A stretch of DNA of 64,000 nt from assembly GCA_963737655.1 (NCBI GenBank), contig CAVTTN010000002.1, positions 2,752,001 to 2,816,000 on the forward strand. The letters run 5' to 3'. The notes under the pieces are model-generated. The model made no database searches. It saw only the letters and a program-made list of their open reading frames with translations, and was not told the DNA's origin. The position numbers were made by a program, and so were the translations under genes. Positions 1 through 64,000 of this stretch are shown here, piece after piece; the stretch's first letter is position 1; each line of letters begins with the position of its first letter. The stretch comes from an uncultured Planctomycetota bacterium. Lineage in GTDB: Bacteria; Planctomycetota; Planctomycetia; Isosphaerales; Isosphaeraceae.

Positions 1-1
1 G

Positions 2-934
2 GCCATCTGCGTGCCGATCCAGGGCCGGCACACCACGTTGGGCGTGCTCTATGCCGACGTCCAGGCGTCGAACGAATTCGCCGAGGAAGACGGCCCGAGG
101 CCCCGAGAGCGGTTCACCCAGGAGCACCTCACCCTGGCCGTGGCGATCGGCCACCAGTCGGGCCTGGCGATCGAGAACACCGCGTTCTACCAGGCGAAGC
201 TCCAGGCCGAGCGGCTGGCCGCCGTGGGCCAGACCATCGCCACCCTCTCGCATCACATCAAGAACATCCTTCAGGGCATCCGCGGCGGCTCCTACCTGAT
301 CGACATGGGCCTGAAGGACAAGGACGAGGGGATCGTCCGCCGAGGGTGGACGATCGTCGAGAAGAACCAGGCGAAGATCTATCACCTGGTCCTGGACATG
401 CTCTCGTTCTCCAAGGACCGCGAGCCGGCCCTGGAGCCGACGGACCTGAACGCCGTGGTGGGCGACGTGGTCGAGCTCATGCAGTCGAGGGCCGCCGAGC
501 TCGGAGTGACGCTCTCCTGGGCCCCGGCCGAGGGCCTCCCCGAGGTCAACCTCGACCCCGAGGGCATCCACCGGGCCGTCTTGAACATCGTGACCAACGC
601 GATCGACGCCTCGGAGGAGGCGCCCGGGGCCAAGGTCGTCGTGGCCACCTCCTGGGACGAGACCGCCTCGCTCGCCCGGGTCACCATCGCCGACAACGGC
701 GTGGGCATCCCCGAGGAGAACCTCGACTCGATCTTCGCCGTGTTCGCCTCGACCAAGGGGGCCCGGGGGACCGGCCTGGGCCTGCCCGTCTCGCAAAAGA
801 TCGTCCGCGAGCACGGCGGGCGGATCGTCGTGACCAGCCGGGTCGGCCAGGGCGCGAAGTTTATCCTCGAACTGCCCGCGAAGAAGGCCTCGGTCGACCT
901 GGGAGGGACCGACGGCATGGCCACGATGGCCTGA
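2..934 (+). CDS. GAF-domain sensor histidine kinase (5' truncated by window edge)
   Basis: GAF C-terminal end (LGVLYAD...LAIEN), H-box SHHIKNILQG, N-box NIVTNAIDA, G-boxes DNGVGI and GTGLGL; frame is open to the window start. Confidence 0.9.
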   Translation, partial: AICVPIQGRHTTLGVLYADVQASNEFAEEDGPRPRERFTQEHLTLAVAIGHQSGLAIENTAFYQAKLQAERLAAVGQTIATLSHHIKNILQGIRGGSYLIDMGLKDKDEGIVRRGWTIVEKNQAKIYHLVLDMLSFSKDREPALEPTDLNAVVGDVVELMQSRAAELGVTLSWAPAEGLPEVNLDPEGIHRAVLNIVTNAIDASEEAPGAKVVVATSWDETASLARVTIADNGVGIPEENLDSIFAVFASTKGARGTGLGLPVSQKIVREHGGRIVVTSRVGQGAKFILELPAKKASVDLGGTDGMATMA

Positions 935-964
935 TTCGGCCAGATCCCGCCTTGTTGGAAGGGA

Positions 965-1408
965 TCAGCGGATCGCCAGGAGTTCTCGGGCCCGGTCTCG
1001 GAGCCGGTCCCACGGGCCGACCAGGGGCGGCTCCTCGGCCGGGGGCTCCTCGGGCAGCGGCTCGGGGCGGCCGGACTCGCCGACCTGGACGAATTGCATG
1101 AGGCCGTCCATCCAGGGTCGTTTCCGCCCGGGCAGAGGGTCGCCGACCAGGCCGACGACGACCATGGCCCGGGCCCGGAGCACTTCCTTGCCCCGGATCG
1201 CCACCACCCGGCCGATCGGCACGGGCTCTCGGCATCGGACGTCCAGGACCCGTTTCAGGACGAGGTTTGCCGACGGCCCGACGGCCTGATAGGCGGCGGC
1301 GTACCCCGCCTCCAGTGCCAGGGAAAGCAGCATTCCGGCATACAATGTGCCATGATGATTGGCATCGCGTGGCAAAATGAGTCGATGCGTTACGGTTTCT
1401 TCCGACAT
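965..1408 (-). CDS. Hotdog-fold acyl-CoA thioesterase family protein
   Basis: MSEETVTHRLILPRDANHHGTLYAG matches the PxDxNxxGxxxGG-type YciA thioesterase motif; start set at the internal Met of ORF 965..1690. Confidence 0.8.
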   Translation of the reverse strand: MSEETVTHRLILPRDANHHGTLYAGMLLSLALEAGYAAAYQAVGPSANLVLKRVLDVRCREPVPIGRVVAIRGKEVLRARAMVVVGLVGDPLPGRKRPWMDGLMQFVQVGESGRPEPLPEEPPAEEPPLVGPWDRLRDRARELLAIR

Positions 1409-2067
1409 TCGTGAAGTTCCCGGCGACCCGTCCCCGGGTCCGAAGAGGCCATCGCAGGGGTCGAGACCCATCCATGCCATCGTCGTCCGAGCGTCGCGGT
1501 GGAGAGAAGCACCACCATTCCGCACCCTCGGATTGCGCGGATTCCTCCTCAGGGATTTCCCCCTCCGCCCGATCGGCGTGATCGGGGGTGTCGAAGCCGG
1601 TTTCGCAATCCTGGGTCGTGAACGCGGTGCGTCACTCCTTTTTCGGTCAGAATCGGAAGGAACTTCTCGCGGGCTTCTCGCCACGATCAAATCGCGTGCA
1701 TGGTCGAATGGGAGAATCGCCAGGGTTTCCGATTTTTCGTGTCCCGTCCGCCGATCCTTGCCGTATTAGGACCGTGAGTGGAAGGATTCGCGACGCGGCG
1801 AGCCTGGTCGTGGTGCGGCCGGGACCGGCTTCCTGGACCCTTCCGTCCCCATCGAGACGACCCAGGGCCCGGGATTCGCTAGCGGACCGATGCGCATCCG
1901 ATGCCGCCTCGATTCGCCCGACGGTTCGCCTCCGGCGCGATCGCCCCGCTTCCTCCGCTCCAGGCTCCCAGACCGGTCCTCCCGGGACCGAGCTTCCCCC
2001 CCAGCCCCCGACCGGGAGATCCCGCCTCCCGGGACTCTCCACCGACCCGAAGACGAGGACGTCCGCC

Positions 2068-2955
2068 ATGCACTCGTCGATTGTGGCGTTCCTGGAGCAC
2101 CTCGCGGGGGAGAAGGGCGCCTCGGCGTTGACGGTCAAGTCATACCGGGAAGACCTTTCGGCCTTCGCCCGCTACCTGGCCGAGGCGGAAGGCGAAGACG
2201 TGGACCCGATCTCGGTCCAGACCCGGAGGCTCCGCTCGTTCGCCGCCTGGCTCGGCTCCGAGGGGTATGCCCCGAGCACGATCGCCCGCCGGCTGGCCTG
2301 CGTCCGGTCGTTCTTCAAGTTCCATCGCCGCCGGGGGACGCTGGCCTCGGACCCCTCGGCCTCGCTCCGCAACCCGAAGCAGGCCAAGAGGTTGCCCAAC
2401 CCGCTGAGGGTCGAGGACATCCTTCGCCTGCTCGACGAGATCCCGACGGCCGAGCCCCTGGGGGTCCGCGACCGGGCCCTGTTCGAGGTCCTTTACGGAG
2501 GCGGACTGCGGGTGGCGGAGGCGGTGGGCCTGGATCGCCAGGACCTGGATTTGGATCAGGGATTGATCCGGGTCCGGGGCAAGGGCCGCCGAGAGCGACT
2601 GGCCCCGATCGGGGAAGAGGCCGTGGCGTGGCTCCGGCGGTGGCTGGCGGTTCGGTCCCCGGCAAGTGCCGACGAATCCGCGGTATTCCTGAACCGTTAT
2701 GGCACAAGACTTTCGGGGCGGAGCGTCGGCCGACTTTTCGACTCCTATTTGAAGGCCCGAGGCCTGGACCCGTCGGCCAGCAGCCCCCACACGCTCCGCC
2801 ACAGCTTCGCCACCCACCTGCTGGACCGGGGGGCCGACCTCCGCAGCGTCCAGGAATTGCTGGGACATCGGCGGCTGACGACGACCCAGATTTATACTCA
2901 CGTGAGTCAGGAACGCATGAGAGACTCCTATGACGACGCGCATCCGCGAGCCTAG
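2068..2955 (+). CDS. xerC: Tyrosine recombinase XerC
   Basis: SAM-like N-domain (TVKSYREDL), GLRVAE, GKGRRER, HTLRHSFATHLL, LLGH..LTTTQIYTHV catalytic residues. Confidence 0.9.
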   Translation: MHSSIVAFLEHLAGEKGASALTVKSYREDLSAFARYLAEAEGEDVDPISVQTRRLRSFAAWLGSEGYAPSTIARRLACVRSFFKFHRRRGTLASDPSASLRNPKQAKRLPNPLRVEDILRLLDEIPTAEPLGVRDRALFEVLYGGGLRVAEAVGLDRQDLDLDQGLIRVRGKGRRERLAPIGEEAVAWLRRWLAVRSPASADESAVFLNRYGTRLSGRSVGRLFDSYLKARGLDPSASSPHTLRHSFATHLLDRGADLRSVQELLGHRRLTTTQIYTHVSQERMRDSYDDAHPRA

Positions 2956-3039
2956 CCCGGCCGTAACCGCCAGATCATGCCGACTTTGGGACAATCTGGC
3001 CGAATCGTCCCGGGTGGTCCCTTCCGGCGAAGTGGGGTT

Positions 3040-3068
3040 TTGACGGCGGACTCGGCGTGATGTATAAC
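3040..3068 (+). promoter_or_regulatory. Putative sigma70-type promoter for the NtrC-like gene
   Basis: TTGACG - 17 nt - TATAAC, about 200 bp upstream of the ATG at 3272. Confidence 0.55.
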
Positions 3069-3271
3069 CCCAACAACATCTCCACCCGCGGCGGCCTGCT
3101 GGGCCCACCGCGCCCCAGGTCAACCGGCCCGGCGGGCCGACGAATCGCCCCGCTTCCCGCCTCCGTCCCGGCCGAGCCGCGGGCAATGCAGGCGACCTCC
3201 CAGATTCAGGGATGACCGACCGGTCCCGTAGCCTCGATGGCCCCGGGCGCCCCTGCGAGAGAGCGATCCTC

Positions 3272-4777
3272 ATGAGCCACACCCGCATCCTGATCGTTCA
3301 TCCCGATCCGTCGGTCGCGTCGCTGATGACGTCCATGCTCCAAACGCTCGGGCACAAGATCGAGGAGGCGCCGAACGACCGGGCGGCGGTGCGGAGGCTG
3401 GAGCTCTCGACGATCGACCTGGTCCTGGCGGCGGCCGACCCCCGGGACCCGGAAGCCCTGGAGTTCCTCACCTATGTGAGGCGGAAGCATCCGGCGGTGC
3501 CCGTGATCCTCCTGTTCCCGGACTCCCACTCGGAGAGGACCCGGGAGGCGATGGCCCGAGGGGCGACGGCGATCCTCCGCTACCCCTTGCCGGCCAATTC
3601 GTTGAGGGCCGCGGTCGCCCAGGCGCTGGGCCAGCCCGAGCTGTCGGCCGTGAAGCCGCCGGCCTCGCCGGGCAACGGGGCATCGAGGACCAACGGCCAC
3701 GCCCTCCACGAGGCCTCGCGAGTCCCCCCGCCGCCCCGGGTCGAGGTGGCCCCGCCGCCCTTCGAGTCGTCGCCTCCCGCGCCGGATTCGGCCCGGCCCG
3801 AGGAGCCGATGGGCAAGGACCCGGCGTTCCGCCAGGCGGTCGAGCTGGCCGGAGCCATCGCCTCGACGGCCGCACCCATCCTGCTTTGCGGCGAACGAGG
3901 CACCGGCAAGACCCGGCTCGCCCACTGGATTCACCGTCGGGGACGCCCCGCCGACGCGCCGATCGTCGAGGTCTCGTGCGGACCGGCCCGGGACTCGGTC
4001 CTGGAAGTCGAGCTGTTCGGCCGGATCGGGACCGGCCCGGACGACCCCGACCGCCCCGGCCTGATCGAGCGAGCCCGAGGCGGGACGCTCGTCCTGGACG
4101 AGGTTTCCGCCCTCTCCCTGCCGCTCCAGGGCCGGCTGCTCCGGCTCCTCCGCGACGGCGAATTCGAGCCGATCGGCTCGGCCTCGCCCGAGAAGGCGGC
4201 CGTCCGAATCGTCCTGACGACCCGGGAAGACCTCTCGGGCCCTCTGGCCGAAGGCCGGTTCCGGGCGGACCTCTACTCGCAGATGGCCGTCGTCGCGCTG
4301 AAGCTCCCCCCGTTGAGGCTCCGCGGCGGAGACATCGAGACGCTCGCCGAGGCGTTCCGGGAGCGGTTCGCCTTCTCGCTTCGGAAGGACATCTCGGGCT
4401 TCGCCCCGGAGGCCCTGGACCGGCTTCGGGCCCACCTCTGGCCGGGAAACATCCAGGAGCTGGAGCAGGCGATCGAGAGGGCCGTGGTCGTCGCCCGGGG
4501 CACCCGGATCGAGGCCAATCACCTGCCGCTGGTCGCCCGCGAAGCCCCGGCCTCCCGGCCCCCCGCCCGGGGGCGCAAGTCCCAGGCCAGCCTCGGCATC
4601 CTCCCCCTGAAGGAAGCCCTGGAAGTCCCCGAGAAACACCTGATCCTCCAGGCCCTCGAAGCCCTCGAGTGGAACCGCCAGGAGACGGCTCGGGTCCTGG
4701 ACATCAACCGCACCACCCTCTACAAGAAAATGAAGAAGTACGGGCTGCTTTTTGATGAGCCCGTCTGGGCAAATTGA
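3272..4777 (+). CDS. Atypical NtrC/Fis-family regulator (pseudo-receiver + AAA+ + Fis HTH)
   Basis: Receiver-like N-terminus, Pro-rich linker, Walker A GERGTGKT, Walker B LVLDEV, WPGNIQEL, C-terminal HTH NRQETARVLDINRTTLYKKMKKY. Confidence 0.9.
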   Translation: MSHTRILIVHPDPSVASLMTSMLQTLGHKIEEAPNDRAAVRRLELSTIDLVLAAADPRDPEALEFLTYVRRKHPAVPVILLFPDSHSERTREAMARGATAILRYPLPANSLRAAVAQALGQPELSAVKPPASPGNGASRTNGHALHEASRVPPPPRVEVAPPPFESSPPAPDSARPEEPMGKDPAFRQAVELAGAIASTAAPILLCGERGTGKTRLAHWIHRRGRPADAPIVEVSCGPARDSVLEVELFGRIGTGPDDPDRPGLIERARGGTLVLDEVSALSLPLQGRLLRLLRDGEFEPIGSASPEKAAVRIVLTTREDLSGPLAEGRFRADLYSQMAVVALKLPPLRLRGGDIETLAEAFRERFAFSLRKDISGFAPEALDRLRAHLWPGNIQELEQAIERAVVVARGTRIEANHLPLVAREAPASRPPARGRKSQASLGILPLKEALEVPEKHLILQALEALEWNRQETARVLDINRTTLYKKMKKYGLLFDEPVWAN

Positions 4778-5050
4778 TCTCAGACGGGCGACGACGGCGA
4801 CGAGGTCGCCATGGATTCCGAGGGTCGCGGTTCGGGGTGCCCCGGTTTTCGAGCCGGCGAGGCGGAGACGCAAGGGCCCGTCGTTCGGGCGCAGGCTCCG
4901 GCGTTTCGGCCTCCTCCCTCCGCGCGAGTTCGCCATCCGAACCGGGAGAACCGAGCTCTCGCTCGGACCCGAATTCCCGGAATCCGGGGCGACAGCAGTG
5001 GCGCCCGTTGTGAAAGGGCCAATCAGTCGTTGAAGAGGGAGGGCTTCACT

Positions 5051-5083
5051 CCCTCTCCCCGGCCCTCGGGGGAGAGGGTAAGC
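5051..5083. repeat. Short GC-rich hairpin repeat (CCCTCTCCCC...GGAGAGGGTAAGC); related copy at 9982-10014
   Basis: Inverted repeat ccctctcccc / ggggagaggg; both copies end in agggtaagc. Confidence 0.45.
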
Positions 5084-5327
5084 TCGGCTTTCATGGGAAG
5101 AACGGATCGGCCCGGGTGTAGCTCTGGAATCTGGATCGTCCAAAGGGTGCCCCCGGTTCTTGAACCGGGGGCACCCGAAAAAACTCCAGATTCGGGAGCT
5201 ACACCCGATCGGCCCTTCGTTGTGACGGGCCATTGCCCCAGAGTCCGTGATCCGGTAGACTGGGACCCTTCGCCCCGGACGATCCCCTGTTCCGCGGCCT
5301 CGTCTCCCGAGCCTCCCGAGGTGCCCT

Positions 5328-5450
5328 GTGTCGTACCGCCCGCGGAAGAAGAGTTCCCACAAGCAGAAGTTCGGCATCTGCAAGAGGTGCGGGGGCCGGA
5401 TTCGCCGCCACATCGCGCGTTGCAAGAAGTGCTCGGAGAAGACGTCCTGA
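5328..5450 (+). CDS. 40-aa basic C4 zinc-finger microprotein (MSYRPRKKSSHKQKFGICKRCGGRIRRHIARCKKCSEKTS)
   Basis: GAGGT Shine-Dalgarno 5 nt before a GTG start; CxxC-x10-CxxC; GC-rich third codon positions; below the ORF-track size cutoff. Confidence 0.7.
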   Translation: MSYRPRKKSSHKQKFGICKRCGGRIRRHIARCKKCSEKTS

Positions 5451-5498
5451 GCCGAGCCGCGATCGGATCGCCTCCGACGCCGAGGGCGAGGCCGACGC

Positions 5499-6428
5499 CT
5501 AGGATTCGGCCTTTCCGAGGGTCGTGACGGTCGTTGTCGTCCCCGAGGCCCCGAGCGTCGTGACCTCGGAGACGACCTCGCCGCCGTCCGGGTCGATGTG
5601 GAACCTCTCGGTGTGGGTCGGCCGGAGGATGTCCGTCAGGGGCACCTTTTCCTCGCCGTTGACCGCGAAATTCCCCGAGTCCACGACCGGGTCGGTCGCG
5701 TCGCGCCTCCGGCTGGTGAAGGTGGTGCCCCGGATGTCGTCGGCCGTGCTGGCGGCCAGGGCGATGGCCCGATGCAGGCTGTAATCGTCCCGCGATTGGC
5801 CCGACTCGAGGAATTGCCGGATCGCCGGGTCCTTCTCCTTGAGCATCGCCAGGAGCTCGGGCGAGTCCATGTCGATCAGGGAGAAATCCCGGGTCACGAC
5901 GGTGTGGATGCGGTCGATCGTCAGGAGCGAATAATCGCGGGCATCGACGCCGTAGGGCACGAGGCTGAAGACCTTGCTCGGGGAGAACGGCTCCGCTTCC
6001 AGGGCGGCGCGTTGGTCGGGCGTGACGCCGTCCATCATCGCCTTGATCCGCCTTTGGAAGTCCCCCTTCATCGTGTAGTAGTAGTTCTCGGCGAGCTGGC
6101 CGGTCTTCCGGGCGAGGTAGATCGAGGTATTGCCGGGGGTGCCGTCGGCCTTCATCCCGCTGGCGCGGTTGGAATCGAGCCTGGTCGAGTCGGGCCGCGG
6201 GGTGATGGCGCCCAGGGCCGTCGATCCATGGATCCTGGGGATGCCCCGGACCATCATCGTCCCGGCGGGGACGTCGATCCGGGCCGAGGCCGGCAGGCCG
6301 TCGCGATCCAGGATCTCCAGGGCCTTCCAGTAGATCCCCGGGCTGTGGATGGTCTTGCTGGCGATCGTCGAGGTCGAGCTCCCGAGGCTCGCCCCGACCC
6401 GCGAGAGGAAGATCGGTAGTCGCGACAT
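5499..6428 (-). CDS. Hypothetical protein with RES-domain-like motifs
   Basis: VRG ... NRASG ... SIYLA....LAE ... DDYSLHRAIA ... GTTFTSRR ... GNFAV follow the order of the RES R, E, Y, SxR, N pattern. Confidence 0.6.
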   Translation of the reverse strand: MSRLPIFLSRVGASLGSSTSTIASKTIHSPGIYWKALEILDRDGLPASARIDVPAGTMMVRGIPRIHGSTALGAITPRPDSTRLDSNRASGMKADGTPGNTSIYLARKTGQLAENYYYTMKGDFQRRIKAMMDGVTPDQRAALEAEPFSPSKVFSLVPYGVDARDYSLLTIDRIHTVVTRDFSLIDMDSPELLAMLKEKDPAIRQFLESGQSRDDYSLHRAIALAASTADDIRGTTFTSRRRDATDPVVDSGNFAVNGEEKVPLTDILRPTHTERFHIDPDGGEVVSEVTTLGASGTTTTVTTLGKAES

Positions 6429-6589
6429 GGTCTCCCCGATCGATCGGCGGATCGCCGAGGGCGCGCCTCGGTGCAGACGGCGGCCGTTCGAGGCCGCCCC
6501 TCCTCAGATACGGGGCCGATCGCCGGCGCCCCGGGCCGTCCCGGAAAAGCCTCGACCGGTCGCCACGAAACCCCGCGGGGCCGCCCCGA

Positions 6590-6913
6590 TCAGTCCGTCG
6601 GCCGAGGCCCGGGGGTCACGCCCGAGGCCGCCGCCCGGCCGAGGACGCGGACCGTCAAATCCGTCTCGACTCGGACCTGGCACGACAGCCGAATATCCGG
6701 CCCCAGGCTGGCTTCCCGGGCGAGCCTCTCGCGCTCCAGCTCGCCCATCGGCTCCAGCTCGCCGGAAACCAGCTGGACGCGGCAGGTCGTACACTTGGCG
6801 TTCCCCCCGCAGCGATGGAGGATGTCGATCCCCGCATCCTCGATCGCCAGGACGAGCTTGGTCCCCTGGGTGACCTCGAACGACTTCTCCCCTTCAACCG
6901 TCACGGTAGGCAT
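6590..6913 (-). CDS. 2Fe-2S ferredoxin (adrenodoxin-like)
   Basis: CGGNAKCTTC...RLSCQ cluster-binding motif; start MPTVTVEG. Confidence 0.9.
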   Translation of the reverse strand: MPTVTVEGEKSFEVTQGTKLVLAIEDAGIDILHRCGGNAKCTTCRVQLVSGELEPMGELERERLAREASLGPDIRLSCQVRVETDLTVRVLGRAAASGVTPGPRPTD

Positions 6914-6973
6914 GGCAAATCGGCTCCTGGTGACCTCGCAAACGAGAGCCGAGCCTAACCGGAGGACCCGACC

Positions 6974-7213
6974 CCGGGCAAGGTCCGTCCGGGAATTGGT
7001 GTCAGATCGTGCTTCGAAGAAAACCCGACTGAGGATGAGGTAACGAGTAGGTCCGACTTCAGTCGGGCCTACGAAAAAAGGGATTTTAGGCCCGACTGAA
7101 GTCGGACCTACTTGTATCGATGATTCGAAGGATTTTTTACAAGGCATGTCAGATCATATTTCGGATTGCTCGAAGCACGATCCGACACCAATTCCCGGAC
7201 GGACCTTGCCCGG
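6974..7213. repeat. MITE-like element: 44-bp outer inverted repeats enclosing a REP doublet
   Basis: 6974-7017 is the reverse complement of 7170-7213 with one mismatch. Confidence 0.8.
7046..7112. repeat. GTAG-type REP doublet (REPIN-like), copy 1
   Basis: GTAGGTCCGACTTCAGTCGGGCCTA and its inverse, head to head; further copies at 48742 and 49826. Confidence 0.9.
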
Positions 7214-7241
7214 ACGCCGTTTGTTTCCCCGTCCCTGCCCT

Positions 7242-8159
7242 TTACCGAGTGCCTTCCAGCCGCTTCGCCAGGTCGGCCCAGAGCCGATCGGCGTCGATGG
7301 CGGTGATCCAGGTGAGGGTGCCGCGGGGGTGGGCGTGGTCGAAGGTCCGATCGTCGCGGACGGTGGGCCGGGGATGGGTTTCGGACTTCGTCAGGCCGAG
7401 GAGATAGGCCGTCGTGACCTCGTCCCAGATCGGCCAGGTCCCGGGCCGTCCGGAGACCTCCTGGGCCATCTTCGGGTTCTTCGTCAGCCATCGATCGAGC
7501 AGGGTGACGAGGAATTCGCCGCCGGGCCCCAGCGCCTTGCGGGCGGTTTCGGGGGTCATGGCCAGGTGGCGGCGGGTCACGGCCGAGTCGCCGACGACCA
7601 GGGGGACCGGGGATTCCAGGACGACCCGCCAGGCCGCCACGTCGTTCTTGACGTTCCACGGGTCGCCGCCGTCGGGCCAGGCGTCGAAGGCCATCGAGAC
7701 GACCCGCACGCGGTCGGCCCACGACGGATCGAGCCGGAGGGCCATCGCCACGTCGGTGGCCGCGCCGATCATGACGACCGTCAGGCGACGATCGGCCGAG
7801 AACCCCTTCGCCTGGTCGATCAGGAACCGGGCCCCGGCCTGGTTTTCGGGAGGGACGTCGCCGGAGATCGCCCGGGGAGAGCCGGCGATCACCGGGAATT
7901 TCCCGGACCGGCCCACCTTCTCCAGGACGCCCCGAACGGCCGTCGCGGCGGCTTCCGGGGTCAGGCCGGGGGCGTGGGTCGTGACCACTCCTCGAAGGTC
8001 GATCGCGGGCGAGAGCGCCAGATGGGCCAGGGCCCACTGGTCATCGACCTCCGCCCCGCAGTCCGTCGAGAGCACCACCGGGACCGGCCCCGGAGGGCCT
8101 CCCAGGACGACCGAGGGCGAGCAGAGCAGGGCCAGACCGAGCCATCGCATCGAGATCAT
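7242..8159 (-). CDS. Nucleoside hydrolase family protein with predicted signal peptide
   Basis: STDCGAEVDDQWAL (DxDxxxDD-like), GAATDVAMAL, WNVKND; hydrophobic N-terminus MRWLGLALLC (start at 8159 or 8150). Confidence 0.8.
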   Translation of the reverse strand: MISMRWLGLALLCSPSVVLGGPPGPVPVVLSTDCGAEVDDQWALAHLALSPAIDLRGVVTTHAPGLTPEAAATAVRGVLEKVGRSGKFPVIAGSPRAISGDVPPENQAGARFLIDQAKGFSADRRLTVVMIGAATDVAMALRLDPSWADRVRVVSMAFDAWPDGGDPWNVKNDVAAWRVVLESPVPLVVGDSAVTRRHLAMTPETARKALGPGGEFLVTLLDRWLTKNPKMAQEVSGRPGTWPIWDEVTTAYLLGLTKSETHPRPTVRDDRTFDHAHPRGTLTWITAIDADRLWADLAKRLEGTR

Positions 8160-8177
8160 CCTTTGGTTGCCGGGCCT

Positions 8178-8259
8178 GGGTGGCATGCTCACGTCTCCGT
8201 GAGCATGTCTTCGGTGAGAGCATGGCCGAAGGCATGCTCACGGAGACGTGAGCATGTCA
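8178..8259. repeat. GGTGGCATGCTCACG-type palindromic REP doublet, copy 1
   Basis: Two inverted CATGCTCACG-n4-GTGAGCATG hairpins; copies at 23004 and 49662. Confidence 0.85.
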
Positions 8260-8285
8260 AACGACCATGCATAAGACACAGACGT

Positions 8286-9335
8286 CTAGAGCTGATCGGC
8301 CGAGACGATCTCGCTGCCGGCCCGGGTGGCGAGGCTCCTCCAGACCGGCGGGGTGATGCTCTCCTTGACGAAGTGGACCGAGCCATCGGCGAACAGGAAG
8401 TTCACGCCTCCGGGGTGGCGGCTCCAGTAGTCCTCGACGTGGGCCATCTTGTCGTTGGGGGTCCTCGTGCCGTCTTCCAGGCCGGCGGGGCCGAGGACCT
8501 GGGTCCAGGTCTCCTCGGGCGAGGGGTTGAACTGGTCGGTCCCGCCCTCGATCAGGGACGTCACGCCGAGCCATCCGTTGGGCGTCCGGGCCGTCCAGGT
8601 CACGTAGCTGAGGTTGTGGCTGCGTTCGCCGATGGCGATGGTCTGGCTCGTGCCGTCGACGATGTCGGCGATCCGTGTCCGGCTATTCCGGGAGAAGATC
8701 CCGACCGGCGAGCCGATCGAGCCGACGTTGGGCGAGTCGGTGGGCCCGGAGCCGCCGCAGATCTCTCCGACGCCCCACATCCCCACGTAATTGCCCCGGG
8801 CCACGCGGTCCAGGACGTTCGAGCCGCTGTACGAGCCGGGATTGGCCGGGTCGGGCGGGTCGGCGAAGACGGGGATGGTGTCGGGCCCGGAGTCCGACGG
8901 GCAGAGGTAGGAGCTCACGAGCGTCGTGCTCGACGTGTTGTTCGCCGCGAAGGCCACCGAGAGGTTGAAGTTGATCGAATTGAACAGCGGGCCCTGCTCG
9001 ATCTGGGGGAGGATCATGCTGCCCCAGGCCCAGCCGGTGCCGAGATCGATGCTCTTGGAGTTCTCGCTGTCCTGGTCGCACGGGTCGGTCACGGTCCGGT
9101 CGATGGCCGAGACGTAGCCGGGCGGGAAGACGCCGTGGGAGTCGAGGTAATTGTGCAGGGCCACGCCGATCTGCTTCAGGTTGTTGATGCATTGAGACCG
9201 CCGGGCGGCCTCTCTCGCGGCCTGGACCGCCGGCAAGAGCAGGGCGATCAAAACGCCGATGATGGCGATCACCACCAGCAGCTCAATCAGGGTGAAGCCG
9301 GGCCGACGGGCCCGGAGGGTGCGGAGTCGAGGCAT
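8286..9335 (-). CDS. DUF1559 (SBP_bac_10) prepilin-type N-methylation / H-X9-DG domain protein
   Basis: GFTLIELLVVIAIIGVLIALLLPAVQAAREAARR-x-C-x-NNLKQIG-ALHNY; DGTSQT; HPGGVNFLFADGSVHF. Confidence 0.95.
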   Translation of the reverse strand: MPRLRTLRARRPGFTLIELLVVIAIIGVLIALLLPAVQAAREAARRSQCINNLKQIGVALHNYLDSHGVFPPGYVSAIDRTVTDPCDQDSENSKSIDLGTGWAWGSMILPQIEQGPLFNSINFNLSVAFAANNTSSTTLVSSYLCPSDSGPDTIPVFADPPDPANPGSYSGSNVLDRVARGNYVGMWGVGEICGGSGPTDSPNVGSIGSPVGIFSRNSRTRIADIVDGTSQTIAIGERSHNLSYVTWTARTPNGWLGVTSLIEGGTDQFNPSPEETWTQVLGPAGLEDGTRTPNDKMAHVEDYWSRHPGGVNFLFADGSVHFVKESITPPVWRSLATRAGSEIVSADQL

Positions 9336-9494
9336 GGAAGGCTCCCGGGGCGCGCCGGGCCGAGCGAGGCTCGCTCGAGACGGCCGGCGCGTGGATAGGT
9401 CCGAATGGATGCGAGATCGACGGGAAGGACCGGGGACGGCCGAGGCGCGACGCGCGCCAGGGTCGCCTCTCATCGGGGCTTCGATCGAAGCACA

Positions 9495-9843
9495 TCAGAC
9501 GGACGGGGGCCCCGGGACGAGGGCCTCAGGGCGGCGAACGAGAGGAGGCGGGCGGTGGCCCGGCCCGGCAGGGGCGCGACGCGGGGGGCGTCGAGCGTGG
9601 GCGGCTCGCTCGGGCAGGCGATCAGGTTCGATCGGAGCTGGCAGGCCGGGCAATCGTCCCGGTCTCGACCGAGGTCCGGCGCCGGGTGGCCGGAAAGGTG
9701 CTCGCGGACGTCATCGCACGACGCCACGCACGCCGGATCGACCTGGGCCTCGTGGACGTGCCGATGCGCCCCTGCGCCCACATCGCCGCGACGACGTAGG
9801 CCAGGGTCAGCCAGGCTCGGACGCGGCGACGGGCCTCGACCAC
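9495..9843 (-). CDS. DUF2946/CruR-like leader protein (two apparent homopolymer frameshifts)
   Basis: Repaired sequence: basic N-terminus + hydrophobic helix (RRRVRAWLTLAYVVAAMWAQG), HRHVH, DDCPAC, Pro-rich region, ending SSRGPPSV* if one base is restored near 9772 and one near 9505. Confidence 0.65.
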
Positions 9844-10229
9844 GGGCAATCACTCGGGATCCAAGGGCGGTGATCGGTCGTTCCGATCCGCAAATTAACT
9901 TAAGACGACCCGGCCGGCCCTGTCAAGCCGGGACCTCACCGACGCAAGATCGATCTGGGGTTCCAGCTGGAGGATCGGACGCCCTCTCCCCCGACCCCGG
10001 AGCGGAGGGTAAGCGCCGCTCCGACGGAAGGACGGATCGACCTTGCTCACCGGCGACGGGCCGTAACGCAGGTCCGTATCCCGGCGGAATCCGGTCTCCC
10101 GGAAACGGGGAAGGCCGGGGATGACCACGTTGAGGTCGGACACTCGCGCGGTTAGTCTGGGGCTTGCGATGCCGCGATCCCGGGCTCTCCCCGCCCCCCA
10201 GGCCCCCGAATGGATTGTGAAGGCCCACC

Positions 10230-12701
10230 ATGCCGATCCGCGTGGTTTGCTCGTCGTGCCAGGCCGGGTTCCAGGTCGCCGACGAGGCCGCCGGCAAGCG
10301 GGGCAAGTGCCCCCGGTGCAAGTCTCCGGTGACGATCCCCCGGCCCGACGCCCGGCTCGCCGCCCTGGCCGACGAGGACGACTCGCCCTACGAGCTCGCC
10401 GGGACGACCGGACGGCCCCGGGTCGCGTCGTCGTCGCCGTCGGGGGTCGTCGGCGCGAAGTCCTCGGGGCCTCTTGTCCTGACCGACGCCGATGCCGTGA
10501 CCGAGGCGACCCTGACCCGCGCCCAGATCCTCTCCGCGTTCCAGGAGTACATCGAGCCGGTCAAGCCGACGGCCGCCTATCGCGCGATGGTCGCCCTGGT
10601 GGCCGCGGCGATGGTCGTGCTCCCCTTGATCTATCTGAGCCTGATCGGGCTGATCGCCTACGCGGTGTTCTGGCACGCGTCCACCAACTACACGATCTTC
10701 AACCACGTCCAGGGGGCCAATGCCGGCAAGGGGGCGTTCTTCGTCTACGTGGTGCCGATCGTGGCCGGGTTCGCCATGATCGCGTTCCTGACCAAGCCCC
10801 TCTTCGCGAAGTCCGGCGGGGCCGACAAGACGCGGTCGCTCGACCCGTCCAAGGAACCGCTCCTCTTCGCGTTCGTGGACGGCGTGTGCTCCACCGTCGG
10901 CGCGCCGACACCCACGAGGATCGACGTGGATTGCCGGGTCAACGCCTCGGCCGGGTTCGAGGGCGGGCCCGTGTCGATCCTCAACCGGAGGCTCGTCCTG
11001 ACGATCGGCCTCCCGCTGGCGGCGGGCCTGGACATCAAGCAGTTCGCCGGGGTGCTCGCCCACGAGTTCGGCCACTTCTCCCAGGGGACCGGGATGAGGG
11101 TCTCGTTCCTCATCCGATCCATCAACATGTGGTTCGCCCGGGTCGTCTACGAGCGCGACTCCTGGGACGACGGCCTGGCGCAGATGTGCCGGTCCGATCC
11201 CAGGCTCGCCGTGATCGGCTGGTCGATCCGGGGGGTCGTCTGGCTCTCGCGACGGGTCCTGTGGCTCCTGATGATGCTCGGCCACGTGATCAGCGGCTTC
11301 CTCCTCCGCCAGATGGAGTTCGACGCCGACCGCTACGAGGCCCGGACCGTCGGCGGAGAGGTGTTCGAGTCCACCGCCCGGAGGCTCCACGTCCTGAACG
11401 TGGCGAACAATGGCGCCTTCATCGACCTCTCGGAGTCCTGGCGAGAAAACCGGCTGGCGGACAACCTGCCGAAGCTGATCATGGCCAACGTCCGGCAGAT
11501 TCCCCAGGAGGCGCTCGACAAGATCGACGACGCCGTGACCCAGGGCAAGACCGGCCTGTTCGACACCCACCCCTGCGACCGGGAACGCATCCTCCGCGCC
11601 CACGCCGAGGACGCCGACGGCGTGTTCCGCCTCGAAGGCAAGGCCAGCGACGTCTTCCGCGACTTCGACGGCCTCTGCCGGGCCTCCACGTTCGACACCT
11701 ACAAGGCGATCTTCGGCCGCAACGGCGTCTCCAAGGAGCAGCTCCAGCCGGTGGCGGAGGTCGTCCGCACCACCGAGGCCTCGTTCGAGGGGAACAAGGC
11801 GATGGCCCGGGTCTTCCAGGGCGTCTTCCATCCCTTCCGGCCCCTGAACTTCCCGCCCGAGCCCCCGAAGCCGCCGGCCGACCCGAAGCTCGGCCGGGCC
11901 AACCTGATCAAGGCCCGAGACCGGATGGCCGAGACCGCCGAGGCCTATCGCGACCGCCTCCCCGAGTTCGACGAGATCAACGCCCGGGCGATGAAGGCCG
12001 AGGCGGCGGTCTTCCTGGCCAAGGCCGACTTCAAGTTCCGGGCCGGCGAGTTCGGTCTCCGGCGCGCCACCGTCGAGGCCGCCTCCGAGGCCGACGCCGA
12101 GGCCAAGGCCGACCTGGACGCCCTCGACGAGGCCCTGAGCATCCGCGAGAGCGCCGCCATCCGAAGGATTCACGCCGCCCTGTCGCTCCTGGAGATCGAC
12201 ACGGTGGCCGAGGTCGTCCCCTCGGGCCGGGACCTCCGCGAAGAGGCGAGGGTGCTCTATCCGGTCGCCGGGCACATCGGCCGCCACTCGATGCCCGCGC
12301 TCCGGGCCGCCTTGCAGTCGCAGCAGGCGCTCATCGCGGTCTGCGGAAAGATCCAGGGGAACGAGCAGAACGAACGGATCTTCAACGCCGTCCGACGAGG
12401 CGGCAAGAGGCTCCGCGACGTCTTGCAGGAGCTCGGCTGGAAGCTGGGCAACTCGGTGGCCTACCCGTTCGAACACGGAGACGGCCAGGTCTCGCTCGGC
12501 CAGTACGCCCTGCCCCGCGTGCCCAACCCCGACGACATCAACGGCCTGCTCAACGCCACGGGCCAGGCCGTGGACAAGACGATTGCCCTCTACTATCGCG
12601 TCCTCGGCCGGCTCACGCTCGCGGCCGAAGAGGTCGAGAAGGCCATCGGCCTCAAGCCCCTGCCCGCCTTGCCGAAGGACGACGCCGAGGAGAAGGCGTA
12701 A
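10230..12701 (+). CDS. M48 family zinc metalloprotease with N-terminal zinc ribbon and long C-terminal extension
   Basis: CSSC...CPRC ribbon, TM helices, NA motif, LAHEFGH, QMEFDAD, DTHP. Confidence 0.88.
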   Translation: MPIRVVCSSCQAGFQVADEAAGKRGKCPRCKSPVTIPRPDARLAALADEDDSPYELAGTTGRPRVASSSPSGVVGAKSSGPLVLTDADAVTEATLTRAQILSAFQEYIEPVKPTAAYRAMVALVAAAMVVLPLIYLSLIGLIAYAVFWHASTNYTIFNHVQGANAGKGAFFVYVVPIVAGFAMIAFLTKPLFAKSGGADKTRSLDPSKEPLLFAFVDGVCSTVGAPTPTRIDVDCRVNASAGFEGGPVSILNRRLVLTIGLPLAAGLDIKQFAGVLAHEFGHFSQGTGMRVSFLIRSINMWFARVVYERDSWDDGLAQMCRSDPRLAVIGWSIRGVVWLSRRVLWLLMMLGHVISGFLLRQMEFDADRYEARTVGGEVFESTARRLHVLNVANNGAFIDLSESWRENRLADNLPKLIMANVRQIPQEALDKIDDAVTQGKTGLFDTHPCDRERILRAHAEDADGVFRLEGKASDVFRDFDGLCRASTFDTYKAIFGRNGVSKEQLQPVAEVVRTTEASFEGNKAMARVFQGVFHPFRPLNFPPEPPKPPADPKLGRANLIKARDRMAETAEAYRDRLPEFDEINARAMKAEAAVFLAKADFKFRAGEFGLRRATVEAASEADAEAKADLDALDEALSIRESAAIRRIHAALSLLEIDTVAEVVPSGRDLREEARVLYPVAGHIGRHSMPALRAALQSQQALIAVCGKIQGNEQNERIFNAVRRGGKRLRDVLQELGWKLGNSVAYPFEHGDGQVSLGQYALPRVPNPDDINGLLNATGQAVDKTIALYYRVLGRLTLAAEEVEKAIGLKPLPALPKDDAEEKA

Positions 12702-12710
12702 GGCCATCTT

Positions 12711-13271
12711 TCAGGAGAAGACCCGATCGACGGCGACCCGCCAGCCCGGGACCGCCGGCTCGGCGTCGGCCGAGTCCCCGGGGCGGGAGATGGTCGGCGA
12801 ATCCGGGGCGTCGCTCCGGTACGACCGGATCTCCTTCGCCACCGGGTCCACGTCCCAGACGACGAGCGTGCCGGCCTCGAAGTAATCGGCCCGTTTGTCG
12901 GCGATCTCGCGATCGGCGGCCGGTCCATGATCCCCCTCGGAGCGGACCTCGACGGCGAACGTCGGGGGGGCGTCGAGGAACCGCATCGGCCGGGCGGGCA
13001 TCGGGCCGTCGAAAAACGCGGCGTCGGGGCAGAACGATTCGCGGCCGGACGAGAGCTCGGGGACCATGAAGCCCATCATCCCGGCGAAGGCGAAGCCCCC
13101 ACCTCTCCGTTCGGCCCATTCCTCCATGGCCCTGGAGATTCTCCCGGCGGCGCGGATCGTCGCAAAACCTCCGGGAGGAAATTCGACGATGCGCCCGCCG
13201 ATCAACTCCGCTTTTCCCCGGACGCGGAGCAGGTCATCGACCGTTGCCCGAGCCGGTCCCGCGATGGCCAT
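12711..13271 (-). CDS. Uma2 (DUF820) family endonuclease-like protein
   Basis: ELIGG, PDAAF, PTFAVEVRS, KRADYFEAGTLVVWDVDP. Confidence 0.9.
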   Translation of the reverse strand: MAIAGPARATVDDLLRVRGKAELIGGRIVEFPPGGFATIRAAGRISRAMEEWAERRGGGFAFAGMMGFMVPELSSGRESFCPDAAFFDGPMPARPMRFLDAPPTFAVEVRSEGDHGPAADREIADKRADYFEAGTLVVWDVDPVAKEIRSYRSDAPDSPTISRPGDSADAEPAVPGWRVAVDRVFS

Positions 13272-13356
13272 GATCTCGCCCCGATCTCCTGGAGTGGTCG
13301 ATCTCCCCGATTGTCTCCGCCGCGATCGGGCCGGGTCCACGACGGCCCTTCTTGGT

Positions 13357-14370
13357 CTACGATCGACCCGCCGACGCCTCCTTCGGCCTCCTCAGGTGGT
13401 TCCTCAGGTCTCGCAACGGCCCGAGGTTCATCGGGAAGTGCGGCGGGGCGATCGGCGATTTTGCGAGCTTCAGGCGCTCGGCCCGGCGGGATCGAAAGGT
13501 GGGGAGGGCCCGGATCGCGTCGATCTTGCCGAGCGCGAAGGGCCGGAATCGGCCCCGGGCGAGCCTCCAGATGGCTTGAATCGTCGTGAATCCCAGGTGA
13601 GGGACGATCGCCGCCATCAGCCACGGGGCCGGCAGGCTCGTCCAGAAGAGGATCTCGGCGTTCCGGCTCATCCGGCGCTGGAGATCGGGCCGGGAGTGGT
13701 CGTAGCTGGCCGAGACGTCGTGCAAGATCCGGCAATCGGGGGCGAAGGCGCAGGAATAGCCGGCCCAGCGGAGCCGGAACGCCAGGTCCACGTCTTCATA
13801 ATACGAGCCGAACGCCGGGTCGAACGGGCCGACCTTGCTCAGGGCCTCGGCCCGATAGAAGGCGCTGGAGCCGCTCGCGCCGAAAACCCGGTCGGGGGGC
13901 CGATCCGCCCAGAGGTCCGCCGGCTCGCCGTGCCCTCGTTTGCTCGGCCAACCGATCAGCGCGTACTGATCGCCGGCCGAATCGACCCGGGTCGGGTCCG
14001 ATCGGACCAGGACCAGAGGGGCGACCGAGCCGACCGAGGGGTCGTCGAAGGGCCTCAAGCCGGCCTCGACCCAACCTTCGGAGACCTCGGTGTCGTTGTT
14101 CAGGAGCTGGACGAATTCGCCCCGAGAGGCGGCGATCCCCGCGTTGGCGGCGGCGCAGAAGCCGCCGTTACGTCCCATCCGCACGACTTGAACGTAAGGA
14201 TGAGCGTCCAGGAGCCACTCGGACGTTCCGTCCGTCGAGGCGTCGTCGGCGACGACGACCTCGACCCCGCGTCCCGGCCGGAATCGGGCGATGCTGGCCA
14301 GGCAGGTCTCCAGGAGGTGCCGGCCGTTGTAGGTCGGGATCACGACCGAGAGCCGGGGCCGGTCGCTCAT
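13357..14370 (-). CDS. Glycosyltransferase family 2 (WbbL-like)
   Basis: SVVIPTYNG, VADDASTDGT, NGGFCAAANAG, LLNND, YYEDVD. Confidence 0.92.
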   Translation of the reverse strand: MSDRPRLSVVIPTYNGRHLLETCLASIARFRPGRGVEVVVADDASTDGTSEWLLDAHPYVQVVRMGRNGGFCAAANAGIAASRGEFVQLLNNDTEVSEGWVEAGLRPFDDPSVGSVAPLVLVRSDPTRVDSAGDQYALIGWPSKRGHGEPADLWADRPPDRVFGASGSSAFYRAEALSKVGPFDPAFGSYYEDVDLAFRLRWAGYSCAFAPDCRILHDVSASYDHSRPDLQRRMSRNAEILFWTSLPAPWLMAAIVPHLGFTTIQAIWRLARGRFRPFALGKIDAIRALPTFRSRRAERLKLAKSPIAPPHFPMNLGPLRDLRNHLRRPKEASAGRS

Positions 14371-15436
14371 CCGTCTCGTCTCCGAGGGGTCGCCGTCCAG
14401 CTCGTCTTGCCCGCGACGACGTGCTGGACGGTCATCACGAGGATGGTCAGGTCGAGCACGAACGACCACCGGCCGATGTAATCCAGGTCGTACTGCACCC
14501 GCTTTCGCAGCGAGGTCCGGCCTCGCCAGCCGTGGACCTGGGCCCAGCCGGTCATCCCCACCGGGACGGCGTGGCGGAACTCGTAGTCCGGCACGTCCTG
14601 GCGGAACTTCTCGACGAACATCGGCCGCTCCGGCCTCGGGCCGACGAGGCTCATGTGGCCCATCAACACGTTGAAGAGCTGGGGCAATTCGTCGATGTTC
14701 GTATGGCGGAGCCAGTCGCCGATCCGGGTGCATCGGCGGTCGTGGTCCTCGGCCCAGATCGGCCCGGTCTGGGTCTCGGCGTCGGTCGTCATGCTGCGGA
14801 ACTTGACGATCCGGAACCGCCGGCCCCCCTGCCCGACCCGCTCCTGGGTGTAGAAGATCGGCCGACCCGTGGTGATCAGGATCATCAGGGCGACGACCAG
14901 GAACAGAGGGGCCAGCATCGCCAGGCCGACCACCGCGCCGAAGACGTCCAGGGCCCGCTTGGCGGCCAGGGCGGCGCGGACCGACAGCGACCGGCGATGG
15001 ACGGTCCACAGGGGATCGGCCGGGGGTTCCAGGCCCTCCTCTCCGGCGCGAGGACGTCCTCGACCCAGTGGACGCGGACGTCCCCCGGAGGGGCGCCGAG
15101 GTCGGTGATCGCCGGCTTCAGCCTGCGGGCCGGCAGGCCGGAGAGGGCGACGACGACGTCGGTGGCCCGGGAGCGATCGACGAGCTCGGCCAGGTTCTCG
15201 ACGCTGCCGAGGATCGGCACGGGGTCGCTCTTGGGGTGGACGACCAGTTGCCGGCCTCGGCCGGAGAGGTCCACGAAGCCGACGACCGGGACGCCGGAGA
15301 ACGGGCCTCGCTCCAGGCACCGGGCGAGGACGCGGACCCGTCTTCGGGCCCCGACGAGGAGCAATCGGCCCCGATCTCCTCGGGGCAATCCCGGACGAGG
15401 GGGGTCGCTCGATCCGGCGGGGGTCGTTTCGGTCAT
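14367..15436 (-). CDS. Polyprenyl-phosphate sugar phosphotransferase (WcaJ/WbaP-like), frameshift near 15040
   Basis: KRALDV, single TM, KFRSM, IDELPQLFNVL-GHMSLVGPRPE, GMTGWAQVHG, DLDYI; N-terminal Rossmann-like part lies in another frame (ORF 14885..15445). Confidence 0.88.
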
Positions 15437-15666
15437 GGTCGGCACCGATCCATCGGTGGGGGATCGGGGGAGGATCCGGGCCCCAGCCCGGTCCGGCCCC
15501 CGATCGGGCCTCGTCTCGCGTCCGGTCCGTTCCGGGGAAAAGACACGACGGCCTCGCCGTCCGTGGCGAGGCGAGCGGAGAGGGGGCCGGGCGATCCGTG
15601 CTCGCCCCCTCGATGGGGAAGGAATCCCTCAAGGTCATCCATCGGCCGGCCCGACGCTTGATTCCA

Positions 15667-16809
15667 ATGAATCCGCCGGAGTCGGCCTTGAGGCCGGAAA
15701 TCGTCCCGAGTAAGGTCCGCCGCGTGATCCTCCCCTCCCAAGACCCGCCGGCCTCCGCGATCTCGGCCGAGCCCCCGAGGCTGGCCGTGGTGATCGTCAA
15801 TTACAACGGCTGGCCCGACGTGGCGAGCCTGGTTGCCTCGCTGGCCGCCGAGCCCGAGGTCGGTTCCGGCCGGGCCGAGGTGATCGTCGTGGACAACGCC
15901 TCGGTCGGGCCGATCCCGGCCGATCTCGACCCGCCTCCTCGCGGAGTCCGCCTGGTCCTCCGGGCCGACAATGGCGGGTTCTCCGCCGGGGTGAACGCGG
16001 GGTGGCGAACGAGCCGGGCCCCCTGGGTCTTGCTGATGAACCCCGACGTGGCGATCGACGCCGGGCGGATCGGCCGGGTCCTCGGCCGGATCGACGCCTT
16101 CGAGGCCAGGCCCGAGGGGCCGCCGGGGGTCGTCGGATTCGGCCTGAGGAACGCCGACGGCTCGCCCCAACCGTCCGTCGGGGCCGAGCCGAGGCTCGTC
16201 CGGAGCCTCTGGGGGCAGTTCATACCCCGATCCCGCCGGAAATACCAGCCCGAGTGGCGGACCCGCCCCGGACCCGTCTCGTGGGTCACCGGCGCCTGCC
16301 TCCTCGTCGATTCCCGGCTGATGGCCGAACTCGGCGGGATGGACGAGCGGTTCTTCCTCTACTACGAGGAAGTGGCGCTGTGCGTGATGGCCCGCACGCG
16401 GGGCCGATCGGTCGAGTTCGACCCGAGCGTGACCGTCCGGCACCTCAAGCCGTTGCAGGATCGCGCCATCTCTCCGCGAATCCGGGTCTTCACCCGCCAC
16501 GGCAAGTTGCTGTTTTTCCGGGAGTTCCGCCCGCGATGGGAATTCCGGGCGTTGTGCGCGATCATCCGGGCCGAGGCGGCGATCCGGGGGGCGATCTCGC
16601 GACTCCGGGGCGATCGGGAGTCGCGAGGGGCGTGGAAGGCGATCGGGGCGATCGCGGCGGGCTTCCGACGAGGCGAGCCCCTGTTCGGGACGGACGTCCG
16701 GGACCTGGCCTCCGCCTCGACGGCCACCCCGACGGCGATCCCGTCGCACCATCTGCAACGATTGCCCGATCTGGAGAAAAGGCGGGACGGGGTCTCGGCC
16801 GATACCTAG
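15667..16809 (+). CDS. Glycosyltransferase family 2
   Basis: VVIVNYN, VVDNAS, NGGFSAGVNAG, MNPD, WVTGAC, DERFFLYYEE; start position uncertain. Confidence 0.9.
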   Translation: MNPPESALRPEIVPSKVRRVILPSQDPPASAISAEPPRLAVVIVNYNGWPDVASLVASLAAEPEVGSGRAEVIVVDNASVGPIPADLDPPPRGVRLVLRADNGGFSAGVNAGWRTSRAPWVLLMNPDVAIDAGRIGRVLGRIDAFEARPEGPPGVVGFGLRNADGSPQPSVGAEPRLVRSLWGQFIPRSRRKYQPEWRTRPGPVSWVTGACLLVDSRLMAELGGMDERFFLYYEEVALCVMARTRGRSVEFDPSVTVRHLKPLQDRAISPRIRVFTRHGKLLFFREFRPRWEFRALCAIIRAEAAIRGAISRLRGDRESRGAWKAIGAIAAGFRRGEPLFGTDVRDLASASTATPTAIPSHHLQRLPDLEKRRDGVSADT

Positions 16810-16971
16810 CGAGGGCGAAGCCCTCTGCGTCGAGGAAACGGCCCGGTCGGTCTCCGCGACTGGGCTTGCCTCGAATCGCGTCTTATTGGAAGGTATCGCG
16901 ACACCCTGCCGACGATCTGTCGGCGGGCCCGGGCCAGGGACGGCCCGGGGCGTGTCCAGGGAGGGACCGGC

Positions 16972-18525
16972 GTGACGACGACTGGGCATGGGGTCCGCAT
17001 CGGCCTGCTGATGGTCCTGGCCGCCGGGCTGCTCGGCTGGCTCTCGACCCACACGGCCATCTTCTTCGATGATGGCCTCCGCTACATCTCCCAGGCCCAG
17101 AGGCTGGAGGCCGGCTCCCTCGTCGCGGGCCTCCTCCGAGCCGTCGATCACCCGGCGTATCCGGTCGCCATCGCTCTGGCCCATCGGGGCGCCGGCGGGG
17201 ATTCTCCCGAGTCGTGGCAGAGCGCGGCCCAGGCCGCGTCGTGCCTGATCGGCATGCTCCTGGTCGTGCCGCTGTACCTCGTCGCCAACGAGCTGTTCGG
17301 CCCGAAACGGGCCTGGCTCGGCGTCGTCCTCACGTTCGCCGTGCCGCTGACCGGCCACGTCCTGGCCGATGTTTTGAGCGAAGGGACCTTCCTTCTCTTC
17401 TGGATGTGGGGGCTGTATACCGCCCTGAGGTTCCTGAGAGACGGCCGGTTCGCGTGGCTCCCGCCCATGATCGCGCTGTCGGCGATGGCGTACCTGAGCC
17501 GGCCCGAGGGGATCTTGCTGCCGGCGGCGATGGTCGCGACGTTGCTCGTGATGCCGATCCTCCGGGCGACCCGGATGAACTGGCCGCGATGGTGGGCGGC
17601 CGTGGCGCTCCTGATCGTCGGCCCGGGATTGCTGGTGGGCCCGTACGTCGCGGCGAAGGGCGGGCTCGGCACGAAGCCGGCCGTCCAGCGCCTCCTGGGG
17701 ACCGCGCCGGCCTCCGCGCCCGACGCCGTCGAACGCGCCCGGCCGCTCGACCCGAACCAATCGACGGCGAAGACCGTGGCGCTGGCGGGCAAGGCGGTCT
17801 TCGAGGCGATCCGCGACTCGGTCACGATCCCTCTGCTGCCCCTGAGCGTCGTCGGCCTGGTGGTCGCGTGCCGGAGGCCCAACGGCCGGGGCCGCGCCTG
17901 GCTGTTCCTCGGGATCATGGGGACGGCCGCGCTCCTGGCGTTGATGAGGCTCCACGCCACGGGCGGCTATTGCAGCCCGCGTCACACGATGGTCCTCGCC
18001 ATGATCCTGATCCCCGCCGCCGGGGCCGGGCTCGACGCGATCCTGACTCGATTGACGATCCCCGGCCGCTGGTTCGGCCTGGGCGACGCCCGATTCAAGG
18101 CGGGCCCGGCGGTCTGGATCGCCCTGATGGCCGGCTTCGTCGCCCTGAACGCCTCGGCCCTGATGGAGCCGATCAACCTGGGCAAGGCGGGGTATCGCGA
18201 CGCCGGCCAGTGGATCAAGGGGAACGTCCCGCCCGGTGCGAAGGTCGTCGATGTGACCGGGCTGACCCTGTTCTACGGCGAGAGGCCCGGCTACACCTTC
18301 GCCAACCTCGACCAGGCCCCGGGCGATCCCGTCCTGCAATGGGTCGTCGCCCGCGAGAGCCACCTCAAGGGCCCGTGGTGGTATTGCCGGACGCTCAAGG
18401 AGCTCGTCGGCGACGCCCCGCCGGTGGCCTCGTATCCCGCCGACCCCCGGCCCGGACAGTCCAAGGTGCTGATCTTCCGCCGCCCCGAGAAGGTCGCGGC
18501 CGTCCGTCCCGGGGAGACTCGCTGA
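16972..18525 (+). CDS. Multi-pass GT-C fold glycosyltransferase (ArnT/PMT-like)
   Basis: TM1 followed by DDGLRY and HPAYP loop, LSE, YLSRPEG, many TM helices, C-terminal soluble domain. Confidence 0.75.
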   Translation: MTTTGHGVRIGLLMVLAAGLLGWLSTHTAIFFDDGLRYISQAQRLEAGSLVAGLLRAVDHPAYPVAIALAHRGAGGDSPESWQSAAQAASCLIGMLLVVPLYLVANELFGPKRAWLGVVLTFAVPLTGHVLADVLSEGTFLLFWMWGLYTALRFLRDGRFAWLPPMIALSAMAYLSRPEGILLPAAMVATLLVMPILRATRMNWPRWWAAVALLIVGPGLLVGPYVAAKGGLGTKPAVQRLLGTAPASAPDAVERARPLDPNQSTAKTVALAGKAVFEAIRDSVTIPLLPLSVVGLVVACRRPNGRGRAWLFLGIMGTAALLALMRLHATGGYCSPRHTMVLAMILIPAAGAGLDAILTRLTIPGRWFGLGDARFKAGPAVWIALMAGFVALNASALMEPINLGKAGYRDAGQWIKGNVPPGAKVVDVTGLTLFYGERPGYTFANLDQAPGDPVLQWVVARESHLKGPWWYCRTLKELVGDAPPVASYPADPRPGQSKVLIFRRPEKVAAVRPGETR

Positions 18526-18526
18526 G

Positions 18527-20738
18527 ATGGACGACTCACCGTCGGGACGCGAGGGACGGCTCGGCGGGCGAGCGATGATCGCGGCCGTCCTGATCCAGGC
18601 GGCGGCCCTGGTCGCGGCGACCTGGCCCTATGCCGAGACCCTCGCCACGCGCCTCCCCTCGCTCGGCGACCCGACGATCCATCTCTGGACGATGCGATGG
18701 TACAGGCAATGCCTCGTCTCGGGCCGATCGCCGATGCTCAGCCCCGGCGTGCAGTACCCGTTCGGCGTGAGCCTCGGGCACGTCCCGCCGATGCACCTCC
18801 AGACGATCGCGTACCTCGGCCTGTCCTCGTTCCTCGCCAATGACGTCCTGATTTATAATTTGATCTGGTTCGGATCGTTGCTGATCACCGGCCTGGGTTC
18901 GACGGTCCTGGCGTTCCACGTCTCCCGGCATCGGGCGGCGTCGGTCGTGACCGGGACGTTGGCCATGCTCTCGGGGCCGATCGTCCTCCATGCGTTCGGC
19001 CAGCTCGAACAAACCTTGCTCGGGTTCGTGGCCCTGTTCCTCGTGGCGTGGACGCGGTTCGTCGATGCGCCCGATCGCAAGAGGCTGGCGGCGGCGGTCG
19101 GGACGTACCTGCTCTCGGCGATGAGCGCACCGTATTTCGGAGTGCTGGCGGCGTTTCCGGCGGTGTTATACGTCGTGTGGCGAGCGATCGGGGCGGGCCG
19201 GGCGGGAATCGGCGGATGGCTGAGGTCGCGGCTGGGTCCGTTCTCGGCGTTTTGCGGGCTGGTCGTGCCGGCGATGGCGATCCTGTTCTTGCCGCAGGCC
19301 TGGGCGGCGAGGTCGGGCGGGATGGTCCGGGCCCGATCGGAGTTCGACGCCTGGGTGCGCGCCTCCGTGGAGCTATTTCTTCCCGACGAACTGGCATCGG
19401 CTCTCGCCGTTGTGGCCGTTCGACCTGTACGCGGCGACCGGCGTCCAGCCGACTCAGGTGGAGCGCGCCTCGTATCTCGGGATCGTCACCCTCGGCTTGC
19501 TCTTCCTGGCCGCGATGCTCGCGCCGAAGGCCGTGAAGTCGCGCCAGGGCTTCTGGTGGGCGGCCCTGGCGATGCTGGCGGTCCTCTCGCTCGGGTCGTT
19601 CGGCTGGATCGGCCCGAAGCGGGTGGAGCTGCCGTCGGGATGGCTCTGGAAGGTGTTCCCGCCGTTCCGACTGCTGAGAGTTCCCGCGAGGTTCAACCTG
19701 TTCGTGGCGGTCGTCGCGGCCGGGCCGGCGGCGGTCGGTTTGCGGGAAGCCCTGGCGAGGGTCGATCGGCGGGCGTTGCGGCCGTTGCTGCTCGCGGGAG
19801 TGCTCGCCCTGGGCGTCCTGGACCTCTCGATCTCCGGCTTCCCGAGCGCCCCTCTGCCGCCGATGCCGACGGTTTACGGGACGATCCTCCGCGATCATCC
19901 CAACGCCTCGTTCGTCGAGATCCCCAGCTTCCCCTCGGGCTCGAACGCCTGCGCCGTGAGGGGCTACTGGCAATCGATCCACGGCGGCAAGACCACGAGC
20001 GGCTCTTCGGCCCATCCCAACATCGAATTCGATTCGCAGGTCGTCTACGCCTCGCCGTTCGGATTCCCCACGATCGTGGATCCGCTCTATCTCCAGGCCC
20101 CGAGATCGACGATCGACCTGGCCGACGACGCGGATTTCCTCGACGTCGCCTGGCTGTTCCTGACGGCCCGCCAGCTCGATTACGCGATCGTCCACCGGGG
20201 CGGAGGGTCGTCTCCGATGGTGCCCGAGGTCGTCCTCGACCGGATCCGGGCGAGGCTCTCGCCGGCGCTCGTGGTCGATGACGGGCTCGCGTCGGTTTAT
20301 TCACGAGAGAAGATCCCGGCGCCGAAACGGCCGGTCGCGATGGCCGAGGACGGCTGGCGGTTGTCGTGGCGAGGCCGGTTCGACCGCGTGATGAGGCGGT
20401 CGGCCGGGCTCGTGGCGTTCGTCCCCGAGGGGACCGGACCGGTCCGCGTCCGAATTGAGGCGATGGCGCTCCGTCGCGATCGAAACATCCGGTTGATGGA
20501 CGGTCCTCGGGAAATCGCGCGGTGGACGGTCCGGCCCGGCGCCTTCTCGTCCCAGGAATCGCCGCCCCTGATCCTGCCGGCGGGCCTGGTCCGGCTCCGC
20601 CTCGAAGCCGACGGCGAGGACCGGCCGAGCAACCGCATCGAGGCCGCCACGCAGTGGGACCGCGAGCCGTACAGCATGCATGTGAACACGTTTGCGATCG
20701 TCCCCGAGGGCGGGGCCGCGAAGCTCGCCCGGAAATAA
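18527..20738 (+). CDS. Large multi-pass membrane protein (YfhO/GT-C-like), frameshift near 19355
   Basis: GDP..HLW..W...QYPFG N-terminal loop; frame repair gives EFDAW-APPWSYFFPT, matching the downstream paralog; RVPARFNLF, GYWQSIH. Confidence 0.7.
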
Positions 20739-20754
20739 CATCGGAGGGCCGAGG

Positions 20755-22989
20755 ATGGCCGTCGCGATCGAGAACGAGCCGGCTCGGCTGGGGTGGAAAA
20801 CGGTCGTCGTCGCGACGCTGTTCTACTCGGCGTGCGTCGCCGTGGCGACGTTCCCGGTCGTCGCCAACTTCCGCTCGGCGCTGGCCGGGTCGTTATTCGA
20901 CCCGCTTCAGCACCTCTGGATCATGAAATGGTATCGGTCGTGCTTGCTGGAGGGCCGGTCCCCGCTGATCTGCCGGGAGCTCCAGTACCCGATCGGCGCC
21001 CCGATCGGCAACTTCTCGCCGTTGCATTTCCAGGCGATGCTGTTCCTGGCGCTTTCGACGGTCATCCGCGATGACGTCACCCTGTTCAACACGATCTGGC
21101 TGTTCGGGATGGTCACGACCGGCCTGGGGACGATGGTCCTGGCGTTCGGCGCGGTCCGCGACCGGGCGTGCTCGGTGTTCGCCGGGATGCTCGCGATGCT
21201 CTCGGCGCCGATGATGCTCCACGGCCGGGCCCACCTCGAATTGATCCATCTCGGGTGTTTCCCGCTGTTCCTGGCGGGCTGGATGCGGTTCGTGGACCGC
21301 CCGTCTCGCGGCCGATTGGCCTCGGCGATCGGGCTCTATCTGCTCGCCACCCTCTGCGCGGCGTATTACGCCGTGTTCGCGGCGATCCCGGCGAGCCTGT
21401 ACGTCGTCTGGAAGTCGCGGGAGGACGAACGCGGGCTGTGGCGGGGGTTGGCCTCGCGGATGAAGTGGCTGGCGGCGTTCGCCGGGGTCGTCGTGCCGGT
21501 GATGGTCGGGTTGTTCTGGACGCAAATCTGGTCGATCGCCCGGGGCTTCTCCTCGTCGCGGTCGATCGCCGAGTTCGACGCCTACAGCGCCCCTCCGTGG
21601 ACGTTCTTCACGCCGACCTCGGCGCATCGGGTCTCGTCGCTCCTGCCGGCCGACCTCTACCACGCGGCCGGTTACTCGCAGACCGTGGGCGAGCGGGCGT
21701 CTTATCTCGGGATCGTCACGATCGCCCTGGCGATCTACGCGGCGAGGACCCGGGCGACGTTCCGCAGGTCGGGCTTCCTGTGGGCCACGTTGGCCGTGAT
21801 GGTGATCCTGGCCTGGGGCGGCGTGTTCCGCGTCGGCGACGCGGAGATCCTGATGCCCGCCGGGATCATGAAACGATATTTCCCGCTGTTCTCGATGATC
21901 CGCGTCCCCTCGCGGTTCAACCTGTTCGTGGCGGTGGTGGCAGCGGTGATCGCGGCGGCCGGATTGAAGCGATTGCTGGGACGAATCCCCGGCCGGGGGC
22001 TTCGGGGCGTCGCGTTCGCCTCGCTGGCCCTCGCGGCGATGGCCGACCTCCACACCGGCAAGTTCGACGGCGCCCCGATCCCCGCCATGCCCGTCTGCTA
22101 CGGCGAGATCCTCCGCAGGGACCCGCACGCCACGTTCCTCGAGCTGCCGCAATACGGCCATGGAGGCGATTATCTCTCCTCCGTGGCCGGCTACTGGCAG
22201 TCGATCCATCGGGCCCGCACCAGCGCCGGCTATAGCGGGAGCGTGAACCTGAAATATGACGATCGCGCGATCGGCGACACCCCGTTCCGCGACGAGGTCC
22301 TGCGCGACCCGGACTCGGCGTCCGGGCGAACGCGGATCGGGATCGTCGAGGACGTGACGGACCTCGAATATACGTATCTCTACCTCGCCGCCAACGATTA
22401 TCGCTACGTGATCCTGCATCGATGGGAAGGGTCGTCGAACACGCCCAGGGCGCTGCTCGACCGGATCGCCGCGAGGCTCGCGCCGGGGAAGGTCTTCGAG
22501 GATTCGGCGACGCTCGTCTTCGATCGCGAGAAGCTGCCCAGGCCCGGGCGCGCGGCGGCGATCACGGCCGACGGCTGGCGTCCGGCGTGGGCCGACGGGC
22601 CGATCCGGGCCGTGGGGCGATCGGGGCGGATCGTCGTGTACAACCCCGACGCGACGAAGCCCGTCGAGATCGCGCTCGATGCCTCGGCGGCGCCCAACGG
22701 GAGGCCCCGCGAGGTGCGGCTCCTCGACGGAGGTCGGGAGCTCGCAAGGTGGACCGTCGCGCCGGGCCGCCGGATGAAGCGGCTGGTGACGCCCCCTCTG
22801 AACCTCCCCGAAGGGCTCACCGACCTGTTCCTCGAAAGCGACGCCGAGGCCCGCCCGAGGAGGCCGGAAGAGAACGCCTCGAAGGAGGACGCCCGGCCGT
22901 TCAGCCTCCGGGTGGCGACGGTGAAGGTCGAGGCCGCTCCCGGGACGCTCGCCGGCCGACCGGGGCCGGGTTCGTCGCGGACGAGGTAG
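20755..22989 (+). CDS. Large multi-pass membrane protein (YfhO/GT-C-like), tandem paralog of the upstream gene
   Basis: DPLQHLWIMKWY, QYPIG, ERASYLGIVT, RVPSRFNLFVAVV, GYWQSIH shared with 18527..20738. Confidence 0.75.
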   Translation: MAVAIENEPARLGWKTVVVATLFYSACVAVATFPVVANFRSALAGSLFDPLQHLWIMKWYRSCLLEGRSPLICRELQYPIGAPIGNFSPLHFQAMLFLALSTVIRDDVTLFNTIWLFGMVTTGLGTMVLAFGAVRDRACSVFAGMLAMLSAPMMLHGRAHLELIHLGCFPLFLAGWMRFVDRPSRGRLASAIGLYLLATLCAAYYAVFAAIPASLYVVWKSREDERGLWRGLASRMKWLAAFAGVVVPVMVGLFWTQIWSIARGFSSSRSIAEFDAYSAPPWTFFTPTSAHRVSSLLPADLYHAAGYSQTVGERASYLGIVTIALAIYAARTRATFRRSGFLWATLAVMVILAWGGVFRVGDAEILMPAGIMKRYFPLFSMIRVPSRFNLFVAVVAAVIAAAGLKRLLGRIPGRGLRGVAFASLALAAMADLHTGKFDGAPIPAMPVCYGEILRRDPHATFLELPQYGHGGDYLSSVAGYWQSIHRARTSAGYSGSVNLKYDDRAIGDTPFRDEVLRDPDSASGRTRIGIVEDVTDLEYTYLYLAANDYRYVILHRWEGSSNTPRALLDRIAARLAPGKVFEDSATLVFDREKLPRPGRAAAITADGWRPAWADGPIRAVGRSGRIVVYNPDATKPVEIALDASAAPNGRPREVRLLDGGRELARWTVAPGRRMKRLVTPPLNLPEGLTDLFLESDAEARPRRPEENASKEDARPFSLRVATVKVEAAPGTLAGRPGPGSSRTR

Positions 22990-23003
22990 AAGTCCCTCAG
23001 ACC

Positions 23004-23096
23004 CGGGTGGCATGCTCACGTCCTCGTGAGCATGTCTTCCGGCTCGGACACGACGGATCGGAAGACATGCTCACGAAGACGTGAGCATGCCACCCG
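23004..23096. repeat. GGTGGCATGCTCACG-type palindromic REP doublet, copy 2 (between convergent genes)
   Basis: cgggtggcatgctcacg...cgtgagcatgccacccg perfect outer inverted repeat. Confidence 0.9.
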
Positions 23097-23137
23097 ATTT
23101 CACGAGGCACGGGCCTCGGCGGATCAAACGGGATCGG

Positions 23138-24846
23138 TCACTGGCCGATCTTGCCCTGCATGCCCTGGAGCATCGGGACGAGGCCCTTCTCGATCACCGG
23201 GCCGACGGGGCTGGGGATGATGAAGGTGAAGTCGTAGCCCTTCGGCGAGGCGACCAGGGCGCCTCCGAAGAGGGCCGGGGCCTTGGGCATGTCGGCCGGG
23301 AGCGTGGCCGGCGAGCCGGTCATGGCGCCGACCTGGGTGCCGACCTGCTTGACCAGCCCCTGGGCGCTGACGAGGAAAATCGCCGAGGCCTTCTTGGGCA
23401 GGCTCTTGCGCAGGGCCTGGAACCCGGCCGAGGCGCCGATGGCGTTGGTGCCCGAGAGCACGGCGTCGATCTGGGCCTTGGCGGCGTCGAAGTCCTTCGC
23501 CGTCACGGTGATCAGCGTCTTGCCGTCGGTGCCGACGAAGCTGGTCACGCTGTCGCCGCCGAGCATCTTCTTCATGGCGTCCACGCCGCCGGGCATGGCC
23601 GGGGTCACCATCTTCTCCAGGTCGAAGGTCATCTTGGCCCGGGCGAAGCTGAATCCCTTGTAGGTCTCGGCCTTGGGCTCGACGGAAACGTCCTTGATGA
23701 ACCCTCCGCCGGCCTTCATGGACTTCAGCGCGTCGATCCCGGCGGCCAGGGCCTTCTGCGGGTCCTTGGGGACGGTCAGGGTCAGGTTGGAGGTCTGGCC
23801 GGTGGAGACGGTGTACATCTCATCGCCGCCGGCCTCGCGGGCGGCGGCCATCGCCTTCTCCAGCTCGGCCGAGGGCTTGCCTCCGGCCACGATCGACATC
23901 CCGAGCTTCTGGAAGCCGGCCAGGGCCTCGGGCGAGAGGTCCATGTAGGCGTAGGTCGTGCCGTCGGCCGGGAGCTTTTCCAGGAGCTCGCCGGTGCCGG
24001 TCCGGGCCGAGGCCAGCCTCTTGGCCGTGGCCGAGCCGGGCTTGACGGTCGCCCCGCCCGAGACGGTCAGGGCCCCGGGGGCGAACTCGAAGCTCAGGGC
24101 CAGCGAGTCCCCTTCCTTGATCGCGTCGAACATCTTGCCGTACAGGCCCTTGATCGCGTCCATCATCCCGCCGCCCATCTGCGCCCGACCTGGTCCATCG
24201 CGGCGAGGAACTGCTCCTTCATCGCGGCGATCTGGTCGCCGTACTGGTCCTGGACGGCCGCGATGCTCACGTACACGCCCAGGTCGCCGGAGAACAGCTT
24301 CGCCTTGATCTCGGTCGAGAGCTTCTCGTCGAGCGAGGCCGACGGCTTGATCATCGCCTTGATGATCCCCTCGTCCATGCCGACGGCGACGAACCCGCTG
24401 CCCTTCAGCGAGTAGAACGGCTGGCCGCCGGGGCCGTCGAACGAATCGTACCCGCCCAGCGACTTCGGCTTGAGGTCCGGCTTCTGCGCGATCCCCTTGA
24501 GCAGGCCGAGATAGTCGGTCGATCGGATCAGGACCGCGAAGGCCGGCGCCTCGCCGGGCTTCGGCAGCTTCATCACGGCGAGGACCGGGTTGGAAACGAT
24601 CTCCTTGCCGTGATTGGTCGTCAGGGCGTTCAGGCCCGCTTCCATCTGCGGCCCGGCCATCGCCGCCGCGTTGCCGCTCATCTTCTGGAGCATGCCGAGC
24701 AGGTCGTCCCGGACGGTCTCCAGCGCCTTGGCATGGACGACCACCTGGACATCCGCCGGGACCGACTTCAGCCAGGCGGCCTCCGCCGAGGCGGGCGCCT
24801 GCCCCATGGCCGTCGCCAAACAAAGCGACACGAAGCAAGACAGCAT
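23138..24846 (-). CDS. Secreted hypothetical protein (about 570 aa), frameshift near 24185
   Basis: Signal peptide MLSCFVSLCLATAMGQA; strongly biased codons; two ORFs join as MDQVG-AQMGGG if one G is restored. Confidence 0.75.
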
Positions 24847-25755
24847 CGAAAATCCTCCCCAGACCCCGTTCCGGACCGAAGCCGCGGCCGGAGCACGATC
24901 GCCGGCCCCGCGGTCGGGAAGGCGCCAAGGCTAACCGACGGGCCCTTCCGACCGCAAGCGGTGGGCCGTGGGGCCAGGGCCGTTTCCCCCTCCGGGGCTC
25001 GGCCGGAACCGTCCCGCGAGGCACGGGTTCCGACGTCGAAACCCTTGGGCGGTCCCTCGGGGCTTCCGACGCCGGACCCCGTGCCTCGCGGGACGCTTCC
25101 GAAGGAATCTCCGGCCGCGACCCGGCCCCGGTCATGCTCGCTGGACGACCGGGAACAATGGGCGATCTGCGTCGATTTTCGGGTTCGGAACTGAGAAATG
25201 CATTTTCATGCAAATCGGCAGGTCTTGGAAAAATCAAATGCCTGCAATCGTCAATCGGAGGGAAGTTGACTACACTTTTTGTCCGATTTGCGCGAAAAGG
25301 CCGGTAATCAGGCTGGATTCGCGTGCGCAGTCACTCGTGCGCGAGCAGGAGTCCTCACGTCGGCAATGTTTTGATTGAAAATTGCAACACCCCTCCTGCT
25401 CAGGGGATGCGGCGAGTCGTCCTGCGCCCCTTTTGGGGGCGATCGGGCCAAAATCCCCGGACACTTCGGGCGCCGAAGATTCATCCACGATTTCACAATC
25501 GATTGCGTGAATTTTTGAGGATTCGGATCATGGGACCGTCGCGGCCGACGGATTGGGTGATCGTCGGGGGCCTCGGTCGCGATGATCCCGGAACAGGGCT
25601 GGGCGTCGGAGCCTCCTCGGGGGCTCGGCCCGGCCCCTCGCGGTTTTCCCGGATCGATCGAGTGCGAGGCCCCTGGCCGTGGACCCATGATCATGAGCGT
25701 CGTTGATGCCCGAAACGCCCCGCCTTTCCCCGCCCGGCCCGAGGCCCGGGGCGTC

Positions 25756-26788
<1,033 letters not shown>

Positions 26789-27012
26789 GAGGGCGGGTTC
26801 CGGGGGGATTGGATCGGTTGCAAGGGACGGTCATTGTAGGGCAGAGCAGGCGAGACCGGGAGAGGCGGGCGGTCCGAGGCGCCGGACGGTTCCGGGTCTC
26901 AAGGCGGGTCGCGAGCGCCTCCGATAAGACGGGAGACGAGACCCCCGAGCGACCCGGCCCAGCGGCCGGACGCCGTCGAGTCGAGGGCCTTCGGGACGAG
27001 AAAGGGATCGCG

Positions 27013-28169
27013 ATGGACCGTTTGCCCCCCCGGACCGGGTCCGAAGACGCCTTGTTGCCCAGCCGGAGCCGGGCCCTGGACCTCTGCCGGACGGCCCTGC
27101 CGAACGGCCCGGTCCTGCTGACCGGCGCCCGGGCTCGGGCAAGACGCGGATCGCCCGGGCCCTGGCCGAGTCCGGGCCGTGGGACCCCCTGGCGATCGAC
27201 GCCGCCCCGGGGATGGGCTCGGAGGAATTCCTCGCCGCCCTGTTGCTGGGCCTGGGGATCGGCCTGGACGAGCTCCCGAGGTCGGCCGTGGCGGCCCGGA
27301 GGATCCTCGGTTCGGCCCTGGCCGAACGTTCGGCCGACGGCCCGGGGGTCGTCCTGATCCTGGATGAGGCCCACCTCGCCCCGGCCGAGATGCTGGAGGA
27401 GGTCCGGCTCCTGTCCAATGGCCTGGGACGGCCCGACGGCTTCGCGGCGATCCTGGTCCTCGGCCAGACCGGCCTGGCCACGCGGATCGAGTCGCGGGCG
27501 CTCGCCCCTCTCGGCTCCCGGATCGCGGCGAGGCTCCATCTCCGGCCGCTCGATGCCGACGAGGCCCGCGATCTCCTGGCGACGGCCCGGCCCGGCCGGG
27601 ACTGGTCGCGAGCCGAGGCCGATTCGCTCCAGATGGCCAGCCGGGGCAACGCCCGAGGGCTGCTCCTCCGGGCCGATTCCGCCTCCGGGCCAGTTCGCGG
27701 GCCGGTCTCGGCGTTGCCGGCCTCGACCCCGACCCCGACCCCGGTCGAGGACCTCGAGGACCGCCGCCCGGCGATGGTCCCGACGAAGCCGCCCTTGCGC
27801 GTCGAGGATGGCCTGATCGAGGTCGGCTGGGATTCCGGGGCCGAGGACGAGCCCGCGCCGCCCCCGCCCCGGACTCGTCAGGTCGAAGCCCCGGCCCTGG
27901 CGATCGCCGACGAACCGGGCCCGGAGCCGATCGAGGACCATTACGCGGCCCTCCAGGCGTGGGAGGAATGGGCGAGGAACCAGGGGCGAATCCCCGAGGC
28001 CATCGCCCCGGCGTCCGAGCCGGACTGGGCCGACCCGGACGAGGAGGCGCCCGAGGCCGACGCCGATCCGACCCGAGAGGTCTGGTCCGAAGGCGAACAT
28101 CGGTTCGCCCCCTACGGCCAGCTCTTCGCCCGGCTCCGCGAGTCGAAGGATTCCCAGCAGGGTGCTTGA
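27013..28169 (+). CDS. ExeA/GspA-like AAA ATPase with acidic Pro-rich C-terminus, frameshift near 27130
   Basis: Restoring one C gives Walker A LLTGAPGSGKT; Walker B LILDEAHL; LEEVRLL, LVLGQ, RIAARLHLRPL, SRGNAR are ExeA-like. Confidence 0.78.
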
Positions 28170-28701
28170 CTTGCGCCAATATTTACCTGGGACATCGACC
28201 GAAAGGCCGACCCTCGCCCGACGAGCGATCCCGGGTCGGGGCCGGCGCCTGTCATGGCTGGGAAAATCCGTCGCTTGCCTGGATCGCGCCGTCAAATCCC
28301 CCGGAATCCGCGAAAAATACATTGCGGAGAGCCGATCGGGGGAGCCGAATGAGGAAGGTAGTGGCCCGCGGTGATCCCTCACGGGATGCCCGGGGGTCGC
28401 CGCCGTTGCCGACGATGGGCAGGTGCCGCCGCGTTCCGTTCTGGTGCTCCCAGAGTCCCTTCTTTCCCGGGAAGGGCCGAAGACGGCGGTGGCCCTCGAC
28501 TCGCCTTCCCCTCGGGGATCGCGGGCCGGCGCCCCCGAAAGGGGCGGCACCTGCTCCTCCCTCCTCTCTTGTGATTCCTCTCTCCGCGCCCCCTGGCCAC
28601 GTCTTCATCTTGGCGCGAATCGGCCGGTGGGTTACAAGGAAGGCCGTCGCGGCGATTGGACGAACCGCGACGAGTCGTGCCTGGCCGAGAGTGCGCACCT
28701 C

Positions 28702-29505
28702 GTGGCTACTCAAACCTTCGCCTCGCCCAAAGTGGCCCTCGCCCCACCCGCCACCCCCCGCCTCCTGGTCTCCCTCGCCACCTTCAACGAGGCCGAGAAC
28801 CTTCGCGGGCTGGCGACGGAAATCCTCCAGTTCGCCCCTCACGCCTCGATCCTCGTGATCGACGACAACTCGCCGGACGGAACCGGGGAGATCGCCGACG
28901 CGATGAGGGCCGAGAACCCGGCGATCCACGTGATCCACCGGCCCGGCAAGCTCGGGCTGGGCACCGCCCTGCTCGCGGCGATCCGGTTCGCCATCGACCA
29001 CGGGTACGACTACCTCCTCAACATGGATGCCGACGGCAGCCATCCGCCACGATTCATCCCCGCCTTGCTGGAGGGGATGCGCGATCGCGACGTGATGATC
29101 GGCTCGCGGTACGTCCCCGGAGGGGGCGTCGAGGGGGAGTTCAACCTCAAGCGGAAATTCATGAGCACCGGGATCAATCTCTACGCCCGGATGTTCCTCG
29201 GCCTCAAGACCAAGGACAACAGCGGCTCGTTCCGCTGCTACCGGGTCGCCAAGCTCGCCCAGATCGACCCCGAGCGGGTGCGGTCCCGGGGGTACTCCTT
29301 CATGGAGGAGATCCTCTTCTGGTGCAGGCAAGTCGGCTGCTCGTTCGGGGAGACGCCGATCCTGTTCGAGAACCGCCGGGCCGGCCTGTCGAAGATCAAC
29401 AAGGCCGAGGCGGTCAAGGCCCTGCAAATCATCGCCGAGCTCGGCGTGGCCCGCGCCCTGGGCACCGTGAACAAGCCCCATTTCGGCCGGCGAAAACGCG
29501 ACTGA
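28702..29505 (+). CDS. Polyprenol monophosphomannose synthase (Ppm1/Dpm1-like GT2)
   Basis: ATFNEAENL, IDDNSPDGTG, KLGLGTA, MDADGSH, IGSRYVPGG, GYSFMEE. Confidence 0.9.
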   Translation: MATQTFASPKVALAPPATPRLLVSLATFNEAENLRGLATEILQFAPHASILVIDDNSPDGTGEIADAMRAENPAIHVIHRPGKLGLGTALLAAIRFAIDHGYDYLLNMDADGSHPPRFIPALLEGMRDRDVMIGSRYVPGGGVEGEFNLKRKFMSTGINLYARMFLGLKTKDNSGSFRCYRVAKLAQIDPERVRSRGYSFMEEILFWCRQVGCSFGETPILFENRRAGLSKINKAEAVKALQIIAELGVARALGTVNKPHFGRRKRD

Positions 29506-30848
29506 TCAGGGTTGAGGACTCGATCGACGGGCGGCCGGTCCGGACGAGGTTCTGGGCCTCGGTCGATGGGGCCGAGGTCCGTCCGTTCCAGGATCGGCGG
29601 TGACGGTGAGCACGTCGAGGATCGTCGGCGCGCGGTCCGGTTGGCGAATGTCCCGTGGCATTCGACCACCCGCTCGGCGTACTCGTCGTGGCTCCCCTTG
29701 AGGAGTCGGTGGAGCTCCCGGAGCCGATAGTGCGGGATCGCCGGGAAGAGGTGATGCGGGACGTGCATCCCCTGGCCGTGGACGAACACCGCCCATCGCG
29801 TCACCGGGTCGCAAAAAAAGACGCGAGAGTTCGTCAGCCGGCCCTCGTCGGCGTTGGTGTGCTGATAAATGTCCCTCAGCAGCATGAAAAACATGAACGA
29901 GGAGCCGATCGGGGCGATCCACAGCAGCCAGAAGTAGGCGACCGATCGGCCGTCGGTGGCCGCTCGGAGGTACGCAAGTGCCACGAGCAGAACCGTATAG
30001 AACGAGAGCCTCAGGGCCGCCGCGAACCGGGGCGAGTACGGATGGCGGAACGGCGAGACGAAAACCCATCGCTCCGGCAGCCCGAACGCCCCGGCCAGGG
30101 CCACACCCAGGCCGATGCCCGCCCAGGGCAGGATCCCGTCGGTCCGGCCCGCCGCGAAGAGCCGCCAGAACACGGCGTTCAGGGCGAGCAAATACCCGAT
30201 CGCCAGGAACGTCCCGACCCGGGGCAGCCGGGAATCGGCGTCCCCGCCGGGCGTCTGCCTCATGTAGACGTTGCCTCCCTTGCCGAACGTGTTCACCGAC
30301 AGGTATTCGGCCTGGTATCGGAGGAACGAGATCGGCCGGAGCAGGACCCGGAAATAGACCGTCAGGACGGTCCTCAGCCGGGGCATCGGGAAATCCTGCA
30401 ACCTCTTGCCGGGCCCGAGGTTGAGGATATCCGGGTCGCGGTGGCTGTCATTCGTGAACTGATGATGGGCGAGGTGGAAGATGCGGTAAAAATGCGTCGT
30501 GGAGAAGATGGGGTACATGCAGAGGAGATCGCCGACCAGGTCGTTCGCGATCCGGTCCCTCATCAGGCTGAAATGGCTCGCTTCATGGCCGAGCCCGGCC
30601 AGGCGATGCTGGAGGCCGCCGATCACCGCGATCGCGAGGGCGAAAACCGGCACGTTCCAGCCCCACGAGACCCCCCAAATCGCCCGATTTTCCGCGAACA
30701 GGACCGCCCCGGCGATCGTGACCGCCAGGCAGAACCAGTCCAGGGCGAGATAGCCGAGGTTCGTGACGTTGTCCGGCCTCCTCAGCCGGTTCAACTCGCG
30801 GACCAGCCGAGGATCGTCGAATCGAGGACCGGGGGGCTTCGAGGACAT
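29506..30848 (-). CDS. Membrane fatty acid desaturase family protein (C-terminal frameshift near 29640)
   Basis: His boxes HEASH, HLAHH, QH, HVPHH; the likely true end PTILDVL...* is in the adjacent frame. Confidence 0.85.
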
Positions 30849-31256
30849 TGCGGAGAGGCCTCAACGCCATCGTGAGTGGGGGGCCAGGGAAAAGGGGTGG
30901 CCGGTTGCGCGGCGAGGACGCGTTCCTCATTCCGATCCGCGGAATCGGCGTTTTCTTTTCCCTGGATCGTTCGCTCGACCCGTTCGTATCGGGACGTTTG
31001 ACGTCCTTCCATTCGACGCCCCGGGGCCGGTCGCCTGAAGAATTCCGCCGAGACGGGCGATCGAAGGGGCTCGCCTTCCTCGATAAGATAAATTGTCGCC
31101 TCGACTCGGGGACGAGTCCGGGGCCTTTCGACCGCACCGAGGGCTGAAGGAGGCGGGAGGCGAGCCGGGCGGTCCGGTTCCTCCGGGGTGGGCGATTATG
31201 CTATCCTGGACCGGAACGACCGCCGGGCAGACGTCACCGATCGAGATCCCGTGCCG

Positions 31257-32402
31257 ATGGCGACCACGAAGCGCGACTATTACGAGATCCTCGCGGTGAA
31301 GCGCGAGGCGACGGTCGAGGAGATCAAGAAGAGCTACCGCCAGATGGCCCTGAAGTACCACCCGGACAAGAACCCGGGGGACGACGTCGCCGAGGCGAAG
31401 TTCAAGGAATGCGCCGAGGCGTACGAGGTCCTCTCCGACCCCGACAAGAGGCAGAGGTATGACCGCTACGGCCATGCCGGTGTCGATGGCGCGGCCACCC
31501 ACAACTTCCGCAACGCCGAAGACATCATGTCGGCCTTCTCCGACATTTTCGGCGGCGGCCTCTTCGGCGACATGTTCAACCAGAGGAGGCGAGGCCCCCG
31601 GCCCGGCCAGGACCTCTTGATGAAGCTGGAGATCGACCTCCTGGAGGCCGCCCGGGGGACCACCAAGACCGTCGAGATCACCCGGCAGGAGACCTGCATC
31701 GACTGCAAGGGGACCGGCGCCAAGGCCGGGACCGTCGCCACCACGTGCGAATACTGCCGGGGGTCGGGCCAGGTCGTCCAGTCCCGGGGGTTCTTCCAGG
31801 TCGCCACGACCTGCCCGGCCTGCGGGGGCGAAGGGTCGCGGATCACCGATCCGTGCTCCTCGTGCCGAGGGGCCGGCAAGGTGCCGCAGAAGGTGTCGAT
31901 CCCGGTGAACGTCCCTCCCGGGGTGGACACCGGGATGTGGCTCCAGCTCCGCAACCAGGGGGAGCCGGGAGACGTGGGGGCTCCTCGCGGCAACCTGCGG
32001 ATCCAGATCCAGGTGCGGAAACATCCGTTCTTCGAACGCGCCGGCAATGACCTCCTGTGCCGGGTCCCGATCGGCTTCCCCCAGGCGGCGCTCGGGGCCG
32101 AGGTGGACGTGCCGACGCTCGACGGCCCGGACCGGCTGACGGTCCCCCGAGGCACCCAGAGCGGAGAAGTCCTGAAGCTCAAGGGCCGGGGGATGCCCGA
32201 CGTCAACGGCCGGGGGCGGGGCGACGAGCTCGTCGAGGTCGTCGTCGAGACCCCCTCACGCCTCACGGCCCGCCAGGAGGAGCTCCTCCGGGAGCTGGCC
32301 GAACTCGACCATGAGGAGGTCTCCCCGAAGCGCAAGGGGTTCCTCGAAAAACTCAAGGACTTCTTCACCGAACCCGACGACGACGGCCCCGAGCATCCGT
32401 AA
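31257..32402 (+). CDS. dnaJ: Molecular chaperone DnaJ
   Basis: DYYEIL, HPDKNPG, four CxxCxGxG repeats. Confidence 0.97.
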
Positions 32403-32487
32403 CCGGGCGATCGGACCGGCCGCCGACCCCTCCCTCTCCCATCGCGAGCCGGGCCCCGCTTCACCGGGCCCGGGACCGAGGACGGAC

Positions 32488-33006
32488 ATGATGAGCAGCG
32501 AAACCACCCCGCCCGACGAGAAGACCGCCGACGGAACCGGATCGACCCGCCCCGATGACCCGGCCGAGGTCCTCCGCCAGAGAGACGAGTACCTCGAACA
32601 GCTTCAACGGACCAAGGCCGAATTCGTCAACTACCAGAGGCGATCGAAGGAACAGGCCGAGAAGAACCTGAATTACGCCGTCTCGGGCCTCGCCGGAGAC
32701 CTCCTCGGCGTCCTGGACAACTTCGAGAGGGCCCTGGACGCCGCCCGGGGGACGGGCGCCTCGGCGATCGTCGATGGGCTGGAACTCGTCCACCGCCAGC
32801 TCCTGGGCGCGCTGGCCAAGCACGGGATCGAGCCGATCTCGGCCGTCGGCCAGCCGTTCGACCCGAACCAGCACGAGGCCCTCGCCCAGCAGCCCTCCGG
32901 GGACCACCCGGCCGGCACGGTCGTGGCCGAGCTCGGCCGAGGCTACCGATTGAAGGACCGGGTCCTCCGGCCGTCGAAGGTCGCCGTCTCCGTCAAGCCC
33001 GAATAA
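32488..33006 (+). CDS. grpE: Nucleotide exchange factor GrpE
   Basis: AEFVNYQRR, LDNFERAL, FDPNQHEA, GYRLKDRVLRPSKV. Confidence 0.95.
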   Translation: MMSSETTPPDEKTADGTGSTRPDDPAEVLRQRDEYLEQLQRTKAEFVNYQRRSKEQAEKNLNYAVSGLAGDLLGVLDNFERALDAARGTGASAIVDGLELVHRQLLGALAKHGIEPISAVGQPFDPNQHEALAQQPSGDHPAGTVVAELGRGYRLKDRVLRPSKVAVSVKPE

Positions 33007-33024
33007 ATCTTCCCGAGGCCCTCG

Positions 33025-33324
33025 ATGCCCACCTACGATTACATCTGCGACGCCTGCGGCCACGAGTTCGAGTCGTTCGAATCGATCAAGGCCGACCCCC
33101 AGAAGACCTGCCCCTCGTGCGGCGTCGATAAGCTCCGCCGGAAGATCGGCGCCGGAGCCGCCATCCTCTTCAAGGGGTCCGGCTTCTACCAGACCGATTA
33201 CCGGAGCGACTCGTACAAGTCCGCCGCGAAGGCGGACAAGCCGGCCGAGCCGAGCAAGCCGGCCGAATCCTCGTCGTCGTCCTCCACGCCCGCCCCCGCC
33301 CCCAAGCCCTCGACCGACAAATGA
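33025..33324 (+). CDS. FmdB family zinc ribbon protein
   Basis: MPTYDYxCxxCG...CPSCG...FKGSGFYQTDY. Confidence 0.92.
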   Translation: MPTYDYICDACGHEFESFESIKADPQKTCPSCGVDKLRRKIGAGAAILFKGSGFYQTDYRSDSYKSAAKADKPAEPSKPAESSSSSSTPAPAPKPSTDK

Positions 33325-33521
33325 TCCGAGGCAAGTGCCCGATCTGCGACAAACCGTTCGAGACCGAGTCGCTCGACCGGTGGCCGAGCTTCCCGTTCTG
33401 CTCCGAACGCTGCCGGATGATCGACCTGGGCCGGTGGATCGACGGCGATTACGCCATCCCGGCCGGGACGGACTCGAAGGCCGAAGGCGATCCGGACGAG
33501 GATGAGGAGGAAGGCCCGTAG
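33321..33521 (+). CDS. yacG: DNA gyrase inhibitor YacG
   Basis: CPIC...PFCSERCRMIDLGRW. Confidence 0.92.
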   Translation: MIRGKCPICDKPFETESLDRWPSFPFCSERCRMIDLGRWIDGDYAIPAGTDSKAEGDPDEDEEEGP

Positions 33522-33567
33522 GGCGGGCGAAGCCGACCCTGCGGGCGCGGTGCACCTTCGGGGACGG

Positions 33568-34797
33568 TCATCCCATCAACCGATCCGCCCGGCCGATGAG
33601 CTCGACCACGGGCAGGCCGTAGGGGCAAGCGGCCTCGGCGGCCTGGAGGTCGGCGGCGGCGAGGTCGCGGGCCTCGGCCGGCAGGGCCTGATAGAGGGCC
33701 CTCGCCTCGCCTCGCTTGCCGTAGACCGAGTAGTACCGGAGGTAGCGGAGGACGGTCGCGACGGGGACGCCCTTGGCGGAGGTCTCGCAGAGGTGGCCGC
33801 AGCCGTGGCAGTAGAGGTTCGCGGTCTTCGCCTTGTGCTCCTCCAGCAGCCGGGCCTGCTTCGGGTCGATCGGCGAGACGGCGGCGGCCATGTTGTCGCG
33901 GAGCATGTCGCGGTTGGTCATCTCGGAGACGACGACCTGGAACCGGCCGTCGGCGAAGACCGTCTGGATCGCGGCCTGCTCCTTCTTGAACCCCTTCTCG
34001 ACGAAACCCTGGAACTTCGGCGACGCCAGGGCCTCCTGGAAGTCGCCGGCCCCGCCTTGGGTCTTCATGGCGATCAGGCCGAGGTTCGCCTTGGCCGCCT
34101 TGTCCACGGCGCGCCTCACGGCGTCGATGTCCATGGTCCGGTAGTTGAACTGGATCATGATCTGGTCGAGCCAGCCGACCTCCGCGGCGGCCTCGACGAC
34201 CTCGGGCAGCTTGCCGTCGTGGCAGGAGAGGCCGGCGAACTTGATCTTGCCGGCCTTCTTGAGGTCCTCGAACGCCTTCTTCACGCCCGGGTCGCGGAGC
34301 AGGTTGATCTGCTCGCCCTTCAGGCCGTGGAGGTAATAGGCGTCGGCGTAGTCGGTCTTGAGCCGGGCCAGGGACTTGTCCAGCCTCTCCCCGAAGATCT
34401 TCGCGGCGTTGGCGCCCAGGGCGTTGCGGTAGCCCGAGTTCTTGGTGACGAGGAAGACGTCCTTGCGCTTGCCGGTGCGTTCGAGGACCTCGCCGATGGT
34501 CTTCTCGGAGTTCCCCTGCTCGTAGCCCTCGGCGGTGTCGATGAAGGTGACCCCTCGGGCGATGGCGAGCTGGACGAAGCTGGGCTGGACGGTCCAGCTC
34601 GTGCCCATGCCCAGGCGGGTGACCTTCTGGCCGGTCTTGCCCAGGACGACGGTGGGCACGGCCTCCTCGGGGGCGGAGGCCAGGAGCGACCCGGGCGACC
34701 CAGCCACCGCCGCCGACGCCCCGGCGGCCACGGCCGTCGTCTTGAGGAACTGCCGCCGGTTCCCGCCGCCGCCACCGCCGCACGGAGTGCTGCTCAT
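33568..34797 (-). CDS. Tat-exported aldo/keto reductase with C-terminal Cys cluster
   Basis: NRRQFLK Tat motif; LGKTG, IDTAEGY, TK, SLARLKTDY, GLSCH, AMKT; CHGCGHLC. Confidence 0.88.
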   Translation of the reverse strand: MSSTPCGGGGGGNRRQFLKTTAVAAGASAAVAGSPGSLLASAPEEAVPTVVLGKTGQKVTRLGMGTSWTVQPSFVQLAIARGVTFIDTAEGYEQGNSEKTIGEVLERTGKRKDVFLVTKNSGYRNALGANAAKIFGERLDKSLARLKTDYADAYYLHGLKGEQINLLRDPGVKKAFEDLKKAGKIKFAGLSCHDGKLPEVVEAAAEVGWLDQIMIQFNYRTMDIDAVRRAVDKAAKANLGLIAMKTQGGAGDFQEALASPKFQGFVEKGFKKEQAAIQTVFADGRFQVVVSEMTNRDMLRDNMAAAVSPIDPKQARLLEEHKAKTANLYCHGCGHLCETSAKGVPVATVLRYLRYYSVYGKRGEARALYQALPAEARDLAAADLQAAEAACPYGLPVVELIGRADRLMG

Positions 34798-34985
34798 CGG
34801 TCGATCCTCGAAGCCCCGGAGTTTTCGGTCGTCGCGCCTCATTCTGATCGGGCCGGAGGGCGTGGTCAACAAAGTTTTGAACGGCCACGACGGTCGATCC
34901 GCCGAATCCCGTCTTGCCCGAGCCCCTCTTCCTTCCCCGTTCGTGTCGCACGACAATGGCGTGACTCAATCCCGTGGAGGTGGAC

Positions 34986-35223
34986 ATGACCCAGCGAGCC
35001 GAGGATCTCTATCAGGTCGCCCTGACGCTCACGGATTCCGAGAGGGCCGACCTGGCGACCCGTCTGCTGGAGAGCCTCGACCCCGACACCGAGGATGACG
35101 CGGACGTGGAAACCGCCTGGGCCTCCGAGATCGCCGATCGGCTCGGGGAGGCTCGATCGGGGCGAGGTCAGGCCGATCCCCTGGGACGAGGCCCGCCGGA
35201 TGATCGCCGATGATGGCCATTGA
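34986..35223 (+). CDS. Addiction module antitoxin (TIGR02574-type), extra G near 35160
   Basis: LTDSERADLATRLLESL...WASEIADRL; removing one G gives GEVRPIPWDEARR. Confidence 0.8.
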
Positions 35224-35509
35224 GTTCCATCCCCGGGCTATCGAAGAGGCCCGCGAGGCACGGCGGTGGTATCTCCGACGAGACGCCTCGGTGGCTGACC
35301 GCTTCCTTGCCGAGCTGGAACGGGTCATCGAGCGGGTTCGGAGTGCCCCGAATCGTCCTCCCCTGCATCTCCTGGGAACTCGGGCCGTTCGCCTCCGTCG
35401 ATTCCCTTTTCGGCTGATCGATCGCGTGAGGGAATCCTCAATCCAGGTCGTCGCCCTGGCCCACGGGAAGAGACGGCCAGGATACTGGAGGCGACGGATG
35501 AACGGGTAA
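35213..35509 (+). CDS. Type II toxin, RelE/ParE family
   Basis: FHPRAIEE...WY...RRFPF...VVALAHGKRRPGYWRRR; overlaps the antitoxin. Confidence 0.88.
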   Translation: MAIEFHPRAIEEAREARRWYLRRDASVADRFLAELERVIERVRSAPNRPPLHLLGTRAVRLRRFPFRLIDRVRESSIQVVALAHGKRRPGYWRRRMNG

Positions 35510-35510
35510 C

Positions 35511-35551
35511 GCCCCGGGCCGACCGCTCACTCGGAGGGGCCGGCCCGGGGC
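35511..35551. terminator. GC-rich hairpin between convergent parE-like and tolC-like genes
   Basis: gccccgggccg ... cggcccggggc inverted repeat directly after the toxin stop; no clear U-tract. Confidence 0.45.
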
Positions 35552-35580
35552 GATTTGCGGTCGTTTCGCCGATCCTGACG

Positions 35581-37869
35581 TCACTTCGGCGGGAGGGCCG
35601 GGAGTTCGTCGTCGGTCTTCGCCGGGGGCGGCTCGGCGATGGCCTTCGCGGGCTTCGTGGAGGCTTCGGCGTCGCTGGCCGAGGCGCCCTTGACCTGGAG
35701 TTCCCGGAGGGGGACGGCCGGGTCATTCCGCGAGTAGATCTTCGGCTCTCCGGCCGGGATGGTCGGGGCGGAGGGGGTCGGGGGCGGCCCGAGCGGTCCG
35801 GCGGGGGCGGGCAGGTCCGGTCGGCCTCGCTCCTGGATTCCCGGAGGGGGCTGCGGGGTCACCGGGTCGAGCTGCATCGGCGGGCTGACCGGGCGGGGCT
35901 TGTACGGGCCGTCCTGGCCGGTCGGGTGGCGGAAGTGGCCGGCCTGCTGGTCTCGGGCCTGGATGTACGCCTTCGCCGGCCACGGGCCTTCGGCCAGGGC
36001 GATGTTGTCGTAGGCCAGGAGCGTCCCCTTGGCCTCTTCCAGGGCGGCGATCGCCGTGTTGTACCGGGTGCGGAAGTCCGCCTCCTGGGCGACGGCCGTG
36101 GCCCAGCGGTTCACGGCGTCGAGGTAGCGGTCGATGGTGATCGTCCCGTTCTCGTAGAAGGCCGCCTGGGCGTCGAGCCTCTGCTTGGCCGCCGCCTTCA
36201 GCCTCCCGGCGGTCTTGAACAGCTTGTAGTTGGCATCGACTTCCAGGAAGAACCGGGCGAGGGAGTGGGTCGTCTGGTGGACGACCTGCTGGAGGAACGC
36301 CCTCTGCCTCAGCAGGGTGTACTGGGCCGACTTCGTGTTGGCCAGGGGGCCGCGATAGCCCAGGGGCATCTGGAACGTCAGGCCGACCTGCCAGGTCTGG
36401 AAGTCGCTGAGCCGGGAGGGCTGCGGGTTCAACCCGGCGAGCCTCTGCATGTTCTGGAGCATCGGGTTGATGGCCGAGATCGTCCGGCCGCTCATCACCG
36501 ATTCGGCCTGGTCGAGGTGGTGGCCCAGGCCGTTGAACTGGTAGAGGGCATCCAGGTTCAACACCGGCAGGAGCTGGTTGCGGGCGACCAGGAGCTGAAG
36601 CTCGGCCACTCGCACAAGGAGCTGATTCTGGACGATGTCGGGCTGGAAGGTGACCATCTGGGCGAGGCTGGCCTCCCAGTTGGGCTCCACCCGGGCCTCG
36701 GTCGGGGCGGTGACCGGGATGATCCGGCGGTTGTCGGTGGGCGGGAGGCCGAGGATGTTGCGGAGCTGCCTCTCGGTGGTGATCAGGTTGGCCGTCTTGT
36801 CCACGAAGTCCAGGCGGAACCGTTCGAGCTGCTCGGCGGCCTCGGCGACGTTGGGCAGCGCCCCGTTGCCGACGAGGTACTTGGCCTCCTCGCGGCGGAG
36901 GATCTGGTCGCCCAGGTCCACGGCGGTCTCGCTCGCCCAGTATTGCACCTGGGCCTGGGAGAGTGCCCAGTATTGCTGCTCGATGGACCGGACCTCGGCC
37001 ATGACCTCGGCCTTGAACCGCCAGACGGAGACGTCGGCCTGGATTCGCTGGACGACCACCGGGGCGCGGTTGGCCTCCAGGCCGGCGGGGTTCGGGTTGG
37101 GGTTGAAGGCGTTGGGGGCCGAGCCGAGCAACGGCTGGCTGAACCGCATCTGCGTGTTCGTGGTATAGGCCGACGGGTAGACGTTGGTCGGGCTATTGGA
37201 GTAGTTGTAGACGACGTTGTGGGCCACGGAATACGTGGTGCCGGTCGCCCCTCGCTTCTGCAAGGTCAGGGCGGCGTTGGCCGTTTCCTGGGTGAACACG
37301 ACCGGGAACTTGGCCCCGGCGATGAACGTCCCGGCGGAGATGGCGTTGTTGAACGGGGCGACGTTCTTGTTCCAGAAGATCGTGGCCGAGAGGCTGGCGT
37401 CGAAGACCGAGAGGGCCTGGGCGATCTGGGTTTCCTGGATCGCCGGGTCATACACGGTGGTCAACGTGCCGGTGCCGAGGGCGCCACCGGCCCCGGTGTT
37501 CAGCGGGGTGGGCTCGAAGCCGCCGACCGGGATGCCCTGGGCACCCAGGGCGATCACGCGGACGACCTCGGAATTCTCCAGGCCGATCTTGATGGCGTCC
37601 TGGAGCTTGAGCTCCCAGTACTGCTCGGCCTCGGGATTGGAGGTGGTCCGTGGGTCGGAGACCTGGGGCAAGGGGACGTTGAGCCCCTCCTGCATGAAGG
37701 CCGCCTGCTTGACGTTGGAGTCCTCCTCCGCGGCCATGGCGGCCGTCTCGTGGGGGACGGCCCTCGCCTGGTCGATGTAGGGGGCCCGCCGGCAGCCGAA
37801 GCCCGGGCCGAGTGCCCCGGCCAGGGCCGCCGCCAACGCCAGCCGGTTCCCGAGAGAGGTCAATCGCAT
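35581..37869 (-). CDS. TolC/outer-membrane efflux family protein, probable lipoprotein
   Basis: Signal peptide ending GFGC; LQDAIKIGLENS, FSQPLL, EQQYWAL, ARNQLLPVLNL, FQMPLG; Pro-rich tail. Confidence 0.82.
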   Translation of the reverse strand: MRLTSLGNRLALAAALAGALGPGFGCRRAPYIDQARAVPHETAAMAAEEDSNVKQAAFMQEGLNVPLPQVSDPRTTSNPEAEQYWELKLQDAIKIGLENSEVVRVIALGAQGIPVGGFEPTPLNTGAGGALGTGTLTTVYDPAIQETQIAQALSVFDASLSATIFWNKNVAPFNNAISAGTFIAGAKFPVVFTQETANAALTLQKRGATGTTYSVAHNVVYNYSNSPTNVYPSAYTTNTQMRFSQPLLGSAPNAFNPNPNPAGLEANRAPVVVQRIQADVSVWRFKAEVMAEVRSIEQQYWALSQAQVQYWASETAVDLGDQILRREEAKYLVGNGALPNVAEAAEQLERFRLDFVDKTANLITTERQLRNILGLPPTDNRRIIPVTAPTEARVEPNWEASLAQMVTFQPDIVQNQLLVRVAELQLLVARNQLLPVLNLDALYQFNGLGHHLDQAESVMSGRTISAINPMLQNMQRLAGLNPQPSRLSDFQTWQVGLTFQMPLGYRGPLANTKSAQYTLLRQRAFLQQVVHQTTHSLARFFLEVDANYKLFKTAGRLKAAAKQRLDAQAAFYENGTITIDRYLDAVNRWATAVAQEADFRTRYNTAIAALEEAKGTLLAYDNIALAEGPWPAKAYIQARDQQAGHFRHPTGQDGPYKPRPVSPPMQLDPVTPQPPPGIQERGRPDLPAPAGPLGPPPTPSAPTIPAGEPKIYSRNDPAVPLRELQVKGASASDAEASTKPAKAIAEPPPAKTDDELPALPPK

Positions 37870-38219
37870 GGCCTGACCGTCCTTGACTTAGAGCGCCATG
37901 AGACGAGGGGGGTCGAGTGGGCGCGGGGCTCCCCGCGCACGACCGGCCCGCGGCTCGCCAACGGCGGAGACCCGCGCCTCGGTCGGTGGCTGGCCGCGTC
38001 CCTGCGGCACAGCCCTCGTCGGTCCAAAGGCAAGGCAACGACTCCGAGCAGGCGCGGCGTTCGTCCGTTCGTCCCGTCCCGACCGGCCGCGCAATCCGTC
38101 CGTTTTCCGGGGGCGACAACCCCGGCCCAGGCGCGTGGCCTCGGTCCCGGTGCGTCGATTCGACCTGTTAAGGGGTATCGGTTGTGCCGAACTTGGCTCT
38201 TGAGCGGGTCCGGCGGATT

Positions 38220-38723
38220 CTACGGTTTTCGCCGCCCGACGCCAGGGCAAAACGACCCATGGCGCAACGAGGGCGCCCGCTTCGGGTCCGCCCCCGAGAC
38301 AATGGGACGCCCCGGACCCCACCCTTCCCGCCCGCGATCAGAAATCCAGGGGCGCAGCTTCGACGGCGGGTCGATCAGCACCGCCGGCCGTCTCACGAAC
38401 GCCGCCACCCAGATCAGCACCAGGATCACCGACTGGACCCCGAACGGCTCGCCGTGCTCCATATGCGTGACGATCGCCCCGCCCATGTACGACGACAACA
38501 GCAGCACGCCCAGCGGGTGGACCCTCGGCGCCATGAACAACACGGCGCTGACCAGCTCGCCGATGCCGATCAGGGCGATCCGGTCGGCAAGCCCCCACTC
38601 GCCGAACGACTTGACCACCGGCGCGGCCCTCATCAGCTTCGCCACCGCGCTCGCGACGAACAGCAGACCCAGGGCCGAGGTGAGGAACCAGCCGAGATAA
38701 TGGCGGGCCTTGGCGACGTTCAT
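38220..38723 (-). CDS. DoxX-like small membrane protein (3' end uncertain, may end near 38338)
   Basis: LLFVASAVAKL, LIGIGEL, GVLLLSSYMGGAIVTH. Confidence 0.8.
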   Translation of the reverse strand: MNVAKARHYLGWFLTSALGLLFVASAVAKLMRAAPVVKSFGEWGLADRIALIGIGELVSAVLFMAPRVHPLGVLLLSSYMGGAIVTHMEHGEPFGVQSVILVLIWVAAFVRRPAVLIDPPSKLRPWISDRGREGWGPGRPIVSGADPKRAPSLRHGSFCPGVGRRKP

Positions 38724-39073
38724 CACGCCACCGGGCCGGGGTTCTGCCCGGCCGGAGAGGTCGCCGCCACGGCCTTCTTGATCCTCTTCTTGAGCGACCT
38801 CGTCAGCTTCTTCCGCAGGTAGGCGACCTCCCCCGGCTCGCTGCCCTCCAGCGCATGCCCGAGGAACTGGATCAGATAGCCGACGACGAACAGCGTCGCG
38901 GAGAAGACGAACAGGGGGACCGACATCAGGGCCACGTAGATCGGCACGGTCAGGACGCCCATCAGAGTCATCGGGATGCCCACCATGTGGAGGGCGAACG
39001 TGACGGGCCTCCGATGCCTCTCCAGCCAGTCCTGGACAACCGGGGCCGGGGTCAATGGGGGGCAGAGCATCAT
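38723..39073 (-). CDS. DUF962/Mpo1-like membrane protein
   Basis: RH..P....LHMVGIP ... QFLGH..EG..P; TGATG overlap with the DoxX gene. Confidence 0.8.
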
Positions 39074-39237
39074 GCGGTGCGGTCCTGGCTCGGCCCGCGA
39101 TCCCGGGGCAAGGGCCGTCGCTTGACGGCGGATCGCGGTCTCGGTTACGTTCCGGGTCATCGGCCGGTTTTTCGGCTTTTGACGATACCCCATCCGCGAC
39201 TCGCGCCGCAACGCCTTTCCCGGAGAGCAACCGACTC

Positions 39238-40326
39238 ATGGCCCACCCCGTGACCCTGATCCCCGGCGACGGCGTCGGGCCCGAGCTGGCCGAAGCGACG
39301 AGGATGTGCATCGACGCCACCGGCGTGGCCATCGACTGGGACATCCAGCACGCCGGCGTGGACATCATGGAGACCGCCGGGACGCCCGTCCCCGACTCCG
39401 TCCTCGAATCCTGCCGACGCACCGGATGCGCCCTGAAGGCCCCGATCACCACGCCCGTCGGCACCGGATTCCGCTCCGTCAATGTCTACTTGAGGCAGGC
39501 GCTGGACCTCTACGCCTGCGTCCGCCCGTGCAAGCAGTATCCCGGCGTCCGCACCTTCTTCTCCAACACGAAGGTGGACATCGTCATCGTCCGCGAGAAC
39601 ACCGAGGACCTCTACCTCGGCTGCGAGTTCGAGCAGGGCAAGCCCGAGACCGCCGAATTGATCGGCACCATCAAGCGGCTCAACGGCAAGACGATCCGGC
39701 CGGATTCGGGCATCTCGATCAAGCCGATCTCGATCACCGGCAGCGAGCGGATCGTCAAGTACGCGTTCGACTACGCCCGCGAGCACGGCCGGAAGAAGGT
39801 CACGGCCGTCCACAAGGCCAACATCCTGAAGTTCTCCGACGGCCTGTTCCTCGAAGTCGCCCGAGAGGTGGCCAAGGGCTACCCGGACATCGAGTTCGAA
39901 GACCGGATCGTGGACAACATGTGCATGCAGCTCGTCCAGAAGCCCGAGCTGTACGACGTCCTCGTCTTGCCCAACCTCTACGGAGACATCCTCTCGGACC
40001 TCGGCGCCGGCCTGGTCGGCGGCCTCGGGGTGGCCCCCGGGGCGAACATCGGCGAGAAGGGCGCGGTCTTCGAGGCCACCCACGGCTCGGCCCCGAAGTA
40101 CAAGGGCCAGTGGAAGATGAACCCGGTCGCGCTGATCCTCTCCGGGGTCCTCATGCTGGAGCACCTCGGCGAGAAGGACGCCGCGAAGAGGCTGGAAGCC
40201 GCAGTGGCCAAGGTGATCGTGGAAGGCAAGGACGTGACCTACGACATGAAGCCCCACCGAGACGACCCCTCGGCCGTCGGCACCAAGCAAATGGCCGAGG
40301 CGATCATCCGCGCGATGGGCGCCTGA
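39238..40326 (+). CDS. icd: NAD-dependent isocitrate dehydrogenase (isocitrate/isopropylmalate family)
   Basis: [57 protein letters not shown]. Confidence 0.9.
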
Positions 40327-40580
40327 TGGCCCGGGCGAAGCGGGGGCGGCCCCGACATCCGAACAAGGACATCGAGGCCGCCGTTCGCTATGCTGAAGGA
40401 CAGGGGTGGATCTGCACGACCCCGGCCAGCCACGCCTGGGGTCGTCTCTATTGCCCTGAAGGGACTCGGGAAGGCTGCCACTTCTCCGTGTGGTCCACCC
40501 CGAGGCGCCCCTCAGAGTTCGCCGAATCCATCTGCCGTCGAGTAGACCGCTGTCCCCACGCGGGCGAGGCCGACGAATGA
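40326..40580 (+). CDS. Small basic protein, putative HicA-like toxin
   Basis: HPNKDIEAAVRYAE..GW....SHAWGRLYCP...SVWSTP; ATG overlaps the icd stop and its stop overlaps the next ATG. Confidence 0.65.
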   Translation: MARAKRGRPRHPNKDIEAAVRYAEGQGWICTTPASHAWGRLYCPEGTREGCHFSVWSTPRRPSEFAESICRRVDRCPHAGEADE

Positions 40581-40882
40581 AGACGACCAGCACCCGGCCG
40601 AAACGATCGCCAAATCAACGGCCGAGGGAGCCGAAGCGGCCGGTCTTCCGATTCAGCCTCATCTACTCCGGCCCGACCGAGCTGACCGACGAGATCGAGA
40701 ACGCCCTCCTGGAAGCCGGTTGCGACGACGCCCTCCTGGGAATCCAGGGCGGCCGACTGTTCCTCGACTTCGCCCGAGAGGCCCCGTCCTTCCGCCTCGC
40801 CCTGACCTCGGCGATCATGGACGTGGAGTTTGCCTGCCTGGGCCTGGAGCTCGTCCGCGTCGATTCGGATGGGACCGCCTGA
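40577..40882 (+). CDS. Small acidic protein, putative HicB-like antitoxin lacking a C-terminal HTH
   Basis: FRFSLI...ALLEAGCDDALLG...LDFAREAPSF..A..SAIxDVE; ATGA overlap with the upstream gene. Confidence 0.65.
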   Translation: MKTTSTRPKRSPNQRPREPKRPVFRFSLIYSGPTELTDEIENALLEAGCDDALLGIQGGRLFLDFAREAPSFRLALTSAIMDVEFACLGLELVRVDSDGTA

Positions 40883-40915
40883 GCGCGGCCGAATTTTCAA
40901 GGAGTCTCTTCGGAG

Positions 40916-41113
40916 ATGGTCGACTCGCCTCAGGACGGGGATTTCCTCAAGGACGCCTTCGTCGAGGACCTCCAGCAGCATCGCGAGACTTTCCTCGAAT
41001 TTTTTGCCGCAGTCCTGGAAGATCACGCCCTCTCCAGGGCCATCCAGGAGGGACGGACGTCGGGTCCGTTCTCCCGCCATGAAGTCTTGCGGATTCTGGG
41101 GACTCCGGGATGA
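40916..41113 (+). CDS. Small acidic antitoxin-like hypothetical protein
   Basis: 65 aa; LEDHALSRAIQEG....SRHEV resembles short antitoxins that usually precede RelE genes. Confidence 0.5.
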   Translation: MVDSPQDGDFLKDAFVEDLQQHRETFLEFFAAVLEDHALSRAIQEGRTSGPFSRHEVLRILGTPG

Positions 41114-41162
41114 ACTCGACGCCCGGCCCGTGTTCCGTCCGTCGCCTTGTTCGGCGCCTTCC

Positions 41163-42233
41163 ATGATCGATCCCGACCGCTTCCTCCGCCTCGTCCGCGG
41201 GGACTCTCGGGGCTTTTCGGCCTCGCTCGGTCGGATGGCGTTGGGCCTGGCCTCCGGGGTTTACAGCGTCGGGGTCGCAGGCCGCAATCGGCGGTTCGAT
41301 CGTGGCGGGAAGACGATCCATCGCGTCCCGATCCCGGTTGTGTCGATCGGCAACCTCACCCTCGGCGGCACCGGCAAGACGCCGATGGTCGAGTGGACGG
41401 CCCGGTGGTTCCGCAACCACGGCTTGCGGGTGGCGATCCTCAGCCGGGGGTATGGCCAGGCCGAGGGGATGAATGATGAGGGGCGAGTCCTGGAGGAAAA
41501 CTTGCCGGATGTCCCCCACCTTCAGGGGCGGGACCGGGCGTCTCTGGCGAGGATCGCCGTCGAGGAGTTGGAAAGTGAGGCGATCGTCCTCGACGATGGG
41601 TTCCAGCATCGCCGATTGGGCCGCGACCTGGATCTCGTCCTGCTCGATGCCCTCGATCCGTTCGGCCTGGGACGGCTTTTCCCTCGCGGATTGTTGCGGG
41701 AGCCGGTCTCGTCGCTGAAACGGGCCGGGGTGGTCGTCCTTTCGCGGGCCGACCTCGTGGACCCGTCGGCCCGGAAGGCGATTCGGGCCGAGGCCGAGCG
41801 GAAGGCCGGGCCGTTGCGGTGGGCCGAGGCTCGGCATTCGCCGATCGGGCTCCTCGATGCGGCGGGGAACGTCGAGGGGCTGGGATCGTTGGCGACACGG
41901 AAGGTCGCCGCGTTCTGCGGGATCGGCAATCCGGAGGGGTTCCGGCGGACCCTGGCCGGCCTGGGCGTCGAACCTCTGGGATTCCGCGTCTTCCCCGACC
42001 ATCATCCCTATTCGGCGGGCGACGTGGCCGACCTGGCGGGGTGGGCCAATGGCGTGGGGAGCGATCTGCTCTTGACCACCCAGAAGGATTTCGTGAAGCT
42101 TCGCGCCGATTCCCTGGGAACGGTCCCCTTGCGGGCCCTCAAGATCGGCCTGGAGGTGACCGAGGGCCGGGACGTCCTGGAAGAGGCCCTGTCGCGACTC
42201 CTCGCCGGAAGGATTCGGCCCGATTTCTCATGA
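41163..42233 (+). CDS. lpxK: Tetraacyldisaccharide 4'-kinase
   Basis: SIGNLTLGGTGKTP, LSRGYG, DE, LDDGFQH, PRGLLRE, GIGNP, FPDHH, TQKD.VK. Confidence 0.95.
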   Translation: MIDPDRFLRLVRGDSRGFSASLGRMALGLASGVYSVGVAGRNRRFDRGGKTIHRVPIPVVSIGNLTLGGTGKTPMVEWTARWFRNHGLRVAILSRGYGQAEGMNDEGRVLEENLPDVPHLQGRDRASLARIAVEELESEAIVLDDGFQHRRLGRDLDLVLLDALDPFGLGRLFPRGLLREPVSSLKRAGVVVLSRADLVDPSARKAIRAEAERKAGPLRWAEARHSPIGLLDAAGNVEGLGSLATRKVAAFCGIGNPEGFRRTLAGLGVEPLGFRVFPDHHPYSAGDVADLAGWANGVGSDLLLTTQKDFVKLRADSLGTVPLRALKIGLEVTEGRDVLEEALSRLLAGRIRPDFS

Positions 42234-43369
42234 AAATCGTCGTTTTCGCGCCGAACCTGATCGGCGACACGGTGATGGCCACCCCCACGTTCCGGGCCCT
42301 CCGCGATGGCGGGGCCGATCTGGACGTGGTGATCCGGCCGCATGTGGCGCCCACGCTCGACGGGTCTCCCTGGTTCGATCGCGTGATCCCCTATTCGCCG
42401 AAAAGTGACGATCCGAAGAGGCGGACGCTCGCCGTGGTCCGCCGTCTTCGGGCGAATCGCTATGACGCGGCGGTCCTCCTGCCCAACTCGTTCCGATCGG
42501 CCCTGATGGCGAGGATGGCGGGCATCCCGAGGCGAGTCGGCTACGCCCGAGGGGGCCGGGGGATGTTGCTGACCGATCGGTTGAGGCCGCTTCGCGACCG
42601 CAACGGCCGGTTCGTGCCGACGCCGATCCTCCCCGATTACCTCGCCCTGGCGCACCGGCTCGGGTTCGAGGCCAGTTCGACCCGGATCGAGCTGTTCACG
42701 ACCCCCGACGACGAAATCGCCGCCGATCGGGCCTTCGAGCGGCTCGGCTTGCTCGGAAAACGGCCGTTGATCGTCTTCAACACCGGAGGCGCGTTCGGCC
42801 CGGCCAAGAGCTGGCCGGCCCGCCATTTCGGGGGCCTGGCGAGACGTCTCGTCCACGAGGCGGGGGCGTCGATCCTGGTGGTCTGCGGCCCGTCGGAGAG
42901 GGACTCGGCGAGGGCGATCGTGGCCCAGAGCGATCACCCTCGAGTGGTCAGCCTGGCCGACGAGCCCCTTTCGATCGGCCTGACCAAGGCGTGCGTCCGC
43001 CGCTCGGACCTGATGGTCACGACCGACAGCGGCCCCCGGCACTTCGCCGGGGCGTTCGGCGTGCCGGTCGTCACGATCTTCGGGCCGACTCACATCGCCT
43101 GGACCCGCACCTTCCTGCCCAACGCGCTCCACGTCCAGAAAGACGTGCCGTGCGGGCCTTGCCAGCGGGGCGAATGCCCTCTCAAGCATCACGAATGCAT
43201 GAACGGGTTGTCGCCCGATCCGGTCTTCTCGGCGTCGATGCGACTGCTGGACGGCGGCGGCGGCAGGGGCGGGGCGTCCGTCGATCCTCCGTCGGCCAGG
43301 GATCGGCCGAGGATCGACCCGCCGACTCCGACGAGGAGCGTGACGAAGCCCTGGGCGATCCACCGATAA
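42230..43369 (+). CDS. waaF: Lipopolysaccharide heptosyltransferase II (GT9)
   Basis: PNLIGDTVMATP, LPNSFRSA, GAFGPAKSW, TTDSGPRH, FGPT, CGPC...CP; 3' end may be over-extended. Confidence 0.9.
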   Translation: MKIVVFAPNLIGDTVMATPTFRALRDGGADLDVVIRPHVAPTLDGSPWFDRVIPYSPKSDDPKRRTLAVVRRLRANRYDAAVLLPNSFRSALMARMAGIPRRVGYARGGRGMLLTDRLRPLRDRNGRFVPTPILPDYLALAHRLGFEASSTRIELFTTPDDEIAADRAFERLGLLGKRPLIVFNTGGAFGPAKSWPARHFGGLARRLVHEAGASILVVCGPSERDSARAIVAQSDHPRVVSLADEPLSIGLTKACVRRSDLMVTTDSGPRHFAGAFGVPVVTIFGPTHIAWTRTFLPNALHVQKDVPCGPCQRGECPLKHHECMNGLSPDPVFSASMRLLDGGGGRGGASVDPPSARDRPRIDPPTPTRSVTKPWAIHR

Positions 43370-43743
43370 TTGGAGTAGTCGGGCGACGGCTCCCACGAGA
43401 TCGGCGTGGGCATGTTCTGCAAGTTGGGGCTGAGCATCGGCTGGAAGTAGACGAACACGATGCAGGGGAAGAGATTGGGCGAGGGGAAACTGGACGTGGT
43501 GGACCAGTGGTTCGTATAGACGTAAAGATAGGCCCAGCCGAACAGCGAGAACCCGAGCCAGTTTGGCCGGCGGTCTCCCCGGCGGACGAGGGCCCCGAGC
43601 GTCGCCCCGCAAAGGATCAGGAACGTGGCCGACGTGACCAGGCTGGCCAGGGCGGGCGACGGGTTCCTCATCGCGGCGAGGGCCAGGGCGACCAGCAGGA
43701 CCAGGGCCATGAGGCCCCGGATCGAGACTCGCGGACGTCGCAT
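43189..43743 (-). CDS. Hypothetical membrane protein (RxSIRGLM N-terminal type)
   Basis: MRRPRVSIRGLMALVLLVALALAA, WLGFSLFGWAYL, 3-4 TM helices; 3' end uncertain. Confidence 0.65.
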   Translation of the reverse strand: MRRPRVSIRGLMALVLLVALALAAMRNPSPALASLVTSATFLILCGATLGALVRRGDRRPNWLGFSLFGWAYLYVYTNHWSTTSSFPSPNLFPCIVFVYFQPMLSPNLQNMPTPISWEPSPDYSNYRWIAQGFVTLLVGVGGSILGRSLADGGSTDAPPLPPPPSSSRIDAEKTGSGDNPFMHS

Positions 43744-43866
43744 CGGCGCCTCTCTCGCTCGGCCTCGGGGCGGTAACCCTAAGATTATCGGGGAGCCGTC
43801 AAGACGGAGGGAAGGGCGCGGTCCGGGCGGCTCCTTCGGCGGCCTCGGCAATTCAAGGGGGGAGTC

Positions 43867-44793
43867 ATGACGACCTGGATGGTCACCGGAGGGTCGGGGT
43901 TCCTCGGTCGTCACGTCCTGGCGGCCCTGGCCGAGCCCGAGTCGGGCCGTCGGGTCGTGGCCCTGGGGCGTCATCATCCCGGGGGATGGCCGATGGAGGA
44001 CTTCCTCCGGGCCGACCTGGAGGACCCGATCGCCCTGGAACGCGCCCTCCAGGCGATCCGGCCGGACGTGACGATTCACGCCGCGGGCAAGACGCCTCCG
44101 GCGCCCGCCCCCCTGCTCTACCGGGCGAACACGCGATGCGTGGCGAACCTGATCGAGGCGCTTCGAAGGCTCGGACGGCCGACGAGGCTGGTCCTGGCCG
44201 GATCGGCGGCCGAGCTCGGGCCGGTGCCCGCCGATCGCCTGCCCGCGTCCGAGTCCTTCCCCTGCCGCCCCCTGGATGCCTATGGCCTGAGCAAGTGGGC
44301 GGCCTGTCGGATCGCCCTGGCGGCGGGCCCGCCGGTCGAGGCGGTCTCGGCGAGGATCTTCAACATGATCGGCCCCGGGATGCCGACCTCGCAAGCATTC
44401 GGCCGGTTCGCCCGCGACTTGCTCGCCCCGGGCCCCGATCCCCTGGTGCTGAACGTCGGCGACCTGGACGCCCGACGCGACTTCGTGGACGTCCGAGACG
44501 CCGCCTCCGCGCTGATCCTCCTGGCCGAACGGGGCGACCCGGGAGCGATCTATCACGTCGGGACGGGTCGATCCCGGGCGATCGGCGACGGGCTGGACCG
44601 CCTGATCGGCCTCAGCGGGCGTGACGTCCGGGTGGAACGGATCGGAGCGGGGCGAGGGCCGGCCGACTCCCGGGCCGAGATCGCGAGGATCGTCGAAGCG
44701 GTCGGATGGCGGCCCGAAGTCCCGTTCGAAACGAGCCTGGCCGACCTCTGGGATGAGGCGAGGCGGCTTGTGGGGACTCGGCGGGTCGCATGA
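43867..44793 (+). CDS. NAD-dependent sugar epimerase/reductase (GDP-4-keto-6-deoxymannose reductase-like)
   Basis: TGGSGFLG, SAAE, YGLSK, RIFNMIGPG, GDLDARRDFVDVRD. Confidence 0.88.
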   Translation: MTTWMVTGGSGFLGRHVLAALAEPESGRRVVALGRHHPGGWPMEDFLRADLEDPIALERALQAIRPDVTIHAAGKTPPAPAPLLYRANTRCVANLIEALRRLGRPTRLVLAGSAAELGPVPADRLPASESFPCRPLDAYGLSKWAACRIALAAGPPVEAVSARIFNMIGPGMPTSQAFGRFARDLLAPGPDPLVLNVGDLDARRDFVDVRDAASALILLAERGDPGAIYHVGTGRSRAIGDGLDRLIGLSGRDVRVERIGAGRGPADSRAEIARIVEAVGWRPEVPFETSLADLWDEARRLVGTRRVA

Positions 44794-44995
44794 TGTCGGA
44801 TCCAGGAGCGGCCGTCAATCCATGAGGGGGCGGCCGGTCGGTCGGCCGCCGCGTGGTTGGTGCATTTCATGCACCCTACAGAACCGTGCATCTCTTGCAC
44901 CCGACTTTGCCCTTGTCGGCCGGACTCGTCCGGCTAGAATGCGGCCCCTGGCCCGAGGATCGGGCCGGTGGTGCGCCCCGAGGAGGCCCCGGGCG

Positions 44996-46606
44996 ATGGA
45001 TCGCCGCGTCTTGATCCCGGTCGTCCTGCTCGGCGCGATCCTCCATGCCGTCGGCGTGGCCAGGTCGAGCCTCCCGGCGCAGGATGGGCTCAAATTCTTG
45101 AGGACTGCTCGCGACTTCCAGTCTCGGCCGTGGGCCGAGGTGGTCCGCTCCAGCGACCGGCACCCGCTCTATCCGGCGGCCGTGGCGATCGCCCAGCCGG
45201 CGATTCGCTCGATCCTGGGCGACGGCCCCGACTCCTGGCGGGTCGCCGGCCAGCTCGTCTCCGCCCTCGCCTCGCTGCTGATCCTGATCCCGCTTTTCGG
45301 CCTGAGCCGATCCCTGTTCGACGCCCCGGCCGCCGCGCTGGCGGCCTTGCTGTTCGTCCTCCTGCCGATCCCCGCGGCCGTGGGTCGCGACGTGCTGGCC
45401 GATTCGTCGGCCTTGCTTGGGTTCGCCTTCGCCCTTTGGCTCGGGATCAAGGCGATGGACTCGGGGCGGCTCCCGGTGGCGATCGGTTGCGGTCTGGCGG
45501 CGGGGCTGGGCTACCTGGCGAGGCCCGAGGTCGCCGTCCTGCCGATGGCCCTGGTGGTCGAGGCCACGGCCCGACGATTCGAAGGCCGGGCGGCCCGGCC
45601 GGGATCGTGGCGAGTGGGCGTCCCGGCCCTCGCGTTCCTGACGGTGGTGGGTTCTTACGCGATCGTGAAGGGGGAAGTCTCCGAGAAGCTCGCGCTGAGG
45701 CGGGTCGCGGCGATTCCTTCGAAGCACGATGCCCCGGCCGTGGCCCGGCCGCTCCCTCCGGGCCTGGATGACCCCCGGCTCGATTTTTCGGCGAAGGAGG
45801 AGTCGGACGACCCGGGCCGGATGAGCGTGCCGGCCGCCTCGCTCCGGTTCGCGGGCGGATGGGCCGAGGCGATGGGCTTCGCGCTCCTGCCGATGGCGAT
45901 TTGGGGGGCCGTCCGCGTTCGCTCGGGCCCGGGCCGGCGGTTGATCGGGATCTACGTCGCGATCTTCGCGGCGGTGGCCGTCCGCCATGCCATGACGTTC
46001 GGCTACCTGTCCCCTCGTCACACGCTGTCGCTGGTCGTGGCGACGTTGCCGTTCGCCTCGGCCGGGATTCTCGACCTCGCAGGGGCGGTCCGCCGACGGC
46101 TGGGCGTCGAGGAGGCGGCGAACGGGCTCTGGGTCCGTCGAGGAGCCGCGATCCTGGCGATGATCGCCTTGGCGGTCGGCGTCCAGTTCCACCACGAGTC
46201 CCACCCGAGTCGATGGGGCCACTCGGAGGCGGGCCGGTGGCTGGGCGATCATGCGACGGTGGAACAATCGGTGCTCGATACCCGGGGCTGGGCGACGTTC
46301 GTTTCCGGCGTTCGAGGGCTGGATTACTGGCACGTCCGCCAGGCGTTGGCCGACCCGTCCCTGGCGTTTTTCGTCGTGGGTCAGGACGAGCTTGAGGCTT
46401 CAAGCCGCCGGGCCGAGACGCTCGCCGCGATCCTCGATTATGCCGCCGAACCCGTGGCCGAATTCCCGGGCCGGAAGGGCGGACGATCGGCGGCGGTCCG
46501 GGTGTATCGGTTCCATCGGCCGACCGACTGGCGGGGGATGCCCATCGGGCGGAGGACCGTCCCCTCGTTGGCGATCCGACCGAGCGGATCGGAGGCCGTG
46601 CGATGA
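44996..46606 (+). CDS. Multi-pass GT-C fold glycosyltransferase, paralog of 16972..18525
   Basis: QDGLKF, HPLYP, SWRVAGQ, YLARPEV, GYLSPRHT, AGRWL. Confidence 0.75.
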   Translation: MDRRVLIPVVLLGAILHAVGVARSSLPAQDGLKFLRTARDFQSRPWAEVVRSSDRHPLYPAAVAIAQPAIRSILGDGPDSWRVAGQLVSALASLLILIPLFGLSRSLFDAPAAALAALLFVLLPIPAAVGRDVLADSSALLGFAFALWLGIKAMDSGRLPVAIGCGLAAGLGYLARPEVAVLPMALVVEATARRFEGRAARPGSWRVGVPALAFLTVVGSYAIVKGEVSEKLALRRVAAIPSKHDAPAVARPLPPGLDDPRLDFSAKEESDDPGRMSVPAASLRFAGGWAEAMGFALLPMAIWGAVRVRSGPGRRLIGIYVAIFAAVAVRHAMTFGYLSPRHTLSLVVATLPFASAGILDLAGAVRRRLGVEEAANGLWVRRGAAILAMIALAVGVQFHHESHPSRWGHSEAGRWLGDHATVEQSVLDTRGWATFVSGVRGLDYWHVRQALADPSLAFFVVGQDELEASSRRAETLAAILDYAAEPVAEFPGRKGGRSAAVRVYRFHRPTDWRGMPIGRRTVPSLAIRPSGSEAVR

Positions 46607-47456
46607 CCCGAGATCTCGGGACGATCCTGGGGAGGGCGAGGCGAGGGGTCCGCTGGGTCTGGCGGAATCCGACGTTCGCGCACGCCTTGCCCGAGGACCT
46701 CGATCGGACCGTCATGGACCTCCCCGCCACCGACCGCCTCCACGCCAAGCAGGGGCGATCGACGGCCCGGGTGCGGTTCGACTCGCCCGGCGGCCCCCTG
46801 AGCGTGTATCTGAAGCGTCATTATCGCCTGCCCGCCTGGAACCGCCTGGCGGCGTGGCTGAATCCCTCGGGGAAGCACACGCCGGCGGCCAGCGAGCTGG
46901 CGCACCTGGATCGCGCCGAAATCTCGGCGTGAGCGTGCCGGACGCCGTGGCGGCGGGCGAGGCGATCGGCCCTTGGGGACGGCTCACCAGCTTCCTGATG
47001 GTCGCCGAGCTCGTCGGCCGTCGCGAGCTGAACGAGGTCTTGCCGGGCCTGGCCGAGACGATGCCGCCGCGGGACTTCGCCCGGCTCAAGCGCGAGCTGG
47101 CCCGGGAGATGGCCGAGGTCGCCGCGAGGCTCCACCGGGCGAGCGTCTTCCACAAGGACCTCTACCTCTGCCACTTCTTCCTCGATGCGTCGCCCGACGC
47201 CCCGAGCGGCCGTCGGCTCACCCTGATCGACCTCCACCGATTGGCCGAGCACCGAGTCACGGGCTTCCGCTGGCGATGGAAGGACCTGGGGCAGTTGCTC
47301 TACTCGACGTTCGGCGTCTCGGGGATCGACGATCGCGACCGCCTCCGATTCTGGTCCCATTATCGAAGGCTCGCGGGCCTGCGATGCTCCCGATGGCAGG
47401 CGAGGCGGGTCGCGGCGAAGGCCGACCGCTATCGACGGCACAACTCCGGCGGCTGA
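46603..47456 (+). CDS. Lipopolysaccharide core kinase (WaaP/InaA/Kdo family), frameshift near 46920
   Basis: VYLKRH, E...L; second frame HKDLYLCHF, LIDLHR, KDLGQL; joined as RARNLGVSVP. Confidence 0.85.
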
Positions 47457-47466
47457 GGAGGCACGC

Positions 47467-48699
47467 ATGAGGCTGGCGTTGACGTTCCAGAGGGTCGATC
47501 CGTCGAAGGGCGGGGCCGAGACGTACGTGGCCGACCTCGCCCGGAGGCTCGTCGCCTCGGGGCATCGCGTCTCGCTCGTGGCCGACCGATGGGCCGCCGG
47601 CGCCCTGCCCGCCGAGGTGGAGACCGTCCGCGCCGAGGCCCGGGGGCGGACCCGATGGGGCCGCATCCTGGGTTTCGCCCGCGAGTCCGAGCGCGTCCTG
47701 AAGGCGTCGAATTATGATTGCACGATCGGCTTCATCAACACCTGGCACCAGGACATTTTGATCCCTCAGGGGGGCGTCCACCAGGGGAGCCTGCAGGCGA
47801 ACGCCAGGCGGTTCCCTCCCGGGTGGCGGAGGGCGCTCTACGTCGCCGCGAAACGGGCCAATCCCAAGCTCTGGGGCCTCTATCGGCCGATCGAGGCCAG
47901 GCAGTACGACCCGGCCCGGGGGACTCGCATCGTGGCCGTGAGCCGGATGGTCCGCGAGCATCTCGAACGGTTCCACGGGGTCGCCCCGGACCGCGTCCGG
48001 GTGATCCCCAACGCGATCGACGCCGGGAGGCTCGCGGTGGCCGATCCCTCGGCGGCGAGGGCGGCGGTCCGCGCCCGCCTGGGCCTGGAGGAGACGGACC
48101 TCGCCGCCCTGTTCGTGGCCCACAACTTCCGGCTCAAGGGCCTGCCCGCGCTCCTGGAGGCCCTGGCGCGGAGGTCGGCCGCGAATCCCTCGGCGAGGCC
48201 GGTCCATTTGCTGGTCTGCGGAGGGGGGAAGGTCGAGCCGATGCGGAGGCTCGTCGATCGGCTCGGCCTGGGCGCCACGGTCCACCTCGTGGGCTTCGCG
48301 CCGGAGGTCCGCGACTACTTCCACGCCGCCGATTTCTTCGTGTTGCCGAGCTATTACGACCCCTGCTCGCTCGTCGTCTTCGAGGCGCTGGCGTGCGGCC
48401 TCCCGGTGATCACGACCCGGCGGAACGGCGCCGGAGAAATCATCACCGAGGGCCGCGAGGGGTTCGTGATCCCCGAGCCCGACGACCACCCCGCGATGAT
48501 CGCCGCCCTGGAGCGAATGACCGACGACCCGGCGCGTCGGGCGATGTCCGAGGCCGCCGAGGAGCTCGGGCGGGCGCAGTCGTTCGACCTTCACGTGGCG
48601 CGTCTGCTGACGTATTGCCGGGACGTGGCCGAATGGAAGAGGACGAACCGACCCGGCCCCCGGATCGGCCGGAGGACGTTCGAGAGGACGGGAGTCTGA
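47467..48699 (+). CDS. Glycosyltransferase family 4 (WaaG-like)
   Basis: GGAETY, AVSRMV, IPNAID, HNFRLKG, PSYYDPCSLVVFEALACGLPVIT. Confidence 0.9.
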   Translation: MRLALTFQRVDPSKGGAETYVADLARRLVASGHRVSLVADRWAAGALPAEVETVRAEARGRTRWGRILGFARESERVLKASNYDCTIGFINTWHQDILIPQGGVHQGSLQANARRFPPGWRRALYVAAKRANPKLWGLYRPIEARQYDPARGTRIVAVSRMVREHLERFHGVAPDRVRVIPNAIDAGRLAVADPSAARAAVRARLGLEETDLAALFVAHNFRLKGLPALLEALARRSAANPSARPVHLLVCGGGKVEPMRRLVDRLGLGATVHLVGFAPEVRDYFHAADFFVLPSYYDPCSLVVFEALACGLPVITTRRNGAGEIITEGREGFVIPEPDDHPAMIAALERMTDDPARRAMSEAAEELGRAQSFDLHVARLLTYCRDVAEWKRTNRPGPRIGRRTFERTGV

Positions 48700-48741
48700 A
48701 GGTCTGTCCGGAACGGCGATTTTCGCGGCGGCGAGGCGGTC

Positions 48742-48810
48742 AGTAGGTCCGACTTCAATCGGGCCTAACCCAGGATTTCGGGAGTGGGCCCGACTGAAGT
48801 CGGACCTACT
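48742..48810. repeat. GTAG-type REP doublet, copy 2
   Basis: agtaggtccgacttcaatcgggcc ... ggcccgactgaagtcggacctact. Confidence 0.9.
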
Positions 48811-48900
48811 CATTCAACCGGCCGTTGGAGAGGTTCCCCGGATTGTCTCGGAGACGGGGCGGGCCACCCCGACGCGACTCTCGGCGAGCAAGGAGGCGAG

Positions 48901-49647
48901 ATGCAAGCGATCGTCCTGGCGGGGGGCAAGGGCACGAGGCTCCGGCCGTTCACCCACGTCTTCCCCAAGCCGCTGATGCCCCTGGGGGACGACAACCCCA
49001 TGCCGATCCTCGAAGTCGTCCTCCGGCAGCTCGCCCGGTTCGGCTTCGACGACGTGACCATCATCACCGGCTACCTGACCGAATATATCGAAACCTTCTG
49101 CAAGGACGGCCGCCGGTTCGGCACGAGGATCGGCTATCGTCGCGAGGTCACGCCGCTCGGCACCGCGGGCGGGCTCACCCTCGTCGATCGGCCGAAGGCG
49201 CCGGCGCTGGTGATCAACGGCGACATCCTGACCACGCTCGACTTCGGCGCCATGTACGACTTCCACCGGACCAGCGGCGCGTCGGCGACGATCGCGGCGT
49301 TCCCCCGGACGGTCCGGATCGATTTCGGCGTCCTGGACTTCGCCGGGGCGCCCCATGTCCTGTCGGGCTATCGCGAGAAGCCGGAGTTTTCTTTCGAAGT
49401 GAGCATGGGCGTCTACATCCTCGACCCGTCGGCCTGGGATTATCTCTCGCCGGGCGAGCCTATGCCGATGCCCGACCTCCTCGAGGCGATCCGGGGCGAG
49501 GGCAAGCCGGTCCACGCCTTCCGCCAGGATTGCGAGTGGCTGGACATCGGCCGCCACGACGATTACGCCGCCGCCAACGAGATCTTCCAGGCCCGCCGCA
49601 ACGCCTTCCTCGGCGACGTCGAGCGCCCCCGGCTGAAGATCGGTTAG
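48901..49647 (+). CDS. Sugar-phosphate nucleotidyltransferase (NDP-sugar synthase)
   Basis: LAGGKGTRLRP, PKPL, E..PLGTAG, INGD, EKP, WLDIG. Confidence 0.92.
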   Translation: MQAIVLAGGKGTRLRPFTHVFPKPLMPLGDDNPMPILEVVLRQLARFGFDDVTIITGYLTEYIETFCKDGRRFGTRIGYRREVTPLGTAGGLTLVDRPKAPALVINGDILTTLDFGAMYDFHRTSGASATIAAFPRTVRIDFGVLDFAGAPHVLSGYREKPEFSFEVSMGVYILDPSAWDYLSPGEPMPMPDLLEAIRGEGKPVHAFRQDCEWLDIGRHDDYAAANEIFQARRNAFLGDVERPRLKIG

Positions 49648-49661
49648 AATGACGGCGCTGA

Positions 49662-49762
49662 CGGTCCCCGGGCGGCATGCTGACGTCCTCGTAGGAATGT
49701 CTCCGATTCGAGTCCGGCCGAAGGCATGCTGTCGAGGACGTATGCATGCCGCCCGGGGACCG
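49662..49762. repeat. Degenerate GGxGGCATGCT-type REP doublet, copy 3
   Basis: cggtccccgggcggcatgc ... gcatgccgcccggggaccg outer inverted repeat with decayed inner hairpins. Confidence 0.75.
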
Positions 49763-49825
49763 AAAACCGGATGAATGCAGCATGATCTGCTCTGCAAAAA
49801 AACCCATAGAGAATGAGGAAACGAA

Positions 49826-49890
49826 TAGGTCCGACTTCAGTCGGGCCTACGAAAAAGGGATTCCTGCAGGCCCGACCGAAGTCGGACCTA
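49826..49890. repeat. GTAG-type REP doublet, copy 3
   Basis: taggtccgacttcagtcgggcctacgaaaaaggga ... ggcccgaccgaagtcggaccta; the spacer and left flank resemble copy 1. Confidence 0.9.
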
Positions 49891-49985
49891 CCCCTCTCGA
49901 TACTTCGACGGGGTTTTCTGCAGAGCGAGCCTGATCCCCGTTTTTCGGCGCCTCGAATGCCCGTCCCTTCGCGGATTCCCGAGCC

Positions 49986-51715
49986 ATGACCCCAACCGCC
50001 GCAGCCAGCCTCTCCCTGGTGATCGCCTACCTCGTCGGCTCGATCCCGTTCGCCTACGTGGTGGTGAAGGCGGCGAAGGGGATCGACGTGCGGACGGTCG
50101 GCTCGGGGAACGTGGGCGCGACCAACGCGGGCCGCGTCCTGGGGCGTCGGGGGTTCGTCCTGGTCTTCCTCCTCGACTTCTCCAAGGGGCTGGTGCCGAC
50201 GGTCGCCCTCCCGCTCCTCGTGACGTGGGGGACGGGTCGGCCGGTGGCGGACCTGGGCGTCCTGATCGCCCTGGCGACGATCCTCGGCCACAATTTCCCG
50301 ATCTATCTCGGCTTTCGAGGAGGAAAAGGCGTGGCGACGAGCCTCGGGGCCGTCTTCGGCCTGGACTGGGCGGCCAGCCTGGTGGCGACCCTGGCCTTCG
50401 GCGTGACCCTCCGCGCCAGCCGATACGTCTCGCTGTCGTCGATGGTCGGCGCCCTGGCGTTCGTGGTCGCGCATCTCGGCTGGGTGCTCGTCGTCGAGAG
50501 GAAGAACCCGTTCGACCGCGCCCACGCCGCGTTGAGCGGCCTCTCGCTGGTCCTTCTCGCGATGCTCCTCTTCCGTCACCGCGCGAACTGGGCGAGGATT
50601 CGCGATGGGACCGAGCCGAAGGTGTCGAGGACGAGGCGATCGGCGCCGTCGGGCAAGGCGGCGATCCTCGTCGTGGCCGCAATCGTCGCGGGGGGCTCGG
50701 CGCCCTGATGGTCCTTCGGATCGCGAGGGCCGCGACGCTCGATTGCGGGTCGTTCTCGCTGGTGGATCTCGGCCGGGTGAAGACGAGCCATCAGAGGGCC
50801 GACCGCGTGGCGTTCGCCGACTCCGGCCGGCTCCTCGCCGTGACGTGCCCCCGCTACGACCGGCTGATGATCTATCGAGTGACCGAGTCGCCGGCCCTGG
50901 AGCCGGCCCGCGACGTCGAGCTCGGCGGCCAGCCCGTGGCGGTTTGCGCGGCCCGCGATCGGTTCCTCGTGCTGACCCGGCCCACCGGCGACCTCCGCCA
51001 CGTCCAGAAGGGTTCGATTCGCTCGATCGGCTTCGACGGGCGGCCCCTGGCGGCTCCCATCGAGGTCGGATTCTATCCCGATGACCTGGCGATCGGCCCC
51101 GACGGCCGGTTCGCCTTCGCGATCTGCTCGGGACGGGCCGAAGGGGAGCCGGACCGGCCGCTCCCGTCGTTCGCGACGGTCGATCTGGCCGAAGGGCGGG
51201 TCGTGGCGAGCGTCGAGTTCGGCGGTTCGAAGGATGATCCGTGGCGGGTCTCGCTCTCGACGACCGGGCAGGCCGCGGCGGTCACGCTTCGGGGTTCCGA
51301 CGTGGTCGCGGCCGTCGATCTGAGCGACCCTCGGGCCCCTCGCCTGATCGGGCGGACCCCGCTCTCGGCTCGCGAGGTGCCGTATCCCTCGATCGACGGG
51401 CCAGACTGGCTGATGATGCCGGTGGCGAACGATCGCGAGGCGGTCCTGATGCCGTCACCGGGCACGGACGGGCCGTTCGATCCGGTCCGCGGCCTCGTCG
51501 TCTCCACGTTGCCCGACGATTCGGGCCTGGACGTGGTCGAGGTCGCCAGCGGAACAAAACTCGGCCGATTGCCGCTCCGAGGGACGGCCAACCTCGGGGA
51601 AGTCCGGCCGATGGGGATCGCCGGCTCGCCCGATCGCGGCTTGCTGGCCGTGGCCACGCGCTCGGGATCGGTCCACCTCGTGGCGATCCGAACGAAGGGG
51701 GCGCCGTCGCGATGA
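49986..51715 (+). CDS. plsY: Glycerol-3-phosphate acyltransferase PlsY, probably fused to a beta-propeller domain (frameshift near 50695)
   Basis: YLVGSIP, GSGNVGATN, GHNFP, GGKGVAT, HRANW.RI..GTE; adding one G to the G-run gives AGGLGALMV and continues into a YVTN/YncE-like domain. Confidence 0.82.
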
Positions 51716-51804
51716 TCCGGGCGGTGTTGTCGTCGGCCGGTCGGGTCGGTTAGGCTCGGGTCCGCGATCCGACGCCCTCCGCACCTCACGATCGGTCGTT
51801 CGGC

Positions 51805-52398
51805 ATGGCCGCTCTCGACTCCTCGCCGCGATTCTGCCCCCGGTGCGTCCGGGCCCGGCCCGATGGTTCGATCCTCTGCGCCGAGTGCGGCGAGGCGCTC
51901 GTCGATCGGGGGTTCTGCGGGGTCTGCGATCGGTTCTGGAACCTGCGGATCGGCGACGCCTGCCCGAAGCATGAGGTCTCGCTGGACGACGGCCCGCCCC
52001 CGTCGCTGGCGGAACGTCTCGAAGGAGACTTCACCGACTGGGCCTCGGTGGCCGCGTACCCGCACCCGATGGCCGCCGAGGGCGCGAGGATTCGCCTGGA
52101 GGCCGAGGGCATCCCCACGTTCGTCGAAGGGGCGAGGATGGGCGAGCACGGCCTGTATCAACTCGCCACCGGGGGCGTCCGCCTCCAGGTCCCCCGAGAC
52201 CTCGCCGCCGAAGCCCGAATCCTCCTGGCCCAGAGCTGGGCCCCGATCGACGACGATCCCGACGACCTCGACGACGCCTTCGAGGACCTCGCCCCCGAGC
52301 CCGGGGCGAGGCGCCGGGCGATCATGCGAGGACTGATCCTCGTCTTCCTGTTGCTGCCGCTGTTCTCTGCGTTCCTTGCCTGGCTCGGGGGGCGATGA
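51805..52398 (+). CDS. DUF2007-like protein with N-terminal zinc ribbons and C-terminal TM anchor
   Basis: CPRC, CAEC, CGVC, CPKH; RLEAEGIP, GGVRLQVP...AEAR.LL; hydrophobic C-terminus. Confidence 0.75.
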   Translation: MAALDSSPRFCPRCVRARPDGSILCAECGEALVDRGFCGVCDRFWNLRIGDACPKHEVSLDDGPPPSLAERLEGDFTDWASVAAYPHPMAAEGARIRLEAEGIPTFVEGARMGEHGLYQLATGGVRLQVPRDLAAEARILLAQSWAPIDDDPDDLDDAFEDLAPEPGARRRAIMRGLILVFLLLPLFSAFLAWLGGR

Positions 52399-52532
52399 AG
52401 GGCGGTCCGCCACGGCCGACCCCTCCGGTTCGCCAATTTCCGCCCCTCTCTGGGCAGCGGCCCAAAACCTGCTATCCTGGACGATCCCGGCCGCACCCGA
52501 GTTGCCGTCATCCAGGAAGGAGCCGTCGGCTC

Positions 52533-54094
52533 ATGGCCGATATCGTGCTGATCAATCCCCGGTTCGAGGTCTCGTACTGGGGGATGGAGAACGCCCTGCC
52601 CTTGATGGGCAAGCGGGCCAACCTGCCCGTCGCGTGCCTCCCCTTGCTCGCCGCCCTCACGCCCGAGGGACATACCGTCACGTTGATCGATGAGAACGTC
52701 GAGGCGATCGACTTCGAGCGCTGCGCCGGGCGGACCTCGTCGGCGTGACCGGGATGAGCGTCCAGAGGTTCCGGATGCGCGAGATCCTCGCCGAGCTGAA
52801 GGAACGCGGGGTCTTCACCGTCGTCGGCGGCCCCCTGGTGACGGTCCAGGAAGACTACTTCGAGGGCCTGGCCGACGTCATCTTCATCGGCGAGGCGGAG
52901 GAGACCTGGCCCCGCTTCCTCGGGGAATGGTCCCAGGGGTTGCATCAGTATCGGTATGAGCAAGTCGACAAGACGGACATGTCCCTCGTCCCCACCCCGC
53001 GGTTCGACCTCCTGAAGATGAGGCACTACGCCTTCGGGTCGCTCCAGTTCTCCCGGGGCTGCCCGTTCCAGTGCGAGTTCTGCGACATCATCGTCACGTT
53101 CGGCCGGAAGCCCCGGATCAAGACCTCGGCCCAGATCCTCAAGGAGCTGGACGCGATCCTGGCGCAAAAGATGAAGATCGCATTCGTGGTCGATGACAAC
53201 CTGATCGGCAACAAGAGGGCGATCAAGGAAGTCCTGAAGGACGTGATCGCCTGGCAGCAATCCACGGGATACCGGCTCACCCTGTTCACCGAGGCGTCGA
53301 TCGACCTGGCCGACGACCCCGAGCTGATGGATTTGATGGTCGATGCGAACATCGTGGGCGTCTTCATCGGGATCGAGAGCCCCAACGAGGAATCGCTCCG
53401 GGAGACGAAGAAGTTCCAGAACGTCCGCCAGGGCGGCACGCTCGTCGAGAAGGTCCGCCGGATCCAGGACGCCGGGATGGAAGTCTGGTGCGGGATGATC
53501 ATCGGCTTCGACAACGACGACGGCTCGATCTTCGAGGCCCAGAAGCAATTCCTGAGGGATTCGCGGATCGCGCTGTCCATGACCGGCATGCTCTACGCGA
53601 TCCCCAAGACGCCTCTTCACGCCCGGCTCGCCGAGGAAGGGCGGCTGGACTTCGCCGACGTCCCCGAGTTCGGCACGAACGTGATCCCCTTGAAGATCGG
53701 CCGGGAGGAGCTTCGCGAGGGATATATCGACGTGATGAATAGCCTCTACGAGCCCGACGCCTTCTTCGAACGGCTCGAAGACCTGTTCCTCGACGGCAAC
53801 CTCCTCGTCGGCCGAGGGCGGGCCCGGTGGTGGAAGAGCCACCGATGGGCGCAGGTCAAGACCGAAGGCATGTGGCTCGGCCAGGCCATCGGGCTGTTCT
53901 ACCGCCTGATGACGATGGTCCCGGAGGCGTCGCTCCGTCGCGAGTACCGCAAGAGGCTCTGGAGGCTCCTCAAGAAGAGGCAGAACCCCGGGGTCGTCCT
54001 CCTCTACGTGATCCACATGGCCCAGCACTACCACGCCCACTCGATGGCCCGCGGGATGGTCTCGGGCCGGTCGCCGGTCTACAACTCGTGGTGA
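52533..54094 (+). CDS. B12-binding radical SAM protein (DUF4070/HpnP-like family), frameshift near 52725
   Basis: B12 domain (DENV, TGMSVQ, VGGP, GEAE), SRGCPFQCEFCD, DDNLIGN, GIES, GFDND. Confidence 0.9.
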
Positions 54095-54154
54095 TCGGCC
54101 CGGACGATTGACCGGGGAGCCGGGACCGCCGATGATGGATGCCATCGCCCTATC

Positions 54155-56002
54155 ATGGACTCCTGGAGATCGGCGATGTTCGGGCTGATCCTCGCCGTGT
54201 TGCTTTCGGATGCACCCACTCCCTCGGCCATCCTGGACGAATATCGCGCGGCCGACCTCCACGCCGGCGCCTCGGCCGGAGACCGCGTGATCCTGGCCCT
54301 CTGGTGCGAGGAGCACGGGCTGCCCGCCGGACGTCGCGAGCAGTTGGAAAAGGCCCTGGCCATCGACCCCGACGACCGGGCCGCCCGGGGGCTCCTGGGG
54401 TTCGTCCGCGACGGCGACCGCTGGGTCTCCCGGGACGAGGCGGGCGAGAAACTCCGATCCGACTCGTCTCTGGCGAAGGCCCTGGCGGATTACAACACCT
54501 TCCGCGACGGCGCCCGGGGCACCGTGGCCGACCAGTGGCGGCTGGCGCTCTGGTGCGAGGCGAACGGATTGCCCGCCGAGGCGCTCGCCCACTTCACGGT
54601 GGTCACCCGGCTCGACCCGGAGCATGCCGGCGCGTGGAGACGGCTCGGGTGCCGGAAGGTCCGCGGCCGGTGGATGAACGAGGATCAGATCGCCGCCGAG
54701 AAGGCCGAGAAGACCACCCAGGCCGCCGCCGACCGGCGATGGAACCCCTGGCTGGTCCAGTGGGACCGCTGGCTCTCCCGGGGAGGCGCCACGAAGGAAG
54801 CCACCCGGGCGCTCGACCCGGTGGACGACCCCCGAGCCGTCCCGTCGATCCGCCGGGTCTTCGGCCAGGGGGCTTCGTGGGAGCAGGCGTGGGCCGTCCG
54901 CCTGTTCGGGCACGTCAAGGCCCCGGCGGCCTCCCAGGAGCTCGCGGCCCTCGCCGTGGAAAGCCGGAGCGAGCGGGTCCGGGACTCGGCCCTCGTCCGG
55001 CTCGACGGCCGCGACCCCCGCGAGTTCGTCGGCCTCCTGATCAACCGGCTCCGCGACCCGATCCGCGTCCAGACCGGCCCCCCGCGAGGCCCGGACGGCC
55101 TGGTCAGCCTCGTGATCGAGACCCGAACGGCGATCGTCGAACGGGATTACGAAATCCCACCCCCCCTTCGGCCCATGTACGGCGCGGCCTCGGCGGGCGG
55201 TCGGCTCCAGGTCGACCAGGACGCCCTCCTCCGCCAGAAGAGGGAAGACCGGCTCGCCGCCCGCCAGAAGATCGCCCGCGACCTGGCCGATCTCGAAGCC
55301 CGGAACGCCGAGATCGTCGAGTCGAATCGGAGGGTCGTCCGCGTCCTGGCCCAGGCGACCGGCCGCGACCTCGGGCCCGATCGGGAGACGTGGGCGAGGT
55401 CGTGGTCGAACGACCTGGGATATTCTTATGAATCGCCCCAGCTCCAGCCCAGGCCGACGATCGTGACCACGGTCCAGGCGGTGGCCGCACGCCCCGTGCC
55501 GATGGTCGCCATGATGCCCCCCTCGCCGATCGCCCGCCACCGGAGCTGTTTCGCCGCCGGAACGCCCGTCCACACCCGCAACGGAGCTCGGCCGATCGAG
55601 GACTTGAAGATCGGCGACGAGGTGCTCAGCCAGAATACCACGACCGGCGAGGTCGCCTTCCGACCGATCGTCGTGACCTTCCACAACCCGCCGACGAGTA
55701 CCCTCCGCCTGGTCCTGGACGGCGAATCGATCACCACCACCGGCGTTCATCGCGTCTGGAAGGCCGGTCAGGGCTGGACGATGGCCCGGGACCTGAAACC
55801 CGGCGACCCGATCCGCCTGATCGACGGCCGAGGCCGAGTGGCGGACGTCGTCCCGGACGACGTCCAGCCCGTCTTCAACCTGGAAGTCGCCGGCAATTCC
55901 GACTTCTTCGTCGGGAAGTCCGGCGTGCTGGTCCACGACAACACGCTCGTGGCTCCGATCGCTCGCCCGTTCGATTCGGCGGCTTCGCGGATCGGAGATT
56001 GA
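54155..56002 (+). CDS. Secreted helical-repeat protein with C-terminal PT-HINT domain
   Basis: Signal peptide; duplicated LALWCE..GL units; SCFAAGTPV, PIEDLKIGDEV, TTGVH, W..A.DL..GD, VFNLEV, VLVHDN. Confidence 0.88.
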   Translation: MDSWRSAMFGLILAVLLSDAPTPSAILDEYRAADLHAGASAGDRVILALWCEEHGLPAGRREQLEKALAIDPDDRAARGLLGFVRDGDRWVSRDEAGEKLRSDSSLAKALADYNTFRDGARGTVADQWRLALWCEANGLPAEALAHFTVVTRLDPEHAGAWRRLGCRKVRGRWMNEDQIAAEKAEKTTQAAADRRWNPWLVQWDRWLSRGGATKEATRALDPVDDPRAVPSIRRVFGQGASWEQAWAVRLFGHVKAPAASQELAALAVESRSERVRDSALVRLDGRDPREFVGLLINRLRDPIRVQTGPPRGPDGLVSLVIETRTAIVERDYEIPPPLRPMYGAASAGGRLQVDQDALLRQKREDRLAARQKIARDLADLEARNAEIVESNRRVVRVLAQATGRDLGPDRETWARSWSNDLGYSYESPQLQPRPTIVTTVQAVAARPVPMVAMMPPSPIARHRSCFAAGTPVHTRNGARPIEDLKIGDEVLSQNTTTGEVAFRPIVVTFHNPPTSTLRLVLDGESITTTGVHRVWKAGQGWTMARDLKPGDPIRLIDGRGRVADVVPDDVQPVFNLEVAGNSDFFVGKSGVLVHDNTLVAPIARPFDSAASRIGD

Positions 56003-56193
56003 ACCGCCAAGACGCCAAGTCCGCCAAGGAAGACGCAGAGAAGAAAAGATCATGAATTAATAAATTCATAAATTTACAAATTTTTGATTTTTCTCCTTTT
56101 CTCTCCTCTTCTCCTCGCCTCTCTTCTCCTCTCCTCTCTTCTCTTCCCCGCGTCTTCCTTGGCGAACTTGGCGTCTTGGCGGTTCAATCTCCG
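55993..56193. repeat. 44-bp inverted repeat element (AACCGCCAAGACGCCAAG type) with AT-rich and pyrimidine-rich spacer
   Basis: 55993-56036 is the reverse complement of 56150-56193 with one mismatch. Confidence 0.9.
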
Positions 56194-57449
56194 GGTTCGG
56201 CCCTCTTGGTCACGGCCAGGAGGAACGTGGGGTTGACGGCCTGGAACCGGACCCGTTCCATCTGCTCGATCCCCCGGCAGACGGCGATATTCCACAGCGC
56301 GACCTCGCCCGCGAGTTCCTTCAAGGTCTTGTGGGCCGAGGCGAGGCTGTCGATCGCCGTGACGTTCACGGCCAATCGGCCTCCGGGCGCGAGCCGGTGA
56401 TACGCGGCGATCAGGACGGGCTCGACCTGACGCCCGGTCCCGCCGACGAACACGGCGTCGGGCTCGGGCAGGTCGGCGAGGGCCTCGGGGGCGCGGCCCG
56501 GGACGGCCTTCACGTTCGGCACGCCGAACGATTCGGTGTTGGCGGCGATCAGGGCGAGGTCGCCCGGGTCGGGTTCGATCGCATAGACCGTCCCCTGGCT
56601 GGCCAGCTGCGCCGCCTCGATCGAGACCGAGCCGCAGCCGGCGCCGATGTCCCAGACGATGCTGGTGGGCCTCACATCCAGTTGCGCCAGGGCGATGCAG
56701 CGCACCTCGGCCTGGGTGATGAGCTCGCGTTTCGGCTGGCTCTGGGCGAAGACTTCATCCGGGTTGCCGAACAGGCGATAACGGCTCTTGACGGCCGCGC
56801 GGTCCGGCCGGTTCGGCTTGCGGACGAGGATCAGGACGTTCAGCGGGTCGAATTCCATCTCGGCGAGGTCGGCGAGCTCGGCCTGCGTGACCCGTTCGTC
56901 GGGCTGGCCGAGGTGCTCGCAGACGTAAGCCCGGAAATAGTCGATCCCCTGCCCCAGCAGGGCCCTTGCCAGACGGCTCGGCGGCTGGTCGTCGCTCGAA
57001 AACAGGCCGACTTTTTCGGCCGTGCGGATCCGGTCGATCACGGCCTCGATCGGGCGGCCGGCGAGGCTGGTCAGATACGCGTCTTCCCAGCTCTCCTTCA
57101 CGCGGGCGAAGGCGAGCTGCATGCTGGAGACGTGGGGGACGACTTCGAAATGGTCCTTGCCCAGCCGATCGCCCAGGTAGCGGGCCACGCCATAAAACAA
57201 CGGGTCGCCGTAATTAACCAGGACCGGCCGGCGACTGGATTCGAGGGCCTCGCGGACCTGCTTGAGGGCGGCGGTCATGTCCGGTTCGAGCGCGACTTTC
57301 CGCGCGGGTACGTCGTCCAGGAGCCGCAACGAGGCTTCGGCGCCGAGGACCAAGTCCGCCTCGCGGACGATCCTCCGGGCCGCCTCGGTCAGGCCGTTCA
57401 GCCCATCATCGCCGATCCCCACGATCACCAATTTCGCCCGATCGCCCAC
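56184..57449 (-). CDS. cbiE: Bifunctional precorrin-6Y C5,15-methyltransferase (CbiE-CbiT / CobL)
   Basis: VGIGDDG, GDPLFYG, PHVSSMQLAFAR, EVR, WDIGAGCGSVSIE, PDAVFVGG. Confidence 0.92.
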   Translation of the reverse strand: MGDRAKLVIVGIGDDGLNGLTEAARRIVREADLVLGAEASLRLLDDVPARKVALEPDMTAALKQVREALESSRRPVLVNYGDPLFYGVARYLGDRLGKDHFEVVPHVSSMQLAFARVKESWEDAYLTSLAGRPIEAVIDRIRTAEKVGLFSSDDQPPSRLARALLGQGIDYFRAYVCEHLGQPDERVTQAELADLAEMEFDPLNVLILVRKPNRPDRAAVKSRYRLFGNPDEVFAQSQPKRELITQAEVRCIALAQLDVRPTSIVWDIGAGCGSVSIEAAQLASQGTVYAIEPDPGDLALIAANTESFGVPNVKAVPGRAPEALADLPEPDAVFVGGTGRQVEPVLIAAYHRLAPGGRLAVNVTAIDSLASAHKTLKELAGEVALWNIAVCRGIEQMERVRFQAVNPTFLLAVTKRAEPGD

Positions 57450-57581
57450 GGTCGTCTCGCCCCGGGTGGAGAGGTCTGGAAGGGAACGGCCAGTATACGG
57501 CGGGGGCCTCCGGCGATCACCCCCGGCGCGTCGGTTTATGATAGTCTGGCATCAGATCCGGCAGGAGGAGCCCGACCGATC

Positions 57582-57938
57582 ATGATCACGGTTCGCCGGC
57601 GGTCGACGTTCTGGGGAAGTTGCGACGTCCTCGCGTTCGGGGTGGTGCTCCTTTTCGCCCTCGCGTTCCTCAGCCCCTGCCACGACCCCGGATGCCGCCT
57701 GCGTCGCGCCTGGGTCGGCGACATGGCGGGGAGGGTGGCTCAGGAGAAGGCCCAACTGCGTCGGGCCCTCCGGGAAGGCTCGTGGCGCGAAGCCCGGCTG
57801 AGGGCCGCCGAGGTGCGTCGCCTCGAAGGCCGCCCGGAAATCCTCCGGAGAAGCGAGGCCGACGCCCGCCGCCTCTGCCGATCGACCCGGCTGCCGGATT
57901 TCCAGGGCCTTTGCTTCTGGCGGGTCTGGTGCGAGTGA
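57582..57938 (+). CDS. Hypothetical protein with one TM segment
   Basis: AGGAG upstream of ATG; hydrophobic stretch then Arg-rich helix; fills an intergenic gap. Confidence 0.4.
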   Translation: MITVRRRSTFWGSCDVLAFGVVLLFALAFLSPCHDPGCRLRRAWVGDMAGRVAQEKAQLRRALREGSWREARLRAAEVRRLEGRPEILRRSEADARRLCRSTRLPDFQGLCFWRVWCE

Positions 57939-57965
57939 ACGGAGCCCCGAGGAAGGCTCCGCTCA

Positions 57966-58775
57966 TCAACTGCTCGCGCTGCGATACGACCTCAGCGCCC
58001 TCTGGAAGAACTTCCGGCCGCACCAGGTCATCACGGCCGTTGCCGCCAGGGTGAACGCGACCATCCGCCAGTCCAGGGCCTTGACCATCACCTGCGCCGG
58101 GACGTTCGCCACCAGGAGGATCGGCACGACGTAGGTGAAGAACCGGCCCGCCGGCTCGGCCCACGTCCCCGTGAAGATCTCCTTGGGATACCTCGCCAGG
58201 CTGGAGAACAGCCACCACATCTCCATCAGCCCCTGGTTGCGGACCATCCAGACCGACAGCGACGTCAGCATCAACATGAAGCTGTACGCGATCAGGACCC
58301 CGCAGGTGAACATCGCGAAGAACGCCGCGATTCGGACCGGGTCGAAGTGCCAGGGCATCTGCGTGAGCGCCAGGACCATCACGACGGCACCCATCAAGAC
58401 GTTCGGCGCCGTGGACCAATCGATCCGCCTCATCGAGATCAGGAATTGCTCGTCGATCGGCCGGAGGAGGAGGAAATCGAGGTCCCCGGTGCGGATCAGC
58501 TCGGCGAAGCCGTCGCAATTCTCCAGGAAGAGCGTCTCGATTATCCCGTTCAGGGCGAAGTAGCAGCCGACGAAGAACAGGTATTGCGGCTCGTCCCAGC
58601 CGGCGATCGTCGAGGTCCGCCCGAAGACGGTCCGGTAGAACGCCAGCAAGATCCCGAGCCAGATGACCTCCACCGAGACCTTGGCGAGGAAGTTCCCCCG
58701 GAAGGCGAGCTCGCGGGCCAGGGTGTATCGGCCCATCGCCCCGAGGAGCCGGACGTAGCGGATCGTCGCACTCAT
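57966..58775 (-). CDS. ABC-2 family permease (DUF990 type)
   Basis: FRGNF, IAGW, IRTGDLDFLLLRPID, RYPKEIF, YRSASS terminus. Confidence 0.9.
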   Translation of the reverse strand: MSATIRYVRLLGAMGRYTLARELAFRGNFLAKVSVEVIWLGILLAFYRTVFGRTSTIAGWDEPQYLFFVGCYFALNGIIETLFLENCDGFAELIRTGDLDFLLLRPIDEQFLISMRRIDWSTAPNVLMGAVVMVLALTQMPWHFDPVRIAAFFAMFTCGVLIAYSFMLMLTSLSVWMVRNQGLMEMWWLFSSLARYPKEIFTGTWAEPAGRFFTYVVPILLVANVPAQVMVKALDWRMVAFTLAATAVMTWCGRKFFQRALRSYRSASS

Positions 58776-58787
58776 CTCGATCGGCCC

Positions 58788-59691
58788 TCAGCCCCCGAAG
58801 GCGCTATATTGCTTCAGGCCCCGGCGGTACAGCCACCGGGCCAGGACCACGAAGAACACCGCCCAGGCGGCCTCCTTGAGCAGCTCCTCGACCAGGGCCG
58901 CCCCCCGGATCTTCCCCAGGAACACGGCCGCCGGGAAGTACGCCATGTACTGGAACGGCAACCATCGGAGGATCGTGGACCACGGCCGAGGCAGGAGGTC
59001 CAGCGGGAACATGTGCCCCGACACGAAGAAATTCACCGTCATGACGATGTACAGGATCGACGTGACTTCCAAAAACCAGAAGCCCACCATGCCGACGCTC
59101 GCCTCGAAGAAGAACCCGACGACGAACGCCATCAGCAAGGACGCCGAGAACGCCAGCCAGGTCGTCACGTCGGTCGGCACGTGGCCGACGAAGTATCTTC
59201 GGCAGATGAGGAACAAAACCGCGTACGGCACGAACGACGAGATGATATACGTGATCTTGTGGGCGATCCGGTACGACACGAGATAGGCGACCATGTCCAC
59301 CGGCTGGAGCAGATATTTCTTGATCGAGCCCCTCGCGGATGTCCCGGGCGATCCCTCCGGCGAGGCCCGGCATGCTGGAGAACATCCGGCTGATGTTCAC
59401 CAGCAGGAGGTAGGCGATCATCTCGTCGAAGGTGAAGCCCGAGAGCCTCTTCTGGCCCGAGGCCGAGACCGAATCGGCCCGGGAGGAGGCGTAGATCGCC
59501 TGCCAGAGCAGGATGGTCGTGAGGATGGGAAGGAACCGGAGGAACGTGCTGAAGAGGAAGTCGGCGCGATAGGTCATCCGCTCGACGAGCGACGCGCGGA
59601 GGATCTTGGCGTACTTGCGGACGATCGTCGCGGTCGAGGGCCGGAACGCCGGCGCGACGGTTTCGGGGGTGAGGACGGCTTCAGGCGGCAT
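58788..59691 (-). CDS. ABC-2 family permease (DUF990 type), frameshift near 59328
   Basis: YRADF, DIREG-(S)IKKYLLQP, SGHMFPLDLLP, LPFQY, YSAFGG terminus. Confidence 0.88.
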
Positions 59692-60673
59692 CGTGGGCGT
59701 CCTTCCCCTCCTGGAAAACCCGGGCGATCACCCCTTCGAGCGGGGGGTCCTGCACCGAGACATCGGTCACGGAATGGGCGTCGAGGATGGCGCCCAGGGC
59801 CTCGGCGATCCGGTCGCGATCGACCTTCAGGTCGGCCGTGAAGCCGTCCTGGCGGGTGACCTCGCCGAACCGTTCGAGGCCCTCCGGCACGCCGTCGGCG
59901 AACTCCAGTTTCACGAGCTTCGCGTCCCCGAACCGCTCGGTCAGGCCGGAGAGCTCGCCGTCATACACGAGCTTGCCGTGGGTGATCACCAGGACTCGCT
60001 GGCACAGGGCCTCCACGTCCCTCATGTAGTGGCTCGTCAGGAGCATCGTGACGCCCCGGCGGGCGTGGTACTCCTTCAGGCACTTCTGGATGGCCACCTG
60101 GGCGACGACATCGAGGCCGATCGTCGGTTCGTCCAGGAGCAACAGGCTCGGCTGGTGGAGGAGGGCCGCGATCAGCTCCATCTTCATCCGCTCGCCGAGC
60201 GAGAGCTCGCGGACGGCCTGCTTCGTCAGCTTCTCGACGCCGAGGAGCTCGGTGAGCTCGGTGAGCGTCCTGTTGAAGTCGGCGGCGGGGAGCGAATAGA
60301 TCTCCCGGTGGAGCTGGAAGCTGTCGGCGGCGGGAAGGTCCCACCACAACTGGTTCTTCTGGCCCATCACCAGGGCGAACTGGCGGCGGAAGGCGTCGCG
60401 ACGCTCCCACGGGACGAATCCGAGCACCTGGGCCGAGCCGGAGGTCGGATAGATCAGGCCGGAGAGCATCTTGAGCGTGGTCGTCTTCCCCGCGCCATTG
60501 GGGCCGAGGAACGCGACCATCTCCCCGGGCTCGATCGAGAACGTGACGCCATCGACGGCCTTCACGGTTTTGTAATCGCGCTTGTAGAGCCCTCGCAGCG
60601 CGCCGAGGAGTCCTTCCTTCTTCTGGAAGACCCGGTACGTCTTGGAGAGTCCCTCGGCCTCGATGATCGGCAT
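59681..60673 (-). CDS. ABC transporter ATP-binding protein
   Basis: [42 protein letters not shown]. Confidence 0.95.
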   Translation of the reverse strand: MPIIEAEGLSKTYRVFQKKEGLLGALRGLYKRDYKTVKAVDGVTFSIEPGEMVAFLGPNGAGKTTTLKMLSGLIYPTSGSAQVLGFVPWERRDAFRRQFALVMGQKNQLWWDLPAADSFQLHREIYSLPAADFNRTLTELTELLGVEKLTKQAVRELSLGERMKMELIAALLHQPSLLLLDEPTIGLDVVAQVAIQKCLKEYHARRGVTMLLTSHYMRDVEALCQRVLVITHGKLVYDGELSGLTERFGDAKLVKLEFADGVPEGLERFGEVTRQDGFTADLKVDRDRIAEALGAILDAHSVTDVSVQDPPLEGVIARVFQEGKDAHDAA

Positions 60674-60843
60674 GCCCGTCTGGCACTCCTGGGGCTGTCG
60701 CGAATCGGCGTCGATCCGGGCGTCCGGTCCCGAGAACGCCCCTATTGTATCCCGGCCCCCTCGAAATCAAGCGAGAAGCGACCAGTCTACTCCGGACCCC
60801 CGGGTTTCGGCTAGGATGGGACGCGAGAGGAAGGAGGCCCGCC

Positions 60844-61089
60844 ATGAGCACGGTTGGACGAACGAAATCCGATGCAGCCCCGGCGTGGACGGGTGCCCCG
60901 GAGGCCGTCCCGTCTCCGATGGAAGGGGATTGGGCGGCACGCGTCGCCGAGGTCCATCGGGCGCTCGACCAGATCGATCGCATCGCCGATGCGACGGATT
61001 CGGACGAGTTGTGGGCCAATTTCGAAAAGCAAATCGACGACGAAAGGCGAAGCCTTGGGATGAGGACGCGCTTCGAGCGGAAGGTGTGA
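60844..61089 (+). CDS. Small acidic protein, putative antitoxin
   Basis: AGGAGG RBS; 81 aa; ends 3 nt before the PIN gene start. Confidence 0.6.
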   Translation: MSTVGRTKSDAAPAWTGAPEAVPSPMEGDWAARVAEVHRALDQIDRIADATDSDELWANFEKQIDDERRSLGMRTRFERKV

Positions 61090-61092
61090 AGG

Positions 61093-61544
61093 ATGGCGGA
61101 TTTTGTGGTCCTGGACTCAGGTCCCCGGGCTCCGCGAGCAAGCCGGCCGGCAAGGCGGACGCGGACCGATGCCGAGCCTGGATTCGCCGACTGACCGACG
61201 CTGGCCGACGCGTCGTGATCCCGGAGATCGCCGATAACGAAGTCCGTCGAGAATTGCCCCGACTCGGCGCAACCGCGGGGATCGAGCGGCTCAACCGGCT
61301 CCAAGAGGCCCTGATCTACCGTCCGATCACGACCGAGGCCATGCGGCTGGCCGCCCGACTCTGGGCCCAGGCCCGCCGGGCCGGCAAGCCCACCTCCGAC
61401 CCCCACGCCCTCGACGCCGACGTGATCCTCGCCGCCCAGGCTCAACTGCTGAGCGGCCCGGGGGATTCGGCGGTGGTCGCCACGACGAACCCCGGGCATC
61501 TCGGCCGGTTCATCGACGCGAGGGATTGGCCGACGATCGCCTGA
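61093..61544 (+). CDS. PIN-domain (VapC-like) toxin, frameshift near 61125
   Basis: MADFVVLDSGP, PEIADxEVRREL, AARLWAQAR, LDADVILAAQA, ATTN..HL. Confidence 0.82.
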
Positions 61545-62697
61545 GCCATTTCCGGCTTGCCAGGCCGAGCGCGGCGGACCCGATCACGGCGAGGGTCGTC
61601 GGCTCGGGCACCGGGGCCGGTTCGGGGAGGTTGTTGGGCGTCAGAAGGAGAGTGGCGTAGTCGCCGTCGCGGTCGAAGCCGCTCCCCAGGATCTGGCCCT
61701 CCGCGTTGATCCGGAGGGCCGAGAAGATCGTCCATCCGGAATTCGGCGGGAGCAGGTCGTTGAGGTCGATCATCGTCCCGTCGCGGAAGAGGAAGCCGTG
61801 CTGGACGCCCGAGGCGGTCTGGGACCAGCCGACGACCTCCCCGGCCGCGTTGATCCCGGCCCCGGTGCTGTTCCCTCCTCCGAGGGTGCCGAGGTCCTTC
61901 ATCGCCCCGCCCGTCATCAAGAAGGCGTGAGACGTCCCGTCGGCCAGGGCCGCCGTGCCGACGATCTGGCCGGCGTCGTTGATCTGAGAGGCGGAGCTGG
62001 AATCGCCGCCGAGGGTTCCCAGGGCTCGGAGCGTCCCGTGGTCGTACACGAACCCAAGGGAACGGCCAACCGGTCCGTTTGGGACCGTCGCCTGATAGGC
62101 GGTGCCGACGACCTGGCCGTAGTCATTCAGCCCGTTGGCCGTGCTTTCCTGAAATCCGGGGAGAGTCCCGAGCGGTTGGAGTGAGCCTCCGCTCCAAAGG
62201 AAGGCATGCTCGGGGAAGTTCGGGATCGAGCTGGAGTCGAAAGGGCCGACGGAAATGCCCGCGACGGCCCCACTCGCGTTGATCGCGGTGGCGAACGCCC
62301 AATGATCTCCGGGCAACGTGCCGAGATCGGTCACCTGCCCATGGGAGAAGATGGCTGCCGAACCGGAACCGTTGGGCTGGTCCACTCCTCCGGCGACCTG
62401 GCCCGCATCATCGATTGAGGAGGGGTCAAAGACCTGGTTCTCGGCGAGTGTCCTCACTCCAGGATCCGGCCCGTAACCGCTATAGAGCGCGAAACCCGGT
62501 TGGAGGAGGCTCGTCTGGCCGACCAGCTGGCCCGCGTTGTTCAGTCCGACATAATCGGCGTCCGGGACGCTGTTCGAACCTCCTCCCAGGTTCGTAATCC
62601 GATACGAGGCATCGGCCCTCGCCGAGCGATTCCCGAGGAGGAGAAGCATGGCCGCGGCAAGGGCGAGGCGCGGCCGGGTTCGGAGATGGGGCGTCAT
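61510..62697 (-). CDS. PEP-CTERM surface protein with HAF repeats (DUF3466-like)
   Basis: Signal peptide; repeated DLGTLxG..S.A..IN..G.VVG and HAF units; VPEP + TM + basic tail. Confidence 0.92.
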   Translation of the reverse strand: MTPHLRTRPRLALAAAMLLLLGNRSARADASYRITNLGGGSNSVPDADYVGLNNAGQLVGQTSLLQPGFALYSGYGPDPGVRTLAENQVFDPSSIDDAGQVAGGVDQPNGSGSAAIFSHGQVTDLGTLPGDHWAFATAINASGAVAGISVGPFDSSSIPNFPEHAFLWSGGSLQPLGTLPGFQESTANGLNDYGQVVGTAYQATVPNGPVGRSLGFVYDHGTLRALGTLGGDSSSASQINDAGQIVGTAALADGTSHAFLMTGGAMKDLGTLGGGNSTGAGINAAGEVVGWSQTASGVQHGFLFRDGTMIDLNDLLPPNSGWTIFSALRINAEGQILGSGFDRDGDYATLLLTPNNLPEPAPVPEPTTLAVIGSAALGLASRKWLRRSSANPSRR

Positions 62698-62914
62698 GCC
62701 GGACCCTCCTGGGGTCGATCGTGGTGCCGTCCGGCTCCGGGGCGGTTGGCCCCTTGAGGCGGGACGATCGCAGACTCCTTCTTGCGTGTCAATGCGATCT
62801 CGCGAGGGTCGGTGGGGAAGATTTCCCACAAGGTCTTTGACCGAAGGGCCGAATGCCTTATAGTCCGTTCGATCGGCCCGGGGCGGGTCGAGAGGGCCTG
62901 GGTCGGGAGCGGGC

Positions 62915-63660
62915 ATGGCCGAGGCGATCGAAACCGAGCTGGACTTCGTCGCCGTGGGGCCCACCCCGATGACGTCGAGATCGCGTGCGGCGGGACGCTC
63001 GCCAGCCTTTCGCGGAAAGGGTACAAGGTCGGCATCGTCGATCTGACCGACGGCGAGCCGACCCCGCTTTCCCCCGGACCCGACGTGAGGATGGAAGAGG
63101 CCCGGCTCGCCGCCGAGATCCTCGGCGTCCACGTTCGGATCAACCTGAACCTCCCGAACCGTCGCCTGTTCGATTCGTTCGAGGCCCGCGTGGCCCTGGC
63201 AAAAGTCTTCCGGAAGCATCGGCCGAAGGTCGTCGTGGGCTTCGGCGGCAAGACCGTGATGGCGTCGCCCGACCATTATCAGGCCATGCTGATCACCGAC
63301 GCCGCCGTCTTCTACAGCCGTTTGACGAAGTGGGACGAGCATTTCGACGGCCTTCCGGTCCATACCGTCGTCAATCAATTGAGCTTCCCGATCGGCCTCC
63401 ACGGGCTCGACTTGCCCGAGTCGTCCGGTTATCTCGTAGCGGACATCGGCGCGACCCTGGGAGCGAAATTGGAGGCGATCCGGGCCTACCGGACCCAATT
63501 CCCGGAGGCCAAGTCCCGGGTGTTCTCGGCCGTGGAGTCCATGAATCGCTACCACGGGCTGACGGCCGGCTTCGAGGCGGGCGAATTGTTCCTGACGTAT
63601 CGCTCGGTGGGCGTCGAAGACCTGATGCACTGGGCCAGCCCGCGGCACTCTCGGCCGTGA
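62915..63660 (+). CDS. PIG-L family deacetylase (BshB1-like), frameshift near 62958
   Basis: Restoring one G gives [34 protein letters not shown]. Confidence 0.88.
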
Positions 63661-64000
63661 GGGCCGGCGTGACGGGTTGGGGATTTTCGAGAGTTTGAGG
63701 AAACCTCCGGGGAGATGATTCCCTTGACCGATCGGCCCCGATAGACTTCATGGGAGACGAGAGGCCGCCCCCCGGGCGCCCGGATCGCCCCCGACGATGA
63801 CCCTGGCCCCTTTCGACGCGGAAATGGCGGCCTGGCCCTCCCGGCGAGGCGACGGCCCGGACCGGCCCCGGCCCTCGATGAAGAAAAGGCGAACGAGGTG
63901 ACTTGGCAATCCTGGCTCCGCAACCTGTTGCGACCTCGGCCCCCGGCCCCGAGAGAGTCCCCGCGGAGGGTCGATCCCGACTCGACCCAGGACTTCCTCC

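Follow-up and report, generated by a model that had tools for sequence, protein, structure and literature searches.

Introduction

Small ribosomal proteins restricted to particular lineages, such as bTHX, bS22, bL37 and bL38, are short, basic and patchily distributed, often escape annotation, and are often encoded outside ribosomal operons. In archaea and eukaryotes, the site of bL34 is occupied by the C4 finger eL37. Zinc fingers of the RanBP2 type follow the consensus W-x-Cx2C-x3-N-x6-Cx2C. Archaeal eL40 (PF01020, PRK04136; structures 9znf_Ab, 9nri_Be, 9e6q_Ag and 2ayj) is basic and combines Cx2C-x10-Cx2C spacing with a short N-terminal helix; it binds the same cavity as bL36 (H42/H89/H91/H97) and is classed as ZNF265-like (PMC11354259).

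The large-subunit protein bL34 also bears on the present locus. It was found missing from at most three of 995 genomes in a paper that also covers bTHX (PMC3353972). Further sources describe L34 as mostly buried and as lost in Planctomycetes (10.1101/2021.01.31.429008), put its presence at 0 for Planctomycetia and at 0.5 for Phycisphaerae (supplementary table of PMC10632474), and report a severe 70S defect in B. subtilis without it (10.1101/300103).

Here, we relate to these proteins a 40-residue microprotein encoded in a 64,000-nucleotide stretch of planctomycete DNA (hereafter, the window).

Gene structure and conservation

The first-pass annotation had proposed a free-standing gene with a GAGGT ribosome-binding site and a GTG start, encoding a Lys/Arg-rich protein with a CxxC-x10-CxxC pattern. 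Each of these particulars holds, as the frame translates exactly as claimed and has the following features.

5328..5450 (+): basic C4 zinc-finger protein gene, 40 aa, GTG start, TGA stop; based on translation and homologue conservation
5318..5323 (+): ribosome-binding site GAGGTG, 4 nt 5′ of the start; conserved in most of 27 same-family loci
5233..5261 (+): candidate sigma70-like promoter, TTGCCC, 17 nt, TAGACT; agrees with the consensus at 8 of 12 positions
5337..5345 (+): Arg-Pro-Arg motif near the N-terminus (residues 4-6), from which a polybasic arm of 17 residues extends; a short helix is predicted at 8-12
5379..5432 (+): putative zinc knuckle, Cys18-x2-Cys21-x10-Cys32-x2-Cys35; Cys invariant in the family alignment

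The product is 38% Lys+Arg and 3% Asp+Glu, and the Arg preceding Cys32 is near-invariant. The gene stands as its own unit in a source genome of 7.63 Mb, with a marker-based completeness of 87.7%: the only ORFs overlapping it are long shadow frames (3206-5425, reverse; 4811-5527, forward), it starts 550 nt past a sigma-54-type response regulator gene (3212-4777), and it is followed by a convergent gene (5499-6428), with no obvious co-transcription partner.

Among same-family genomes, 26 of 36 match the microprotein at E ≤ 1.6e-5, one of these copies being frameshifted near its start, and one more genome holds a frameshifted copy. The frameshifted homologues noted at two loci each show a single frameshift and lie in low-completeness assemblies, pointing to either sequencing error or decay. 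The ribosome-binding site is well kept, its G, A, G, G, T and G at −10 to −5 being found in 25, 23, 23, 26, 23 and 21 of 27 loci, respectively. Across 25 ungapped same-family homologues, pN/pS, here uncorrected and with pS near saturation, is 0.36 in the microprotein frame, as compared with 1.35 and 1.12 in the other forward frames and 1.39, 1.33 and 0.54 in the reverse frames. Codon position 3 is twice as variable as positions 1 and 2. Judged by this comparison of homologues, the frame is a real gene, with its start, ribosome-binding site and reading frame under conservation. Several database entries nevertheless give it wrong upstream starts.

A promoter scan of the window region at a threshold of 9/12 found none, the candidate listed above scoring below it. 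Scores of 8 or more were reached by 30% of 80 homologue upstream regions and by 10% of mononucleotide shuffles, the best scores averaging 6.7 and 4.2, respectively. At the locus, neither a structured leader nor a terminator was found (fold z −0.3 and −0.7), and Rfam returned chance hairpins only.

Distribution and descent of the family

The earlier suggestion that the protein might be lineage-specific, and the expectation of conserved homologues under selection, were both borne out. Using a family profile built from iterated alignments, with full-length matches counted at E ≤ 1.1e-8, we found the microprotein in 87 of 201 genomes of its class. In a sample of the phylum, the microprotein was found at full length in 9 of 14 same-class genomes and in none of 187 genomes of other classes, whose 16 best weak loci were zinc ribbons within longer frames. 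Four more class genomes fell below E 0.001 with partial matches only, at 2e-5 or worse. Absence was called on at most 36 scored candidates per genome, and scores were sharply bimodal. From the labels of named homologues we read the class as Planctomycetia: these are Isosphaeraceae, Thermoguttaceae, Pirellulaceae and Gemmataceae (seven taxon-named among 120 listed of 347), and further Planctomycetaceae or Planctomycetota among 80 records listed. Tautonia sociabilis and Planctomicrobium sp. SH527 are among the named carriers. Three metagenome-assembled records among those 80, two titled Ca. Kuenenia and one Chitinophaga, carry Planctomycetaceae-type copies, possibly through mislabelling or mis-binning, and count against strict class restriction.

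Carriers make up 31 of 50 genomes in the microprotein's own family, 30 of 48 in family f4, 6 of 6 in f8, 6 of 24 in f3, 3 of 42 in f5 and none of 7 in f83. Losses also occur within genera (1 of 8 in genus g31, 2 of 5 in g20). There is one full-length copy in each of the 87 carriers, and one genome had two in the same-family search. The gene tree, built on 42 columns only, groups rows by family (7 changes vs 29 when shuffled), in keeping with vertical inheritance and recurrent loss. Identity between the own family and other families is 28-39%, as against 69-82% for bL33, represented by the best Pfam-scoring loci.

Full-length homologues are 38-50 aa long and share M-x-x-R-P-R and Cx2C-x9-12-Cx2C. 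In a set of 80, mean Lys+Arg is 38% and Asp+Glu 1.7%; the first Cys lies 17 residues past Met in 73 and 16-18 in all, and the Cys2-Cys3 spacer is 10 residues in 63, 9 in 10 and 12 in 7. Arg, Pro and Arg of the N-terminal motif are conserved in 78, 78 and 77 of these 80, respectively, the set having been collected by a pattern that required R-[PA]-[RK] and left out six deviating homologues.

In five non-carriers, a search for a Cys-free or divergent version with an N-terminal DNA pattern gave 68 matches vs 71 for the control; 30 of those loci were fetched, with no candidate among the in-frame ones. No remnant was seen beside the ferredoxin gene in five non-carrier genomes, nor beside DUF6800 in 20 loci. 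Fusions were considered and rejected: of 42 longer matches, 15 were read, each of which looked attributable to a wrong start, to read-through or to a chimeric end. A mobile origin was likewise discarded, as there was no plasmid match and the sole viral match proved to be a shadow frame within a long gene of a phage. A full-text literature search, largely confined to open-access papers, returned no description of the family, which is undescribed and mostly mis-annotated.

Predicted fold and relation to eL40 and bL36

For the query, no Pfam or NCBIfam model reached its cut-off, and members match many zinc ribbons weakly. Commonest among the Pfam matches of members are DZR (PF12773) and Zn_Ribbon_1 (PF13240), both below cut-off for the query; such generic ribbons are modules of longer proteins and, unlike the microprotein, have no fixed basic arm. 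The AlphaFold model (pLDDT 86, pTM 0.42) has a helix at residues 8-12 and strands at 15-17 and 24-26, and gave no Foldseek match at E ≤ 0.001. VIA-align tied RanBP2/NZF fingers (Z 3.8-3.9) with eL40 chains (Z 3.6-3.8), all of these Z scores being low (<4). Such a tie is expected, eL40 being classed as ZNF265-like (PMC11354259). As modelled, the fold is a RanBP2/eL40-type zinc finger. The knuckle superposes on RanBP2/NZF fingers with a core rmsd of about 1 Å over 26-29 residues; unlike them, the microprotein is stand-alone and bacterial, bears a long basic arm, shares only 11-27% identity with them, and, by its position frequencies, belongs to a family without the consensus Trp and Asn.

The likeness to eL40 that the first-pass annotation had pointed out stands at the level of the predicted fold, though no more strongly than for generic zinc ribbons. 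The microprotein shares with eL40 a basic character, a finger that is predicted to fold alike, a short N-terminal helix and 16-17 residues before the first Cys; the eL40 Cys spacing is found in the query and in 63 of 80 homologues. Residues 4-40 align onto 3-39 of archaeal 9znf_Ab (Z 3.8, rmsd 3.1, 27% identity). The family profile also finds archaeal eL40 as its best match among solved structures (E 5e-4), but over positions 11-36 only and at 22-23 bits, a score on a par with that of unrelated zinc ribbons within longer proteins (21-27 bits). In the ESM Atlas, an unnamed 72-member cluster, possibly the microprotein's own family, came first (0.94), followed by L40e clusters (0.90-0.91) with 153-155 shared features as compared with the 170 usual within a family; a second family member gave 0.89. 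JGI automatically labels 8 of 120 homologues listed as L40E and gives the others unrelated zinc-ribbon names.

The eL40 family models do not claim the microprotein. PF01020 has no match at the locus and falls outside the 25 most frequent Pfam matches of 57 members, and PRK04136 matches 9 of the 57, with a best E of 0.0036, below cut-off. The Asn that eL40 has four residues past Cys2 (in three alignments) is Val, Ile, Leu or Tyr in 79 of 80 homologues, and the tail past Cys4 is 4-7 residues long in 68 of 80, vs 15 in 9znf_Ab. Also unlike eL40, the microprotein carries a polybasic Arg-Pro-Arg arm and is patchy rather than universal. It is compatible with an eL40-type fold but is not a member of the eL40 family.

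That it might take the place of bL36 is contradicted by the presence of bL36 in all 201 class genomes, every carrier included; the microprotein is therefore no stand-in for bL36, which in its own genome is 38 aa long (Lys+Arg 34%, Asp+Glu 3%). A stand-in role for bL32, bL33 or uS14 was rejected on the same grounds, bL33 being found in 199 of 201 class genomes and bL32 and uS14 in the own genome. The microprotein was also not found to be a C+/C− paralogue of bL33, bL32, bL36 or uS14, which have their own genes elsewhere, none matching the locus (weak uS14 likeness only, E 2.8). One non-carrier genome has a divergent stand-alone bL33 gene directly after its ferredoxin gene.

Loss of bL34

That bL34 has been lost across the whole class is a stronger lead from context, and one that went unseen in the first-pass annotation. 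Of the 187 genomes from other classes, 154 gave a bL34 match (139 above cut-off), as against four weak matches in the 201 class genomes, none of them credible: these were antisense to a restriction specificity gene, had internal stops, or lacked a start and were below cut-off. The possibility that the own genome hides a divergent bL34 was rejected, the best E with a planctomycete-trained profile being 0.45. At ten loci in other classes of the phylum, bL34 is divergent, with no rnpA-like gene evident just downstream. As the class has lost a buried protein, its large subunit would be expected to be remodelled.

This lack of bL34 suggests compensation by the microprotein. Both bL34 and eL37 are, like the microprotein, small and basic, and the microprotein never co-occurs with bL34, all 87 carriers being in the bL34-less class, a coincidence that represents one evolutionary event only. 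Against a simple exchange, 114 of the 201 class genomes have neither protein. Homology to bL34, or a bL34-finger chimera, was rejected on hhalign probabilities of 0.07 and 0.15 against ten planctomycete bL34 sequences; the GFRxRM helix-hairpin profile of bL34 was not matched, and the N-terminal profile reached 2.9 bits at best. Mimicry of eL37 was rejected as weaker than eL40 or RanBP2 by both sequence and fold: PF01907 has no match at the locus, eL37 chains gave E 1.1-2, and 7qca_LJJ, presumed to be eL37 from its LJJ label, scored Z 2.2 (rmsd 3.2), below the eL40 and RanBP2 rows.

Genomic neighborhood

Downstream of the microprotein gene lie two features on the opposite strand.

5499-6428 (−): ORF of 309 aa, assigned to no Pfam or NCBIfam family, between the microprotein and ferredoxin genes
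6590..6913 (−): convergent 2Fe-2S ferredoxin gene (PF00111, E 1e-12), the usual downstream neighbor in the own family

Of 46 microprotein loci in the own family, 35 are followed by the ferredoxin gene, which also persists in 5 of 5 genomes lacking the microprotein; outside the own family it is not the neighbor. The 309-aa ORF is probably an insertion between genes that are adjacent in most relatives. Outside the own family, neighbors vary; in 110 loci rich in close kin, clustering placed DUF6800 beside 22, a RidA-type gene beside 11, BipA/TypA beside 8 (in each case 3′ of the microprotein) and a nucleoside phosphorylase beside 6. By pattern, DUF6800 lies 3′ of the microprotein on the same strand, at 29-212 nt, in 19 of 116 loci. 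A ribosomal-protein operon context was never seen among microprotein loci.

DUF6800 (PF20607; for example, locus L219:2621-2884) is itself small, basic, helical and class-specific. Outside families f1 and f6, 89 of 89 class genomes carry exactly one copy of it; none of the 32 genomes in those two families, the own genome among them, and none of 141 genomes outside the class has it. With this range, DUF6800 is a better fit than the microprotein for a core lineage-specific ribosomal protein, and a strong candidate for such a protein in the bL34-less class. Among the supplementary files of PMC10632474 that were searched, on P. limnophila, neither the microprotein motif nor DUF6800 was found.

Discussion

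We tentatively favor the reading, with a rough probability of 45%, that the microprotein is a non-essential, lineage-specific RNA-binding protein bound to the ribosome, as an accessory subunit or an assembly helper. In line with this, its size and charge match those of small ribosomal proteins, including its own bL36; it is single-copy, with a family-wise tree and a strong conserved ribosome-binding site; its nearest matches (eL40, the L40e clusters, 9znf_Ab) are ribosomal or RNA-binding fingers; and it occurs in a class without bL34, at times adjoining DUF6800 or BipA/TypA. Against it, more than half of the class does without the microprotein while bL36 and bL33 are close to universal, it diverges much faster than bL33, its commonest neighbor is a convergent ferredoxin gene rather than a ribosomal-protein operon, its eL40 bit scores are shared by unrelated ribbons, and its fold Z scores stay below 4 and are equalled by RanBP2/NZF fingers that bind Ran or ubiquitin. 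The described lineage-specific proteins bTHX, bS22, bL37 and bL38 differ from the microprotein in that they were seen in ribosomes, and the microprotein differs from them in carrying a C4 finger.

Such an accessory protein would have arisen in or before the ancestor of Planctomycetia and then passed by vertical descent with many losses. Its knuckle, presumably zinc-bound, would rest on rRNA, and its basic arm of fixed length, with Arg-Pro-Arg, would reach into an rRNA crevice, at a site other than the eL40/bL36 cavity. The fixed distance of the first Cys from Met is what an arm that fits against an unchanging surface would be expected to show. Compensation for bL34 would be one version of this account.

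It is possible, though rather unlikely, that the finger binds nucleic acid away from the ribosome, as a regulator or chaperone of mRNA, small RNA or tRNA, or on DNA in the condensed planctomycete nucleoid. The same charge and fold would serve it equally, the fold matches include RanBP2-type fingers in complex with single-stranded RNA (3g9y_A, 6g99), and the patchy range and fast divergence suit an accessory regulator. Yet the surroundings of the gene show no conserved partner gene or target motif, the RanBP2 Trp and Asn are absent, and the fixed N-terminal length with a near-invariant Arg-Pro-Arg suits one rigid site.

A bolder version of ribosome association, which we regard as doubtful, has Planctomycetia rebuilding the 50S subunit: having lost bL34, they would have recruited small basic proteins including the microprotein and DUF6800, with individual lineages keeping one, both or neither. 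The microprotein would then possibly be a shortened derivative of archaeal eL40, re-used at a new site beside bL36.

Somewhat less probable still is a role in binding proteins or handling metal, in the manner of ubiquitin- or Ran-binding NZF/RanBP2 fingers and possibly together with the neighboring ferredoxin. These fingers do hold the top VIA-align rows, and the ferredoxin is a frequent neighbor within the own family; however, the microprotein surface is almost purely Lys/Arg, and the ferredoxin gene is convergent, not co-transcribed, retained in non-carriers and confined as a neighbor to one family. That the microprotein is a true eL40 homologue in the eL40/bL36 cavity, for example swapping with bL36 under some conditions, appears very unlikely. 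Arguments for it are the same Cys spacing, an N-terminus of similar length, a structural register with archaeal eL40 that runs from end to end, the L40E auto-labels and the cavity shared by eL40 and bL36 (PMC11354259), but the ubiquity of bL36, the unsupportive family models, the missing Asn, the short tail and the other zinc-ribbon names given by JGI speak against it. A chance intergenic ORF or a shadow of another frame has next to no probability: the Cx2C-x10-Cx2C pattern does occur 32 times in the six frames of the main contig, but here start, ribosome-binding site, frame and stop are conserved across 87 genomes with unrelated flanks, under purifying selection.

The family marks one bacterial class. 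If the microprotein is ribosomal, it would show how free-living bacteria manage without bL34 and would place an eL40-type fold in a bacterial ribosome beside bL36; its gene and DUF6800 offer two concrete candidates for planctomycete ribosome structures. If it is a generic zinc finger only, its value would lie in a corrected annotation and a class marker.

Some further elements were observed near the gene and elsewhere in the genome. At 5105-5215, just upstream of the promoter candidate, lies a nested palindrome whose 23-nt arms flank a perfect hairpin of 15 bp (fold z −12); it is a REP/MITE-like repeat, for which blastn gave about 100 matches across the genome. A second nested palindrome, with 44-nt and 29-nt arms and about 200 blastn matches in the genome, is situated upstream of the ferredoxin gene at 6974-7213. 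Outside the window, the genome carries at C2:2929669-2929758 (+) a 29-aa ORF with a ribosome-binding site and 62% Lys+Arg, which may resemble bS22/mS38-type peptides.
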